Source of the DNA: Utricularia gibba
Taxonomy: Eukaryota; Plantae; Magnoliophyta
Assembly (NCBI GenBank): GCA_002189035.1
Contig: NEEC01000012.1
Coordinates: 2,170,001-2,234,000 of the forward strand
DNA length: 64,000 nt
Direction: 5' to 3'
Positions 1 to 64,000 of this stretch are shown in pieces. The notes below the pieces were generated by a model. The model had not been told where the DNA came from. It was given only the letters and a program-made list of their open reading frames with translations, and ran no database searches. The position numbers and the translations under genes were made by a program. Positions within the stretch are counted from its first letter, which is position 1. Every line of letters starts with the position of its first letter.

Positions 1-138
1 TTCATATAATTTCAATGTTACTCAGCTCTTTTGACTTCAATTTGGGATGCAAAAACATCGATCCATTTGGAATAAGCATTCCCCAGTCTCAATAAAAAAA
101 ATAATCAAGCATCAGAAATAGAAGCAAGGAACAATTAC

Positions 139-551
139 CAGGAAAGTGTAGCATTCAACAGAAACGCCTTGGTGGTAACAAATCGAAGACCCATCTCAAT
201 TTTCGTAAAAATACCGTCAACACCGCCGCCGTAGGCGTTTTTTCTCCCCGACCCACTATACCCATAACCATAACTGTACGAAGAATTAGAAGCGGTTTCA
301 CCCCTGTAATGAGAAGTACGGCGATTATACGCGGATCTGGCGTGATTGTAATCAGCGCGCTTTACATCATCGATCAGGACCTCATACGCCTCTGATATCC
401 GTCTAAACCTATGAGCCGCGGATTCGCGTAACTGCTTCGAGGAGTGTGAGTGTTTATCCGGATGGAACTCCATCGCCAATTTTCTGAAAGCCTTTTTAAT
501 TTCTTCCTTGCTCGCGTTGTTGTTCACACCCAGAGCCCTGTAATGATCCAT
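139..551 (-). CDS. DnaJ/Hsp40 J-domain protein (dnaJ 72-like), first exon only; gene continues toward or beyond the window start
   Basis: MDHYRALGV...EEIKKAFRKLAMEFHPDKH has the J-domain HPD motif, followed by a Y/G-rich linker and FLLNATL. A donor TG|GTAATT lies at 139/138. Confidence 0.9.
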
Positions 552-1027
552 TTCGGCGATTCTGATCCCGTTCTCCGATAAATCCCCCGCCTAGCTACAA
601 ATTCGATTCGGCTCCGAGATCAAAAAGCGGCGGTGGGCGGGGACTCTGCTAGTCTGCTGCCGTGGCCATCATTCGGCCGCATGCAATTTCTGGTTCCATT
701 TTTTTGTTGGTAAGTATATAATTTCTGGTTCCATTTTCATATTTTTTTATAATTTCTAATCAATTTAATAAATTTAAAAATCAATCTGCCTCAAAATTAA
801 TATCATATTAGACTATAAACTCATGTTAATATTCATATTATGCTTTTGGGTTTTTTATTCTTTGATTATTGCTATAATTAAATATTAACTAGTAAAATGA
901 ATAATAAAAACATTAAAAATAATTTAATTAATTTTTCTAATAACAATAATTATTTATCGGAATATACTTAATATTTTGAAATATTAACTACTATTTTAGT
1001 TAACATTTTTTATTCATGATATTTAAT

Positions 1028-2479
1028 TTAAAATATAATATTTCCATATAACAGGCTGCAGTCTGCAGCTGCCAAAACGGCCGGTGCGAGAAAATGGAAG
1101 AACCGAGCGTTGGCGGCCTGTGTGAAATGGTAGCCATCCCAGCTGATGTACTGCCCCGGATTAGGGCAAACCGGAACTCCCGGTCCGCCGCAAAATCCGG
1201 GCTTGGTAACGTCGTACTCGTAGGTGCCGCAGCACTGGTGCACGGCAGTGCTCACATTGATCCCTGTCAAAGCAGTTTCGTGTTTAATAATTACTGACGT
1301 TCTCTTTTTTTTACAAGGGAAGAGAGTAATTCTGAGTTACCGTAGAGGGGCGCAGAGAGGAGGAAGAGCTGGAAGGTGTTGTAGTTGTCTAAGTAAGTGA
1401 CCTTGGCATCGGAGAATGCCACGGGCAGTGTTGCAATGGCATGCTGCAGGAGGCTGTTTAGGAGGATTGCAACTCCGTTCACAGCCTCGCTGCACCCGTA
1501 CTTATTGCGTAGGAAAGCGTTGGCACTGGAAGCGGCGCGGGGAGTGCATCCTATCGGAAATAAACCGGGAACTATGATCTTGGATGCCCCAGCGATATCA
1601 GTTCCTGTTCACAGGAAGGTGAATCAGAAGATCAGGCACGGTGGGTTTTCTCGTTTTCAATTCTGGATGCAGAATGCTTATTTATGTTGATGGTTTTCCT
1701 GCAGAAACTTTACCTTGACACCATCAAGGATGGCTTGAACAATGAAAGGAAGCAAAGCTTCAGTCTGTTCCATCGTCTTGTTTGCAAAGACTGCGAAGTT
1801 GATATCGTTCACACCGAATTCACCAAAGTAAAACAAAGAACTTCTCAACTTGTCCCTACACTCTGCAAAGTTGATTCGATATTGTCGAACGTTGTTACTG
1901 GGAATCACAATTGAGAAACATTCTGAATGAAACCTGATTCAGTGGAGCAAAGTGATCCAAGGTGGTCCTTAAACCACCCTAATTGATGGGAGAGGTCTGG
2001 AACAGGTAGACTCGATATGCCGTACTGGAGAAGGGTCGAGGCGTTGAGCGCGGTGGCTCCGCCCACCGCAAAGTTTACTCCACTTTGAAACGAAGCATTT
2101 CGATTGAGAGAAGGCTCCAAGAGTTGCAGCCCAAATAGCTCAGCTGTCAAGGTGGATGCAGAATAGCAAAAAGTGAACTAAAGCACCTCAAAGGAGGGAC
2201 CAAAATAAACCATATGCATTGTCTTTTTGGAATATTCCCACCTGCGTAATCCGGCAGAATGCGGCCATCTGACCAACGGCCAGTGGGAAAACCGGGATAA
2301 GTTTCTCCGAATGGTAGCTTCCCGGCGGCCGCGTTGGGGAAGAGTATAAGCAAGTTTCCAGCGTCGGATATGGAGTCTCCGAATTGATAAATGGCGTCAA
2401 TCGGGCAACCGGCGGCGGCGACGGAGCCGGCACCGGATGAGAAGGTCCACAAGCGCAATATGCTGATGATGAAACCCAT
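1028..2479 (-). CDS. GDSL esterase/lipase (SGNH hydrolase), 5 exons, with a -1 frameshift at 1587-1590
   Basis: Exons 2479-2242, 2143-1934, 1862-1714, 1604-1341 and 1263-1028, all GT-AG. Motifs: FGDSISDAGN (block I Ser), PTGRWSDGR, GVNFAVGGA, GEFGVND and SWDGYHFT (DxxH), plus an N-terminal signal-peptide-like segment. Confidence 0.9.
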
Positions 2480-5400
2480 CGAGGTGATTTGTTGTGTGTG
2501 TGCGTGTCCGGGTAATATAGGTGAAAAAGTTGCAAATTCAGTCCCTATGCCCATTTTTATTATTTTATAGCCCCCTAAATTTACAAATATGACAAATGAA
2601 CCCCTATAATTAAGAGATATATGAAAAGACACATTATCTAAATTAAATACCCAATATTACTCATCCAACTATCAAAATTGAGTAAAGTATCATCATACTT
2701 TTCAATTTTCACAAATGATATGATAAGAAATAATAAAAAAGTGTACAATCCCACCCAAATGATATGATAAAAAATTTTCAATTAAAGATATTTTTTATTT
2801 TTTGACAATAAAAATGATCTAAAATATCTAATTGTGACTTCAAAATTTAAATAATATATATTTCATACAATTAGTAAAATATTGAATATACTAACTACCC
2901 ACTTATATTGGATTAAATCATCAAAGATATTGATTTTTATTCATAATCATTGGTAGTTTATAAATTATATATTTTTCATAATGGACATTCAATGTGTATG
3001 AATCGTTTGACATTTTTTAGATTTCAAAAAACTAGAAATATAACGTATGAAGTGACATTTATAAATAATCTATTTCGTTTTTAATAATATATATTATATA
3101 AAAAAAATATAATCATATTTATATTTGATGTTGATTACATTATAGATGTCTGTTACTACCATACCATCCTTTATATTGATTTTTTTACTCATTGTGATGA
3201 CCTGTCCGGCGGAAGTACAAGAGTATTAAGCGAATCTAATATCAACTACGAATGAAGAATAAGATGAGATTGAGTAAAATTATCATATAAATCTTATATG
3301 AATTTTTTTTTCTAACATGACAAAGGATACTTGATAGCAACTTTAAAATTAATCATGATTAGCTTGAAGCAAAATATAAAACCATTAGGATTACGTATTT
3401 AAAATAAATAATATTATGCAAGATGAATGTTGATCGTTACACTCATTCATGCATAATCCAAGATGGAAATAGTTGTATTTAAATAGTTTTCATTATTTTT
3501 TTGTTTTGAATAATGCAATGGGATTATCGTCCCCAGCAAAAACCTTTCAGTACAATAACTGGCTCTGAACATCAGCTACAGATGACACACAGGATGGATA
3601 ACCTAATGAGCAGTACTTCGTTGGGGAACAAGGGTCACTCACGCCTTCAAAGATCGCCCAGCTGAGCTGATGGATTTTCAGTCTTTAACTAGCAATGTAA
3701 CCTGCCTGGCCTTCCTGGTTTTACCCCAAAGACAATGGCGGATTGAATATGACCAACTGCACAGGGAAGCTTAGAAGAGAAGAGAAGACCCATGGAGTGC
3801 CCGCATTGCAGCAGCGCTGTCTTGTCAATGAAGCAGCTTTGAATGAGCTACGGCGTAGCATGCCCCCCACCCAGTCTGGTTGTTCTGCAGCAACGGGGAG
3901 AAGTACACTTGTGATGTCGTAGCTGTACTATTTCATTTTTACTGGGCATTGGTTGCTTTATGTGTAAGTGGGTTATGATATTTCATATTGATTAATAACT
4001 AGGTAAGTGACGTACTTAAATAAAATAGTTCTTCTATGCATGGAATTACTTTTTATCATAAAAGTAAAACAAAAATGTATGAAAATTAAATATGTAAAAC
4101 AGATAATATCATATAAAATAAATATGAATCGTGGTATTGTGATCTTGTTGTTGTTGAGAGTCCCATTCTCATTCTCAACATTATTATCACACATCTCACC
4201 ATCATAGCTGAAGCCTGGATTGGGATCCATCGGAATCTGCGAGTTCCTTATTTTCTAAACAGACGTTGCTGTCAGAAGAATGTAGTGTCTTGGGTTCATT
4301 TGTTTTTCTGTTCCTGTTCTTGCTTTTCATGATCTGGTCTGAATGCTTCTTCCAACCCAATTCCATTTCTTCTCTGGATCCAAGGTTTGTGAACATGGCG
4401 CATCAGGTGCTGCCCAAGTCTCCTGCTGCTCAACTATTTTATGCACCTCTTCCTAATTCAACCATTCACAGTCATTACCATCACGGAGCAGCTTCCAAAC
4501 ACTTTCCAAGTCAACCTCCTCATGCAAAGAAAATTTCATACTCTCACAGTTTGTATATCCCGAACCTTCTGCAACTAGTCATAGGCAATTTCCGAATATT
4601 TGGGAAGCATATATTAGAGGTAGCAATTTTACGTCAAAAAATTAAAGTAACACAATCAAATATATATAAAAGATTATGTGTCACTAATATTTGTGTGAAT
4701 CTAATTTTTCAAGTGTGATTTCTATTTTTCCTAGCCTCGTCATCCCACTCAGCTCTTCTCTCGCTTCTTACGAGTAAGCTCTGATGTCTTCCTGCAGGTT
4801 TTTACAGCTCTCCCTGAATCTTTACCTCTTCTTTCAAATATTCAGGCATCCCACGCAAATCAGCTTTTGAATACATCAGTGCGATTTCAGAATTCAGGAG
4901 CACTGGTTTTATTTTTCTTCACACAATGTTATTCCATCTCAGCCGACACCTTAAATGTCTTGCTTCTGGTTTGCAGAACCCGGCAAACCTCTATTACCTC
5001 TGAGCTCATTGAGATTCTTTCTGGGAATCAGCACTGAAAGGAGAAGCCTAACCATGTGCATTATCCATCAGTCGCTTTATTCAAAATGAAGCTCATTCTG
5101 GCATTTTGCGGGGAACCCGAGCACAAATTCATGGTTAACGAGAGGGAATGGAAGATATCATGATGAGCCTGTTGTGTGAGATGGAACCCATCCCAACATA
5201 TATATTGATTTCTTGAACCAGGAACAAGAGATCTCTACAAGCACGAACAACAAGAAAAGCTGCAAAAAGCATAACTTGATCTTCATTATCTCAGTGCAGC
5301 ATTGACATGGTTGCAGTCAACTAATAAACAATGTTCCAAATTTGTAATCCATACCTGAATTGTATGAGAATCCTTTTGTTGGTAGGAAGCTAGATTTGGT

Positions 5401-5540
5401 TACGGATGGGCACAAAGCCGTACAAAGAAGGAATTGAGGCAGAGAAAAGCCAAACATTACTACATGGACTTTGACGCTCGTATTCATCAATTTGCATTCC
5501 CATGAAATAATGAAAATGCAAGTCTGCAAGTGATCAAGAA

Positions 5541-8015
5541 CTATCTTCTGATTCTTCTCTGCCGATGCCTGTCGCTTATACTGCTCATGCCTATTCCTAA
5601 TGATGTAGAGAAAACAGCTAATTTAATGCCCCTGGCCTCCGCAACACTGCGAATTCTTTGTGCATCTTGCACAAAGCCACCAGCTTCAAGTGAAGTAATA
5701 ATCCTGTAAAACTCTTCAGACTCCAGTTGATCGATTCTTGACTCAATGACTCCCAAGGCTTGGAGGGCCTTCTTTTCATTCCCAGTCCTAGAGTACATGT
5801 CACAAAGGCTAATATGGAGCTTAAATGGTGGTGCATCGCCGAGTGCAGCAATGTTATCCAGCAGCTGTTCAGCTTCATCAAAGAGCTCCAACCTAGTAAG
5901 CCAATCTACAAAAGTTGTGTAAGTAAGAACCCCAGTTAAAAAGCCATCATTCTCAAGCTCCAATAGGAGATTCAAGGCCTTGTCTAATAAATTATTCTTC
6001 TGGTACGCGGATATCATAGTTGAGATGCACTTATCATCTGGCCTAAGTCCAAGCGTTCTCATATAATCAAAATTACGCCTGGCGTTTTCTGGGTCACCAA
6101 GTCTTGCATACACCTCAACCATCAGTGTACAAGATTCTAGAGTTGGTTGAATGCCAACAAATTGCATTGTGGTGGATATTCTATCAGCTCCAACTGCATC
6201 TCCACGATGAGCAAAGGACTGCAACAAGGCAATATATATCTCACTTGTAACCTGCAAGTCGTTGTTTTCCATTTCTCTCATCAAAGTCTCACCAAGTTGT
6301 GGACGACCAGCACGTGCGTAGGCCATGATCATAGAGGTGTACACTTTCGTGTCTGGCTGAAATCCCTTCGCCCGTAAGCTCTCAAACTCTTCCTTTGCTC
6401 GATCTAGATTCCCAGATGCACAATACATCTGCATTGCAATAATTGATGTGATAACGTCTGGAAGAATGCCATTGTCAACCATTTTCTTCAGAATTCTTTC
6501 AGCATCTTCGATCCTATTTTCTTTTGCGAGGGCATCAGCTAATTTTGAGTAGTCATGGGTGGTTGCTTTGAAGGACTCCTCAGTTACTGCATATTCTGAA
6601 ATCTACACAATAAGTCAAAAACTATCAACTTACCGCCTGATGTAGAGAAGAAACATAATCAGAAGCTTGGCATACTGAAAGACAAAAACATGCATTTTCA
6701 AAATTACATTTGTTAATACCTAAAGACTTTTTGAATGGCTCATTTAATGTTGCAAATATACTTAAAAGGTTAGCATTAAAAGAAGATTGTTTTTTTACTA
6801 ACATCAGTAGTACCTGAGAAAGAATACTTTTTAGACAGTAAGAATTGACATTCTACAAAATACCTTAAAATATAGCCTGGAATTAGAAACTTTCAATTCA
6901 TCCAGAAGCGCTATCCAATCATTCCGGCTAGGCTGTAGAAGGGCAATCCATTCGGCTAACAGTGGCGCAGGATCATCCTCTTCCAGCGAAGACATGATCT
7001 TACTGGTAACAAGCTTGCATTTACCAGAAATCATCTTTGGACTCTGAGGCCAAACATCCTCAACATTTTCATGAATTTTATTGGCTACTGCAGCCCATTC
7101 AGGGCGAGATAAATCAAGCCCATAAATCTTATACTTGAGGCTTCCATGCCTCTTTGGGAGGCTGTCAATTCTTGCTTTACCTTCACCAACCCCAAAATCA
7201 TTTTCCATGCCCTTTGATCCAAGAGTTTCCTTTTGTAAATGCACCTTTTCATGGGATTTCATCTCCATATTCTCCTTTCTGATTTTCTCTAGATTCTCAT
7301 AAAACTCACTTTCCTCCATCTTTTCCCGAGCCCACTTAAACCTAAGCTCTCTCAGCAAGTCACCACGAATGCCGATTTGGCCAGCAATCCTGTACATCTC
7401 CTTAACTTCCTCGGACTGAAGAAAGGTTTTCATGTTCTCTTTTTTCTTCTCCTTATCCATATCCTGAAGAACCTGATTGCTTGTTTCCCATACAGTCTCC
7501 CATAAATCTACACTGAAATCCTTCGGATGCTCAGAAATATCAGCGCCCATCAATCGCTCCAAACCACCCTTTTCCAGCTCTGAAACAACCTTCTCAACGA
7601 TAATCACGAGCATCCCATCGATAGCATTCTTCTCAGAGCCAGGAAATGCATCATTGAGCCTTTTCCTCATAATCCAAACAAAACGCGACAAGAAGTCATT
7701 CGTAGTTCCGTCATGTTTAATCTCGCCTCCTACACTGCTCGATGATGCATCATTACCAAATTGCTGCACGGAATGAACATGTCTACCGAAATGCTTCAGA
7801 AATTGGAAGTCTTTAACAACATGGAGTGAAGGCAGGCCATAAAAACATCTTATAGGTGGCTGAAACAAAGAAGTTGTAGATACGGTGCTATTTCCAACAC
7901 ACTGGAAACAAGAAAAGCGCGATAACAAAAACCCACTTCTGATCACTGATGTATTCACAACACCTGATCTGCTAACCAAGCGCCTCAAATTTATCATCCC
8001 TCCTCCCCCACACAT
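5541..8015 (-). CDS. NFD5: Mitochondrial-type PPR protein, NUCLEAR FUSION DEFECTIVE 5-like (2 exons)
   Basis: Exons 8015-6864 and 6602-5541. The N-terminal half carries the NFD5 signatures FLSRFVWIMR, AGQIGIRGDLLRELRFKWAREKM and LKYKIYGLDLS. The C-terminal exon is a P-type PPR tract (e.g. FQPDTKVYTSMIMAYARAG). Confidence 0.88.
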
Positions 8016-8195
8016 TCAGCAAGTGAAAACAAAGTGCAATCACAAGGCTTTGCTTCACAAAAAGCTGCCACCGAGTCAAATAAACATCTGATTCAAATGC
8101 ATGTAAACACGAGATGCCAATCGCATTACCTCAAGCTCTTGATTCAGTGGAAAATTCAGAGAGATCACTCAAACAGCTTGTCAGCAGAGTGCGGA

Positions 8196-8260
8196 AAACC
8201 CTAGTAGAACTCAGCTTCGCTTCATTTTGGGCAGAATATTCTCACTCCACTAATTGGGCC
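8196..8260. promoter_or_regulatory. Telo-box plus site II element upstream of NFD5
   Basis: AAACCCTA at 8196-8203 and TGGGCC at 8255-8260, about 180-245 nt upstream of the ATG. This combination is typical of housekeeping, mitochondrial and translation-related promoters. Confidence 0.5.
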
Positions 8261-8627
8261 TTCGCGACCCATTCTACAGAGTCCAGGCCTGCACTTGCCC
8301 TTCATTAACTAAACCAGCCAGAAACCGTCCAAATTCTACTCAAGTTGTTTCTCAGTGGTTTTATTTATTTAATTAATAAAATATAAATTTTAAAATTTTT
8401 TAAAGAAATTACAAGACTATTTTATTAAAAACATTTCTCAAAAACTGTTTATGAAAAAAAAAAGGGCAAAAAAACCTGATTAACAATGGATATATTAAAC
8501 AGTTTTAGTAGGGGGCTCTTAATACACAAACATAGAAATTTCGAATATCGTTTATGATACACATGAATCTACTAATGCAAGCCTCCATCACTAAGTAAAT
8601 CCACAGCAGTAGCCAAGGAAGGAGTTA

Positions 8628-8820
8628 ATAAACCAGAAGACACCCACATTTCATGTTACAGTTCTCGCTTGGGATGGGCTTTCAGTATCCCAGGGAGAGG
8701 AGAGGAGCCAGGGATTGTACCTAAAGCAGAAGACACCCACATTTCATGTTAAAGTTCTAGCTTGGGATGGGATTTCAGTACCCTCGGGAGAGAGGAGAGG
8801 AGAGGAGACAGGCATTGTAC
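8628..8820. repeat. Tandem duplication at the DP 3' end: copy A 8721-8820 (100 nt) and copy B 8628-8720 (93 nt)
   Basis: The copies align directly with about 9-10 substitutions and a 7-nt expansion of a CT-rich tract in copy A. Confidence 0.95.
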
Positions 8821-11109
8821 CTAGTGAGGCATTTGGCTGAGGTGATCTGGGGTAGTGTTGATCTGGCCGGATGGTGGACTTGTCTCCAACGGCTGGATTG
8901 GCCGGAATCTTTTCTGCATCCGTCTGTGGTGTCTCACAGAATTTCATCGCCTTGAGAACGTAGTTATCATCATGCAGCTCAAAGGGAGTGCTGCAAAGAG
9001 GTAGAGTGATAAAGGTTGACCCGAAGGTTGCTAAGGTGCAAACAAAGTGCTCCAGACTCAAGCTTAGTGTCCTGAGAGTTTTGTGTACACAAGTCTAGTG
9101 TTTGAACTCTCTAGCATACCTGTTGAAATCAAAGTGAACTAGTTGCATATCTTCTGAGATCTCTACCTCCACAGTAGCATGAGGACGAGTCTGCAGATTT
9201 AAAGAGTTGGATCAGGAAATCCATCCATGCCAAATCATGCAATAAGTACAGCAAAATCAACCTGAACTAAAATAAAAGGCAGTGCAACTCCACCAGACGG
9301 AGCGTTTCCTGATCCATATAACTTCTCATTGCGTGCAATGAGGTTTTGGAGACCAATGTACTGCAAGTGGGACCGATGTTTCATGACAAATGACAAGCTT
9401 GAGAAATAGAGACAGCCCTTGAGAAGTCTTAACCTGTTGCTCTAGCTCTTCCAGATATGCTGCCTTCTTTTCTATGCGGTTTCGAAGTGCAATGGTTTCA
9501 TTCTGGGGATCAAGTTTACAATAGAAAAGGGAGGAGAAGCTGTTCTTCGATTATTCAACAAAAATGGCCAGAAGAAGGCATGCATGTAAACAAAATTAAA
9601 CAAAAGTCTACCTTTAATTCATCGATGTCGTTCAAGCTAGTACAGGGAAGACCTTTCCACTGTATTTCCTTCTTATCTTTGGAGATTATATCCATGGCCA
9701 TTAGGACATTAAGAGCATCATACACCCGCCGCCGTATATTTTTCTCATCATATTGTTGCTGTTGAAAGTATAATGGGATCAAGAAGAGTTTTTCAGTCCC
9801 ACGACTACAATGCATGAATAAACAATTTTTTAACACACATCCAAAATTAACCTGATCTGGAGCAAGACTATTGCTAGGATCAGCAAATTCAGCAACGAGT
9901 TCATCTGCCACCTGAAAGGATTTTACTCAGGGCAAACAAGATTTGAAGCACACATCTGGTGAATAGAGGCTTAGCTTTCATGTACCTCATTATATGTTGT
10001 CCTTCCCTTGCTTTCAACTTTCTTGCATACTACCACAAGAACAAAAATAGATGATAAAATGCAACTGATATTGAAAGCAAAGCCATTCTTACAATCTCTA
10101 CTACGAAGTACACCACTCAATACATATCTAAGTAGGTAGAGAGAACATGCCTTTCATGCTGAACTGGCGGAGCCCTCGACCACTCTTGTCACCTCCTGTT
10201 GCACGTTGCCCTCTCTTCTTCCTGTTGCTGCTCCATTGAATATATATTGCTTGATGAGAATAAAGTTTCAAAGGACAGTTTGTAAAAAAACTGTTGAAGA
10301 GTACTAAATATCCAACCAGGCAAAAGTGTTCTTAGATTACCATTAGAAGTTATGCTAGTTGTTTTAGGAGTAGAAAACAACCCTTCGCAGCCAACTAATT
10401 CACAACGCAATGCAGAAACTAGGGTACTATTTCTTCGCCTGTTATAGCTCCTTACTCTAAATTTATGCCCCTCAATAAGCCATAGCCCCAAAGAACACCT
10501 TGCTTTTTTCAAAAGAATTGAAGAAAAAGGAACAATGACAAACAAAATCCGGTTTCACTCTAAAATATGCCATTGGGACAAAGCATAGCTGCTAAAGAAT
10601 TTTAAGCTACTTTCAACATTAAACTTTCAAATACATAAATTCTGATAAATCATTCCCAAAAGCCCCTCAACAGTCGGACATTTTGAGTTTCTGCAGGAGT
10701 CAATCTATAACATCAAATCTACAAAAACAAAACCCTTCAGTTCTTGAAAATTTGCTGAACCCATGTAACGCAAACAAGGATCTTGAGGTAGCATAAATTG
10801 AACCCGTTACAAAGAATGTGAATTAAGGTATTATGCTCACCCAGTTGTCCCCTGTGACCCTGCATCGTCCCCTTGAATATCAAAATTGCTCAACTGATGG
10901 AGTGTACTGTCACTAGCAGCAGCAGCCGTCGCCACCTCACTCCGGCTGGACGGAGATCCAACGCTGCCGCTGGTAGACATAGATTGGCCCGATACAGTGG
11001 TGCCCCATGACCTGGCAGCTCCATTGGCATCCACTCTAGAACCTCTTGATGGGTTTTTCTTATCCCCTTCTTCGTGATTAACCTTTCCATTCAGCCCGCG
11101 ATTCACCAT
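8656..11109 (-). CDS. DPB: E2F dimerization partner transcription factor (DPB-like), multi-exon
   Basis: Spliced exons give [108 protein letters not shown]. The stop is at 8656 if the 8820-8721 intron is spliced and at 8744 if it is retained. Confidence 0.93.
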
Positions 11110-11855
11110 AGTCAGAGCAAACCCAGAGAACCCACAAAACTGATAACTTTTAGAAAACTATCCAGTTTCCGAAAGATCAACACCAACCAACGAAGTCTCA
11201 CAGGCACCAATAAGTCAACCTGGTTGCATAATCCCTCCGACAAAAAAAGACCCAATTCCTGAAACTGAATTCTTCTATTAAATAATCGGGTTCGCCGGAA
11301 AACCAACAATCAACTAAACAGGATCTTCACTGCACTCCGATGATACAGATGGCGCCACCCTCAGGGCAGACCCAAATGATCAGAATCACAATACCAAGAA
11401 GAGAAGGGAGGCAACGCGAAGCCGAGAAGTGGGATTGTCGATTATGAGAACTGACACGTAGAAGGATGAATCGCGGTAAAACTTTCAGCATCCAAAGCTC
11501 AAAGGAAGAAACAATTCACGAATATTTTTGTAGGGTTTTTATATTACTGCAATTTAGTCACTGAAATTACAATATTTGTAGGATAAATTATTAATTCCAG
11601 TTAATCAATAAAGATAGAACTTAAAAGGAAATATTATATACATTTTAAGGCCGCTACTTTAAATTGTTAATTTAATATTTAAAAAGTTGTATTTAGTAAA
11701 AGATAAATATTATGTTGTATTATACTTGTCAACATTACATGAAGCATTTAGTAATATATTTTAATTAATTATATAATTCAATTATTTTTATTAAAACATA
11801 TTATATGATTAAGATTAAAATAATATTACATTTAACGAATATACTTAAAATAGAC

Positions 11856-11875
11856 ATATATATATATATATATAT
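11856..11875. repeat. (AT)n microsatellite
   Basis: Run of alternating AT in an AT-rich intergenic spacer. Confidence 0.9.
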
Positions 11876-12022
11876 TATCCAATCAAAATTTTGATTAAAA
11901 AAGTATTAATAGAATAATTATAAAAAATATAGTTATAAAAATTATATAAATATATTACAAATTTCAAATATATTTTAAATTATAGGATGATATTTGATAA
12001 TATAGTATAAAAGATTTATATC

Positions 12023-12025
<3 letters not shown>

Positions 12026-12053
<28 letters not shown>
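12026..12053. repeat. (AT)n microsatellite
   Basis: Run of about 14 AT units. Confidence 0.9.
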
Positions 12054-12057
<4 letters not shown>

Positions 12058-12321
12058 CATATAATTATTTTTAAATTTATAAATAATAAACACAACTAAA
12101 TTAAAAAATTAATTATATTTATATCATTTATATATTCAATTATATATTTTTAAATATATTGATATCCGAATATCTAAGTATCTTTAAATATACTATTAAC
12201 CTTAACAGAAATAAGTTAATTGAATACAAGAACATAACAACTACAGTGCGTTCTGCAACTTAAAAGAGGGCAGAAAACTAATGAACTACTTCTCATAGAT
12301 CATGGAGCTCAAAGTTTTTCT

Positions 12322-14529
12322 TCACTCCAGCAGTCTGGCTAGGGGAGACTTCCTAAATGCATCTGTTCTTGCCAAAAGACCAGCAAGTGGTCTACTGATG
12401 GGCACACCATCACCTTTTAGTCTCTCCCGGAATCCATATGCTGGCTGCTGCGCATTGTCATACGCATGGAGGAGCGATAAGTATGGCCGGGCACGGGAAG
12501 CATAACCAGCTTGCCTCATGTTAAGAAAGATCTTCTCTGAGTTATGAATGTCTCCTCTCCTTGAGTACTCATCCAAGATGGTGAAGAAGGATGAGAAGAA
12601 TGGTTTCCCTATTCTCCTTCTGATAGCATTCTGTAGGATGGAGTCAGCCTTTTCGACTTCTCCAGCTTTCACATAGAGCTTGACGATCACATCCACAACA
12701 TTGGGTCCCTCATTAGCACTACTTGTAGACATTTTCATGACAAGATCTTTTCCTTTATCCAGCATTTTATGATCTGCATATACTTTCAATAGAAAAACAT
12801 AGTATTTTGAAGCAAGCTTCTTTGAGATTTTTGTCAACTTTTCGAAAGCTAATTCTGCATCTTCAATTCTTTTGAGTTTTCCCCAAGCTTCGATAGCAGT
12901 GATGCACTCTTGTAGTCTTGGATTATGTTGGCATAGATTCCAGAGTCTGGCAACTTCTTCTTCCCTACCAAGGGAAGCATATAATGGAAGTAGTAAGTGA
13001 GAAACCAAACGCATTTTCCCTTCAGCCCCTCCTTCAATTTCCCTTAGTATTGACTCGGCTTTATCATTTAGCCCACCAGCAATATAGTATCGCGCCAAAG
13101 CTGCATTCAAGTTGTTGCTAGGTTCAATACCTTCGGATTTCATTCTTTCAACAAGCTGTTCCATGCCAGTGATATCAATAGCCTGGCCTTTAAGATCAAC
13201 CAGCACCCGATAAGTAAAGGTAGATCGTTTCACATTTTCTTTCTCCATTAATGACAAAATATCATCAACTTTCTTCCAATTCGTCTTCTTATACAGCAAA
13301 AGCATCTGGTTGCATGAAAAACATGAAAGCGGGAATAATTTTTTCATCTTGCTAAACAACTTTTCAGCCTTTTCTGTGTCACATCTAAAGACCATGTTTG
13401 CCAAGAGACTAAAATACACCCTTTCCCCTCTATAATGTTCAGGAATTGTCTGAATATACTCCTCGGCCTTAGAAATACCACGCACTTTTGCAACTAAATC
13501 AACATGGGAAGCATAATTGTTTTCATGAAATTCCATATGCTTTGCAGACTGCATCCACTCTGAAAGCTGCAAATCATTAATCAGTAAGAAAAAATGAAAT
13601 CTTCAAAATTCAAAGGGAAAGATATACAGACTGCTTCGTGTAAAAATTGGAAAACAACACACACCTGCAAGGCCTTGTCAAACATTTGTCGTTTCCGAAG
13701 CTGGATCATTGTTACCAATGCTTCAGTCATTGTCACTTCATTTCCTTCTTCAACCCATTTATCTAAAATCTTGTTTACAGGTGATCCAACAGAAGTGAAT
13801 ATGGCCCTGATAATTCCTGAGGGAGCCTGAGCTGAAGTTTTGTGAAAATCATCTACAAGATTAGTTTCAGCATCTATGCTTTCTGTAACATTTTCCGAGT
13901 CACTAAGATCATCTTCATTTAGTTCCAGATGAGACTCAACCGTATCAGCAACTTCATAATCAGAATCCACATATGAATCAAACGATCTGTTGGTATCATG
14001 CAAGCCACCCATCAAGTTATCATCATCTTGCTCCACACAGCTCTTACCACCAACATTTGAAGAAAAAGAACGAAAACCTTTGTGTGGACTAGAAGAGATA
14101 CATGATAGGCGAAAAAACCAGGTTGCACCAACCAACTGTGTCACCAGTTCCCCTCGAGAATCCACAACTCCATCACCATAAACTCCCATGTACCTTCTTC
14201 CTATCTCTGAAGTCACATAGAAGAATTGCTTGGTCTCTAAACTTGATACTGGAGTCCTGTGGCAAAGAACTGAGACCCATCTTCAAAATACAAAAACCAG
14301 GAATCTAAAACTGAATGTACACTTAAATAATGCCTCGAAATACAAAAGAACAGAGCTACCACACTGGCTCAGTCCGCATTCAAGTTATACAACCAACAAC
14401 AACCTTCGTAAACACAATGGAAAGAAAAAGGTGTAGGCAAAAGAACACATTCTCCATTTATCAACCAGCAATTCGGACGAGGAAATACCATTACCTTAGC
14501 CGAATCGAAGCTCTTCTGATCGCCCACAT
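12322..14529 (-). CDS. P-class mitochondrial PPR protein (PPR596/At1g80270-like), 3 exons
   Basis: A 35-nt first exon at 14529-14495 (MWAIRRASIRL, AG|GTAATG). Exon 2 runs ~14256-13665, with an alternative in-frame acceptor 24 nt upstream, and includes an acidic linker and KWVEEG...LRKRQMFDKALQ. Exon 3 runs 13566-12322 (LSEWMQS...YASHVDLVAKVRG plus PPR repeats). Confidence 0.88.
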
Positions 14530-14639
14530 GATGAATAAAGGAATCACTCAGTTCTCAAAGCGATCTTTGAAGCCTCCAAGGGGGCAAGATAGAGGTAGAA
14601 GAAACAGGCAACAGTTCTAAAACCCCTTCCACCTCAAGG

Positions 14640-14647
14640 TAGGGTTT
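14640..14647. promoter_or_regulatory. Telo-box in the short bidirectional PPR/SDR promoter
   Basis: TAGGGTTT (reverse complement of AAACCCTA) between divergent ATGs at 14529 and 14840. Confidence 0.45.
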
Positions 14648-14839
14648 CTAATTCGCATTTCACCAGTCAAGTGTTTTTTCTTTTTTCTTTTTTTGGTTTT
14701 GTTTTTTTAGTATGACGTACAAATTTGTATATTTCCAAAAAAACAAACAAATTTGTATATTAATTTTAAATTTACCCATCATTTTTCTATCCAAGTGACG
14801 AGCAGTTCCGTGCCCACGGAGGTGAACCCTGGCCAGGCA

Positions 14840-16397
14840 ATGGCGGAACACGGAGCTCAGTTGGCTGAAAGAAGATTTGAGCCGTGGGTAGAGCTAAATG
14901 GCAAGATCGTGATGGTAACCGGCGCGTCTTCCGGCATCGGGCGAGAATTATGTTTAGATTTAGCAAAAGCTGGCTGCAGAATCATCGCTGCTGCTCGACG
15001 AATCGATCGCTTAATGTCACTATGCGATGAAATCAATGCCGGACGCTCCAAGGAAACGTGTACGGACAGGATCAGGGCGTTAGCTGTAGAACTCGACGTT
15101 GGCGCGAATGAGGCCAGTATTGAACCCGCCGTGGAAAAGGCTTGGTTAGGATTTGGAAGAATTGATGCCTTAATCAACAACGCTGGGATCCGAGGTAAAA
15201 CAATTCATTAAACTATGCATTCTCGTTTGTCAGACGATGGTGATTCGCGGTAGAGTTTCCAGAAAGTTTACTTGTGCAGCATGATTTTAGTTGTTTCTGT
15301 GATGCATCGGAAACGGACTAATTTCGGTCGACTTGCGTAGGGGTTGTATTTAGAAATGCTCCTATGGTGGGAGCTGCAATGTAAGTATTTCAAAATACTC
15401 GGTATAAGTCTAAGGCAATCTCAGACTGGGAAATCAAGTAGTTTTTATGGAGAAATGGAGTAATAAGAATTGACATGATTTTGTATTTTGAACTCCAATA
15501 TGGGTTTTGGCTTTTGATTTTTATTGCTTCTAGCTCACTATTTTATGTACGCTGGAGTTTGTTGAATTCCTTGACGCCTCTGCTGTTGTTTTCATACGTT
15601 TTCTTTACTTGTGAGGGCACTCAATGCTAATCATGTTTGCTGCATTGTTTTTGAATTTGCTATGATTTTTTGAATTTAAGGTGTTGGCTCTCAATGCTCC
15701 TCGTTGTCTTTTTGAATTTAATGAGGCTATTCTGGATTTCAGTTAGTGCTTTTCTTATTGTATTGTTGAAATGCTTTGAAGGCAGTATACACAATCCAGT
15801 GGATTTATCAGAAGATGAATGGAACAATATTATGGCTACAAATATGAGGGGGACATGGTTGGTGTCAAAGCATGTATGCAGAAGAATGCGTGAAGCTCAT
15901 CAAGGTGGCTCTGTGATTAATATCTCCTCGGTCGCAGGTCTAAACCGTGGCCATCTTCCTGGAACATTTGCATACGCCGCATCAAAGGCAGGAGTTAACA
16001 ATATGACAAAGGTAATCTGAACAAACTTCTTTGCACATGTATTATCATTGCCGGTGACCGATAGCAGTTAACTTCTTGTGGTTGCTTGATGGATGCGTAT
16101 TCATCCTGTACCTTGCAGACGATGGCCCTCGAGCTAGGTCGTTACAAGATAAGAGTGAACTCGATTTCACCAGGGATATTCAAGTCTGAGATTACTGAAG
16201 CTCTCTTGAGGAAGGAATGGCTGAAAACGGTGACTTCCAAGACAGTCCCTCTACAAACTTATGGCACGTCTGATCCAGCTCTTACTTCGCTCGTTCGATA
16301 TTTGATTGATGACTCCTCCGATTATGTAACGGGAAATGTTTTCATTGTCGAAGCTGGTGCTACCTTGCCAGGTATACCCCTGTTTTCCTCTTTGTAG
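14840..16397 (+). CDS. Short-chain dehydrogenase/reductase (FabG-like), probable peroxisomal (C-terminal SSL)
   Basis: Exons 14840-15194, 15782-16011 and 16119-16397. Motifs: TGASSGIG (Rossmann fold), INNAG, NISS and catalytic YAASK. The protein ends ...PGIPLFSSL*, a PTS1-like tripeptide. Confidence 0.92.
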
Positions 16398-16648
16398 ATA
16401 ACGAGTTTCATCACCATAATGATGGTGGATTTCCTCATTGAGAATTCATCAATCAGGCACTAATCCCAGTGCCTAGGTACTCTTATGTGTAATATATAAT
16501 AACTTATGAAATCAATCGTGAGGTCGATTTGCTTTTTCCTATGGTAATTCTGTTAACTCCACACCTTTAAATAATCTGGATAATGATATTGAAAGGCATT
16601 TTTTGATAAGTAACATGGGGTGCACAGATGCAGTGAAGATACTTACTC

Positions 16649-19600
16649 CTATGAGATTTTAAGAACATCAGCTCCAGATTTAACAACCTGGAGAAGGTTT
16701 GGTTTCCTCAACAAATCAACGGAGTTTAAGGATTATGGGCTGAGAACAACATCAATATGGTTGCCTGCATAGGGAAGCAGATTCGTCCTTGGAGCCACCT
16801 GAAAACAGGACATAGTCGCATTCCGATCACTTCGAAAATGGATGTGAATCCATGCAGGAAACAAACCTTAGTTGGCTCGTTGAACGAGTTTTCATCGATG
16901 GAGTGGGTAGATGTTAGAGTGGTTATTGTTGATCCTCCTGCATCTACAGCCTTTTCATTCAGTCCATGGATTGTGATGTTGAGAATTGCATGGTTACTCC
17001 CGACGTTCAAAACCTGGATGATTTTCAGGTACCTCAGCTCAAGCTTGGGCAATAGAAGGTTTTGCTTTTTCATTCGTGTTGTGGCTCAAACCTTGATTCT
17101 CAGATAGTTTCTGTTGTCAGTTTGACTCTGGTAAGAAATTGCGGATGCAACGAGGGATGAAGATGAACTTGTTCGCAGCTCTGAATCAAGGAGAGTTGCA
17201 CCATTTGAGTCCTTGAAAAAATGCTGCATCCAGTAAGTTGGAGTTCCATACGCCTTTGATGAGTCAAACACTATAGCATTTGCTTTGAAACTGCAAACAG
17301 AAACAGGTGAAAAGGAACTATCCATATTCTGCATAATGAGGATTAGAAGTCACAAGTGCATACTTGATGCTATTGATGTTCGCAAACAGAGGGGCATTGC
17401 TTGCCATTTCAACAACATGACTGCAACACAAAGTCACAGCAAGTAAGGAAGTTCCAGAGATATTGGATGATTTCAAATCAAAATGGTTCTGTGTTACTTG
17501 CAGTTGTGACCATGTTTGTTTCGAACCTGACTCTTATGCCAATTGTTGCATAGCAAGAAGAGTACCTGTCCCTCTCTAGTCCCAGGAGGAAGCCAGCCTC
17601 AGCAAGTGCTTTTAAAAGATTTCCAGCTCCAACATCTCCTCCAGTTGCGGCGTACTCACTCACAAAAGCCTGAAAGCATCATGGAGCAGTCCAGTTACAC
17701 AGACTTGCATCATGAAGTAGAGAGGAGCATGTCAGAGGTGATTCATCTAAACCTTTGGGCCATTTGTAGGAGAATGGTCGAAGTTGTGGGCACTTGAAAA
17801 CATTGAAGTTGGGACAGTGTACACCTATCAGAGCTAAGAGAATGTTAATCTACTATATGGAGGAACATGCCATCATAGCGAGAGAGGTATATTGCAGAAG
17901 CCTGTACATGGGAATCATAGAAATCTGCAGGATGATCCAAGCCTCCAGAGGATCCATCGCAGTTTGAGATCATATTGATATCAGGGTACATGGCTTTCAC
18001 AGCCGTGTAGAACCTCATGTATTTCTCTATTGTGCATAACATAACAAATGCTTGAAGGTTGGCATCTACAGGAAACATGGAAACGTCGGCTAAAGAGGCA
18101 AGTACCTCGATAGTTCCCAAAGCAATCTTGATTTCCTACTGCAACATACTGAAGAAGGAAGGGTTCTTTATGGCCCATAGAAGCCCTTATAGAGCCCCAT
18201 TCTGAAGAAGGATCTCCTCTAGCGAACTCGATTCCGTGAAGAATGTCCTGCAGTTATGATTTGCAGTGTAAGAAACTCACCTTGTTGCAAGTAGAGAGGT
18301 AAGAGTACTATAAGAGCTTTACCAGCACAAAGGGAAGCATGATCTTAGAGTCTACTTGTTCCTCCATGCTTATTCCTATGGCAATTATGGATTATTTGCT
18401 TGGAATGGATTCCATTAAAAAGGTGGATAACTACCTCCATTTATGACCCAAACAGGTGATGCACCTAGATCCTCAGCAAGCTGCAGATACCACAAGTTGG
18501 CTTACTTGCAAACCAGCAGTAACAGCAAGAAGCTTTTCATCTAAGAGCCTCAGGAGAAAGCATATGTTACTTGAAGGAACTCAAAGAAGCCAATTCCATC
18601 ATCAGTCCAGTACTGCCAAACATCTCCAAAATGCCCAGGCCTATTTTCCCAAGGCCCTATGGTGTCTTTCCATCGAAATGAATTGGTTAGTCGTCGTCCT
18701 TCGACGAACGAGCCCCCTGTTAAGAAGTGAAGGCAAGTATTTGTGAAGATCAATCACTCTTCATGATTTATCATTCAGAAATACCTGGAAATCTAAGGAA
18801 TCCTGGATTCAGATCTGCAAGCATGTCAAAAAGATCTTTTCTAAAGCCATGCCCCTGATGACGAAACAAGGTATGAAAACATCTCATTTCTTATTACTGT
18901 TCAAGGAAAAGAAAGAAAACCTCAAGTTCCTTGCCTTGTGTGTGTTCAGAGGCATTGCAGATACTTGATCAAGCCATATAACACCCCTTTTCCTTGTAGT
19001 CAGCTGCAATCTTGAATTAGGATTGGATCCCTTTGCTTCCATGATAATCTCCTTCATTTTCCAATTTCCGAAATCGTCATCTCTGCAGGAACAATCCCAG
19101 CATAAGAGATGCAACACATGTAACTTGAAAGAATCTCCATTCCATGTCCTGAAGCAGCTGCTTACACAACATCAGCTGAGGCTAGTGCACTGAGCTCATT
19201 TGATCCAATCAAGGAGACAGATATATGAATTGGTTGAAGGGAACGCACATAAAAGGTCACCTTATACTGCTTTCCTTGCTCAATATTCTGCATGAAAAAT
19301 GGTCACTTGAATCAGCAGTGATCGACATAGTCACTCTTTCAGACAAAAACTGACATGATCAACAGGTAAAACCAGACAGAAACCAGAAAAAAGCTTCTTA
19401 CCATGCCCCAGAATCCAGGGTTGTAGACTCCAACTCCTCCTTCAGGACAACTATTCTGACCAGAAGTATCACACATCACCTCCATTCGAAGAGCAATTTG
19501 GTTTCTTTCAAAGCAAGATGAGCGATCAGTCATTACAAAAATCGTTGTTGCATTTCCCACAACTGTCCAAGGGCTAATATTCGAAGGAACATTCTGCCCT

Positions 19601-20038
19601 CCAGCCTCAAAACCTGCACTGATGAATAATAAGCCATCATATCATGTATCAAGATTCACCCTTTTCTCAGGTCACATTTTGGCTAAAGCAAACTCAAACA
19701 TGAGGTTCAGGATCAAGATTTCTGTGAATTAACCTCTGTTGCTCACAAGCTCAGCCCACAGTCCTCCAGCTCCAGAATGATTGATCTCCTGAAGAACATC
19801 TTTAAGAATCATGCTTTCAAACAGAGTATACAGAGCATTATCAACATTATGAAGCAACAACTTACCTCAAATGATATACCAAACATCCTCTGGGAGATCT
19901 TTTTACCAGAGCTTTCAGAAGCATTTATGACTAACATGATGATGGCTGCGCATCAAAGATCCCAGTGGCATAGGAATTGGTGCAGAACAGGAAGAGAAAG
20001 AACAGCACCATCTTGCCAACATCATTATCCGTATCCAT
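16649..20038 (-). CDS. ASD1: GH51 alpha-L-arabinofuranosidase (ASD1/ARAF1-like), divergent; frameshift in exon 1 and GNQ at the acid/base site
   Basis: Spliced exons give FGISFEEINHSGAGGLWAELVSNRGFEAGG, GVYNPGFWGM, HGFRKDL..LRFPGGSFVEG, WENRPGHFGDVWQYWTDDG, YVAVGNQDC, LDHPADFYDSH, KAFVSEYA and YGTPTYWMQHFF. The signal peptide starts at ATG 20038. Confidence 0.88.
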
Positions 20039-21563
20039 TTGTTGACCAATCAAATCCCTCTGCAATGGGCACTCAGAACTGTGACAAGAAGAAATTTTTA
20101 TTCGCTGGGCAATCTAGAAAAGTTGCATTACTCATGAAATCTTGTATCCATATCGGGAAAAGTGGATAAAACCCACTTCGTACAGTTCAATTTCCAAGAT
20201 ACACGAGTTAGAGAGAAACTTGTGGTGGATACATGAAATAAATGGTCTTTCAGTAGCTTTGCTGTCTGGATGGATGACCCAATTGAAAATTAGACATATT
20301 CAGCCGATCTAACGCCAAACTGTACCATTTATCTTTCTCCGTTACCATTTCCCACAAACTGTGAAATAAATGGTTTCTTTGCGTTTAACGTGAAGAATTT
20401 CTTTAGCCTGAATCACTTGCACGGCACACACACGCCTGCGAAATCCTTACTTCAAAGTTTTCGATGGCGGTTGAAGATTACCTTCAACAACTCATTTGCC
20501 ATTTGTCTGGGGCGTCCCCATTGGCTCCTACGTGATGATCATTTGGCCTCTTTACCCTCAAGAAACCATCTTCAATCATTAGCTCCCACTTCCTTAAAAA
20601 AAAAAAAAGATAGTGGTTTTAGACATGAATTTTTTTTAAAAAATAATTTATTTACTTTTAATATTTTGTTTCTATTGATTCAATTTACATGTTCTGAATA
20701 TCCATCGAAACGGTTTACTAAATAATTATATATATTTATTTTAAATTTTGAATTTAATTATGTTTCCCTTCCGTTTTACCATTTTCAAACTATATAGGAG
20801 GAGGTAATGCTTAGTATTTTCATCATTGCACTCAGTCTTCAAAAGAGCATGTCATTGTGATCTTGCCTTCAAGTTCTAACTTTGAACATGTGTTTTCTTC
20901 ATCCCTCCGGAGTTCGATTATGCACAATATATGGAAAGCTGACTTGCCTGTGTTTCTGGTGGTGTGATGGGAGTTCGTTGCTTCCTTGTCTTCAAGTTCA
21001 AACTTTTAACACATGACTTACCGATCGTCCACGGAGCCCAACTACTAACTGCAGCTCATTAGATTCTTCTACAATGCTGCTTTTTGCCTGTGCTCAGGTG
21101 CAACAGGATCTGGATGTTGGAAACTAGTTCTACTATTGTTCAGGCCATGTATATCTCAATTCCCAATAGTTTTTTGAGAATGTATCCATACTAGTTTTTG
21201 CAAGGGTTCACATAATAATGGTGCTACAACTGCAAAAAAGCGGCATGAATTTCAAAATCCACAAGACCAACAGCTGCTGCAACTGATCATATGATATTCC
21301 GGGGTGTTGATCAAAGGTGACCGCTTACTTCACCATGAGAAGAAGTAAAGAAAAAAAAAGGCCTTCTTTAGTGGCACCCTTCTCCCAGAATCTCAATCAA
21401 ATTGTTGGGTGTTGACAAAATTGCAGAGAATGAAAGCAAGACTTGGTTCTATGAGGGGAACTTAACAGGGTATGATTAAAATATTATGGTACCAAAAGAA
21501 ATAGAGTAGGCAGAAGATGAACCAAGAGGCAAGAGTAAAAACGTGTCTCAAAATGTTGCAGCC

Positions 21564-22443
<880 letters not shown>

Positions 22444-23810
22444 TTCTCCTCCCCGCTAGCTCAAATTTCCTTTCTTTTGTCCAGGTCCAGACACACAAAC
22501 GCCTTCTGAAAAAAAAAATGTAGATGCATATATAAAAAGCGAGTCTCTGGATTTCACATATATCATGAAACAAGGCTATAAAAGTTACAATTGTCTTCTA
22601 CAAGCTAAATCTAGAAAGACGATCTCCAAAGCCAATTTAATATGAAAATTAAACCTTCCATTTCCATGTCTGGACGTGCACGGTGGCGATCCTCCGCCGT
22701 CTCCGCTCTACCGTTCGCTGCCATACCTCGTTCCACATTAAGTTAGTTTAACCTAATTAAGTAATTTTTACTTTATAAAACCTGAATGTGATTTAATTTC
22801 ATAAATTTAGTGTGAATTTATCAACTAAAAATTTAATTTTCACAGGTATATTATCATATATTTTCAGTGACTATTCAATAGATGATATTAAATAATCACT
22901 TTAATACCAAAAACATGATATTTGTATCTTGGCATTTTGCTATATTGAATTACGGTATAAAAGTATCATTTTATAAATGATATTAAATAAAAACATTAAT
23001 AAATATATTAAAATCTTATATTTGTTAAATAAAATAATTATGTTTAGGATTTAATATTTCTAAAAATTCGTATTTACATATTACACTACCTATTTGATAT
23101 TTTTATTTTCCAACTCTCTTCTCATTTATCCTGTGTAACTCAGTTTCAATCATCTAATTTTTACTATTAATATTTTTCTCATCTTTAGCGTACCTTAGTA
23201 GAATAACATCCATAATTAACTTATTTCAATTCATTTTGGTTTATACCAAGAACTATATATTATATTCGATAAAATATTTCATACAAGATTTACATGATTA
23301 TTCTACTTAATTTCATAATTGAATTGAGATTTAGCTAGGGCATCCTTCATTATACCTCTAATCATCTCCATCTACTTTAAGATGAAAGCTTCCAATCATC
23401 TTCTTCAATTTTTCTCTTGTAGAGATATAGTTTGAAATATTTCATTCTTTCTATGGATTTGCACTTTATCGTTGTATTTTTGCAGATACATTCTTTTTTT
23501 ATTTACATTAAATAATATTTAAAAAATAATTATAGTAGGAGAAAGGAGGCTACTATAGGATCATCAAATTTTGGTGACGCCCTCGTTCTACTACCAGAAC
23601 AATTCTATTTGATGGTTGTTTGGCTCTTTCTCTCTCACGCATGAAGGGGACAGGCTAGTTCAATTCTTACATGATATAACGGCCAACACCCGATTCACAT
23701 CTCAAAACCAGAGGCTACAGAGATCACGACACCCCAGCCATTTTGCTTTCATCGATACAAGTCCAGATCCCATCTCCAAATACAAAGAACAAGCGCTGAA
23801 TTCCCAGATA

Positions 23811-25365
23811 ATGTCTACGGCATTGGCTTGGTTTGCATCTAGAAGACAAGGGGTATTCATTGCTTGTCTCATTGCACTCTGGTACTCAACCAACATTGGT
23901 GTTCTTCTCCTCAACAAGTTTCTCCTCTCCAATTATGGTTTCGCTTACCCAATCTTCCTCACAATGTGTCACATGTCGGCGTGTGCTGTTCTCAGCTACA
24001 TTTCTATTGTTTTCTTGAAAATAGTGCCTACCCAGATGATCAAATCGAGGTCTCAGTTTTTTAGAATCGCTACATTGAGCATTGTGTTTTGTGGGTCTGT
24101 CGTGGGTGGCAACATATCGCTGAAATATTTGCCGGTTTCGTTCAATCAAGCTGTGGGTGCTACGACTCCATTTTTCACTGCATTGTTTGCCTATGTTATG
24201 ACAATGAAGATTGAGGCTTGCCTTACTTATGCTTGTCTCGTGCCTGTCGTCGCTGGAGTTGTAATCGCCAGTGGGGTAGGATTACTTTGTCTTCTGAATC
24301 TTTCAGTTATATGATTAGATATGCAAGTGTTGTGCGAATATTCTGTTTTTACCAAGAAAAAGACGAGCTTTTTTGGCTTTACCTATCCGTCTGCTTTTGT
24401 GTTTAAAATATTTTTGCACACCACAAATATATGTTCACCTTGTGACAAAAGAGCCTTCACTTGGATGCTAGAAGCAAAGCATTGTGTCACAGATCTATGT
24501 TGAGCTGAAATAAGCTGGCAGCCGAAAAGCACTTTATATCAGCTTGGATCAGGAGTTTGCTTGTCTTCTTTATCTGGTTTTGTTTTTGGCATCAGGGAGA
24601 GCCAAGTTTCCATTTGTATGGATTTGTCATGTGTGTCAGTGCAACTGCTGCAAGAGCCTTTAAGTCAGTCTTACAGGGAGTTCTCCTGTCCAACGACGGG
24701 TAATCAGTTAACTCAGATTCTCATTTTGTATCCTGTTTCATGGCTTTGTCCTCACAAAACTTGCCTGCTTAAGTATTCCTGCTTCCATGTCTAGAAACGC
24801 TCTTGAGTTACTCTTCTTCAGCTTCTAGTGACGTTTTTTCTGTGCATCATGAATGGTGTGAACCTGCAGGGAGAAGTTAAACTCAATGAACTTGATGCTT
24901 TACATGGCTCCCATTGCGGTTGTGGTTTTGCTGCCAGCAGCCCTTATAATGGAAGCGGATGCTTTCGGTTACATAGTTTCAATTGGCTCCGAAGACAGGT
25001 TCATATGGTTGCTTCTTTTGGTGAATTCCACAATGGCCTACGGAGCAAATCTGTGCAACTTCTTGGTCACCAAACACACCAGTGCTCTCAGTCTTCAGGT
25101 ACTCCACTTTTCTGACAGGAAAACCAAACAAGACTTATTACATGCTCTTTGAGGAAGACTGATCAGGCAACATATTTCTGATGTTGTTTGTTGCCCATTA
25201 ACTCTGAACAATGTGCAGGTTTTAGGGAACGCCAAAGGTGCTGTGGCAGTGGTGATATCCATCCTCATCTTCCGCAATCCAGTAACATTCATCGGCATCG
25301 CTGGCTACACCATGACTGTCATGGGAGTTGTTGCTTATGGAGAATCAAAGAGGAGATACAAATGA
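23811..25365 (+). CDS. UUAT1: Nucleotide-sugar transporter of the TPT/DMT family (UDP-uronic acid transporter 1-like)
   Basis: Exons 23811-24275, 24596-24699, 24870-25098 and 25219-25365. Motifs: [47 protein letters not shown] and [35 protein letters not shown]. Confidence 0.9.
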
Positions 25366-26288
25366 GTGAACTGAGAGCTCCTTGTACCTAAACACAAACG
25401 CAGCAAAATGACTATGATCAATTTGGTGGTTCCTTTCTCCCTTTGAGTCCACAACATCTAGCGTAATCTATTCGTAAAACCATCGGATTGAAATGATCGA
25501 TATGCAGCTCATCTGGAAAACATCTATAGGAAGTCTGTAAATTGTAGTTGTCTGGTGTTAGTGGGATCCCAAGCTTGGCCAAAGAGGAAAGGTGCAGCAG
25601 GAGGCATCTTTGTGTCATGGAAATGGATCCTTTCAATGCCTTGAGATTGAACACCATTTGAAGGAAATCAAAGAAGCTAAGCAAATTCACAGAAACTAGC
25701 TCAGGGGAGAATGCAATATAACAGCCCTTAGTTGTCTACTAAACATGAGAAAAACACCTCTCAGTTGAGCACTAACTGGAGCAACCTAGGAATCCAACTT
25801 GTAATAAAAAGAGTTTTCTCTCAGTTGCATTGCATTTCACTTTTCAACGAACTTGATTTCCAAATTGAGGTTCAACTGGTAAAGAATGCTCCTTCAAAGT
25901 GTCTTGATTATTGCTCCTTTAAAGACAAGACAAGGTTTATCTGAATAACAAATGCATACTCAAATGTATGCAACTTGCAAATAACTCCGTCTCTCAAGTT
26001 TTAACAGCAATCAGATTAAGCATACAAACCACAAACAGCCTGAATTTGCAACACAACTTGCTCTGCATTCCTTGCCGTACCACATAGAACCTTTTAATCA
26101 ACAAATACCAAATGATTAAAAGACGTTAAGGACACAAACATCCCAATCCAACCAACCAAAGAATGTGTGGCACACAAAGAAAAGCCTATAGACAAGAATG
26201 CAGATGTACAGCATTTTAAATGGACCATGAAGAGGCAATCAAAATACCAACAAAGGCGGACCCTTGAAACAGCATTGTGCATCAATGT

Positions 26289-29200
26289 CTAGAAGAGGTC
26301 CACTTTCCTTTTGAGCATGTCCTGCTTCCATTTTGGCAGCTTGTAGAAAGCATCCTTAGGCATGCCCAGTACGGTTATGAATTCATCATCCGATAGATAA
26401 ACCTTACAACAGTAAACACGAATCAGTAGTAAGTCTCTTTACTTGCTGTTGCATGTCATGAGTGCAATAACTACGTAACCAACCTCTCTGCGTTTAAGAT
26501 CTATTCCTTGCGCAGGGTTGTCAGATTTAGACTTCAACTGTTCATATGTGAAAGTACTCTGACTATCATCCAAGCCATTTTCATCTCCATTGCTTTCTGT
26601 ACTAGTTTGAGAATCCTGGCCATTATCTTCTTCAACTGGCACAATTGGCACGGCTTCCTCAACTTCTGAGATTTCTTTGCTACCTTCAGCTTCAATTACT
26701 TCTTTACTCTTGCTTGGAGCTAGTATATAGTAGTTCAACGAGAAGGTATATTAACAACGTAGCAGAAAAATATCTCAGAAGTCAGTAGATTTAAAGATAC
26801 CAGGAGTGCTAGCCTCTATTGCTGGACTTCTTTGTGAACGAGCAGGAGATTCATCATTTGACTTTTTCTTTTCCTTTTCGGCAGTCAACACTGATGATAA
26901 CGCAGCCACTGCTGCTGCTCTCTGTGACCCTTGGCTTTTTCCTGCAGATCTAGGAGCTGGTGCAGGTTTTGGAGATGATGAAGAAGTAAATGCAGAGTTC
27001 AAAGCAGCTAGAGCTGAAGCTCTTTGAGTTGGGCCTCCATTATTTACAACATTAGACTTTTCCTGAATTGATTTAATAAACAAACAATTGCCATACGCAG
27101 TGTGAGGTTTTTTGACTCTTATCTCGGGAAAAAAACTCACGAACAATACAGCAAAACCTCAAATGCATGCTTACCTCCACAGCATGGCCGGCACCCAAAA
27201 TTTGCAGAACCTTCCTTTGAAATGAATTTCCATGCGTCTGTTTAAGAAAACGTTCAGTAACTTTATGCATCCAATACACAACTAAGAATCAGAGGTTTCT
27301 TTGGTAGGAGAGCAGCATAAATTTTATAATGTGAGAATAGGAAACGTACGCTTGCTTTTGCAGGATCCCAAGAAAAATGTGTGGTGAAGAAACTTGGTTC
27401 ATTTCCATCAGTGACCTTATACAATGGAACATTTTGAGCACGGCCATCTAATGATGCAGCAAACTCCAGGTATTTCTGGGATACACATATTCATGAGTAA
27501 ACACAGCATCAATCTGACATTTTTATCAAATGAAAGACTGTTATGTACCTTCCCAATCTCAAATGCGTCTTGCTTTTCTTTTGGATCCGCTGAATGGCCA
27601 ACCCAAACGAACACCTCAGCATGTGTATCTAGTATCAGAATGTCCTCTGGCAACAGGTCATCCTGGGAGAAATTGTGGATTTCTTCTACCTGAAAGACCA
27701 GAAGACATAAGTATCTTCAGAGGCATAAGTAGTAACTATCATGAATCATAAGCTACGGTTTATTTACATACCTGAAACTTCCCTGGAAATTAGAGTGCAT
27801 GAAATAGGGAACATGTCAGGATGCATCCAAGAATTTGACTCAATGAAACTAACATAACTTGGAAAAAAAAAAGCTGGCGCTAGATGAGGTTGGTACCTTT
27901 GTTGATATTGAACTCAAACAAGTGAGGATCCCGGAAAACCTCGAATAGTGGCTTCTTACTCATATAAATTTGTTTCCCTCCAAGTGGAAACCAAAATGAC
28001 GAGCTTTCGTTGCCCTCTTTAGTGTGTTTGACGACTGATCCTGGCTGCATTTCGAAAGGAAATCTTGAAGTAAGCAAACCAATTTACTCAAACATATGGG
28101 AATAATCAAAGGCATGCTTACAAAACACATACCTTCAGAAACTCAGCAACTTTGGCGGCTAGCTGTTGCTGATCAGAGGTGCTTTGATTACCATGCCAGC
28201 TAAAAATAAATGATCCCGATTGGAGCAGAAAACACTCATTGGAATTCAATGACGTTGCCACCTTCAACACAACAGAATCTCATTCACTATAGTGGATAAT
28301 ATAGCCATTGAACACCTTTTGTAAAATAAGACAGAAGGTGAATGCGCACTGGTTCCACTTGAACAACTTTATTATTATGTGGGGAAGTTCCAGATACACA
28401 GAACAGTGCAACTCCATCCACAGTGTACGTTTCATCACATAATCCTTTGTCAGCAATGTAATTTTTGTACTTAGAGCTCAATCCACCCTACAAAACAAGA
28501 TTCATTACGTGTCAGGCAACATACTGCAGTTTTTCCTTCACATTTTTCATAAAAATTTGAAAGAATACCTTAAGGACCACCATAGCCTGGAACATTGCAA
28601 TAAGCTGAGGTGGCTCTTTTCCTTGGAATATTTGACCCTGCACACAACAAACTTTTCCTTTTGGGTCTTCTAATTTTCAACTAAGAAAGTCACATCAACT
28701 AGAACTACTGGTACCTGGACTGGTCGACACTTCAGTGAGACAAACATTGCCGATGACAATTTAGCTGCTGTTCTCTGGTCTTCCTAAAAATTAAAAAAAA
28801 AAAACCTACCACCTTATAATACCTTCTCATACCATAGACGCACATTGTGTTCAGTTACATTCGTAAAGCATCCAAAATGCAGTAAATAATGGAAACGGGA
28901 AAAATGTAGGGGTGAAGTCTCATAGCCAGGCAAAGTATTCAAGGAAAATGCAAGGATGAAAATGCAAATGATGAGTAGTAGAACCTCAACACTGTTTTTT
29001 CCGATCCAGTAACAGAGGTAGTAATCTTCTTTACGCTCTTGAGAATGGTATGTGTAAAGCACAATGTAGCAATCTCCGCTATAAAATTTCCCTATGTCCT
29101 CATTTGGAACTGGGATTTTTGCACTACCATTGATCCTCCAAACCTAGAGGAGCATTACAAGGAATTTTTCTCACATGGCTTCGGATTAATGTGCTAAAAA

Positions 29201-31159
29201 GAGATTTCTAAACACTGAAAATACATGTTCATCTCATACCTCTAATTTTCCACCTTCTTCAAGCAATGGAGGCACTTCCTCATTAGCAGGTGCACTTTTA
29301 ATTGCTCCTTTCACACCACTTTGCTGTTTCAGAAAAGCTACATATTTTGATGAAAACCTGCAAAGGTCAGTTGGCAATTTTCAAAAGCGTGTACACTAAG
29401 ATCATCAGTAGATATACCGGCAACTTTCCCCCTCGCCTCCTCAGCCCCAGTAGGTACAGTTCCAGATGGCCAAGAATCAAAATTCAACTTGAAAGACTGA
29501 GTTTCATAACCTTGAATAAGCCGAGTTACACGTGTCGATCTCGGCCTATTTTGGCTGGCAATAAAATCCTGTAATCTCATTCTTGGGGTTAAAATTTCAA
29601 CTATTTACAGTGTAGTAAGAAAAGCATAACATCAAAATTCGACCTCTGCTACTTGAAATGCAGATTTTCTCTCATCAACTTGTGTGACCCGACCAACCCA
29701 GACAAATATCTCACCACCACAATCCAATAAGTAGCACTTGTTATTTTCAAGAAGCGACTTGGAAAGTTCACCATCCACAGACTTAACTTCACCATCTGTG
29801 ATACTACAAAAAACAATTGCGAAAGTTGGTTATCTCACTAAGAACTTCATTTTTGCTCTGTCGTAGAGTTACATGTGAGTTACCTGTAAAGCTGCGGAGG
29901 TTTCTTCTCAGGTATTAAATCATCTTCAGATGCAACTTTCTTAGAAATCGGAGCAAAACCACCAAAGAGGACCCAAAATTCGCCAGAACTGGACTCCATC
30001 TGTAGATTCCCATCATCTGTGGAGGGTTTTTGGTCAAACTCAGTACAGAGAAAATACTAAGGATATTAGTAAAAAAGCTGCACACAACCAAGAAATAAAG
30101 GTAATTCATTTCTTACCAACAATTGCAACATCACATTTTCCTTCATGATACTTGTCCTTCAGAAACTGAATTACTTCTAATGCTTTGGCTCTCTCTTGAA
30201 TATTTGAGTTTGCACCATTGAATTGGTATATCTTCTCTTTAGTGTCAAGTATAAACACATCATCATGATTCAGTGAGGACCGAGAAAACGTGACCTGGAT
30301 GATATGCCACAGAGATCAATATGCATGATCTTGTTGACAAGGATTCTTTCAAAAGAGAATCATCGGATGTAACCTGCAATTTTGATATATATGAATACCT
30401 GTTTCAATCTGGCCACACGTTTTCCTTGACAGACATACAATCTTGTCTCAAACTCTTCTTCCTCCGGCTTCTTGAACCCAGAAGCAATACCTCCTTCTCG
30501 AGGAATGATGCATGGCTTAAAGTAGGATAAAAATTTGTCAGACTCATGGCCCTGGGGCTCCCGATATTGCACAGCTCGTCCACCAAGCACTGCATCAAGC
30601 TCAACAGTTTTAATTGCTGCTGTGCCCGCCTCATCCTAACAGCAAAAATTAGCATCAGAGCTTATGATCATTACAAGAAATACATAACATCTTTGTTAAC
30701 ATGGATGAAAGCAACTTTCGTTCACCTGGCTCGTATCCTTCCCAAGCCAGAAGTGTATGTCATAAATATAAGCACCACCCTTTACAGCAGTCGTCTACAT
30801 AGATAAATATTCATAAGCATAACACTATCCTACACAGAAGGATTTCTGAAAACTGAATCAGCAAAGGCAAACCTGAAGGATGATATATGAATCTCCGGAG
30901 TAGAATGTACCATAATCAGATTTTGCCAAAGGAACCGGCTGGAAGTTCTCAATCCTCCATATTTCTGTTCCTCTATCATATGTTAAGCTAAACAGGTAAT
31001 GCTCAAATTGGACATGTAAAAACTTGGACTTAAATTGGCAGCCAGTATGGCATGCATTCTTCACTGGGTCGTCAGTGAAGGACAGTAGCAAGAAAAAGGA
31101 TACACTTTCTGACCGGCAGTCTGGAAAGCAGGTTCAGAAGCTTTTGAAGAGCTGGACAT
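26289..31159 (-). CDS. VLN: Villin-2/3-like actin-bundling protein (~22 exons; gelsolin repeats plus headpiece)
   Basis: The gene can be spliced in frame from [29 protein letters not shown] through six gelsolin domains to the headpiece (YLSDDEF...[19 protein letters not shown]). Confidence 0.94.
27772..27782 (-). other. 11-nt coding microexon of villin
   Basis: aatttccag|GGAAGTTTCAG|gtatgt; it supplies (G)KFQ between NINK and [12 protein letters not shown] and keeps the frame. Confidence 0.85.
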
Positions 31160-32855
31160 TATGGAATGTAAAACAAGACGCGCACCTGACCCTTATCTTC
31201 TACCAGAAACAACTGCAAGAAGTGATCAAGAAAAACTGAACATCCATCAGATTAAATTCTCAAAATTAAGATTGTAGCACCGAACACTGTCGAGTAAAAG
31301 GGGAGTACAAGCAAGAAAAAGCCATATTTCTGCACACAAAAAACATGAACCATTTCAGAAGCCATTATGTCAAAAGAATGGAAAACCGATTGACCATTTT
31401 GAAAGTGACTATGAAAGTTCCTCTGTGATTCTTAATACTTCGGATGATAAACTGCAAAATAAGATCAGAATCCATAAACTCAGGCAAGACTCGAATATGA
31501 TGTCCTGTCATTATAAAAAGATTCAGAATTTCGACGCCTTCATGGCCATTTCCTGTGATAATCAAAACATCTTATGAAACTAGACCAGGAAAATCAAGGC
31601 ATTGCCAATAAAGACAAGGTACAGATCATCAAAAGGACTGTGGCATTCATTTGGACAACCTTTCTCAGAAGAAGATGAGATCCAAGATCTATCCAAAAAG
31701 CTTTTAATTCAACGAAGAACCAAGCAAGAAGATGGATCTAAAATCGCTACCAATGAAAAAAAACCCAGTTAAGAAGCTTCACAAAAGCATCTTTTTCTCT
31801 TTCCCAAACTTCTTTCTTCGCAGAGAAACGACCCCGAAACCAACAATAAAGAGTCAGAAGGACAAAAGTGTAGTAGCATCAGAGCTGGCAGCAAATGGGA
31901 CTAGAGATAAAAAAGAGAAATTTCAGTAGGACAACATCAGGGTCAGTGGTTCAGTGCATCCAATTCATTAAACCATATACGTGGTTTGGTGGGTTTTTTT
32001 TACTCCCACAACCTTTTTCAGTTCACGTTCACTACTCCTTCACAACATCCACAAAAGGGAAGAGAAGGGAATATCCGTTGAAGGTAGAAAGACTCGATCC
32101 GGGCGTTACCTTGGTAATGGTGGGGGCAACTCCCACACAAGCTGCTTTTTTCTCCTTTATTGTCCTCTTTTCAGTTACAAGATGTTTCATTTCCAATCTC
32201 ATCAAGATCACAGTTTGTGCAAAACATCAATGATTCGAATCATTACGCTCTTAAAGCTACAAATTTTGAAACTTTCTCCTCCATGAAATTCCCAAACCAA
32301 CCTACCATTTTCACTCTGTAATCCAATTGGTCAGAATAGATGCCACAAAGGAATATTTTTTTAAAAAAAGGCAACTACAACGAAATGGCAGACCACGGTC
32401 AGAAAACATTAAAATATAATCACATAAGCATAGCATCATATTCAATAAAATTAAATATGAGTAGATGGAAGTTGATAGTTGTGATGAAGATCTTCCAGGT
32501 AGGTAGATGTTACTTTACAAAGGGAATAGAAAATTGACACAAGGATCAATTCACCAAACTCAGACGTGTATTATATGCATTTGGTACTTTAAAAACCTGT
32601 AAATAAATTATATTATATGGAAAGGATCCAAGAACTCACCTTTTGACAGACATTTCACCCTAAAAAAATTAAAGTGTGTTCTCAAAGTAAGAATGAAAAA
32701 TAAAAATCAAATGAAAATTCGTATTTTATCATTTAAAGAAATAGAAATTGTATTTTTTTAGAAATAAAATTTAATTGGTTTTTGAAAAATCATTAATTTT
32801 TATTTTTTTATAATGAGAAATAAAAAAAAGGAATTTATATAGAACATAACCTTAA

Positions 32856-33208
32856 TACTCTATTTGATTCTATTTTTCAAAAAATATTTTTCGAAAAGTA
32901 ATTCTAATATAATAACAATTGAATCTTTATATTTTTTAAAAAGAAGAAATGTGTCTGAATGTATGCTCTTATTAGAGTAAAAATTATTTATTTTTTATAA
33001 CAAAACTAATTTTAAAATACATTTTTTATAACGTATATTGTTAGAAAAACATTTTAAAAACAATTATTAAATAATAACTTCAAATAACCTTCTTGAATTC
33101 TTAATTTTTTAATTTTCAATTATTTTTAAAAAATATAGAAATTTACTTTCTATTTTACTAAAAATACTTCTTGAAATGTATTTTTCAAAATAGAATCAAA
33201 TAGAACCT
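32856..33208. mobile_element. Tourist/PIF-Harbinger-like MITE (~350 bp)
   Basis: An imperfect terminal inverted repeat of ~40 bp: CTATTTGATTCTATTTTTCAAAAAATATTTTTCGAAAAGTA at the left end versus TACTTCTTGAAATGTATTTTTCAAAATAGAATCAAATAGAA at the right. The interior is AT-rich and non-coding; TAA flanks the left end. Confidence 0.6.
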
Positions 33209-33896
33209 ATTTTATTCAATATTTGATAGTTAGTCTTGAAGAATGATTTATTTGGAATAAACATTTGGTAAAAAATTTTATTGTAAACATATAAAAATTT
33301 AATTTGAAATTAATTTTAAATAATATCATGTAAATGGAAAAACATAAGATTATTTTATTTTAGACCTTAAATATAATTTAAAACTACAATACATGCATAC
33401 ATAAAAAACTTTAACATAATTAAATTCGTCTATCAAATATATTTAAAATCTAAATCTATAAATTTTATTTTTATTTTAAATTATGTAACTTAACTTTTAA
33501 ATAAACTAAAAAAGGTGCCTTTAATATTTGATGTGCGTAGATGATGTATGAAATATGAGATGTTACACCTACCTCATTATTACAATTGATTTTGGTACCA
33601 AGCTCAATTCAATATATTGGCTCTGTATTGAGATTATTATTAAAAATGTACTTGAGAATAATGGAAAAAAAAAACCGAAAAAATCAATAATTGAACCAAA
33701 CCGAAATTATTTCGCTTTTTTTTCGGTAGATTCTGCTATTTGGTTAAATTGAATGATTTTAAATTTTTAATAAAATAGAATATTAATAGAAAATGATTTT
33801 TTTAAAAAAAAAATACATTAAATTTCAGTTTTCAATTATATTACTTTTATAAGGCGGAAAGAGCAAATCAGCCTTCTTAGTGATGTGGGTTTTTCA

Positions 33897-33929
33897 TGGG
33901 CCAAAGCGCAATTTAAGTTTCACGGCCCA
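33897..33929. promoter_or_regulatory. Site II (TCP-type) elements upstream of RRP43
   Basis: TGGGCC at 33897-33902 and GGCCCA at 33924-33929, just before the GC-rich 5' UTR. Confidence 0.5.
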
Positions 33930-34710
33930 CGGTTACTTCGCCACCGTCGTGTTTTTTCGACTCCGGCGCCGTCCTCACTGCTATCGCAGCGAAGCGAAGC
34001 GGAAGTCTTGGGGATTAGTAGTCACTTTTAAGTTGCCGAGCGGCCGACATTCATAGCTTGAATTGGAGAAGTTTTCAATCAAAGTCGTTGGAATCAAGCG
34101 GAGGTGGCGACGCGACCGGTGGTTTTAGGATTTTCTTGGGAGAGTGGCTCGTGAGAAACGGTTTTTAGGAGATTTGACGACTTCAGAAACTTTTCTTACT
34201 AGGTACATCAGCTCGAACTGCTGGGTTTGATGTCGATGGTTTTGTGGATGTTGGTGTAGCTAGTGTTAGGGTGAAAAAGCTTTCTCCTTGGATTTTTTTT
34301 AGATATGGGTTTTGGCTGGGAATTGTCTGGTTGTGCTGTTCATAGTCAGTTAACGAAGTTCAGTGCGATTGTGTTTTTCCTTTTGTAACTTGTTATTTTT
34401 TTGTCTCGGGTATTGATGGACATTCATATACTCATCGAACTCGCATTTCGTGGGTTGATGATGCATCTATCAATTTGTAGTATATCTTTTTTGATGGCTT
34501 GCGCCTATGTAAAGCCCCGCTGGCATATGTAGTCATTATCTGATTCTGCTAGGTTTTCCCAAGATTTGTAGTTCACACGAAATTTCATTTGTAAGCATCA
34601 GAAAATGCTGCTATCCTGTAATTTTTTTTTTTATTTCCGTTCTGCAAAAAGGATCAAATGAAAGGCAGTTCCTATAAGATACAATTTGAATGTTGCAGAG
34701 GTCGCCGGAA

Positions 34711-36411
34711 ATGGCTGCTACTAGCGGAGCAAGCGATTTGTCTTCAGAGATTGAAGTGGATTCTTTCAGACGTCTTTTCCCTCTGCAGTTTCACGAGCGC
34801 CATCTAGTTGAATCAATAAGGCCTGATGGGCGCCCTCTTGGAAAAGCTAGAGACACTACCGTTATGCTTGGTGAACATTATTTTCTTATTTTTTCTGTTT
34901 TATTTTTTAGTAGGCGCATTGTCACTAGAAATCTCGCAATCATGTTTCTAGGAGCTGTAGCATCTGCTAACGGATCAGCATTGGTAAAGATAGGGTCAAC
35001 TGTAAGTCCCTTTTTCGGTGGCTGCTGATGGATATGAAGAACCTTTTATGTTAGGGAATAATGACAGCTGTGTTTACTATCCTCAGACAATGTTAGCTGC
35101 CATCAAGTTGGAAATCATGACTCCGACTGCAGGGGCTCCGAATAGGGGATCCTTAGGTAGGAATATATATATATATATAGATATATATATTTTGCGTAGG
35201 TAACCTAAAATTTAATCTTCCTCTTTACTTATTTAATGGTTCTAATATTTTTACAGCAATTGATTTTCACATGCCTGCTATATGCTCTCCGCTGGTTCGC
35301 CCTGGCAGGCCTGCGGAAATAGCTCCTGTAATATCAAAACAATTATCCGATGCCATTTTGAGGTTAGGGGTTTTTGGTATTCTTTGGGTATTGCCCTACG
35401 CCCCGTCGTTGACACTGATCTGTTAGGATTGGTGTTGTTCTTTCAGTTTTTTGTATTGTCTGCTTGCTTACTTAACTCACTGAACATTCAAGTAGGTAGT
35501 TGATACTTGCTTCTTATTTCACTAGCATACTATTCCTCTGAAATACTGCTGCAGTTCTGGCATGATTAACATGGATGATCTATGTTTAGTCAGCGGTAAA
35601 GCTGCTTGGATGGCCTTTTTGGTAATGAATATTGCATCCCCCTACACCCACAAAGATTCCTGCTATCGGCATAATGAATAAATAAAGATTGTTGCAGGAT
35701 GTGTACTGTTTGGATGCTGATGGTGCCCTTTTCGATGCAGCTATGCTAGCCGTTGTGGCTGCCTTCTCCTCTTGTATATATCTTCTTCATTTTACTCCTA
35801 AATTCACTGTTTGTTTACCCAGCCTTCCGGATTGATGCATAAAGAATTGTCTCGCAGTGGAGATACCAGTTGTTTCGCTGAACGATGATGGAAGGATAGT
35901 TCTTGTACCTGAGGTGAGTCCTGGGGAGATGACTGTCAAGGAGCCTATCAACGTAGAAAAGAAGAAGCTGAAACTCAATACTCTGCCATTTTCACTTACG
36001 TGCTTGCTTCACAAGAACTACATCCTGGCTGATCCCACATCCGAGGAAGAGTCCATTATGGAGACATGCCTAACGGTGGTGCTGGACTCTTCATATCACC
36101 TGGTTTGGCTTAATAAGCCTGGTGGTTCATGTCTTGCACCCACACCAGCAATCAGGGTAACTTTCTTTTCAATGTTACCATTCGTAATTGACTCTGCTGC
36201 CCATTCATATGTTTGATTGTCCATTGACTCTTTGTATATTTGATTGTCAATAGCTTGTGTGATTATGCAAATATGTCTAATTCTTCATGACTGTAGAGCC
36301 ACGTTGAACGTTTCTTTTTGTGTGAAATGTATGCTTTGCATGCAGGAATGCATAAAACTGGCGCGACAACGGGTAAAAGAACTCAGGAAGATCTTGAGTG
36401 AGGCCATTTAG
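34711..36411 (+). CDS. RRP43: Exosome complex component RRP43 (RNase PH fold), 8 exons, with a +1 frameshift at 35559-35561
   Basis: Motifs: EIEVDSFRRLFPLQFHERHLVESIRPDGRPLG, ANGSALVKIGSTTMLAAIKLE, CSPLVRPGRP, GKAAWMAFLDVYCLDADGALFDAAML and YILADPTSEEESIMET. An in-frame upstream ATG lies at 34690. Confidence 0.92.
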
Positions 36412-37076
36412 CCTTTTCTCTTCCATCATGAAAATTCATTCAAGCCACTTGAAAAGATTTTGTTAAGCTAAACCTTCAATTTTTTTGTTTGGTATAGGAT
36501 TCAGTTGGTTTTCTAGTTTATCGGTTGCACTTTAATTTGCTTTTTTTAAAAAAAAAATGAACCGAGTAACAATAGTTTTGATTCATATGTTTAGGTTTGT
36601 TATATTAACTGAAATCGATTAAAAATTGATGGATATTAGTTTGCTTCAGCTTTTGTTTCTGGTTTTGGATTATCATCCTTGAATTAACATGTTCTGAGCA
36701 ACCACTAAAAGCATGCGTTATGTAAAGAATTTCTATTGCATAGAGTAGAAGACATTGTGATTAACTGAAGGGCTGTTAAAAATTGTGTGTTTACATTTCA
36801 CAGTGGAGAGAAATGAATGCCCTTGAAGCTTTTAATTGGACAGTTAATCACTCCAACCCGTTAGTCCTGTGTCATACAGCAGTGAGGAATAACTACAGAA
36901 ATCCATAACCTATATGCAAACCTTAATATACACACATTCCTAATAAGTTTGCAGGAAACAGCTCTACTAAGCTTCAAAGAGCTGTAGAGTTCATCGCTCG
37001 CAGCAACATTTGCAACTCAACGAGGAATCCATATTTAATAGTAGGCTGGCATCGTTTTCTATTCGTTTCTGTCTCA

Positions 37077-40000
37077 TTAGCATCCTGCAGCTTTCAAGAA
37101 GTTGTCATAAGGGCTGGAGGTTGGCAAACTGAAAGACAGAGGTTGATACTGAGATTCTATTGTGGTCATTGCTAAAGCTCCACATGGAGGCTGGATTGGA
37201 ACTCCGGTGACACTTTGATCTGAGTTTCTTCCCTGCATTTTTCCGGAACATGATATTGTTAAAGTCAATGTAAGTATTCACTTCACTATCTACAATTGTT
37301 ATAAAGAGGTTCTTGTCATCAAGGCATTGTATGGAATGTAGAGTCCGGTGTTTACCTTCTGGATGGATAATTGATTAGTCAATTCCCCGGTGTTCCGAGG
37401 TGGCAATGTTAGCGAAGTCCCTTGTTTCTGATTGGTGTTTATGACATAAGACATTTTTTCTTGTTTTCCCATCAAAAGTGACTCACAATGATTGGCCATT
37501 TCTCTGTAGGATGCATCAGGAGCTGTGCTAACAGAGACTCGGCCAACGTGATGACCTGTTTCCAATACCTGCCACAACAAAAAAATGGGATTGTAACATT
37601 TGCTCCTATTGCTTAAAAATTCAAGAACTTACAGATTGCAGAAGTTGATCAACACTGAGGAGCTTGGGAAGCTCAATGGCGATAGTGGAGTTCTGTAGGG
37701 AAGTGTTCTCGACAAGCTCATGCTGAGGCTCATCCTCCCCAAAGAATGAGACGATCTAGAGCATTGAAACAAACTTGCTTTAGAAAACTAGAAGGGTGGT
37801 TCAGTGTTCAACTACATAGAGATCACTCTTGCCTTTTGGAGTGATTTGAAGTTGTACGCATCATTCTGATGCCCAGTGGTAGTGCAGTTAGTATAAAATT
37901 GCCCCCCAACAGAGCATGAATCATCTGGCACAAATTCCTTGAGCAGTTGGTCCATCATGGTACTTTTCTCAGTCTGCCATGATGTATAGTTGAAGAAGTT
38001 AGAAGCAACTGAGCAACCACAGAATCATTCCTCCAAATGCACAAGATGTTTGAGCATTTACCTCCAATAAGTTGTCCAAGTTTTTAACAATCACAGCAAC
38101 AATAGACTCCTTAGTCATTTCTCCTGTCATCTTTATCTCTGAAAGGGATTTCTCGGCAGCCGCGTCATCTTCTTTTGACCCATAAGTCTTCTTTTGCCCC
38201 GAAACAATTCGCAACTTGTCATCCACCAAACACAAAAATGGATCAACCTGACAAGAAAAAAGAAGTTTCAAGGAATATCAGTAAGAGATTACTTTTTTTT
38301 TTTTACTTGTTTTGCAGAATGAATCAGGACGTACCACTTTATTACATAAAATGGATTTGAGTTGTGTGGTGAGAGGGGAAATGTTGTAAGCCTCGGATGC
38401 AAAGATGATCATAGAAGTTGACAGAACAAAGAGCGATCTGCAACGTGAAGGAGGTAGAGGACCTGAGAAAACACAGCATATTTTAGCTAAAAGCTCCCCA
38501 CCAAGAAGGGTCTTGATACCAACAGGTTGTTAAGGCAACGTATACCTCCATGTGCAAGAGAAAAATTTCTCAATGAAAAAGCCAATTGGAAACTTCGGAT
38601 AAGAGCATCCCGATGGGAATTCTATGCCAAAAGAAAAAAAGAAGAGAGAGATTCAAATGCATGATGGTAAGATTTCAAGTGGAAGAAGCAATATATGATA
38701 AATGGAACTTATGGTATATTTGTGGATAATGAACCTGAAACTTACCTTTGCTCTAGAAAACAATAGGAGTAGGCTGAAGGTGTGAGCGATAGCTTCATAA
38801 TTTTCGGGCATATTTGCAGGAGAAACTGACTGTGCCCAAATGGATGAAAGGAGGAGCGTTATTTGGTGACTGCTGAGTCTAAGGGGAACAACATCCTGAA
38901 ATGATGCTTGAGATGCTTCAAATGTAGCATAATCAAATGTAAGATGAAGAAAATGAAAATAAAAATTTACCATTTCTTTAAATGATGCGGTCGGGGAAGA
39001 ATCTGTAGCTGGTGGATGATGCATGCTTTGCATTCGAATGTATGATGACTTGATCTTATTGAGCACACCACTAGTGTGATTCTTCTGGTCTACTTCTCTT
39101 GAAACTCTATCTTGTTGACTCACCTCAAAATGGTTTTCCTTTGAAGTGTCCTTTTTGTTTCTCAGCTTTTCAAACAATGCAGCTGATGAGGAGAACACTG
39201 ATACAGTTCTAGACAATGATCTTGGCAAGTTTAAATTCTTCTTATTGTCCACGACAGGTGAGTCTGACCGAGGACATACTGAAGATGGTACAAGGACAAC
39301 AGAAAATATCTGATGAGCTCCAATCCTTGTCTCAAGATCTGGATGCACCATTGCTGGGAGCAATTGATGAAACAAAGCCTCCGGGAAAGACTGACCATTT
39401 AGTAGGAAAAGAAAAACTGTCAACAAAATGAAATCCCGAGGTAGCAATGTGACAAATGTTATGAAAGATTTGTTTAGATAGAAGTTCTCTAACCTTCTTT
39501 TTATATGTCAAATTTGGCAAAGATGCTATAATTTGAGCCATTCGATAAACAGTAGAAATGGTAGTTCTTGCTATGACAGTTATGCTTGGGACGTTCTCCA
39601 AAGCAGAAGCCATGACATCAAAAATAGGGCCAGCATCTCCAACCTGGTAAAAAATGAAAAGAGAAGCATTATTGATCTCTACAATATCATGAGTTGGGAG
39701 AGGAGACAAAAGAGAGAGAAAGAGAGACAATGAAGCTCAACTTGAATATGGAAATGACTAGCATATTACCTTTGACGACAATTCCATTAGGCATTCATCC
39801 ACTGCTTTGTGAAATTTTCGATTCCACTTGGTGACTTCATTACCAAGTTTAGCGTCATCAAGTGTGCAATGTATACTTTTGCGCAAATGTCTCATGATGT
39901 CACTAACAGCACTCACTATAGCCATTGATGACTGACTCCTTGTGAGTCGAACTAAGGCAGTAAAAACCTCAACAATATCCAATTGCATATCCGGATTATT

Positions 40001-42095
40001 AAGAACATTTTTATGGTCCAGATGCTTCACTAATATTGATAGCAAAAAGTGTGTGTTGTGCCCTGCAAAAGTAATTGTAGATGATCATTTTCTTAAACAA
40101 GACCCATGAACTCAAAAGGGGTTTAAATGGAAACAAACCAGAATTATCCATCAGGAGTTGCATATCTTTCAGAACTTGAAACGCAATCCCAGTTTCAATA
40201 GGCCACTGATTCCCATTGTCGAAGTATCTGAATAAAGATTCTAGAACACGACGCATTGTTGTAGCTTCATTCCCAAGATTAGCCATGTTCTGCAAGCAAA
40301 CCCGAGACCAAAAACATGGACTTTTTGATTCCTCTCTGTTAAAAAATTAGGATCAGGGTTCACCATATGTGCATTTAGATGATATGTAGGTTTCTCAGAA
40401 GAAAAACTTACACGGTCACATTAAGCTGTCCTTTATCATTGACAATGTATCTCCATGAAGGAACCTTTTGTATTTGGTCTGGAACAAACGAAACGTGCCC
40501 CTCAGTTTTCTGAACTTCTTGCAGCCAACGATTCTGATTTTGATCATTGGTTTCCTTAGTTTGGTCTTTATAATTTTCCAAGACCACAAAAACAATCTGT
40601 AAAGATAAGGAGTTGTTTTTTTTTTAAATAAAAAAACAGAGACATTAAAAGAAGAGGACCTTGAAATACACACAGAAACGTGGGCTTACATTATCAAACT
40701 CTGCAGAAATATGAGAAGTTTCACCCATGAACCAAATCTGAAGAAAAGGAACAGAAAGCTTGCTAAAATGCCCTTTCAAAAACAAGAAAAAATAAAACTG
40801 GCCATGCATTGATATCAACAGCTTGAGCACCGTAATCCAACACACTCAAGTACGATGCCAAAAATTTGATGGTTATGTAGCAATAATTGGTGTAAGCTAT
40901 CAAGTATTATGAGGCACATTCAGAAGTAATTTGAGATCACAAACCATAGCAGATAAAGCCTGTAGCCCAGCAGCCTGTAGATCTCCGGCCACTTCAGTTT
41001 CTCCAACTTCTTGTGCAATTTGGCAAAGTTTGGGAATTAACCCTTCTAGGTTAAACATGTAAGTTGCTTCATTCTGAAGTGCATGAAAAAGAAATCACCT
41101 CAATTTTTCGCATGAATACTCATGAGACAATGGAGGCTGCATATGTCGCGAGCATATACGAACATGTATGTATACAAACCTGATTATTTACAAAATCAAA
41201 GAGAGTTTGACATCCCACAATGAGCACTTCATCTTGGCTTGTCTGATCAAGCAAGATATATATGATACTCAATAAACTATTTGCAAATAGAGGCCTGGCA
41301 TGAAAATGATATATATAAGTATTTTGTTAACCAAGTTGACTATGAAATGTATGAGTATTTTCTAGTTTCAGGGCATAATATTGAAAATGTACCTCATTCA
41401 AGACTGTAAGTTTTGTGCTTCATGACAAAATTCCACCAGAAAAATAATATGAAAATGGCATAGAACAATAAAGGGTGCATACATTTGTCCTTTGCACGAC
41501 ACCAACAGCTTTCTATAGATACTTGTAACAATTTTCACAGCTCGGATGTTCTCAACTCTCAATTCTTTGTAGCATCTTTGTTCAAGGGTACTCGTTATCT
41601 GCAATTTCAAGGCATCGAACATTCAGTACTTTAACTTTATCATGTTAACCAAGTTCTAAAACAAAGGTCCCTCATCGTAAAAATCATTCCAAGTCATCAT
41701 TCCATCAACAGCAAACAAGGTGGTGTATGATTTAGAGAGTACAGAAACATACCTACGACACAAACTCTAAGCAAATTGAATCAATACCTTTGGTATGCGC
41801 ATTGGATTTTTTGCTGCATATTCACATAATTTGCCTATTTTACGGTCATTAGGCTCTTCATCCTATACATGGAAACATGGAGAGTAAATAACAGACATAT
41901 CTCTTTCAAGGGTGGTGCAATGCAGAAAAATCGAATCATAAAACTTACTGGCGATCTCGGGAATATCTCCGAAATAAACTTCTTATATCTCTTCACAGGC
42001 TGCCTAGATCTTGTACGTAATGCAGGGCAGAAGAAACACATGGTATCACATGCAGGCAAAACTTGCCTCGATATCACACCCGAAACAACACTCAT
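37077..42095 (-). CDS. EFR3-like / SEMI-ROLLED LEAF 2-like ARM-repeat protein (~19 exons)
   Basis: Motifs: SRQVLPACDTMCFFCPALRTRSRQPVKRYKK, PNDRKIGKLCEYAAKNPMRIPK, LAKEATT-like LGNEATTMRRVLES, FPEALFHQLLPAMVHPD and the family C-terminus LPTSSPYDNFLKAAGC*. Confidence 0.9.
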
Positions 42096-42970
42096 GTTTA
42101 CGTCAGAAATTAAACCCGTCTCGAATCAAGCATCAATATCTAAGTGGTCTCCTCCCCTTCTTTATCTCGGATATGAAAGATCCCTGCAACCGAGGGAGAA
42201 AAAGAAGGGAAAGGAAAGCCCAAGTTCAACGAAATCGCGCACCAACCTACAGAAATGCAAGTTCAATAAAAATCAGCAGCATTTCAAGTATACAATCTAA
42301 CAAACACACCCTGAATCAACACCAATGGATCCAAGGCTACAAAATTCTCATCTTTTACCCATATTTGAACTCCAAGAATGATACAAGACGATCCCATTGT
42401 TCCAAAATACTTCAGATTCTTCAAAAAACAAAACGTTCACAGAGACCCATCATACGGAGCTAAAAGAAAACATACCAAATGCTGAAAATATTCTCTTTTG
42501 GTTAGCTTTCTTTTCACCTGAGGCGGGCAAAGAAGAACGAGGGCGAATACGCTGATAATCCATTAAAGAATTTTAGCCTTCCTCCGATTCTTCGGCCGAA
42601 AACTTCGATGCTCTGTATCTCCCCCGTTTTCCTCCAAAAAAACCATGCAAAAACGCCGCAAATTCCCATTTTTTTTAAAATAGCATTTAATGTCTTCAGC
42701 TTGATGTTTCAAATTTTGGCTAAATTTTTAAATCCAAATTTTTTAAAATTAAAAATAATATATTTAAACAACGGTAAAAACGGAAAACCAACTATTGAAG
42801 ACCCTTGAAGTGAAAGGGACTTCAGATGAAGTCTGAACTACTGTAGTTCAGTAGGGAGCTTCATTGCTGAAAAGGGCAGTTTTTGAATGAACTCTTGCTT
42901 CCAGAACAATTCAAAAGAGTTGGGAATCATCAAACGTCAATGGCGCCACAGCTCTGGAATTCCTGGTGTT

Positions 42971-45900
42971 TCAAGCGGCATACTCAGAAGCGCTCAGGTA
43001 CTCACCATGCTCTTCAAAGTAGCCAACTAAGCGCTTCAAGAACTTGTCGCTGCTAACAGTTTCAGTGTCACAGATGAGACAGCACTGCCTCCGTGCTCGA
43101 GTCACCGCAACGTTCATCCTGCGATGATCGCTTAGAAAACCAACCTAAACAAAAGTGGAGCATGTAGTCAGCCACTTCATGTACGGGTGGTTTATAAAAG
43201 TACTCATTCTACATTTCTTTCATACACACTAAGCACAACTTACACATAGGATGGATAGTTTTCTCACACAATCATTTGACAGTGGATATTTTTCAAAATC
43301 ACCCGCTTCATTTACACACTGAATGCATCATTTGTCATTCATGAGGGGTGTAGGTGCATGGTGTTTGTTTATGTACCTCGTTCTTGGAGTTGGACCGGAC
43401 CATGGAGATGATAATGGCTTCCTTCTCACGACCTTGAAACCCATCAACTGTAGATATTTCTACATCACGGAGCTTGTCTTCTTTGCTCCGTAACATCTTC
43501 AGCAGCACAACCTGAAATATGACTAGCATTCGAGTTTGAAGTTGCATAAAGATAAAACCGATATACAGATTTATTAATCCAGGGCTTGCCTGTGCTGCAT
43601 AAGGAGCTATAATTCCTATACTGGAAGCTGGGACTGCACTTTCGATCAGTCTCCTTGCATGTCCAATGGCCACAGAAGCTTCACCTTCGTTTAATGTACT
43701 CTCTTCTTCGTCCTTCTTCTCTTCCATGTCACAGCTGATATGAAGATCAGTTTCGTAGTATTTCTAACTACACATTGGTGACTCAAGATTTTGAATAGTA
43801 AGAGGTCAAATAATAGAAGCTATACCCAGCTGTGTCAATGAGAAGGAGCGTTGGTTCTGTTGAAGATGACTGTCTGACATCATCCATATCATACAAAGTA
43901 TGTTCGGCAACACTTGAATGAGCTTGCATCTGTTGTCATACCATAGAAACACAAGCGGATACGACAGGCTCCAGTAAGGTGACAGCAACAGAACAACCAA
44001 TAGTTTTTAACCCAAGAAAATATTCAAAATTTAAATTTATGGATACGTGATTTAACAACTTCACGTAAGTACCTTTCCAAAATAGAACTCTTGAGATGAC
44101 CAATCCATGATAAGTTTGTGCATACGATACTGAACAGTGAGCATGGACTTCATGTCATCACCATATAAATCAGCAAGACGCTCAAAGAGGGTTCTTCCCA
44201 ATCCTTTTTTCTCTGCTTCAACACTTTGAATAGTCGGTGGCAGCTGAAGATGATCACCAGCTAATATGCATCTAGATCCCTATATAAAGATTAGCAAAAA
44301 GATCCTTAGGGTAAACCATTTAGATGTTAGGGGCAGAAAAAAAAATCATTTTACATAAAAGGGAAATATTTACAACGTCTTACAACTGTATTAACCTTCT
44401 TATAATAATTTATTTATAAAAAAATTATGCATTCTGATAAACTTGCTGCAGAATTCTAATACTACCTTCAAAATTGCAATCCAGCATGCAATTTCTAATG
44501 CCTGGGCAGCTTCATCTATAATAACCAAATCAAATGAGAAGCCATCCAATTTCTTTGACAATGCACCGGTCAATGTTGTTAATACAACATCTGCATTTTT
44601 AATTACATCAGTCACAGCCAGCTGCTGCCTTTTCCTCTCTTCTTTTGCTAAAATCCTCAGCTCCTTTCTAATACCACTTTTAGTGTTTCTATCTTTCACT
44701 TTTAAAAGTTGGGAATTTAAAACCTGTAAAAATTCAAGGAGTTGACACAATGAGCTAGGACCAGATAAATTCAAACGATACTAAGAAACACATGGGCATG
44801 ATATGCATAACTGACGGGCGGATGGGGGGAGATTCCACTAATTTCATCAAGACTAAAAGTTTGAGAACAACAGACCTTCATCTCTTTTCGAATGTCATTT
44901 GCAAGAGCACTGTTGTCTCCACGCAGAACCTACATGATAGCCAAAGACAATGTCATGCATCTAAGTATCATCCCTTAACACATGAAAATTTCTCACTACA
45001 ACAGAAATTATGTAAATCAAAGTAGACTAGGCAATGATGGGCTACAAGAAATTAAATATTCCATAAGAAGAAATAGCGGAAGCACCTGCGCATCCAAAGC
45101 AGTGTCCAGCACTTGAGGAAGCAAGCGTGCAGGATGGCCTACTCTAACCAACTTAACCCTATTGCAGATCAGTAAAGCAATTGAGCAGCTTCAAAAGAAA
45201 GAAAATCTAAAGAAATATCAGGACCAACACCTACTTTTTCAAACACCTTTTACTCGGATTAGAGATAAGCTACACACAATATTTAGTTATTGTGTCCATA
45301 GGCTCAAATTTGGAATTGTAGGACAGGAAAATCCCATACCTGTGAAGAGCAAGTCTCTCCACAATGTTATCGACAGCAATATTAGAGGCAGCACAAGCAA
45401 GGATTTTTGATCCACGCTTCACTTCTTGCAAGATAATTTCCACAACAGTGGTAGTCTTCCCAGTTCCAGGAGGTCCATGCAGCAAAAATATGTCCTTGGA
45501 CGATAGAGCCCTTGAAATAGCAGCTTTCTTCAAATATACAAATTCAATACATACTTTTGATATCAAGATTATTGTGGTAGAGTATCTAGGGAGGAAAAAA
45601 AATTGGAACTGGTTCCTAAATTTTTCCAAGAGAAAATACATAGGACAAGCCATATTCAAAAGCAATATGGTCCCTATTTCTCCACTCCACACCTAGTGTT
45701 GTTCCAAAAATTTGAATTGAGCAACGGGAAACAATCTAAGGTTTTTTGAAAGGTCCTAGCAGTCTAATGCTGGGCTTCAGCATGATTATGCGATTTGAGT
45801 CTATTATCTCAAAATCTGCTAAGCTGCTTTAAATGGATACAAGTAGCATACGTTCTCGAGAAAAGAGTAATCAGACCTGTGACTCATCCAGTTTTTGATT

Positions 45901-47159
45901 TATGGGACTAAATTTGACTTCCTTCTTTGCCACTCGTAGTGGCATCTCACCAAATAAGATAGGGATAAGGTCCGCTGCAGGACCCTTCTGTATACCCTTA
46001 CTCAGCTGCGACAGCGTTTCTTTCATCCTATTATACGTGATCTGAAATCAGTCAGAAACTTGAAATTTCTGAGTGTTCAAAGGAAAATTAGAAACAAAAA
46101 CTGCAATGATTGTCAGGCATGCCATACTAAGAAGCAATATAAAGAGTTATTCAATCATTTCATTTTTTTGGTTTATAAACAATCATAAATGAATTACAAT
46201 ATATTTAATTGGGGTATCTAGTGCTCATGTGCTGTGATCCAACATAGAACCATGACAATGTCTACTACAATTTTAGAGGTATCCATGCAGTACCTCATTT
46301 GCCACTTTTTCTAGGCGTATTGGGGAATTGAGGCCCTCTTCTGGGATATCATCAAAAGCAACAGTAACGGAAGAATCCTGAAAATGAGAAGAAAAGCAAC
46401 AGGGGAGTTAAAAAACCATGTTCAAAAAACCATGTGTGAAAGATTAATGCTGTCATATTTCCCATCACCTTGATTCGGTAGACAATGCCCTGTCCTAGAG
46501 GAGGAGATCCGCAATCAGCTTTGTTTAATCTTAGTACCACCACATCATGAATTCCAAACTGTTTGAGTTGAGAATGTTTAACATTTGGTAGTCCAACAGG
46601 CGACAACTCATAAATATATTCACAAGGTGACTACCTTGTGAGGAGGTAGCACATCCCCCTTATTTGATTGAAACTCAAGAATAGACTTTCCCATCAGCCC
46701 TGTCTACAGGAAGCACATTCAGAAAGATGAGCTCACCCAAATGACAACACCGTCCAAAGCTGGATACTACCTGAGCATCCACACACTTCAAATTAAAGAT
46801 GATCGACCCCTTATTCTGCGCACTTTCCAAACTCCGTGAAGCCCCCGTGGCCAAGGAAATAGAAATCTCCGCTTCCTGGTCCACTTCCACATTTAAATCA
46901 TGTGCAAAAAAAAAAACACTAGTCACAAAAAAAAACATATCCACCAATAGATCAACAAAAATGTCTTTGTACTTCAAATAACCCCAAAACAAAAACCGTC
47001 ATACGCATTGGAGAGAGCATACATCCACATTCTTTTGCATGTTAGATGAAAATTGAATACCTTTTCCATATCGATTAGAGGAGCCATGGTGGAGACGAAC
47101 TCTTCGACGGTAATTTTCTTACACGGAGACTTCATTGTTGAATTCCTCGCCTTCTCCAT
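42971..47159 (-). CDS. DNA-binding protein SMUBP-2 / IGHMBP2-like SF1 (Upf1-like) helicase
   Basis: Motifs: [13 protein letters not shown], Walker [59 protein letters not shown] and [11 protein letters not shown]. All exons join in frame. Confidence 0.93.
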
Positions 47160-47503
47160 GGCACCAGTGGAGCTCTCGTATCTTTCCTCAGCCTCACGCT
47201 TCACAAGCTCTGTAATTTGTCTTCATGGCTTGGGCCTGCTCGCTATAGCGTCAACGAGCCGACGTTGAGCCCATGGAGGCCCAACCACCGACAAATTCTC
47301 ACACTAAATTCCCATTAAATTTCAATTTTTTTTTAAAAAAAAGCATGTAAGTTTAATGGATTCAAGTCAGGGAATAATGTTAATAATTGAATTGAATTTA
47401 ATAAATTTTTAATTATATTTTAATTTTTTTAAAAAAAAATTAAACAGATGTAATCCATTTTTAAATTTAACATGAGTTTACATTAAATCTCATTTAACCT
47501 TAA

Positions 47504-47714
47504 GATCTGTTTGGTATTGTTTCAAAAAACAATTTCAAAAAATTGATTTTAAAAGTGATTTAGTTTTTTTTTAAAACAGTAGTACCCCAACTTCTAAAAA
47601 AATTGAACCACTTCATTATTTCAACTTCATGTGAAGCAGAACCAACATGTGTTTTGTCTAAGAATTGTTTCTAGAATTACTTTTACTAAAATAGAAGTCG
47701 TACCAAACAGACTC
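47504..47714. mobile_element. Tourist/PIF-Harbinger-like MITE (~210 bp)
   Basis: Termini GATCTGTTTGGTA (left) and TACCAAACAGACTC (right) form an inverted pair, flanked by TAA and TTA. The interior is AT-rich and resembles the 32.9 kb element. Confidence 0.65.
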
Positions 47715-48183
47715 TTAGACTAAACCTTTGATTTTAAAACATCGGATCAAAGTTTTGGCTTCTTATTTAACTTTTGATAAAATAATATTATAATATAAAA
47801 AAACTATGTAAATGCATCATATTTTCTACTTTCTAGTAATTATTATTTAAATTATATCTTTTTATTTCAAACATTTTAAATTCCATAAATCTTGAAAAAG
47901 CATATTCCAAACACAGGCCGTTACTTGTGCTTCTTTTGCAAAAATCATTAACCTGGAGGACCGGCCCGTAATTTTTATTCCTCAAGCTACCAGCGAAGAG
48001 GATAAGACAGAGCTCATGAAACTGAATAACGAACCTCAGAAAGGATAAACAGCGTACAAAGATCTCCCCAAGTTCCTTCCCACGACACCAACCATAAACC
48101 ACAGACGACATCTCGACCCCGTGTCGATAACCGCGACGACGACGGAGGAGGAGCCGCCGGAGAAGGGCTGCTGCAATGCTTGT

Positions 48184-50501
48184 TCACAGCATGCAGTCGG
48201 TCCTTGCCGGCAGCCTCCGGAAGAAGTTGAGCGGCACTGAGGGGAGCTTGTGCCGGAACCTGGGGTGCCTCAACACGTAGAAGCCCGTGATAAGGGCGAC
48301 CACCTGGAAAGGTGTCACGTACAGAACGATAGCAGCAACCAAGCAGAAGATAACGAACAGGGCTGTGGCTCTGGGGTCTCTCCAGCTCAGGAGGGACTGG
48401 AGCCTCTCCCCTTGTGTCGCCAAGTCGCCAACCACCGTCTGGATCCGACCTGCGATGCTTCGTAAACGATCGTACCTCATTCTCACGATGTCCGCCGGGC
48501 GGGAGGTCGGGAAGGTGTCGAACTCCTCGTCGAGTTCGTCGGGATGAGCATTGTCTGCACAAGAAAGACGGGTATCCATGTGGGGTGGGTGTCTTGGCCT
48601 CCACCGGTAGTACCAAACTCCGATCAGGAACAAGTACAGGAAGATGGTGGGTAGGATCAGTTCAGGATACAGCACCAGAATGATGAACAGGATGTGAATG
48701 AGCACCGTGGTGATTGGATTCTTCCAATGGCAAATCTGATCAAACCATTTCCCTATAGCAATCAGGCCGCCGAGAACGCCCATGATCCTGAAGAAGTTCG
48801 CTTTGCTGCGCCTCATACTCCACATATGAGAACTGACATCAAGCATATACTCCACCACCTCCTTCCTTAACGGCGGCTCCGCCCGGCTCAGCCTCAACGA
48901 GACGATCTGAGTGGCCTGGTGCCTCAGATTGTCGAGCTGAGTGATGGTCAGAGGATGGATGTAGTGCATTTTGGGCAACAAGGGTTGAGAGTACATATGC
49001 ATCATGTTCACCAAGGACGAACAGGTGAATCGGACAGCCAAGTGAATCTCTCCCATCTTCTTAACTCCAGAATTGTGCAAGACCAGAAGAGGATAAGAAT
49101 GAGTGTACACACGATCTGTTTCTAGAGTTGAAAGGCGAATCCTCACCTTCCCGATTCTCGAATCCCTCCCAGATTTATCTCCAGGATGCAGATGACCGTT
49201 ATCGAATACCCCAACAGTCACAACAGTGCAAGGATCATAAACCTCCCAAGTGTATTGCTCGTTCCACTTTGGAGCAAAGCTGTCGATGATTGTTCGAGTT
49301 CTGACCCACTTTTGCCCATACTTTGCAACACAGTAAGCATCGGTAGTCGCTCGGCCGTCTTTCGATTTCATCGGAGAGAGTCCATGAGCATTCAGAATCC
49401 CCAACTCCAGAATCCCAATACTGGATTTCCATAGCACCTTCGCTGTTGGCCTGAGATCGCTGCTGTAGTGAGTTGACTCATCTAGGACATGGTAGCCACC
49501 TTCCAGACAAATTCTCATATGAATCTTGCTGGCGAACTTCACTTCCCTTTTCTTCTCACCTTCAACAATGACATGCTTCTCAAGATTATACCATCTTGAT
49601 CCCACAGGCTTGTGATCCAGCCTCCTATCGATGTACTGCAAAGGAATCCCACACATCCCCAGAACTTCATCCTTGTTGGGCGCAACACGATCTTCAACAC
49701 TTAAAATGAGGGCATCCTCGAAAGGCTCAGCAGCCACGAACATCAGATCCTCGTTCCACATAGGATTTATAGACTTGTTCATAGAAACTCTTGTCCTCAA
49801 TGCCTGGTTTCCCAGTATGGCCTTTACATACACTTCTGGAAACCGGCCCTTGTCGTTTGGTATCAGATCCTGAGCTTCAATCACATTCACCCTCAGATAC
49901 CAGAGCTTGGGTGATAAATAGACTTTCGATCGTATGTTTGCGACACCATCGGCACCGCTAACAGCAGCAGCATCAGAATGCCACGCCTCTGGAAATGCCT
50001 CATCAGCTTGTGTTCCCATCCACACTGCCAACATGAGCTCTCCTTTCGCCTTATCATTCTTCCGGTCCTCCAAACGATACCACTGAGGCGCCAAGGGACT
50101 GTCAGGAGGAACCCTTTTCGGGATCTCGTTCAAGTCAAAGAGAACTCTACCAACAAAGTCATCCTTAACAACATCTTTGTCCTTGACTGTTACTTCAAGA
50201 ACGGATGCCTGAATCCGGTCTTTTGAGAAGGCAAATACCTGATTCCATTCCGGGTTCGACTTTTTCTCAAAATGGCGTGTTAATCCCCTGTAGTTTCCCA
50301 GCCTGATCTCAACATATGGATCAAGGCTACCCGTGACATCCTTTCCAGGCAAATCCTTGGCCTTCACAACCCGGACATAAAGATACTGCATTTGCTCAAC
50401 AAGATCATAAGTGCTAGTGAGTTTATCTCCGGTGACCTTTCCACCGCCGAGGCGGGGATTGGTTTCCTTCAATGCAAAATCTTCTAGAGGGGTCTCTGCA
50501 T
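48184..50501 (-). CDS. Multiple C2 domain and transmembrane region protein (MCTP, FTIP3/MCTP3-4-like), intronless CDS, with a -1 frameshift after codon 4
   Basis: A 762-aa open frame (TYDLVEQMQYLYVRVVKAK, three C2 domains, PRT_C with DEEFDTFPT and RYDRLRSIAGRIQTVVGDLATQGER, ending RRLPARTDCML). The natural start MQRP... is at 50501. Confidence 0.93.
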
Positions 50502-53500
50502 TTCCTCAAGTTCTTTAGAATCTGCAAAGCACAAAAGAAAAAAGCATAATGTGATTTCTAGAGCACTCAGAGAACACTGTTTAGGGTCATTGTCAGCTAT
50601 GCAAGAAAACAGATGCGATATGCAGAAAACCAGCAGCAAACAAAAAAGACACTGAAATGGCAGGAAAGCGATGCATAACCTTATTTTATTTATGTATAAA
50701 TAGACTGATGAAGAAAGCTAGCGAAATCCAGAACCTCAAGTCAACGGAGCATCCAGAATCTGATGAGCAAACGCACGAATCATCCAAAGATCACATCAGG
50801 AGCCAGATATTAAAAAAAGGAAAAAAGAATCGCGCAGTCAAAATCAGGGAAAAACAAGTAAGAAAGCACTAGTGGAAGAATCTAACATTTCAAACCATAA
50901 AAGACTTGGAACTTCTAAAACCAGAAGTAAACCCTGAAGGCGAACAAACAGATGGAACTTGAAATTAAACCGGCGGTGAGGTCCCGAAGAAGACAAACGA
51001 AATTTAGGACTCTGGGATATACTTTCTTGCAAGCCCGAAAAAAAAAAATCACAGGCTCGGATCTGCGCACAGGAGCACGGAGAACACAGACAGAAAAGAT
51101 ACACGAAAGCAAAATAGCACAAGAGTAAAAATATCAGTAACTTGAAATGTGGGAAGGGAATGCATCAGAACCTACTACAAAACCAGAGTAAATTTCCACC
51201 GCCTCGGATCTGAACACAGAAACCCAGAAAACCAGATAAAGAAGAAGAATACAAGAGGCAGAAAGAATTAACTACCCGACAAATTTCACGAATACAGAGA
51301 AACAAACACGTTATGGAAAAGCTTAATCGACGTCCCATTCCAATCAATCCCGTACACAAATCATGGAAAACTCATCCTACCAAGGAAAACTGCGATCTTT
51401 GAACAGAAAAGACGACCAAAAACAAAAAGAAACAGCAATGCAGTTGGTAAAGCAATCGGAGAAGCCAACTTGACAATTTCTCATCTCCTACATCTCGGAC
51501 AATTTCATTTTCTCAGTCGAGGGAGAAGAAAAGAGGTGTGATGTTGTTCCTCCATGAAGAAAGTTGAGTGCTTTAAGCAAAGGTAGATGACTATGAATAT
51601 ACCTTGCGGGCTTACTTCACCCACGAAAATGTTCTCCTAGAGAGCGAATGCCAGAACTCACTCCAGCGAGAAAAGAAGGGGGTAAAAGAAAAAACAGTGA
51701 AGTGTGAGAGAATGAGAAAAGGAGAGAAAGGGATTTGTGGCTTTTTGAATCCACTCCAGTATAAAGAAAAAGCTATATAACACGAAGCGTGGGAGCAAGA
51801 AACAAGACAATTCTTCCTTCAATTAATTCCACCACCCAATCTCCCAAAACACTCATATTTACTCTCTATAATTTCCCTAATCTCCCATGAGAGGAAAAAC
51901 AATGGTGGGGGTCGGCGAAATGACAGTGAAACATACAAAAGATTTTTGCTTCACCAAAATCACCTATACCCCACGTTCCCCTGCGTTGTTTCTGCTACTC
52001 TCTCTTTTACACGTCGCAGCTTTTGCAACCTTTGACCGCCGGTGTGCCGGAAAAATTCTCCGGGGAGGGTGAATATCAGACAAATCAAAAGTAAAAAGCT
52101 GTCTTTAATTACGATTCCGCACATGCTGACATTTTTCTTTAAATTCATGAAGACGAACATTTCAACCATCCAGCCTTGATCGATCCTTCTTCAATGCAGT
52201 AAATGGTGCTCAATTTTTAAGTACCAATTAATGCCACTCCAAAAGTCAAATTTTTAATTTCTCAGGTTCACTTTAAATTGTTTTATTGCAAAAAAAAAGA
52301 CACAAATTCATCTTAATTAATTTTCTTACTAAATGCATCTAAACTGTAGCGTTTTGTTTGATTTATGGGATTATATGAGTTTAAAAGTAGGATCATAAAT
52401 TATAAGATGTTTAGTTGATAGTTTTAAATAAATTTGAGATTATATGAGTTTTTGTATTCACATGTACATAAGTTTATTTAAAATCACATTCTTCATTTAA
52501 TTTATTGAAAACCACTTAATCCAATTTCTAGTCCCAATAACTAAAACTAATTAAAAAATTAATTTCAATATATCAAGTTTATTTTAACCTAAAAAAATTA
52601 AACTTATCTTATCTCATTCCCATGAATGAAAAACTAGGTAAGAATTTGATTTTGATCAATAGTAAAAAAATTAAAATAAATTAAGTTACTTTTTCACCCA
52701 CTTTTACAGAAGTATGCTATTTTAGGAAAACAATTCAAATTTTTGGCCAATAATAAATTAGCTTGTTATAAAATACAAATTTCCAATTAAAAAAAAAGAC
52801 TAATTTAGAATACCGCGCGAAGTGGGGCCCACTCATTCGGCAAATTTAAATATATAATAAATTGTTTCAATTAATAAATTTTTACCAAACGTTATGTCAA
52901 AACATTTATGGAAGCTTTAGAATCTATAAAAACAAAAGGCCTGGACTTGAATTTCACGTATATTTTAAAATGCTTCGGTTATTGCGAAATAATTTCCTTT
53001 TTAATTTTAAATAACTATTTTTAAATAAAAAATAGTTTTTGGATATCATTATTATTTATCACATCAAAAATAATGTCAGTTTGGGAAAAAAACAAAAATA
53101 TGTATTAAACTAGAAACCGTACAAGAAGCATATCGTTATCAATTTACGATATGACCCCCGTATCATCACATAATGGCTGAACTGAGAAGGTATTAAGGTC
53201 TTTAGGTGATCGCTAAAAATCTGATTCTTTACAAAGTCGCTTTCGGGATTCCCAGGATGTAACTGCAGCGGGCCCCGTGGTAGACGCCACCGATACCGAC
53301 GCTGCAACCGCCGGAATCCAACGATACATCGCCTCGGTGGCGCCAATGATGGAGCTTAGTTTCTGATCGTCGATTTGATGCACTGTTACATCTTTTTTCC
53401 TGCACAAATACACCATTCGGATCGTGAAATTCGATTCTGATAGAGATTCTGCTGATCACATTTAACTGAGTGGATATCGCGTATTATTGTGTCGATTCTG

Positions 53501-56031
53501 ATCCCAAGAACTAGCCGAACTGCTATTTAATCAAATGGTGATTTTAGGGGATTTTGTTTCGCTCGTGATGAATTTTCATGTGCGCTATCACTTTCCGGGT
53601 AAATCTAGTTTGGTTGATTCTCAATATTTATCTCATCCTGCTATTTGAATTTTAGTTATCACATTTTGTTTCTTTTTCACGAGATAATTGACCTTTCAAC
53701 ATGGTTTTGATGCCTGTAAACATTACTTTTTGTACAATGTGTTTGTGGGTATTGGTCTTCTTGTGCCATTGACCGTTGAGCTGAATATATTTTGTGTAGC
53801 ATCCGTTATGGCGTAATAATGACAAGGAATACACTGATCTTGATTCCTTTTGATCTCTAAGGCACTGTATATAGTTCTAACACATGCCATGGTCTCTAAC
53901 GTTCTCCATTTCATGATGAGACTTTTTTCACTTACAAGTTCTTATGATTGTTTGCAGCTCTTGCTTATCTCGTTCCCATGACTGAATGATTAGATGTTTC
54001 TGTTTCTTTCGCTGTAGCACAATTTGTTGTGCTTTATCATAATTTGAAATGTCGGACTGTTCCTGCAATGTAATCTTGTTTTGTCTCATCACAGAGTTGA
54101 TCCTTACAGACCTCGGAATCATGAAGGCAGAAATATGTTCGGTCCAATGCTTTCATTTTTCCAGTGTCATCATCTTTTTTGTCATATGTACTGTGTGTGA
54201 AAGGATTATTGGTGATTGCAGTACACAATTCTCCTTCCCAAAAATCTCAATATTGCTCATATTCTTTAAGTTTGTTTGCAAGCCCCCTCATTGTCTCTGT
54301 AGCATGGTTGTAGGGCATTGAATATCAATCTTAATTTCCCTTTTGCATCATGAAATTTTAGGCTGCTGGTTCTAAAGCCAAGAATGAACGGAAAGCAGCT
54401 GCATCTACCACAAAAATGATGAAATACAAGAGCTCCGTGCATGTGCTTAAAGTCCTCCATATCCCATTGCGGCCTTGAATTGTAAGTTTTACTCACTGAA
54501 AATTACTCTTAGTTTTCACCTCATGACCTTAGTTTTTCTCTGGCCTCTTACCACCCCAACCTACCCAAGCCCTCTATCCTACAACTCTACCCTCAATGCA
54601 CCTTGAACTTGGGACCATCTCTCAATGGACGCTTTCTTTTCACCCTCTTGTCCTACTACATGATCGATCTCTCTCCCTGTTTTCTAAACCAGTCGATGGA
54701 CCGCATGAGACGACGTATCCATACAACACTACTGGCTCTATTCCAAGCTCTCCTTTTTGTTTACTAACCTTGGTTGGAGTTTCAATCCTCAAGTTCATCA
54801 GGGAAAATTCCGACGGCTGGTTTCAATGCATGCCTAGCGCTGAATAAGTGCCCTTGCCGTAATTGGAAATATGGAATTTATTTATCTCGGTACGTTTCAG
54901 CGTCTCCACTCTTCTCCTATTTGAATTTGTGCGTTTCATTGATGCGTTAAAATCCAGTGAAGGTGCTAGTAATATAATCGAGTTAGGCACATATGAGCAT
55001 GAAACTCTGCTGGACCACCCCCTAAACCCATTAAAGCACCTTAAAGCTATTTGAACCAGCTATGCTTATATGTGGCTTTGTATTCTCTTCCCTAACTAGT
55101 GGAACTTGGGTCAGAAAAGGTTTTGACTCAGCTGCAACTATGTGTTGTTACCCGATAGGTTCAGTTTGTGGTTGTGAATAAAAGGTTTTTTTGGGTCCAA
55201 AATCATTAATATTTGAGGTGCTTTTTTCCGCTTTAAACTCCTGTGTATTCTATCGTGTAAGCAGAACAAACAGTCGCATGTAATGTTCGCTGTGGGGCTA
55301 AAGTAGTGTGTAGTCATCTTATTCGAGGCTGCTTCTTGCATCTTAGTCAACAAACACAACACACGTACCTCTGTGTCCCACTCGTAAATTGTACAATGGG
55401 TTTTTTGCATATTAAAATACATTTAGCTATTTTCCCCCCTTTTTGTATGCGTAAAATGAGTAGGGGGAAGGCAGAGGGTGGCGTATCTCAATGGTCCAGC
55501 CAACAGTCATTAAGATACATTCCATGGTTAAAGATACTTCACTCGGGTCTGGGCATTGATGGCGTTTGTTGTCCAGGCTGTTTAGTTCAACTACTAATAA
55601 TTCATCCAAACACGAGTCTCGTTTGGCAGCAGTCAATGCTGTAGTTTTGTGCCCATTTGCAATGATGGCCCGGATTGGATGGGCTGAGACATTGCAATAT
55701 TGAAGTTGCTTGGGTCAGTTCAAAATGGGCTGTGGACCGCCACGCTGATATGTATGCATTTAGCTTTCTTCTTCCAGTTTTGAGAAACACACACTTAGGA
55801 AACCGTCACTAGAAAGAGGCCGAGGAATTAGGAGGCGTGGTGCCGAGACTGATGGCAGAGCGGCTCTAATTTCTAATATGTCCATGTTATGGGTTTGCGT
55901 TTCTTGCCCAACTAAGTTGCTTCAACACTACAATTTGCGGGATATTTTCCAACGCTTTTTTATTCACAAGTATTATTCGACACCACTCTCTTGAGTCTTG
56001 GGCTGTGGGGGAACTTTCGCGAATCGGAAGT

Positions 56032-58105
56032 ATGATGCTAACTGAAGTGGTGGTTCCATGGAAGCTCCTCCCTCTCTGCCGCTTCCCCCCTCTCCCTTAT
56101 TCCTCCTCTACTTCCACCACGCAACTTCGGTCGCATTCTCCTTTCAGGTCACTCAAACTCATGGCATCTTCTTCTTCCCCTCCCGATCAGGTATCTCTTC
56201 TAATTTTCATTGTTTTCTTTCAGTCCCTAACTTGTCTTTTTTACCCAGATTCCGGTTTCCGATGCCCAGCCTCATATCGATGTCTTTCAACTCATACAAG
56301 CTCACCAGGTTCCTATTATCAGCAAAAATTCCTGTTTTTTTAATCAAAATGTAAGCGTACTCGGCTTTTTCTCGGCAGAATAAAGCCACCAGGTTGCCTC
56401 CTCGAGATGAAATTAGGACGTTTCTCCAGTATAGCTCGCGTGGGTTTCTCTCAACTTTTTCTAAGGTGAAGACTGCTTTCGTTGTACCACTATTCCATGC
56501 CTGTATTCCTGTTAGTTTTAGTGCAAAAATAGTTTCTTTCTTCATGGGCGCCTGTTTGCTTCGTCGACCGTGAATTTCGCTCTATTTTCTTTTGTATTTG
56601 GTACTCAGGATTGCATATTTCTTGATACATGATAGCATCACTTTGCAGTTTCCTTAATGTTTTTACAGAAGTATGAGGGCTACCCTTCTGGGTCCGTTGT
56701 GGACTTTGCCTTTGATGAATCCGGGTCTCCAATATTAGCAGTCAGTGATTTGGCAATTCACACAAAGGTTTCCACTTCCTCTCAAATTTTGTATATTTGG
56801 TGCAATGAACCTGCTCATTCCTTTAAATTCGGGCGAGGCGATTCCAGGACCTTTTAGATAATCGTAAGTGCTCGTTGCTCGTTACAAAAGATCCCAGTGA
56901 TAGAACTGCTTTGATTGTTACCGTACATGGGGATGCTGTTCCTGTGAGTGACTCCCGCTTGGCTTAAATCAAAATTTGCACAGGGCTTCCGATTCCTCAC
57001 TCCTTGTCAAATGTATATACTGTCATACAGGTTACGGAATCTGAAAGAGAGAAAGTACGCGCTGTATATTTGAATAAACACCCTGGTGCATTATGGGTAC
57101 TGCTACATCTCTGTAGTCCGAATGATTTTTGATTGAAAAGTTTCTAACCTAAATCTTCATGAAGGTTGATTTCGGTGATTTCAATTTCCTCCGTATTGAG
57201 CCTAAATATATTAGATATGTTTCAGGCGTTGCCACTGCCTTTCTAGGATCAGGAGGTTGGTGTTTAATCAAAGACTAAGTTTAATTTTATACCGATCTGT
57301 TCTTTTGGTTAACATTTCTGGCTTTTTTTCAACAACGTCTTGTTGTATAAATCTGATCATTTGTACCTCTATCATGTTCTAAGCATGCATAGTATTACCC
57401 TTCACTTCTCTGAACATTTGCAGATTTCAGCTTCGAGGAAATTCGAACTGCAAAGGTGGATCACATATATCAATTTTCCAAGCCAATAGCAGTAAGGCTT
57501 ATCAGTTCCTCTGGCACGTTTTATGCAAACGCTTTAAGGTTGCTCAATGCCGAGCAACATATGTGTTTTGGAGATGGACGTTGTGAATCCAACTGATCTT
57601 GCAAATGCTATGTCCAGTCGCATATGAATAAGGACCATGCGGATGACACAAAGCTGATTGTACAGCACTCTACGTCTGTTCAGGTAACACTTCTTACAAA
57701 CTCTTCTTCCTGAATAGCTTCATTCTGCTTCTTTAAGACTCTATGTCATGTTAATTTCAAGTGTTTTTCCCCTTGTTTTTTGAACCAGGTTGAGTCTGCA
57801 GAAATCTTGGATATAGACAGCTTGGGTATCAATGTGAAGGTTTGTTTTCTTTTTCCTTTGACGTGTTTCTCTGTGTGCTCCCGAGACTCTAAATCGTGTA
57901 CTTTTCATGAAGGCTGGTATTCAAGGGAGTTCTTTCAAGCTCAGGATTCCGTTTCCGAGGCCGGCCAAGGATAGAAAGTAAGTATTTTGAAGGTCAACCG
58001 AGTTCGGAAGTAGTTGAGATATCCGAAATGCAGCAACTCTTTTGCAGGGACGTGAAGAACATAATAGTAGAAATGCTTCAAAGTGCCAAGGCTGAGAGCA
58101 CTTGA
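56032..58105 (+). CDS. HOZ: HugZ-like / pyridoxamine-5'-phosphate oxidase-related plastid protein (At3g03890/HOZ-like), 12 exons
   Basis: Transit-peptide-like N-terminus, then RLPPRDEIRT, GYPSGSVVDFA, PILAVSDLAIHTKDL, HPGALWVDFGDFNFLRIEP, SHMNKDHADDT and RIPFPRPAKDRKDVKNIIVEML. Confidence 0.85.
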
Positions 58106-58797
58106 GAGACCGTCCTCTCAATCAGGTCATTAGTGCTCCATGTTGTCCCAAAAGTAGTTGAAAAGACCTCACCTTTATACATCACTATATAAGAAAGAAG
58201 AAAAGCTTGAAACTTCAATATTGTCTTGTAAATGCTCCAGCAATCAGGCACCGAATAGTGTGGTACTCCCCACAACATGAACTTCCTTACTGTAAGGTGA
58301 AGTGCGCTGAATATTGCCAATGATTCTTAACTTCATTCAACTATAACCCTTGTCAGTCTGAACTTACATAGAATCATGTGAATGCTGAGCTGCTGGTCTT
58401 TGCCAATGATCTACAGCTTCAACTCTAGCATGTTCATGATTGCTACAGATCCATGTTGTAACTCTTTTAAATTTTTTTCTACAAGATACTGAATGAAGTT
58501 GCATGGTTCATTAAGGTAAAGCACTGGTTGCTGCAAAGTGAAGAGTAACCCACCAAGCATACTGAAATTACCTCATTTACAGTGAGTGATTCTCACATTC
58601 AACTTTAGCATATAGAAAAGCTACTAAAACCGTTTCAAATACCCGTATCTACACAAGTATGAACTTGCATCTGTATCACACAATAAGCCAAAAGCATGAA
58701 CACTGATTCACTGGATGGCGCCAGTGATTCAGCTTCAACCATAACATACGCAATCCACTTAGCTATTGAGTTCACTGTGCTTAAATTGAACCTGTTT

Positions 58798-59256
58798 TCA
58801 AGTTGAGGCGGCTGCATACTGATCACCAAGTGATAGTGCGGTGTGCGTCTTGTTTGGATAGTGAAGCACCTGATTCTTTCCCTGCTTGTTCCTTCCGTTC
58901 CCGGCGGTGAAAATAACGACACTGACAGCCACCGCCGCCATCGCGAGGGAGCAAATTGCGCTAATAGCAGGGGAACCCCACTTCCATAAGTTGAAATCTT
59001 GATTCCCCTCGCCAGATTGATCCGCGTCTCCCATTATGTCTACTTGAAAATCTCCTCCGAACTGATCAAGGATCCCTCTAGTAGATCTGGGCGACTCCAG
59101 TTTGATTTGGAGATCGTCATCCTCTGAGATCATCATCGCCGCCTCGTTCTCAGCGATTGCGTTTTCGATGAATTTGGAGGGCGGGATCTCAGAGATCTCA
59201 CCGTCAGGGAGAACCTCCCAGTCTTCTTCCAGATCAAGTTGATCTCGATCAGTCAT
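58798..59256 (-). CDS. Acidic single-pass membrane protein, DUF6821-like, with an N-terminal AIM-like motif
   Basis: MTDRDQLDLEEDWEVLPD (WxxL in an acidic context), then NLWKWGSPAISAICSLAMAAVAVSVVIF, a hydrophobic segment resembling this family. The 3' end is uncertain. Confidence 0.6.
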   Translation of the reverse strand: MTDRDQLDLEEDWEVLPDGEISEIPPSKFIENAIAENEAAMMISEDDDLQIKLESPRSTRGILDQFGGDFQVDIMGDADQSGEGNQDFNLWKWGSPAISAICSLAMAAVAVSVVIFTAGNGRNKQGKNQVLHYPNKTHTALSLGDQYAAAST

Positions 59257-61002
59257 GGCGCCGATACAATTCCAGGTACTGGGGCAAGTCGGAGATGAGC
59301 ACCGACCGGAAAACACGAATAGAAGACAAATCGATTGCAAATTGCAGCTATTTATTTATTTTTAAAAAAGGAAATGTTTCTTGCACGTAGAGGGCATAAT
59401 ACATTTTAACCAGTCTGATGTGACAAATTATTAAGTTTCTCATTTGATTAATTTGTAATTAATACATTAAATTGTAATAAGTGCCCACAACGACATTCGA
59501 GATATTGAGTCCCCCCTCCTAATAAAATCTAAATATTGAAACAAATTACATTAATATTGTGAAAAAAAAATAGCCTTTCAATCTTCTTTTAATTCTTGCA
59601 TTAAACCCCTCAAATGACAAATGCCATGAGAGAATATATATATAAGTGAATAGTAAAAATCAATAGAAAACATAACAATCATGTGAAATATCTCGTGACT
59701 CATACTTGATATTATCTGTTTTGAATATTCAATTTTTATGATTTTATATATCTACCAAATATTTTAAATATATATGTTCAAAACTTATGTACCAAATAAA
59801 CTTTAATCATAACCACATAATACATGTTTTTATAAATGCAAATAACTTGAATACATTATTAATTATACTATCTTACCAAATACAACATTAAGATTATAAT
59901 AAAAAAATATACCAATGCTATAACTACCTCTATAATATCCTGGTGTGTGCGCCCGGCCCAACCCTAAGTTTTACCTCCAATTCCAGCCCAAATAAATAAA
60001 ATGTAATTTTTATTTAAAAAAATGGAAGATAATGTGCATGCCCTTCTAAATTTGGAGTTATTTGCCAAGCTTCAGTTTGTCGCGTGTGGTGAGCCGAGCC
60101 GCCAAAGTGGGCTGGCTTCCTTCAAAATTGTATGGATCCCTCGGGTGGGTGGGGTCCAGGCCTTGTCCAGGAGATACATTCACTTTTTTCAAAGATACGC
60201 CATTTTGTTTTTCTATTCCTTTTATATATAATATTATATTTAAAAAAATTACCTTTAACATTCACTTTAAAATACTAAGGTAAAAAAATTAATGTCAAAT
60301 ATAATTAATTTTTCAAGTACTTATAATAAGGTGATCAGATTTCTAAACTTTGTTAAACATGATTAAAATTGATGAAAACCCCAATTTCTCAATTACTTCA
60401 AAATAACTCTTTAAATAAAATAATTAATCCCATAATTAATTACATTTTTTAGACAAATCAGGTAGGGAAGTACACTTCCTGGCCCCAACTATGTTCCCTC
60501 ACATGGACCCTTATAGAGTGTAATAGATGCAAATTAGGGTTTCGAATGGATTCGAGATATTTGGAATTAGGAAACTTATGTTTCGATCATGTGAAATTGA
60601 TGATTCAAAACTTATGAACCGTCGATTTCATTTTTGAATTATCTCCAAATAACTTTATCAATGTTTATGAAAACTTGAAAAAATATTTTAAAAAATAATT
60701 CGTTTTTAGGTAGTTTCAACTTTCTTAGATAACAATGATAGCTGATATGGATGTTAGAAAATTAATATCTAAAAGAACCGTAGGTTTGGAATGGCATCCA
60801 ACTGAACTCTAGCCCTTGAGATTTTTTGAATTGTTTGTAACTGGTATGGATCGTTTTTTGAACAAAGAAAGTGAGTCCCGGGCTGGGGGGCACAATGTGC
60901 TACAGAAGAGAAGAGAAACACGTTTAGGAATTAGGATCTCCCGGAGAAGGAGGGAGACGGCGGGGAGCGACAAAGTGGATAAGAGGCAGTGGGATGCGCG
61001 CT

Positions 61003-61023
61003 CGGCGGCGGCGGCGGCGGCGG
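61003..61023. repeat. (CGG)7 microsatellite
   Basis: Direct reading; a related (CGC)n tract lies at ~61268-61281. Confidence 0.9.
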
Positions 61024-62642
61024 ATGAATGCGTTTTTTTGACTTTGGTGGTGTGCATTAAGAGCAGACGTGGCGTGCAGTGTTTGCGTTGCGCAGTGTTT
61101 GTGCATCACAAGCTGCAGTGCACGCCCACATCATCTTTTGCTCAATCCCCTCCCCTCCCTCCCCTCGTCGTAAACACACAAAATAAATGCACTCGCTCGC
61201 CGGAGAAGTGCTTCTTCATCTGTTGGCTTGTATGCAGATGGACTGCGCTGCCCTGCGCTGTGTCCCCCGCCGCCGCCGCCCCTTCCTCATTCATCATCTG
61301 TGGCGTTGTGGGATTTAGCGCCGGAACTGCTGATCTAAGACGGCGCTGCGCGAAAGGCGCCTTTTCAGCCGCGGCGTGGGGATTAGTGATGGATAGATGC
61401 TCAATTTTTAAATATTAAATATTCATTTTCAAGAAAGAGAGGATGGAAATTTTAATTTTTAGTTATGTAGAATAGCAAAAGTTAAATAATATTAATGCAT
61501 AGTATAAAGTTTAAGATATTAAATTATTGTATAATTCAATATTATGGTATAAATATATTTTTAGAATACATAAAAAGTAAATAATATAATCTTTCCAATT
61601 AATCTTTTATTTAATCAATCAATCATAGATTCAGTAAATTCAATAATTTATGAAGTTATCATAAAATATAACATTTTGATTTTACTGCTAAAGGGTTTAA
61701 GATAAAAAATTAAATAGAATCAATTTAAAAAAATTATGAAAACACAACCATCACTTAATTTTGCATTTCCGTACAGTTCTTTAATTTTGCAAAATTAAAA
61801 GCTCTCATTAAAACCACTCTATCATCACGAAAGGGGAATAATAAATGAATAAAAAAATAGATGAAATTAAATTGGAAAAAGACAAGAAGACACATGTTAT
61901 TCAACCTTGAATTCCCTGTTCAAACTTGCAGAATCTCGGTTCTCGAACCGACCGCAAGAATCCTTTGCATTCAAGCCCTGAATTATGACCAAGATCCTCT
62001 GAAATATTAAAAAAAAAAAACTTTTTAGCATGTGTCGAAAATGCCCTCAGCTACGGAGGGCAGCCCGGGAATTTCACATCGGATAACCTTAGCGTTGCGC
62101 CTACGTGCGCTAGCTTCCATGTACATGCCTTAGAGTATTATTAATTAATTAATGAAATTTGGAAAACGTGGGACTGGGAGGCTGTTGTAGATCGACGGTC
62201 CAGATTGCGCGTAACGTTGTAAAGTTGTTTCCTTGTGTCACTCTGGTTTTTTGTGTTTTTTTTTTCTCTGGAAGTTGTTTTTCTGATTGGAGCATGGAGG
62301 GGGGAAGGAAAAAAGACAAAGTTGCTATAAATGAGTCTCCATTATTTGACTCCAGCTCTTTTTTTACTACTGTTCACATGCTCGTGTGGTGTGTATATAA
62401 TAGAGAGGCTACTACTTTTTTCTTTCTCCCCAATCAATGGATAGGGACTGACCAATCTGGGTGTTTTTAGTTCATAAACTGAGAGTTTTCTTCACTTGCA
62501 TCGCTTTCAAGCAACACCCACTTCGGTTTTGTTTCCGATATCAGAATAAAAAAGATCACTTTTTTGTTTCGGGGTTGTTGTTTTTGGGTCTTCAGGTGTT
62601 TTTAGAAAGCGACTTGTGGGTGGTTTTTTTCAAACTAGTGGT

Positions 62643-64000
62643 ATGACCGCAGAGAAATTGATGGATGGTTTTGAGGAATATCCTCGGTGTCTTCGTGTTC
62701 TTGCTGTGGATGATGATCCGATTTGTTTGAAGTTGTTGAAGGCTCTCCTTGAAAAATGTCAATACCAAGGTATGGCCGTTGGTTCGGTGATTGTGTTTCG
62801 AGATTCGTTTTTGGGTTTTCTTTCCTGGCTTTGTTTGAGAATATCGGAATCTTCGATGGTCTGAAGTTGGAGGTTGTAAAAAGTTGAACAATCGTTCAGT
62901 TGTGTTGTTAAATCGCACGTTCTAGTGCATTTTAGTGATGGGTAAACTATGTATTTTGACAAGCTTCTGTTTCTGTAGTTCTTGTTTTTTTCTGCAAGGA
63001 TGATAAGCCTATGTAGTGTTTGTCTTTTTGTAAATGTCTATGAAGTTGAGTTATTTACATATGTGTATGAAGTTGAAACTGCGAATCAAGCAAGAGTGGC
63101 ATTGAAGATGCTGCGAGAAAACAAGGATAGATTTGACTTGGTGATCAGTGATGTCCATATGCCAGACATGGATGGCTTTAAGCTCTTGGAACTTGTTGGC
63201 TTAGAGATGGATCTTCCTGTTATCAGTATGCTACCCTCTCCCTTCATTCGCACTCCCATCTTTCTCTCTTTCCTGCGAAGCTACAAATGTTTCAGTTCTT
63301 GATGCTCTTGATTTCACAGTGCTATCTGCAAATAGTGATCCCAAGCTGGTGCTTAAAGGAGTTACCCACGGTGCATGTGATTATCTGGTTAAACCAGTCC
63401 GAATCGAGGAGCTGCGCAACATATGGCAACATGTGATCCGAAGAAGGAAGCTTGATCCAAGAGCCACCAGACCAGGCTCAGTGATCAAGCTAAAGCAGTT
63501 CAGCAAAATGGCGGTGCCCATTCCTTTGTCCATGAAAACCAGGATGTGAGCGTTAACCGCAAGCGGAAAGATGATGATGATGACTCCGAAGGTGATGATC
63601 CTGCATCCCAGAAGAAGCCTCGGGTCGTCTGGTCGATGGTCCTTCATAGGAAGTTCGTTGCAGCAGTGAACCAATTGGGATATGACAGTAAACACTTCTT
63701 CTCATTGCTTCATTTGCTATGCATTTACTGCAGCATTTCTGTTGTGTAACTCCTCCATTTGTTCCCAATGCAGAAGCTGTTCCTAAGAGGATTCTTGACT
63801 TGATGAACGTTGAAGGTCTTACACGTGAAAATGTAGCCAGCCATCTTCAGGCACTCACCTTGTCCATTCCTCGATTAGCTGCCATTCTTTCTTGCGTTTC
63901 TTCTTCTTGATCATTCGTGTTTGATGTTGCAGAAGTATAGACTCTACCTGAAACGAATCAACTCAGATGCAAAGCAAGCTGCAGCTCTGAATCCTCATTG
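62643..64000 (+). CDS. Type-B response regulator (ARR12/ARR10-like), 5' part; frameshift near 63457; truncated by the window end
   Basis: Receiver domain [27 protein letters not shown] and [13 protein letters not shown]/Myb domain [48 protein letters not shown]|KYRLYLKR. Confidence 0.92.

Follow-up and report, generated by a model that had tools for sequence, protein, structure and literature searches.

Intron gain by tandem duplication is an established mechanism, with 188 events from Arabidopsis, rice, animals and Cryptococcus listed in a 2012 review (PMC3443670), so that the first-pass annotation of the locus described here overstated its rarity in calling it rarely documented. Individually dissected plant cases are nonetheless few, and the sequence from which a recently gained intron arose is in most cases untraceable (PMC4974935). 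In the Rogers model, as at this locus, the intron equals one repeat unit, its GT comes from the upstream AGGT and its AG from the downstream AGGT, and the ancestral coding sequence is kept (a 'precise' gain). The vertebrate ATP2A1 intron (Hellsten et al. 2011, PMC3265369) likewise results from splicing of a duplicated AGGT-containing coding segment that leaves the peptide unchanged; that gain took place in the ancestral lineage of jawed vertebrates, and its re-enactment in cells gave 6–16% splicing (PMC3265369). The potato RdRp intron (Ma, Lan and Niu 2016, PMC4974935) is, like ours, a plant gain by tandem duplication dated by relatives that lack the intron. In the fission-yeast SPOG_01682 and SOCG_00815 introns (Zhu and Niu 2013), going by the account in the paper that cites them (PMC4974935), tandem exonic AGGT copies are spliced out, again as here.

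In this study, we describe a comparable intron in Utricularia gibba, at the 3′ end of a gene for DP, the DPB-type E2F dimerisation partner. The gene lies in the window, by which we mean the whole 64,000-nt stretch of DNA that was analysed. Our reading, to which we give a probability of roughly 0.88, is that the upstream copy of a tandem-duplicated segment of the last DP exon became a spliced intron in this Lamiales lineage. The features on which the argument draws are given below in the order of transcription.

8477..11250, minus strand: DP gene (DPB-type E2F dimerisation partner), ten exons, start codon at 11109, transcript extending past 11250
10840-10228, minus strand: older DP intron, from RNA contigs
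10150-10030, minus strand: older DP intron, the second, GC-AG (plus-strand ends CT..GC), from RNA contigs of three runs
9985-9912, minus strand: older DP intron, from RNA contigs
9851-9759, minus strand: older DP intron, from RNA contigs
9611-9503, minus strand: older DP intron, from RNA contigs
9433-9361, minus strand: older DP intron, from RNA contigs
9261-9191, minus strand: older DP intron, from RNA contigs
9119-8991, minus strand: older DP intron, from RNA contigs
8821..8990, minus strand: exon 9, upstream part of the former last exon, ending ...TCA CTA G; RNA contig pieces 8816-8990 (runs X1, X3, X6) and 8816-8914 plus 8915-8990 (run X10)
8820-8721 (8721..8820), minus strand: copy A, the probable new intron of 100 nt, with GT at 8820-8819 and AG at 8722-8721
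8799-8793, minus strand: 7-nt CT-tract insertion in copy A, placed by single-gap alignment, which shifts the old reading frame
8752-8748, minus strand: TTAAC branch-point-like motif from a motif scan, 28 nt before the acceptor, overlapping the old stop TAA of copy A at 8751-8749
8746-8744, minus strand: TGA stop of the hypothetical intron-retained reading, with no supporting RNA contig
8720-8628, minus strand: copy B, 93 nt, opening the last exon with 62 coding nt, followed by the stop TAA (8658-8656) and the initial 28 nt of 3′ UTR
8477..8655, minus strand: 3′ UTR, with RNA contig ends at 8477, 8496 and 8515

The identity of the gene is clear from its product. Translations of the exons match the Pfam families E2F_TDP (PF02319, 45.7 bits) and then DP (PF08781, 28 and 26.9 bits), all over the curated cut-offs, and the joined protein is 72–78% identical over ~350 residues to its best 30 matches among the fetched angiosperm DPB proteins, which include those of Sesamum, Coffea and Paulownia. 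The eight older introns are confirmed by RNA, with GT-AG ends (CT..AC on the plus strand) and a single GC-AG exception. No DP paralogue was found in the window. In run X3, additional contigs differ from DP exons by 12 and 4 letters (at 9262-9363 and 10864-10960), which suggests that a DP paralogue is expressed from another place in the genome; the 3′ end of that paralogue could reveal the state before the duplication.

The surroundings of the gene can be described briefly. A mitochondrial PPR gene of the PPR596-like (At1g80270) type occupies 12322-14000 on the minus strand, upstream of DP at a distance of ~1.2 kb. The best matches to it, at most 62% identical, are all from Lamiales, which places the genome on a long branch within that order, with no near annotated relative in the collections searched. 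PPR and DPB homologues have locus tags 5–10 apart in Paulownia, Rehmannia and Penstemon and share one contig in Sesamum radiatum and in S. angolense, which indicates that this neighbourhood is old. The spacer between the PPR and DP genes is very AT-rich and carries (AT)n microsatellites (11850-12050). On the other side, ~460 nt beyond the end of the DP transcript, there is an ATG-started reading frame of 394 aa on the minus strand (6831-8015) with no Pfam match.

Copies A and B were found by a direct-repeat search and pairwise alignment and directly adjoin on the minus strand, where the sequence reads ...GCC TCA CTA G|GTACAATGCC...CTGCTTTAG|GTACAATCCC...; the boundary preceding copy A is CTAG|GTACAAT and that preceding copy B is TTAG|GTACAAT. 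The direct-repeat search returned two families that represent one pair (76 nt at 88% identity with a spacing of 93, and 30 nt at 93% with a spacing of 100), while Tandem Repeats Finder at a minimum score of 30 reported a GAGAG tract only and not the A/B pair. The single-gap alignment has 83 matches and 10 mismatches besides the 7-nt gap, so that the copies are still 89% alike in the genome; their longest common exact run is 25 nt, and the unit's edge is given by the final mismatch (G at 8721, T at 8628). At the breakpoints there is a microhomology of 2 nt (TA), the left flank being CAC, the unit start TAGGTAC... and the right flank TATTAAC, which makes it ambiguous whether the AG lies inside the unit. 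Further copies of the unit were searched for in the window and none was found; a mobile or dispersed repeat was rejected as its source on this ground.

The donor of copy A, GTACAA, agrees poorly with the plant consensus, and the A+T content of the copy, 52.0%, is the lowest among the nine introns of the gene. Two of its differences from copy B fall within putative splicing signals. In the pyrimidine tract, G at 8633 of copy B is replaced by C at 8726, a G-to-C difference that lengthens the pyrimidine run, and the first T of TTAAC, the sole YTRAY motif of the intron, goes back to a G-to-T difference at 8752. This motif is the putative branch point, with the predicted branch A at 8749. All sequence statements of the first-pass annotation hold: its account of 8820-8721 as a diverged tandem copy of the next 93 nt was reproduced by alignment with its coordinates and details, including the GT and AG ends, the CT expansion of 7 nt that frameshifts copy A, the C in place of G in the pyrimidine tract and an A+T content of ~52%.

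The two copies have fared very differently as coding sequence. Removal of copy A gives a protein of 356 aa with the tail SPLPGILKA and a stop at 8658-8656, whereas reading through it leads, as had been stated from the sequence, to a tail ending at 8744 that lacks the PGILK motif and has no counterpart in other DPB proteins. PGI[LI]K occurs within the last 25 residues in 111 of 119 DPB homologues, and among 135 motif-bearing sequences 126 have it start at 12 residues from the C-terminus, exactly as PGILK does in the spliced protein. The earlier suggestion that splicing restores an LPGI-type C-terminus is thus borne out, down to the motif spacing of those 126 sequences. Copy B has kept the open frame, LPGILKA and the spacing. 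Copy A has been frameshifted by the insertion and has three changes in the motif (LPRVLKS in the old frame), in agreement with the relaxed constraint previously proposed for it. Decay confined to copy A, with copy B intact, indicates that copy B was the translated one over evolutionary time and hence that copy A was removed from the message. This evidence from frame and motif is independent of the RNA runs.

For direct evidence of splicing, RNA contigs of four runs from four studies (X1, X3, X6 and X10) were aligned to 8350-11250. In contigs of X1 (471 nt), X3 (449 nt), X6 (444 nt) and X10 (235 nt), 8715 is joined straight to 8816, the contig positions being adjacent with 0 other letters and no mismatches; the pieces run from 8477, 8496, 8515 or 8580 to 8715 and then from 8816 to 8990 (8914 in X10). 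Because GTACA follows both boundaries, the cut slides by 5 nt, and the joint is equivalent to removal of GT8820...AG8721, exactly 100 nt. This is the junction from 8821 to 8720 that the first-pass annotation had proposed to look for, and contigs of all four runs show it and never copy A. The automatic list of joints passes through a repeat filter and omits this one, which is read from the contig pieces themselves. By bin depth, 8716-8815 has no cover at all, and the eight older introns show the same lack of cover; in X1 the depth of 6.39 equals 32.6 x 19/97, i.e., the share of the bin that lies outside 8716-8815. Run X10 bears the label of another organism, and it matches at at least 99% with the same splices. 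Among the 31-letter words that span the junction, 20 of 31 are not in the genomic window, and the copies share no run of more than 25 nt, so the junction comes from real molecules and not from assembly collapse. An index search of seven RNA runs with words from 8716-8830 found no copy A words. It had been considered plausible that both spliced and retained isoforms exist; no retained isoform appears in any RNA assembly, though Logan contigs lose rare variants and could hide a minor one.

Copy A itself is present in genomic DNA from two samples, since all sampled words of 8716-8830 occur in runs X11–X14 (one sample, 2013) and X15 (a second sample, 2019), both of which may be sources of the assembly. 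The DNA that contains copy A and the RNA that lacks it come from different samples, which brings up a presence/absence polymorphism: the plants that supplied the RNA could carry a single-copy allele, one in which the duplication never occurred or one from which unequal recombination has deleted copy A, in which case the joint would be ordinary genomic sequence with no splicing involved, since loss of exactly one repeat unit yields the same sequence as GT-to-AG splicing. In keeping with such an allele, three DNA-labelled runs with the same species label (X16, X17 and X18), which may not cover the locus, contain 0 of 7 sampled words. A never-duplicated old allele would, however, be expected to differ in its flanks, and the RNA contigs, from four studies spanning 2011–2024, show 0 differences from the assembly over ~414 nt of the 3′ end and 953 nt further up, which indicates the same haplotype. 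A recent deletion would need a crossover within the first 7–10 identical letters, as any other would leave an A/B chimaera, whereas every diagnostic letter in the RNA, beginning with 8713, is that of copy B. A single-copy allele also leaves unexplained why copy B kept its motif and open frame while copy A decayed. We consider this explanation distinctly improbable.

A cDNA artefact deserves still less credence. Direct repeats are the classic setting for template switching by reverse transcriptase, and TAGGTACAAT stands at both ends of the skipped segment, so that a false deletion could be produced in this way or by collapse in the assembler. Template-switching products are usually minor species, but the skipped form is the sole assembled form in four independent runs, and copy A words occur in 0 of 7 RNA runs; a k=31 graph cannot collapse copies that share no exact 31-letter run, and the conserved frame of copy B favours real removal of copy A. 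We therefore regard an artefact as scarcely credible. It is less far-fetched, if still unlikely, that the intron is an alternative one, with a substantial share of transcripts keeping copy A and encoding a different DP tail, as a regulated isoform pair. The weak donor and the low A+T content would fit such a pair, minor variants are concealed in contigs, and the retained form, having no downstream junction, would escape nonsense-mediated decay. The zero contig cover in four runs and the lack of any sampled word in seven stand against it, as do the behaviour of the segment, which is that of the eight constitutive introns, and a retained tail without a counterpart among the other DPB proteins.

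Comparison with other species supports the view that the intron is new. In Sesamum radiatum, Paulownia fortunei and Penstemon smallii, from three other Lamiales families, the last exon continues without interruption from the acceptor that precedes STPFELHDD as far as the stop codon, and self-comparison detected no tandem repeat in the last exon of these three orthologues. The reading frames of other angiosperms obtained at exon level, from a search with the last exon in its retained reading, are likewise unbroken (24/24; none close and none from this genome). The alignment of orthologues that had been suggested as a check thus gives one copy and no intron at the site in three Lamiales families and in 24 angiosperm frames. 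At the homologous Gly codon Sesamum has TCAG|GTAGA, so that it too carries a proto-splice site at this place. Since no relative of the same genus or family with a DP 3′ end was found, the gain is dated as later than the split from the other Lamiales families. A search with exon 1 yielded mostly fragments the size of an exon, at best 73% identical, and one long match of 433 aa, none of them from a close relative; the contigs of two further protein matches end before the 3′ end of the gene; and an approach through the neighbouring PPR596-like gene led to a Genlisea aurea contig whose PPR homologue is accompanied by an F-box gene and not by DP. The divergence of ~10% between the copies suggests an age of millions of years.

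Intron gain by tandem duplication, as in the Rogers model, is supported by a tandem copy, an exonic AGGT source, removal from mRNA and absence from outgroups. A 93-nt segment of the last exon, with the last 20 codons and the stop codon of the gene plus about 28 nt of 3′ UTR, was duplicated in tandem, starting at an AG|GT inside the coding exon, at the Gly codon GGT. With AG|GT at the start of the unit, the duplication left GT opening the upstream copy and AG preceding the downstream copy, one unit apart. The spliceosome would then remove 8820-8721 as a U2-type GT-AG intron, and the spliced mRNA would retain the ancestral coding sequence, ...ASLG| followed by 20 residues from copy B. As a stop codon was included in the unit, translation of unspliced RNA would at first have ended at the TAA of copy A and given the same protein as spliced RNA, at no cost while splicing was inefficient. 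Later decay of copy A, through the frameshift and three replacements in LPGILKA, would have made splicing obligatory for the normal tail. Splicing may have been improved by two of the substitutions, G to T at 8752 and G to C at 8726, possibly under selection. A more specific proposal is a cost-free route in which the duplication could spread neutrally at any initial splicing efficiency and was later locked in by the decay of copy A, together with reshaping of the old stop region into a branch site (TGTAAC to TTTAAC). We put this forward tentatively, as possible rather than probable.

The DP intron is a further case of a known mechanism, set apart by a duplicated unit that includes the stop codon. 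Its parent and daughter sequences stand side by side, so each intron signal has an identifiable origin in what was once a codon or a UTR base. For annotation, a DP model terminated at the stop in copy A would be incorrect. Compared with the Rogers model, the AGGT lies at the very edge of the unit, with TA shared by the breakpoints and the acceptor AG coinciding with or adjoining the duplication joint; the unit reaches beyond the stop codon into the 3′ UTR, from which a third of the intron derives; and the unspliced RNA would at first have coded for the same protein. [quoted passage not shown] The fission-yeast introns, as they are described in the paper that cites them, consist of multiple 24-bp units, and the DP intron derives from a single 93-nt unit in a flowering plant. 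With respect to ATP2A1, the DP intron looks fully spliced in RNA assemblies and is described here from sequence data. Unspliced RNA is harmful in ATP2A1 but would initially have been neutral in DP, as a duplication that contains the stop codon keeps the unspliced message harmless and avoids the cost of poor splicing discussed for the vertebrate gene (PMC3265369).
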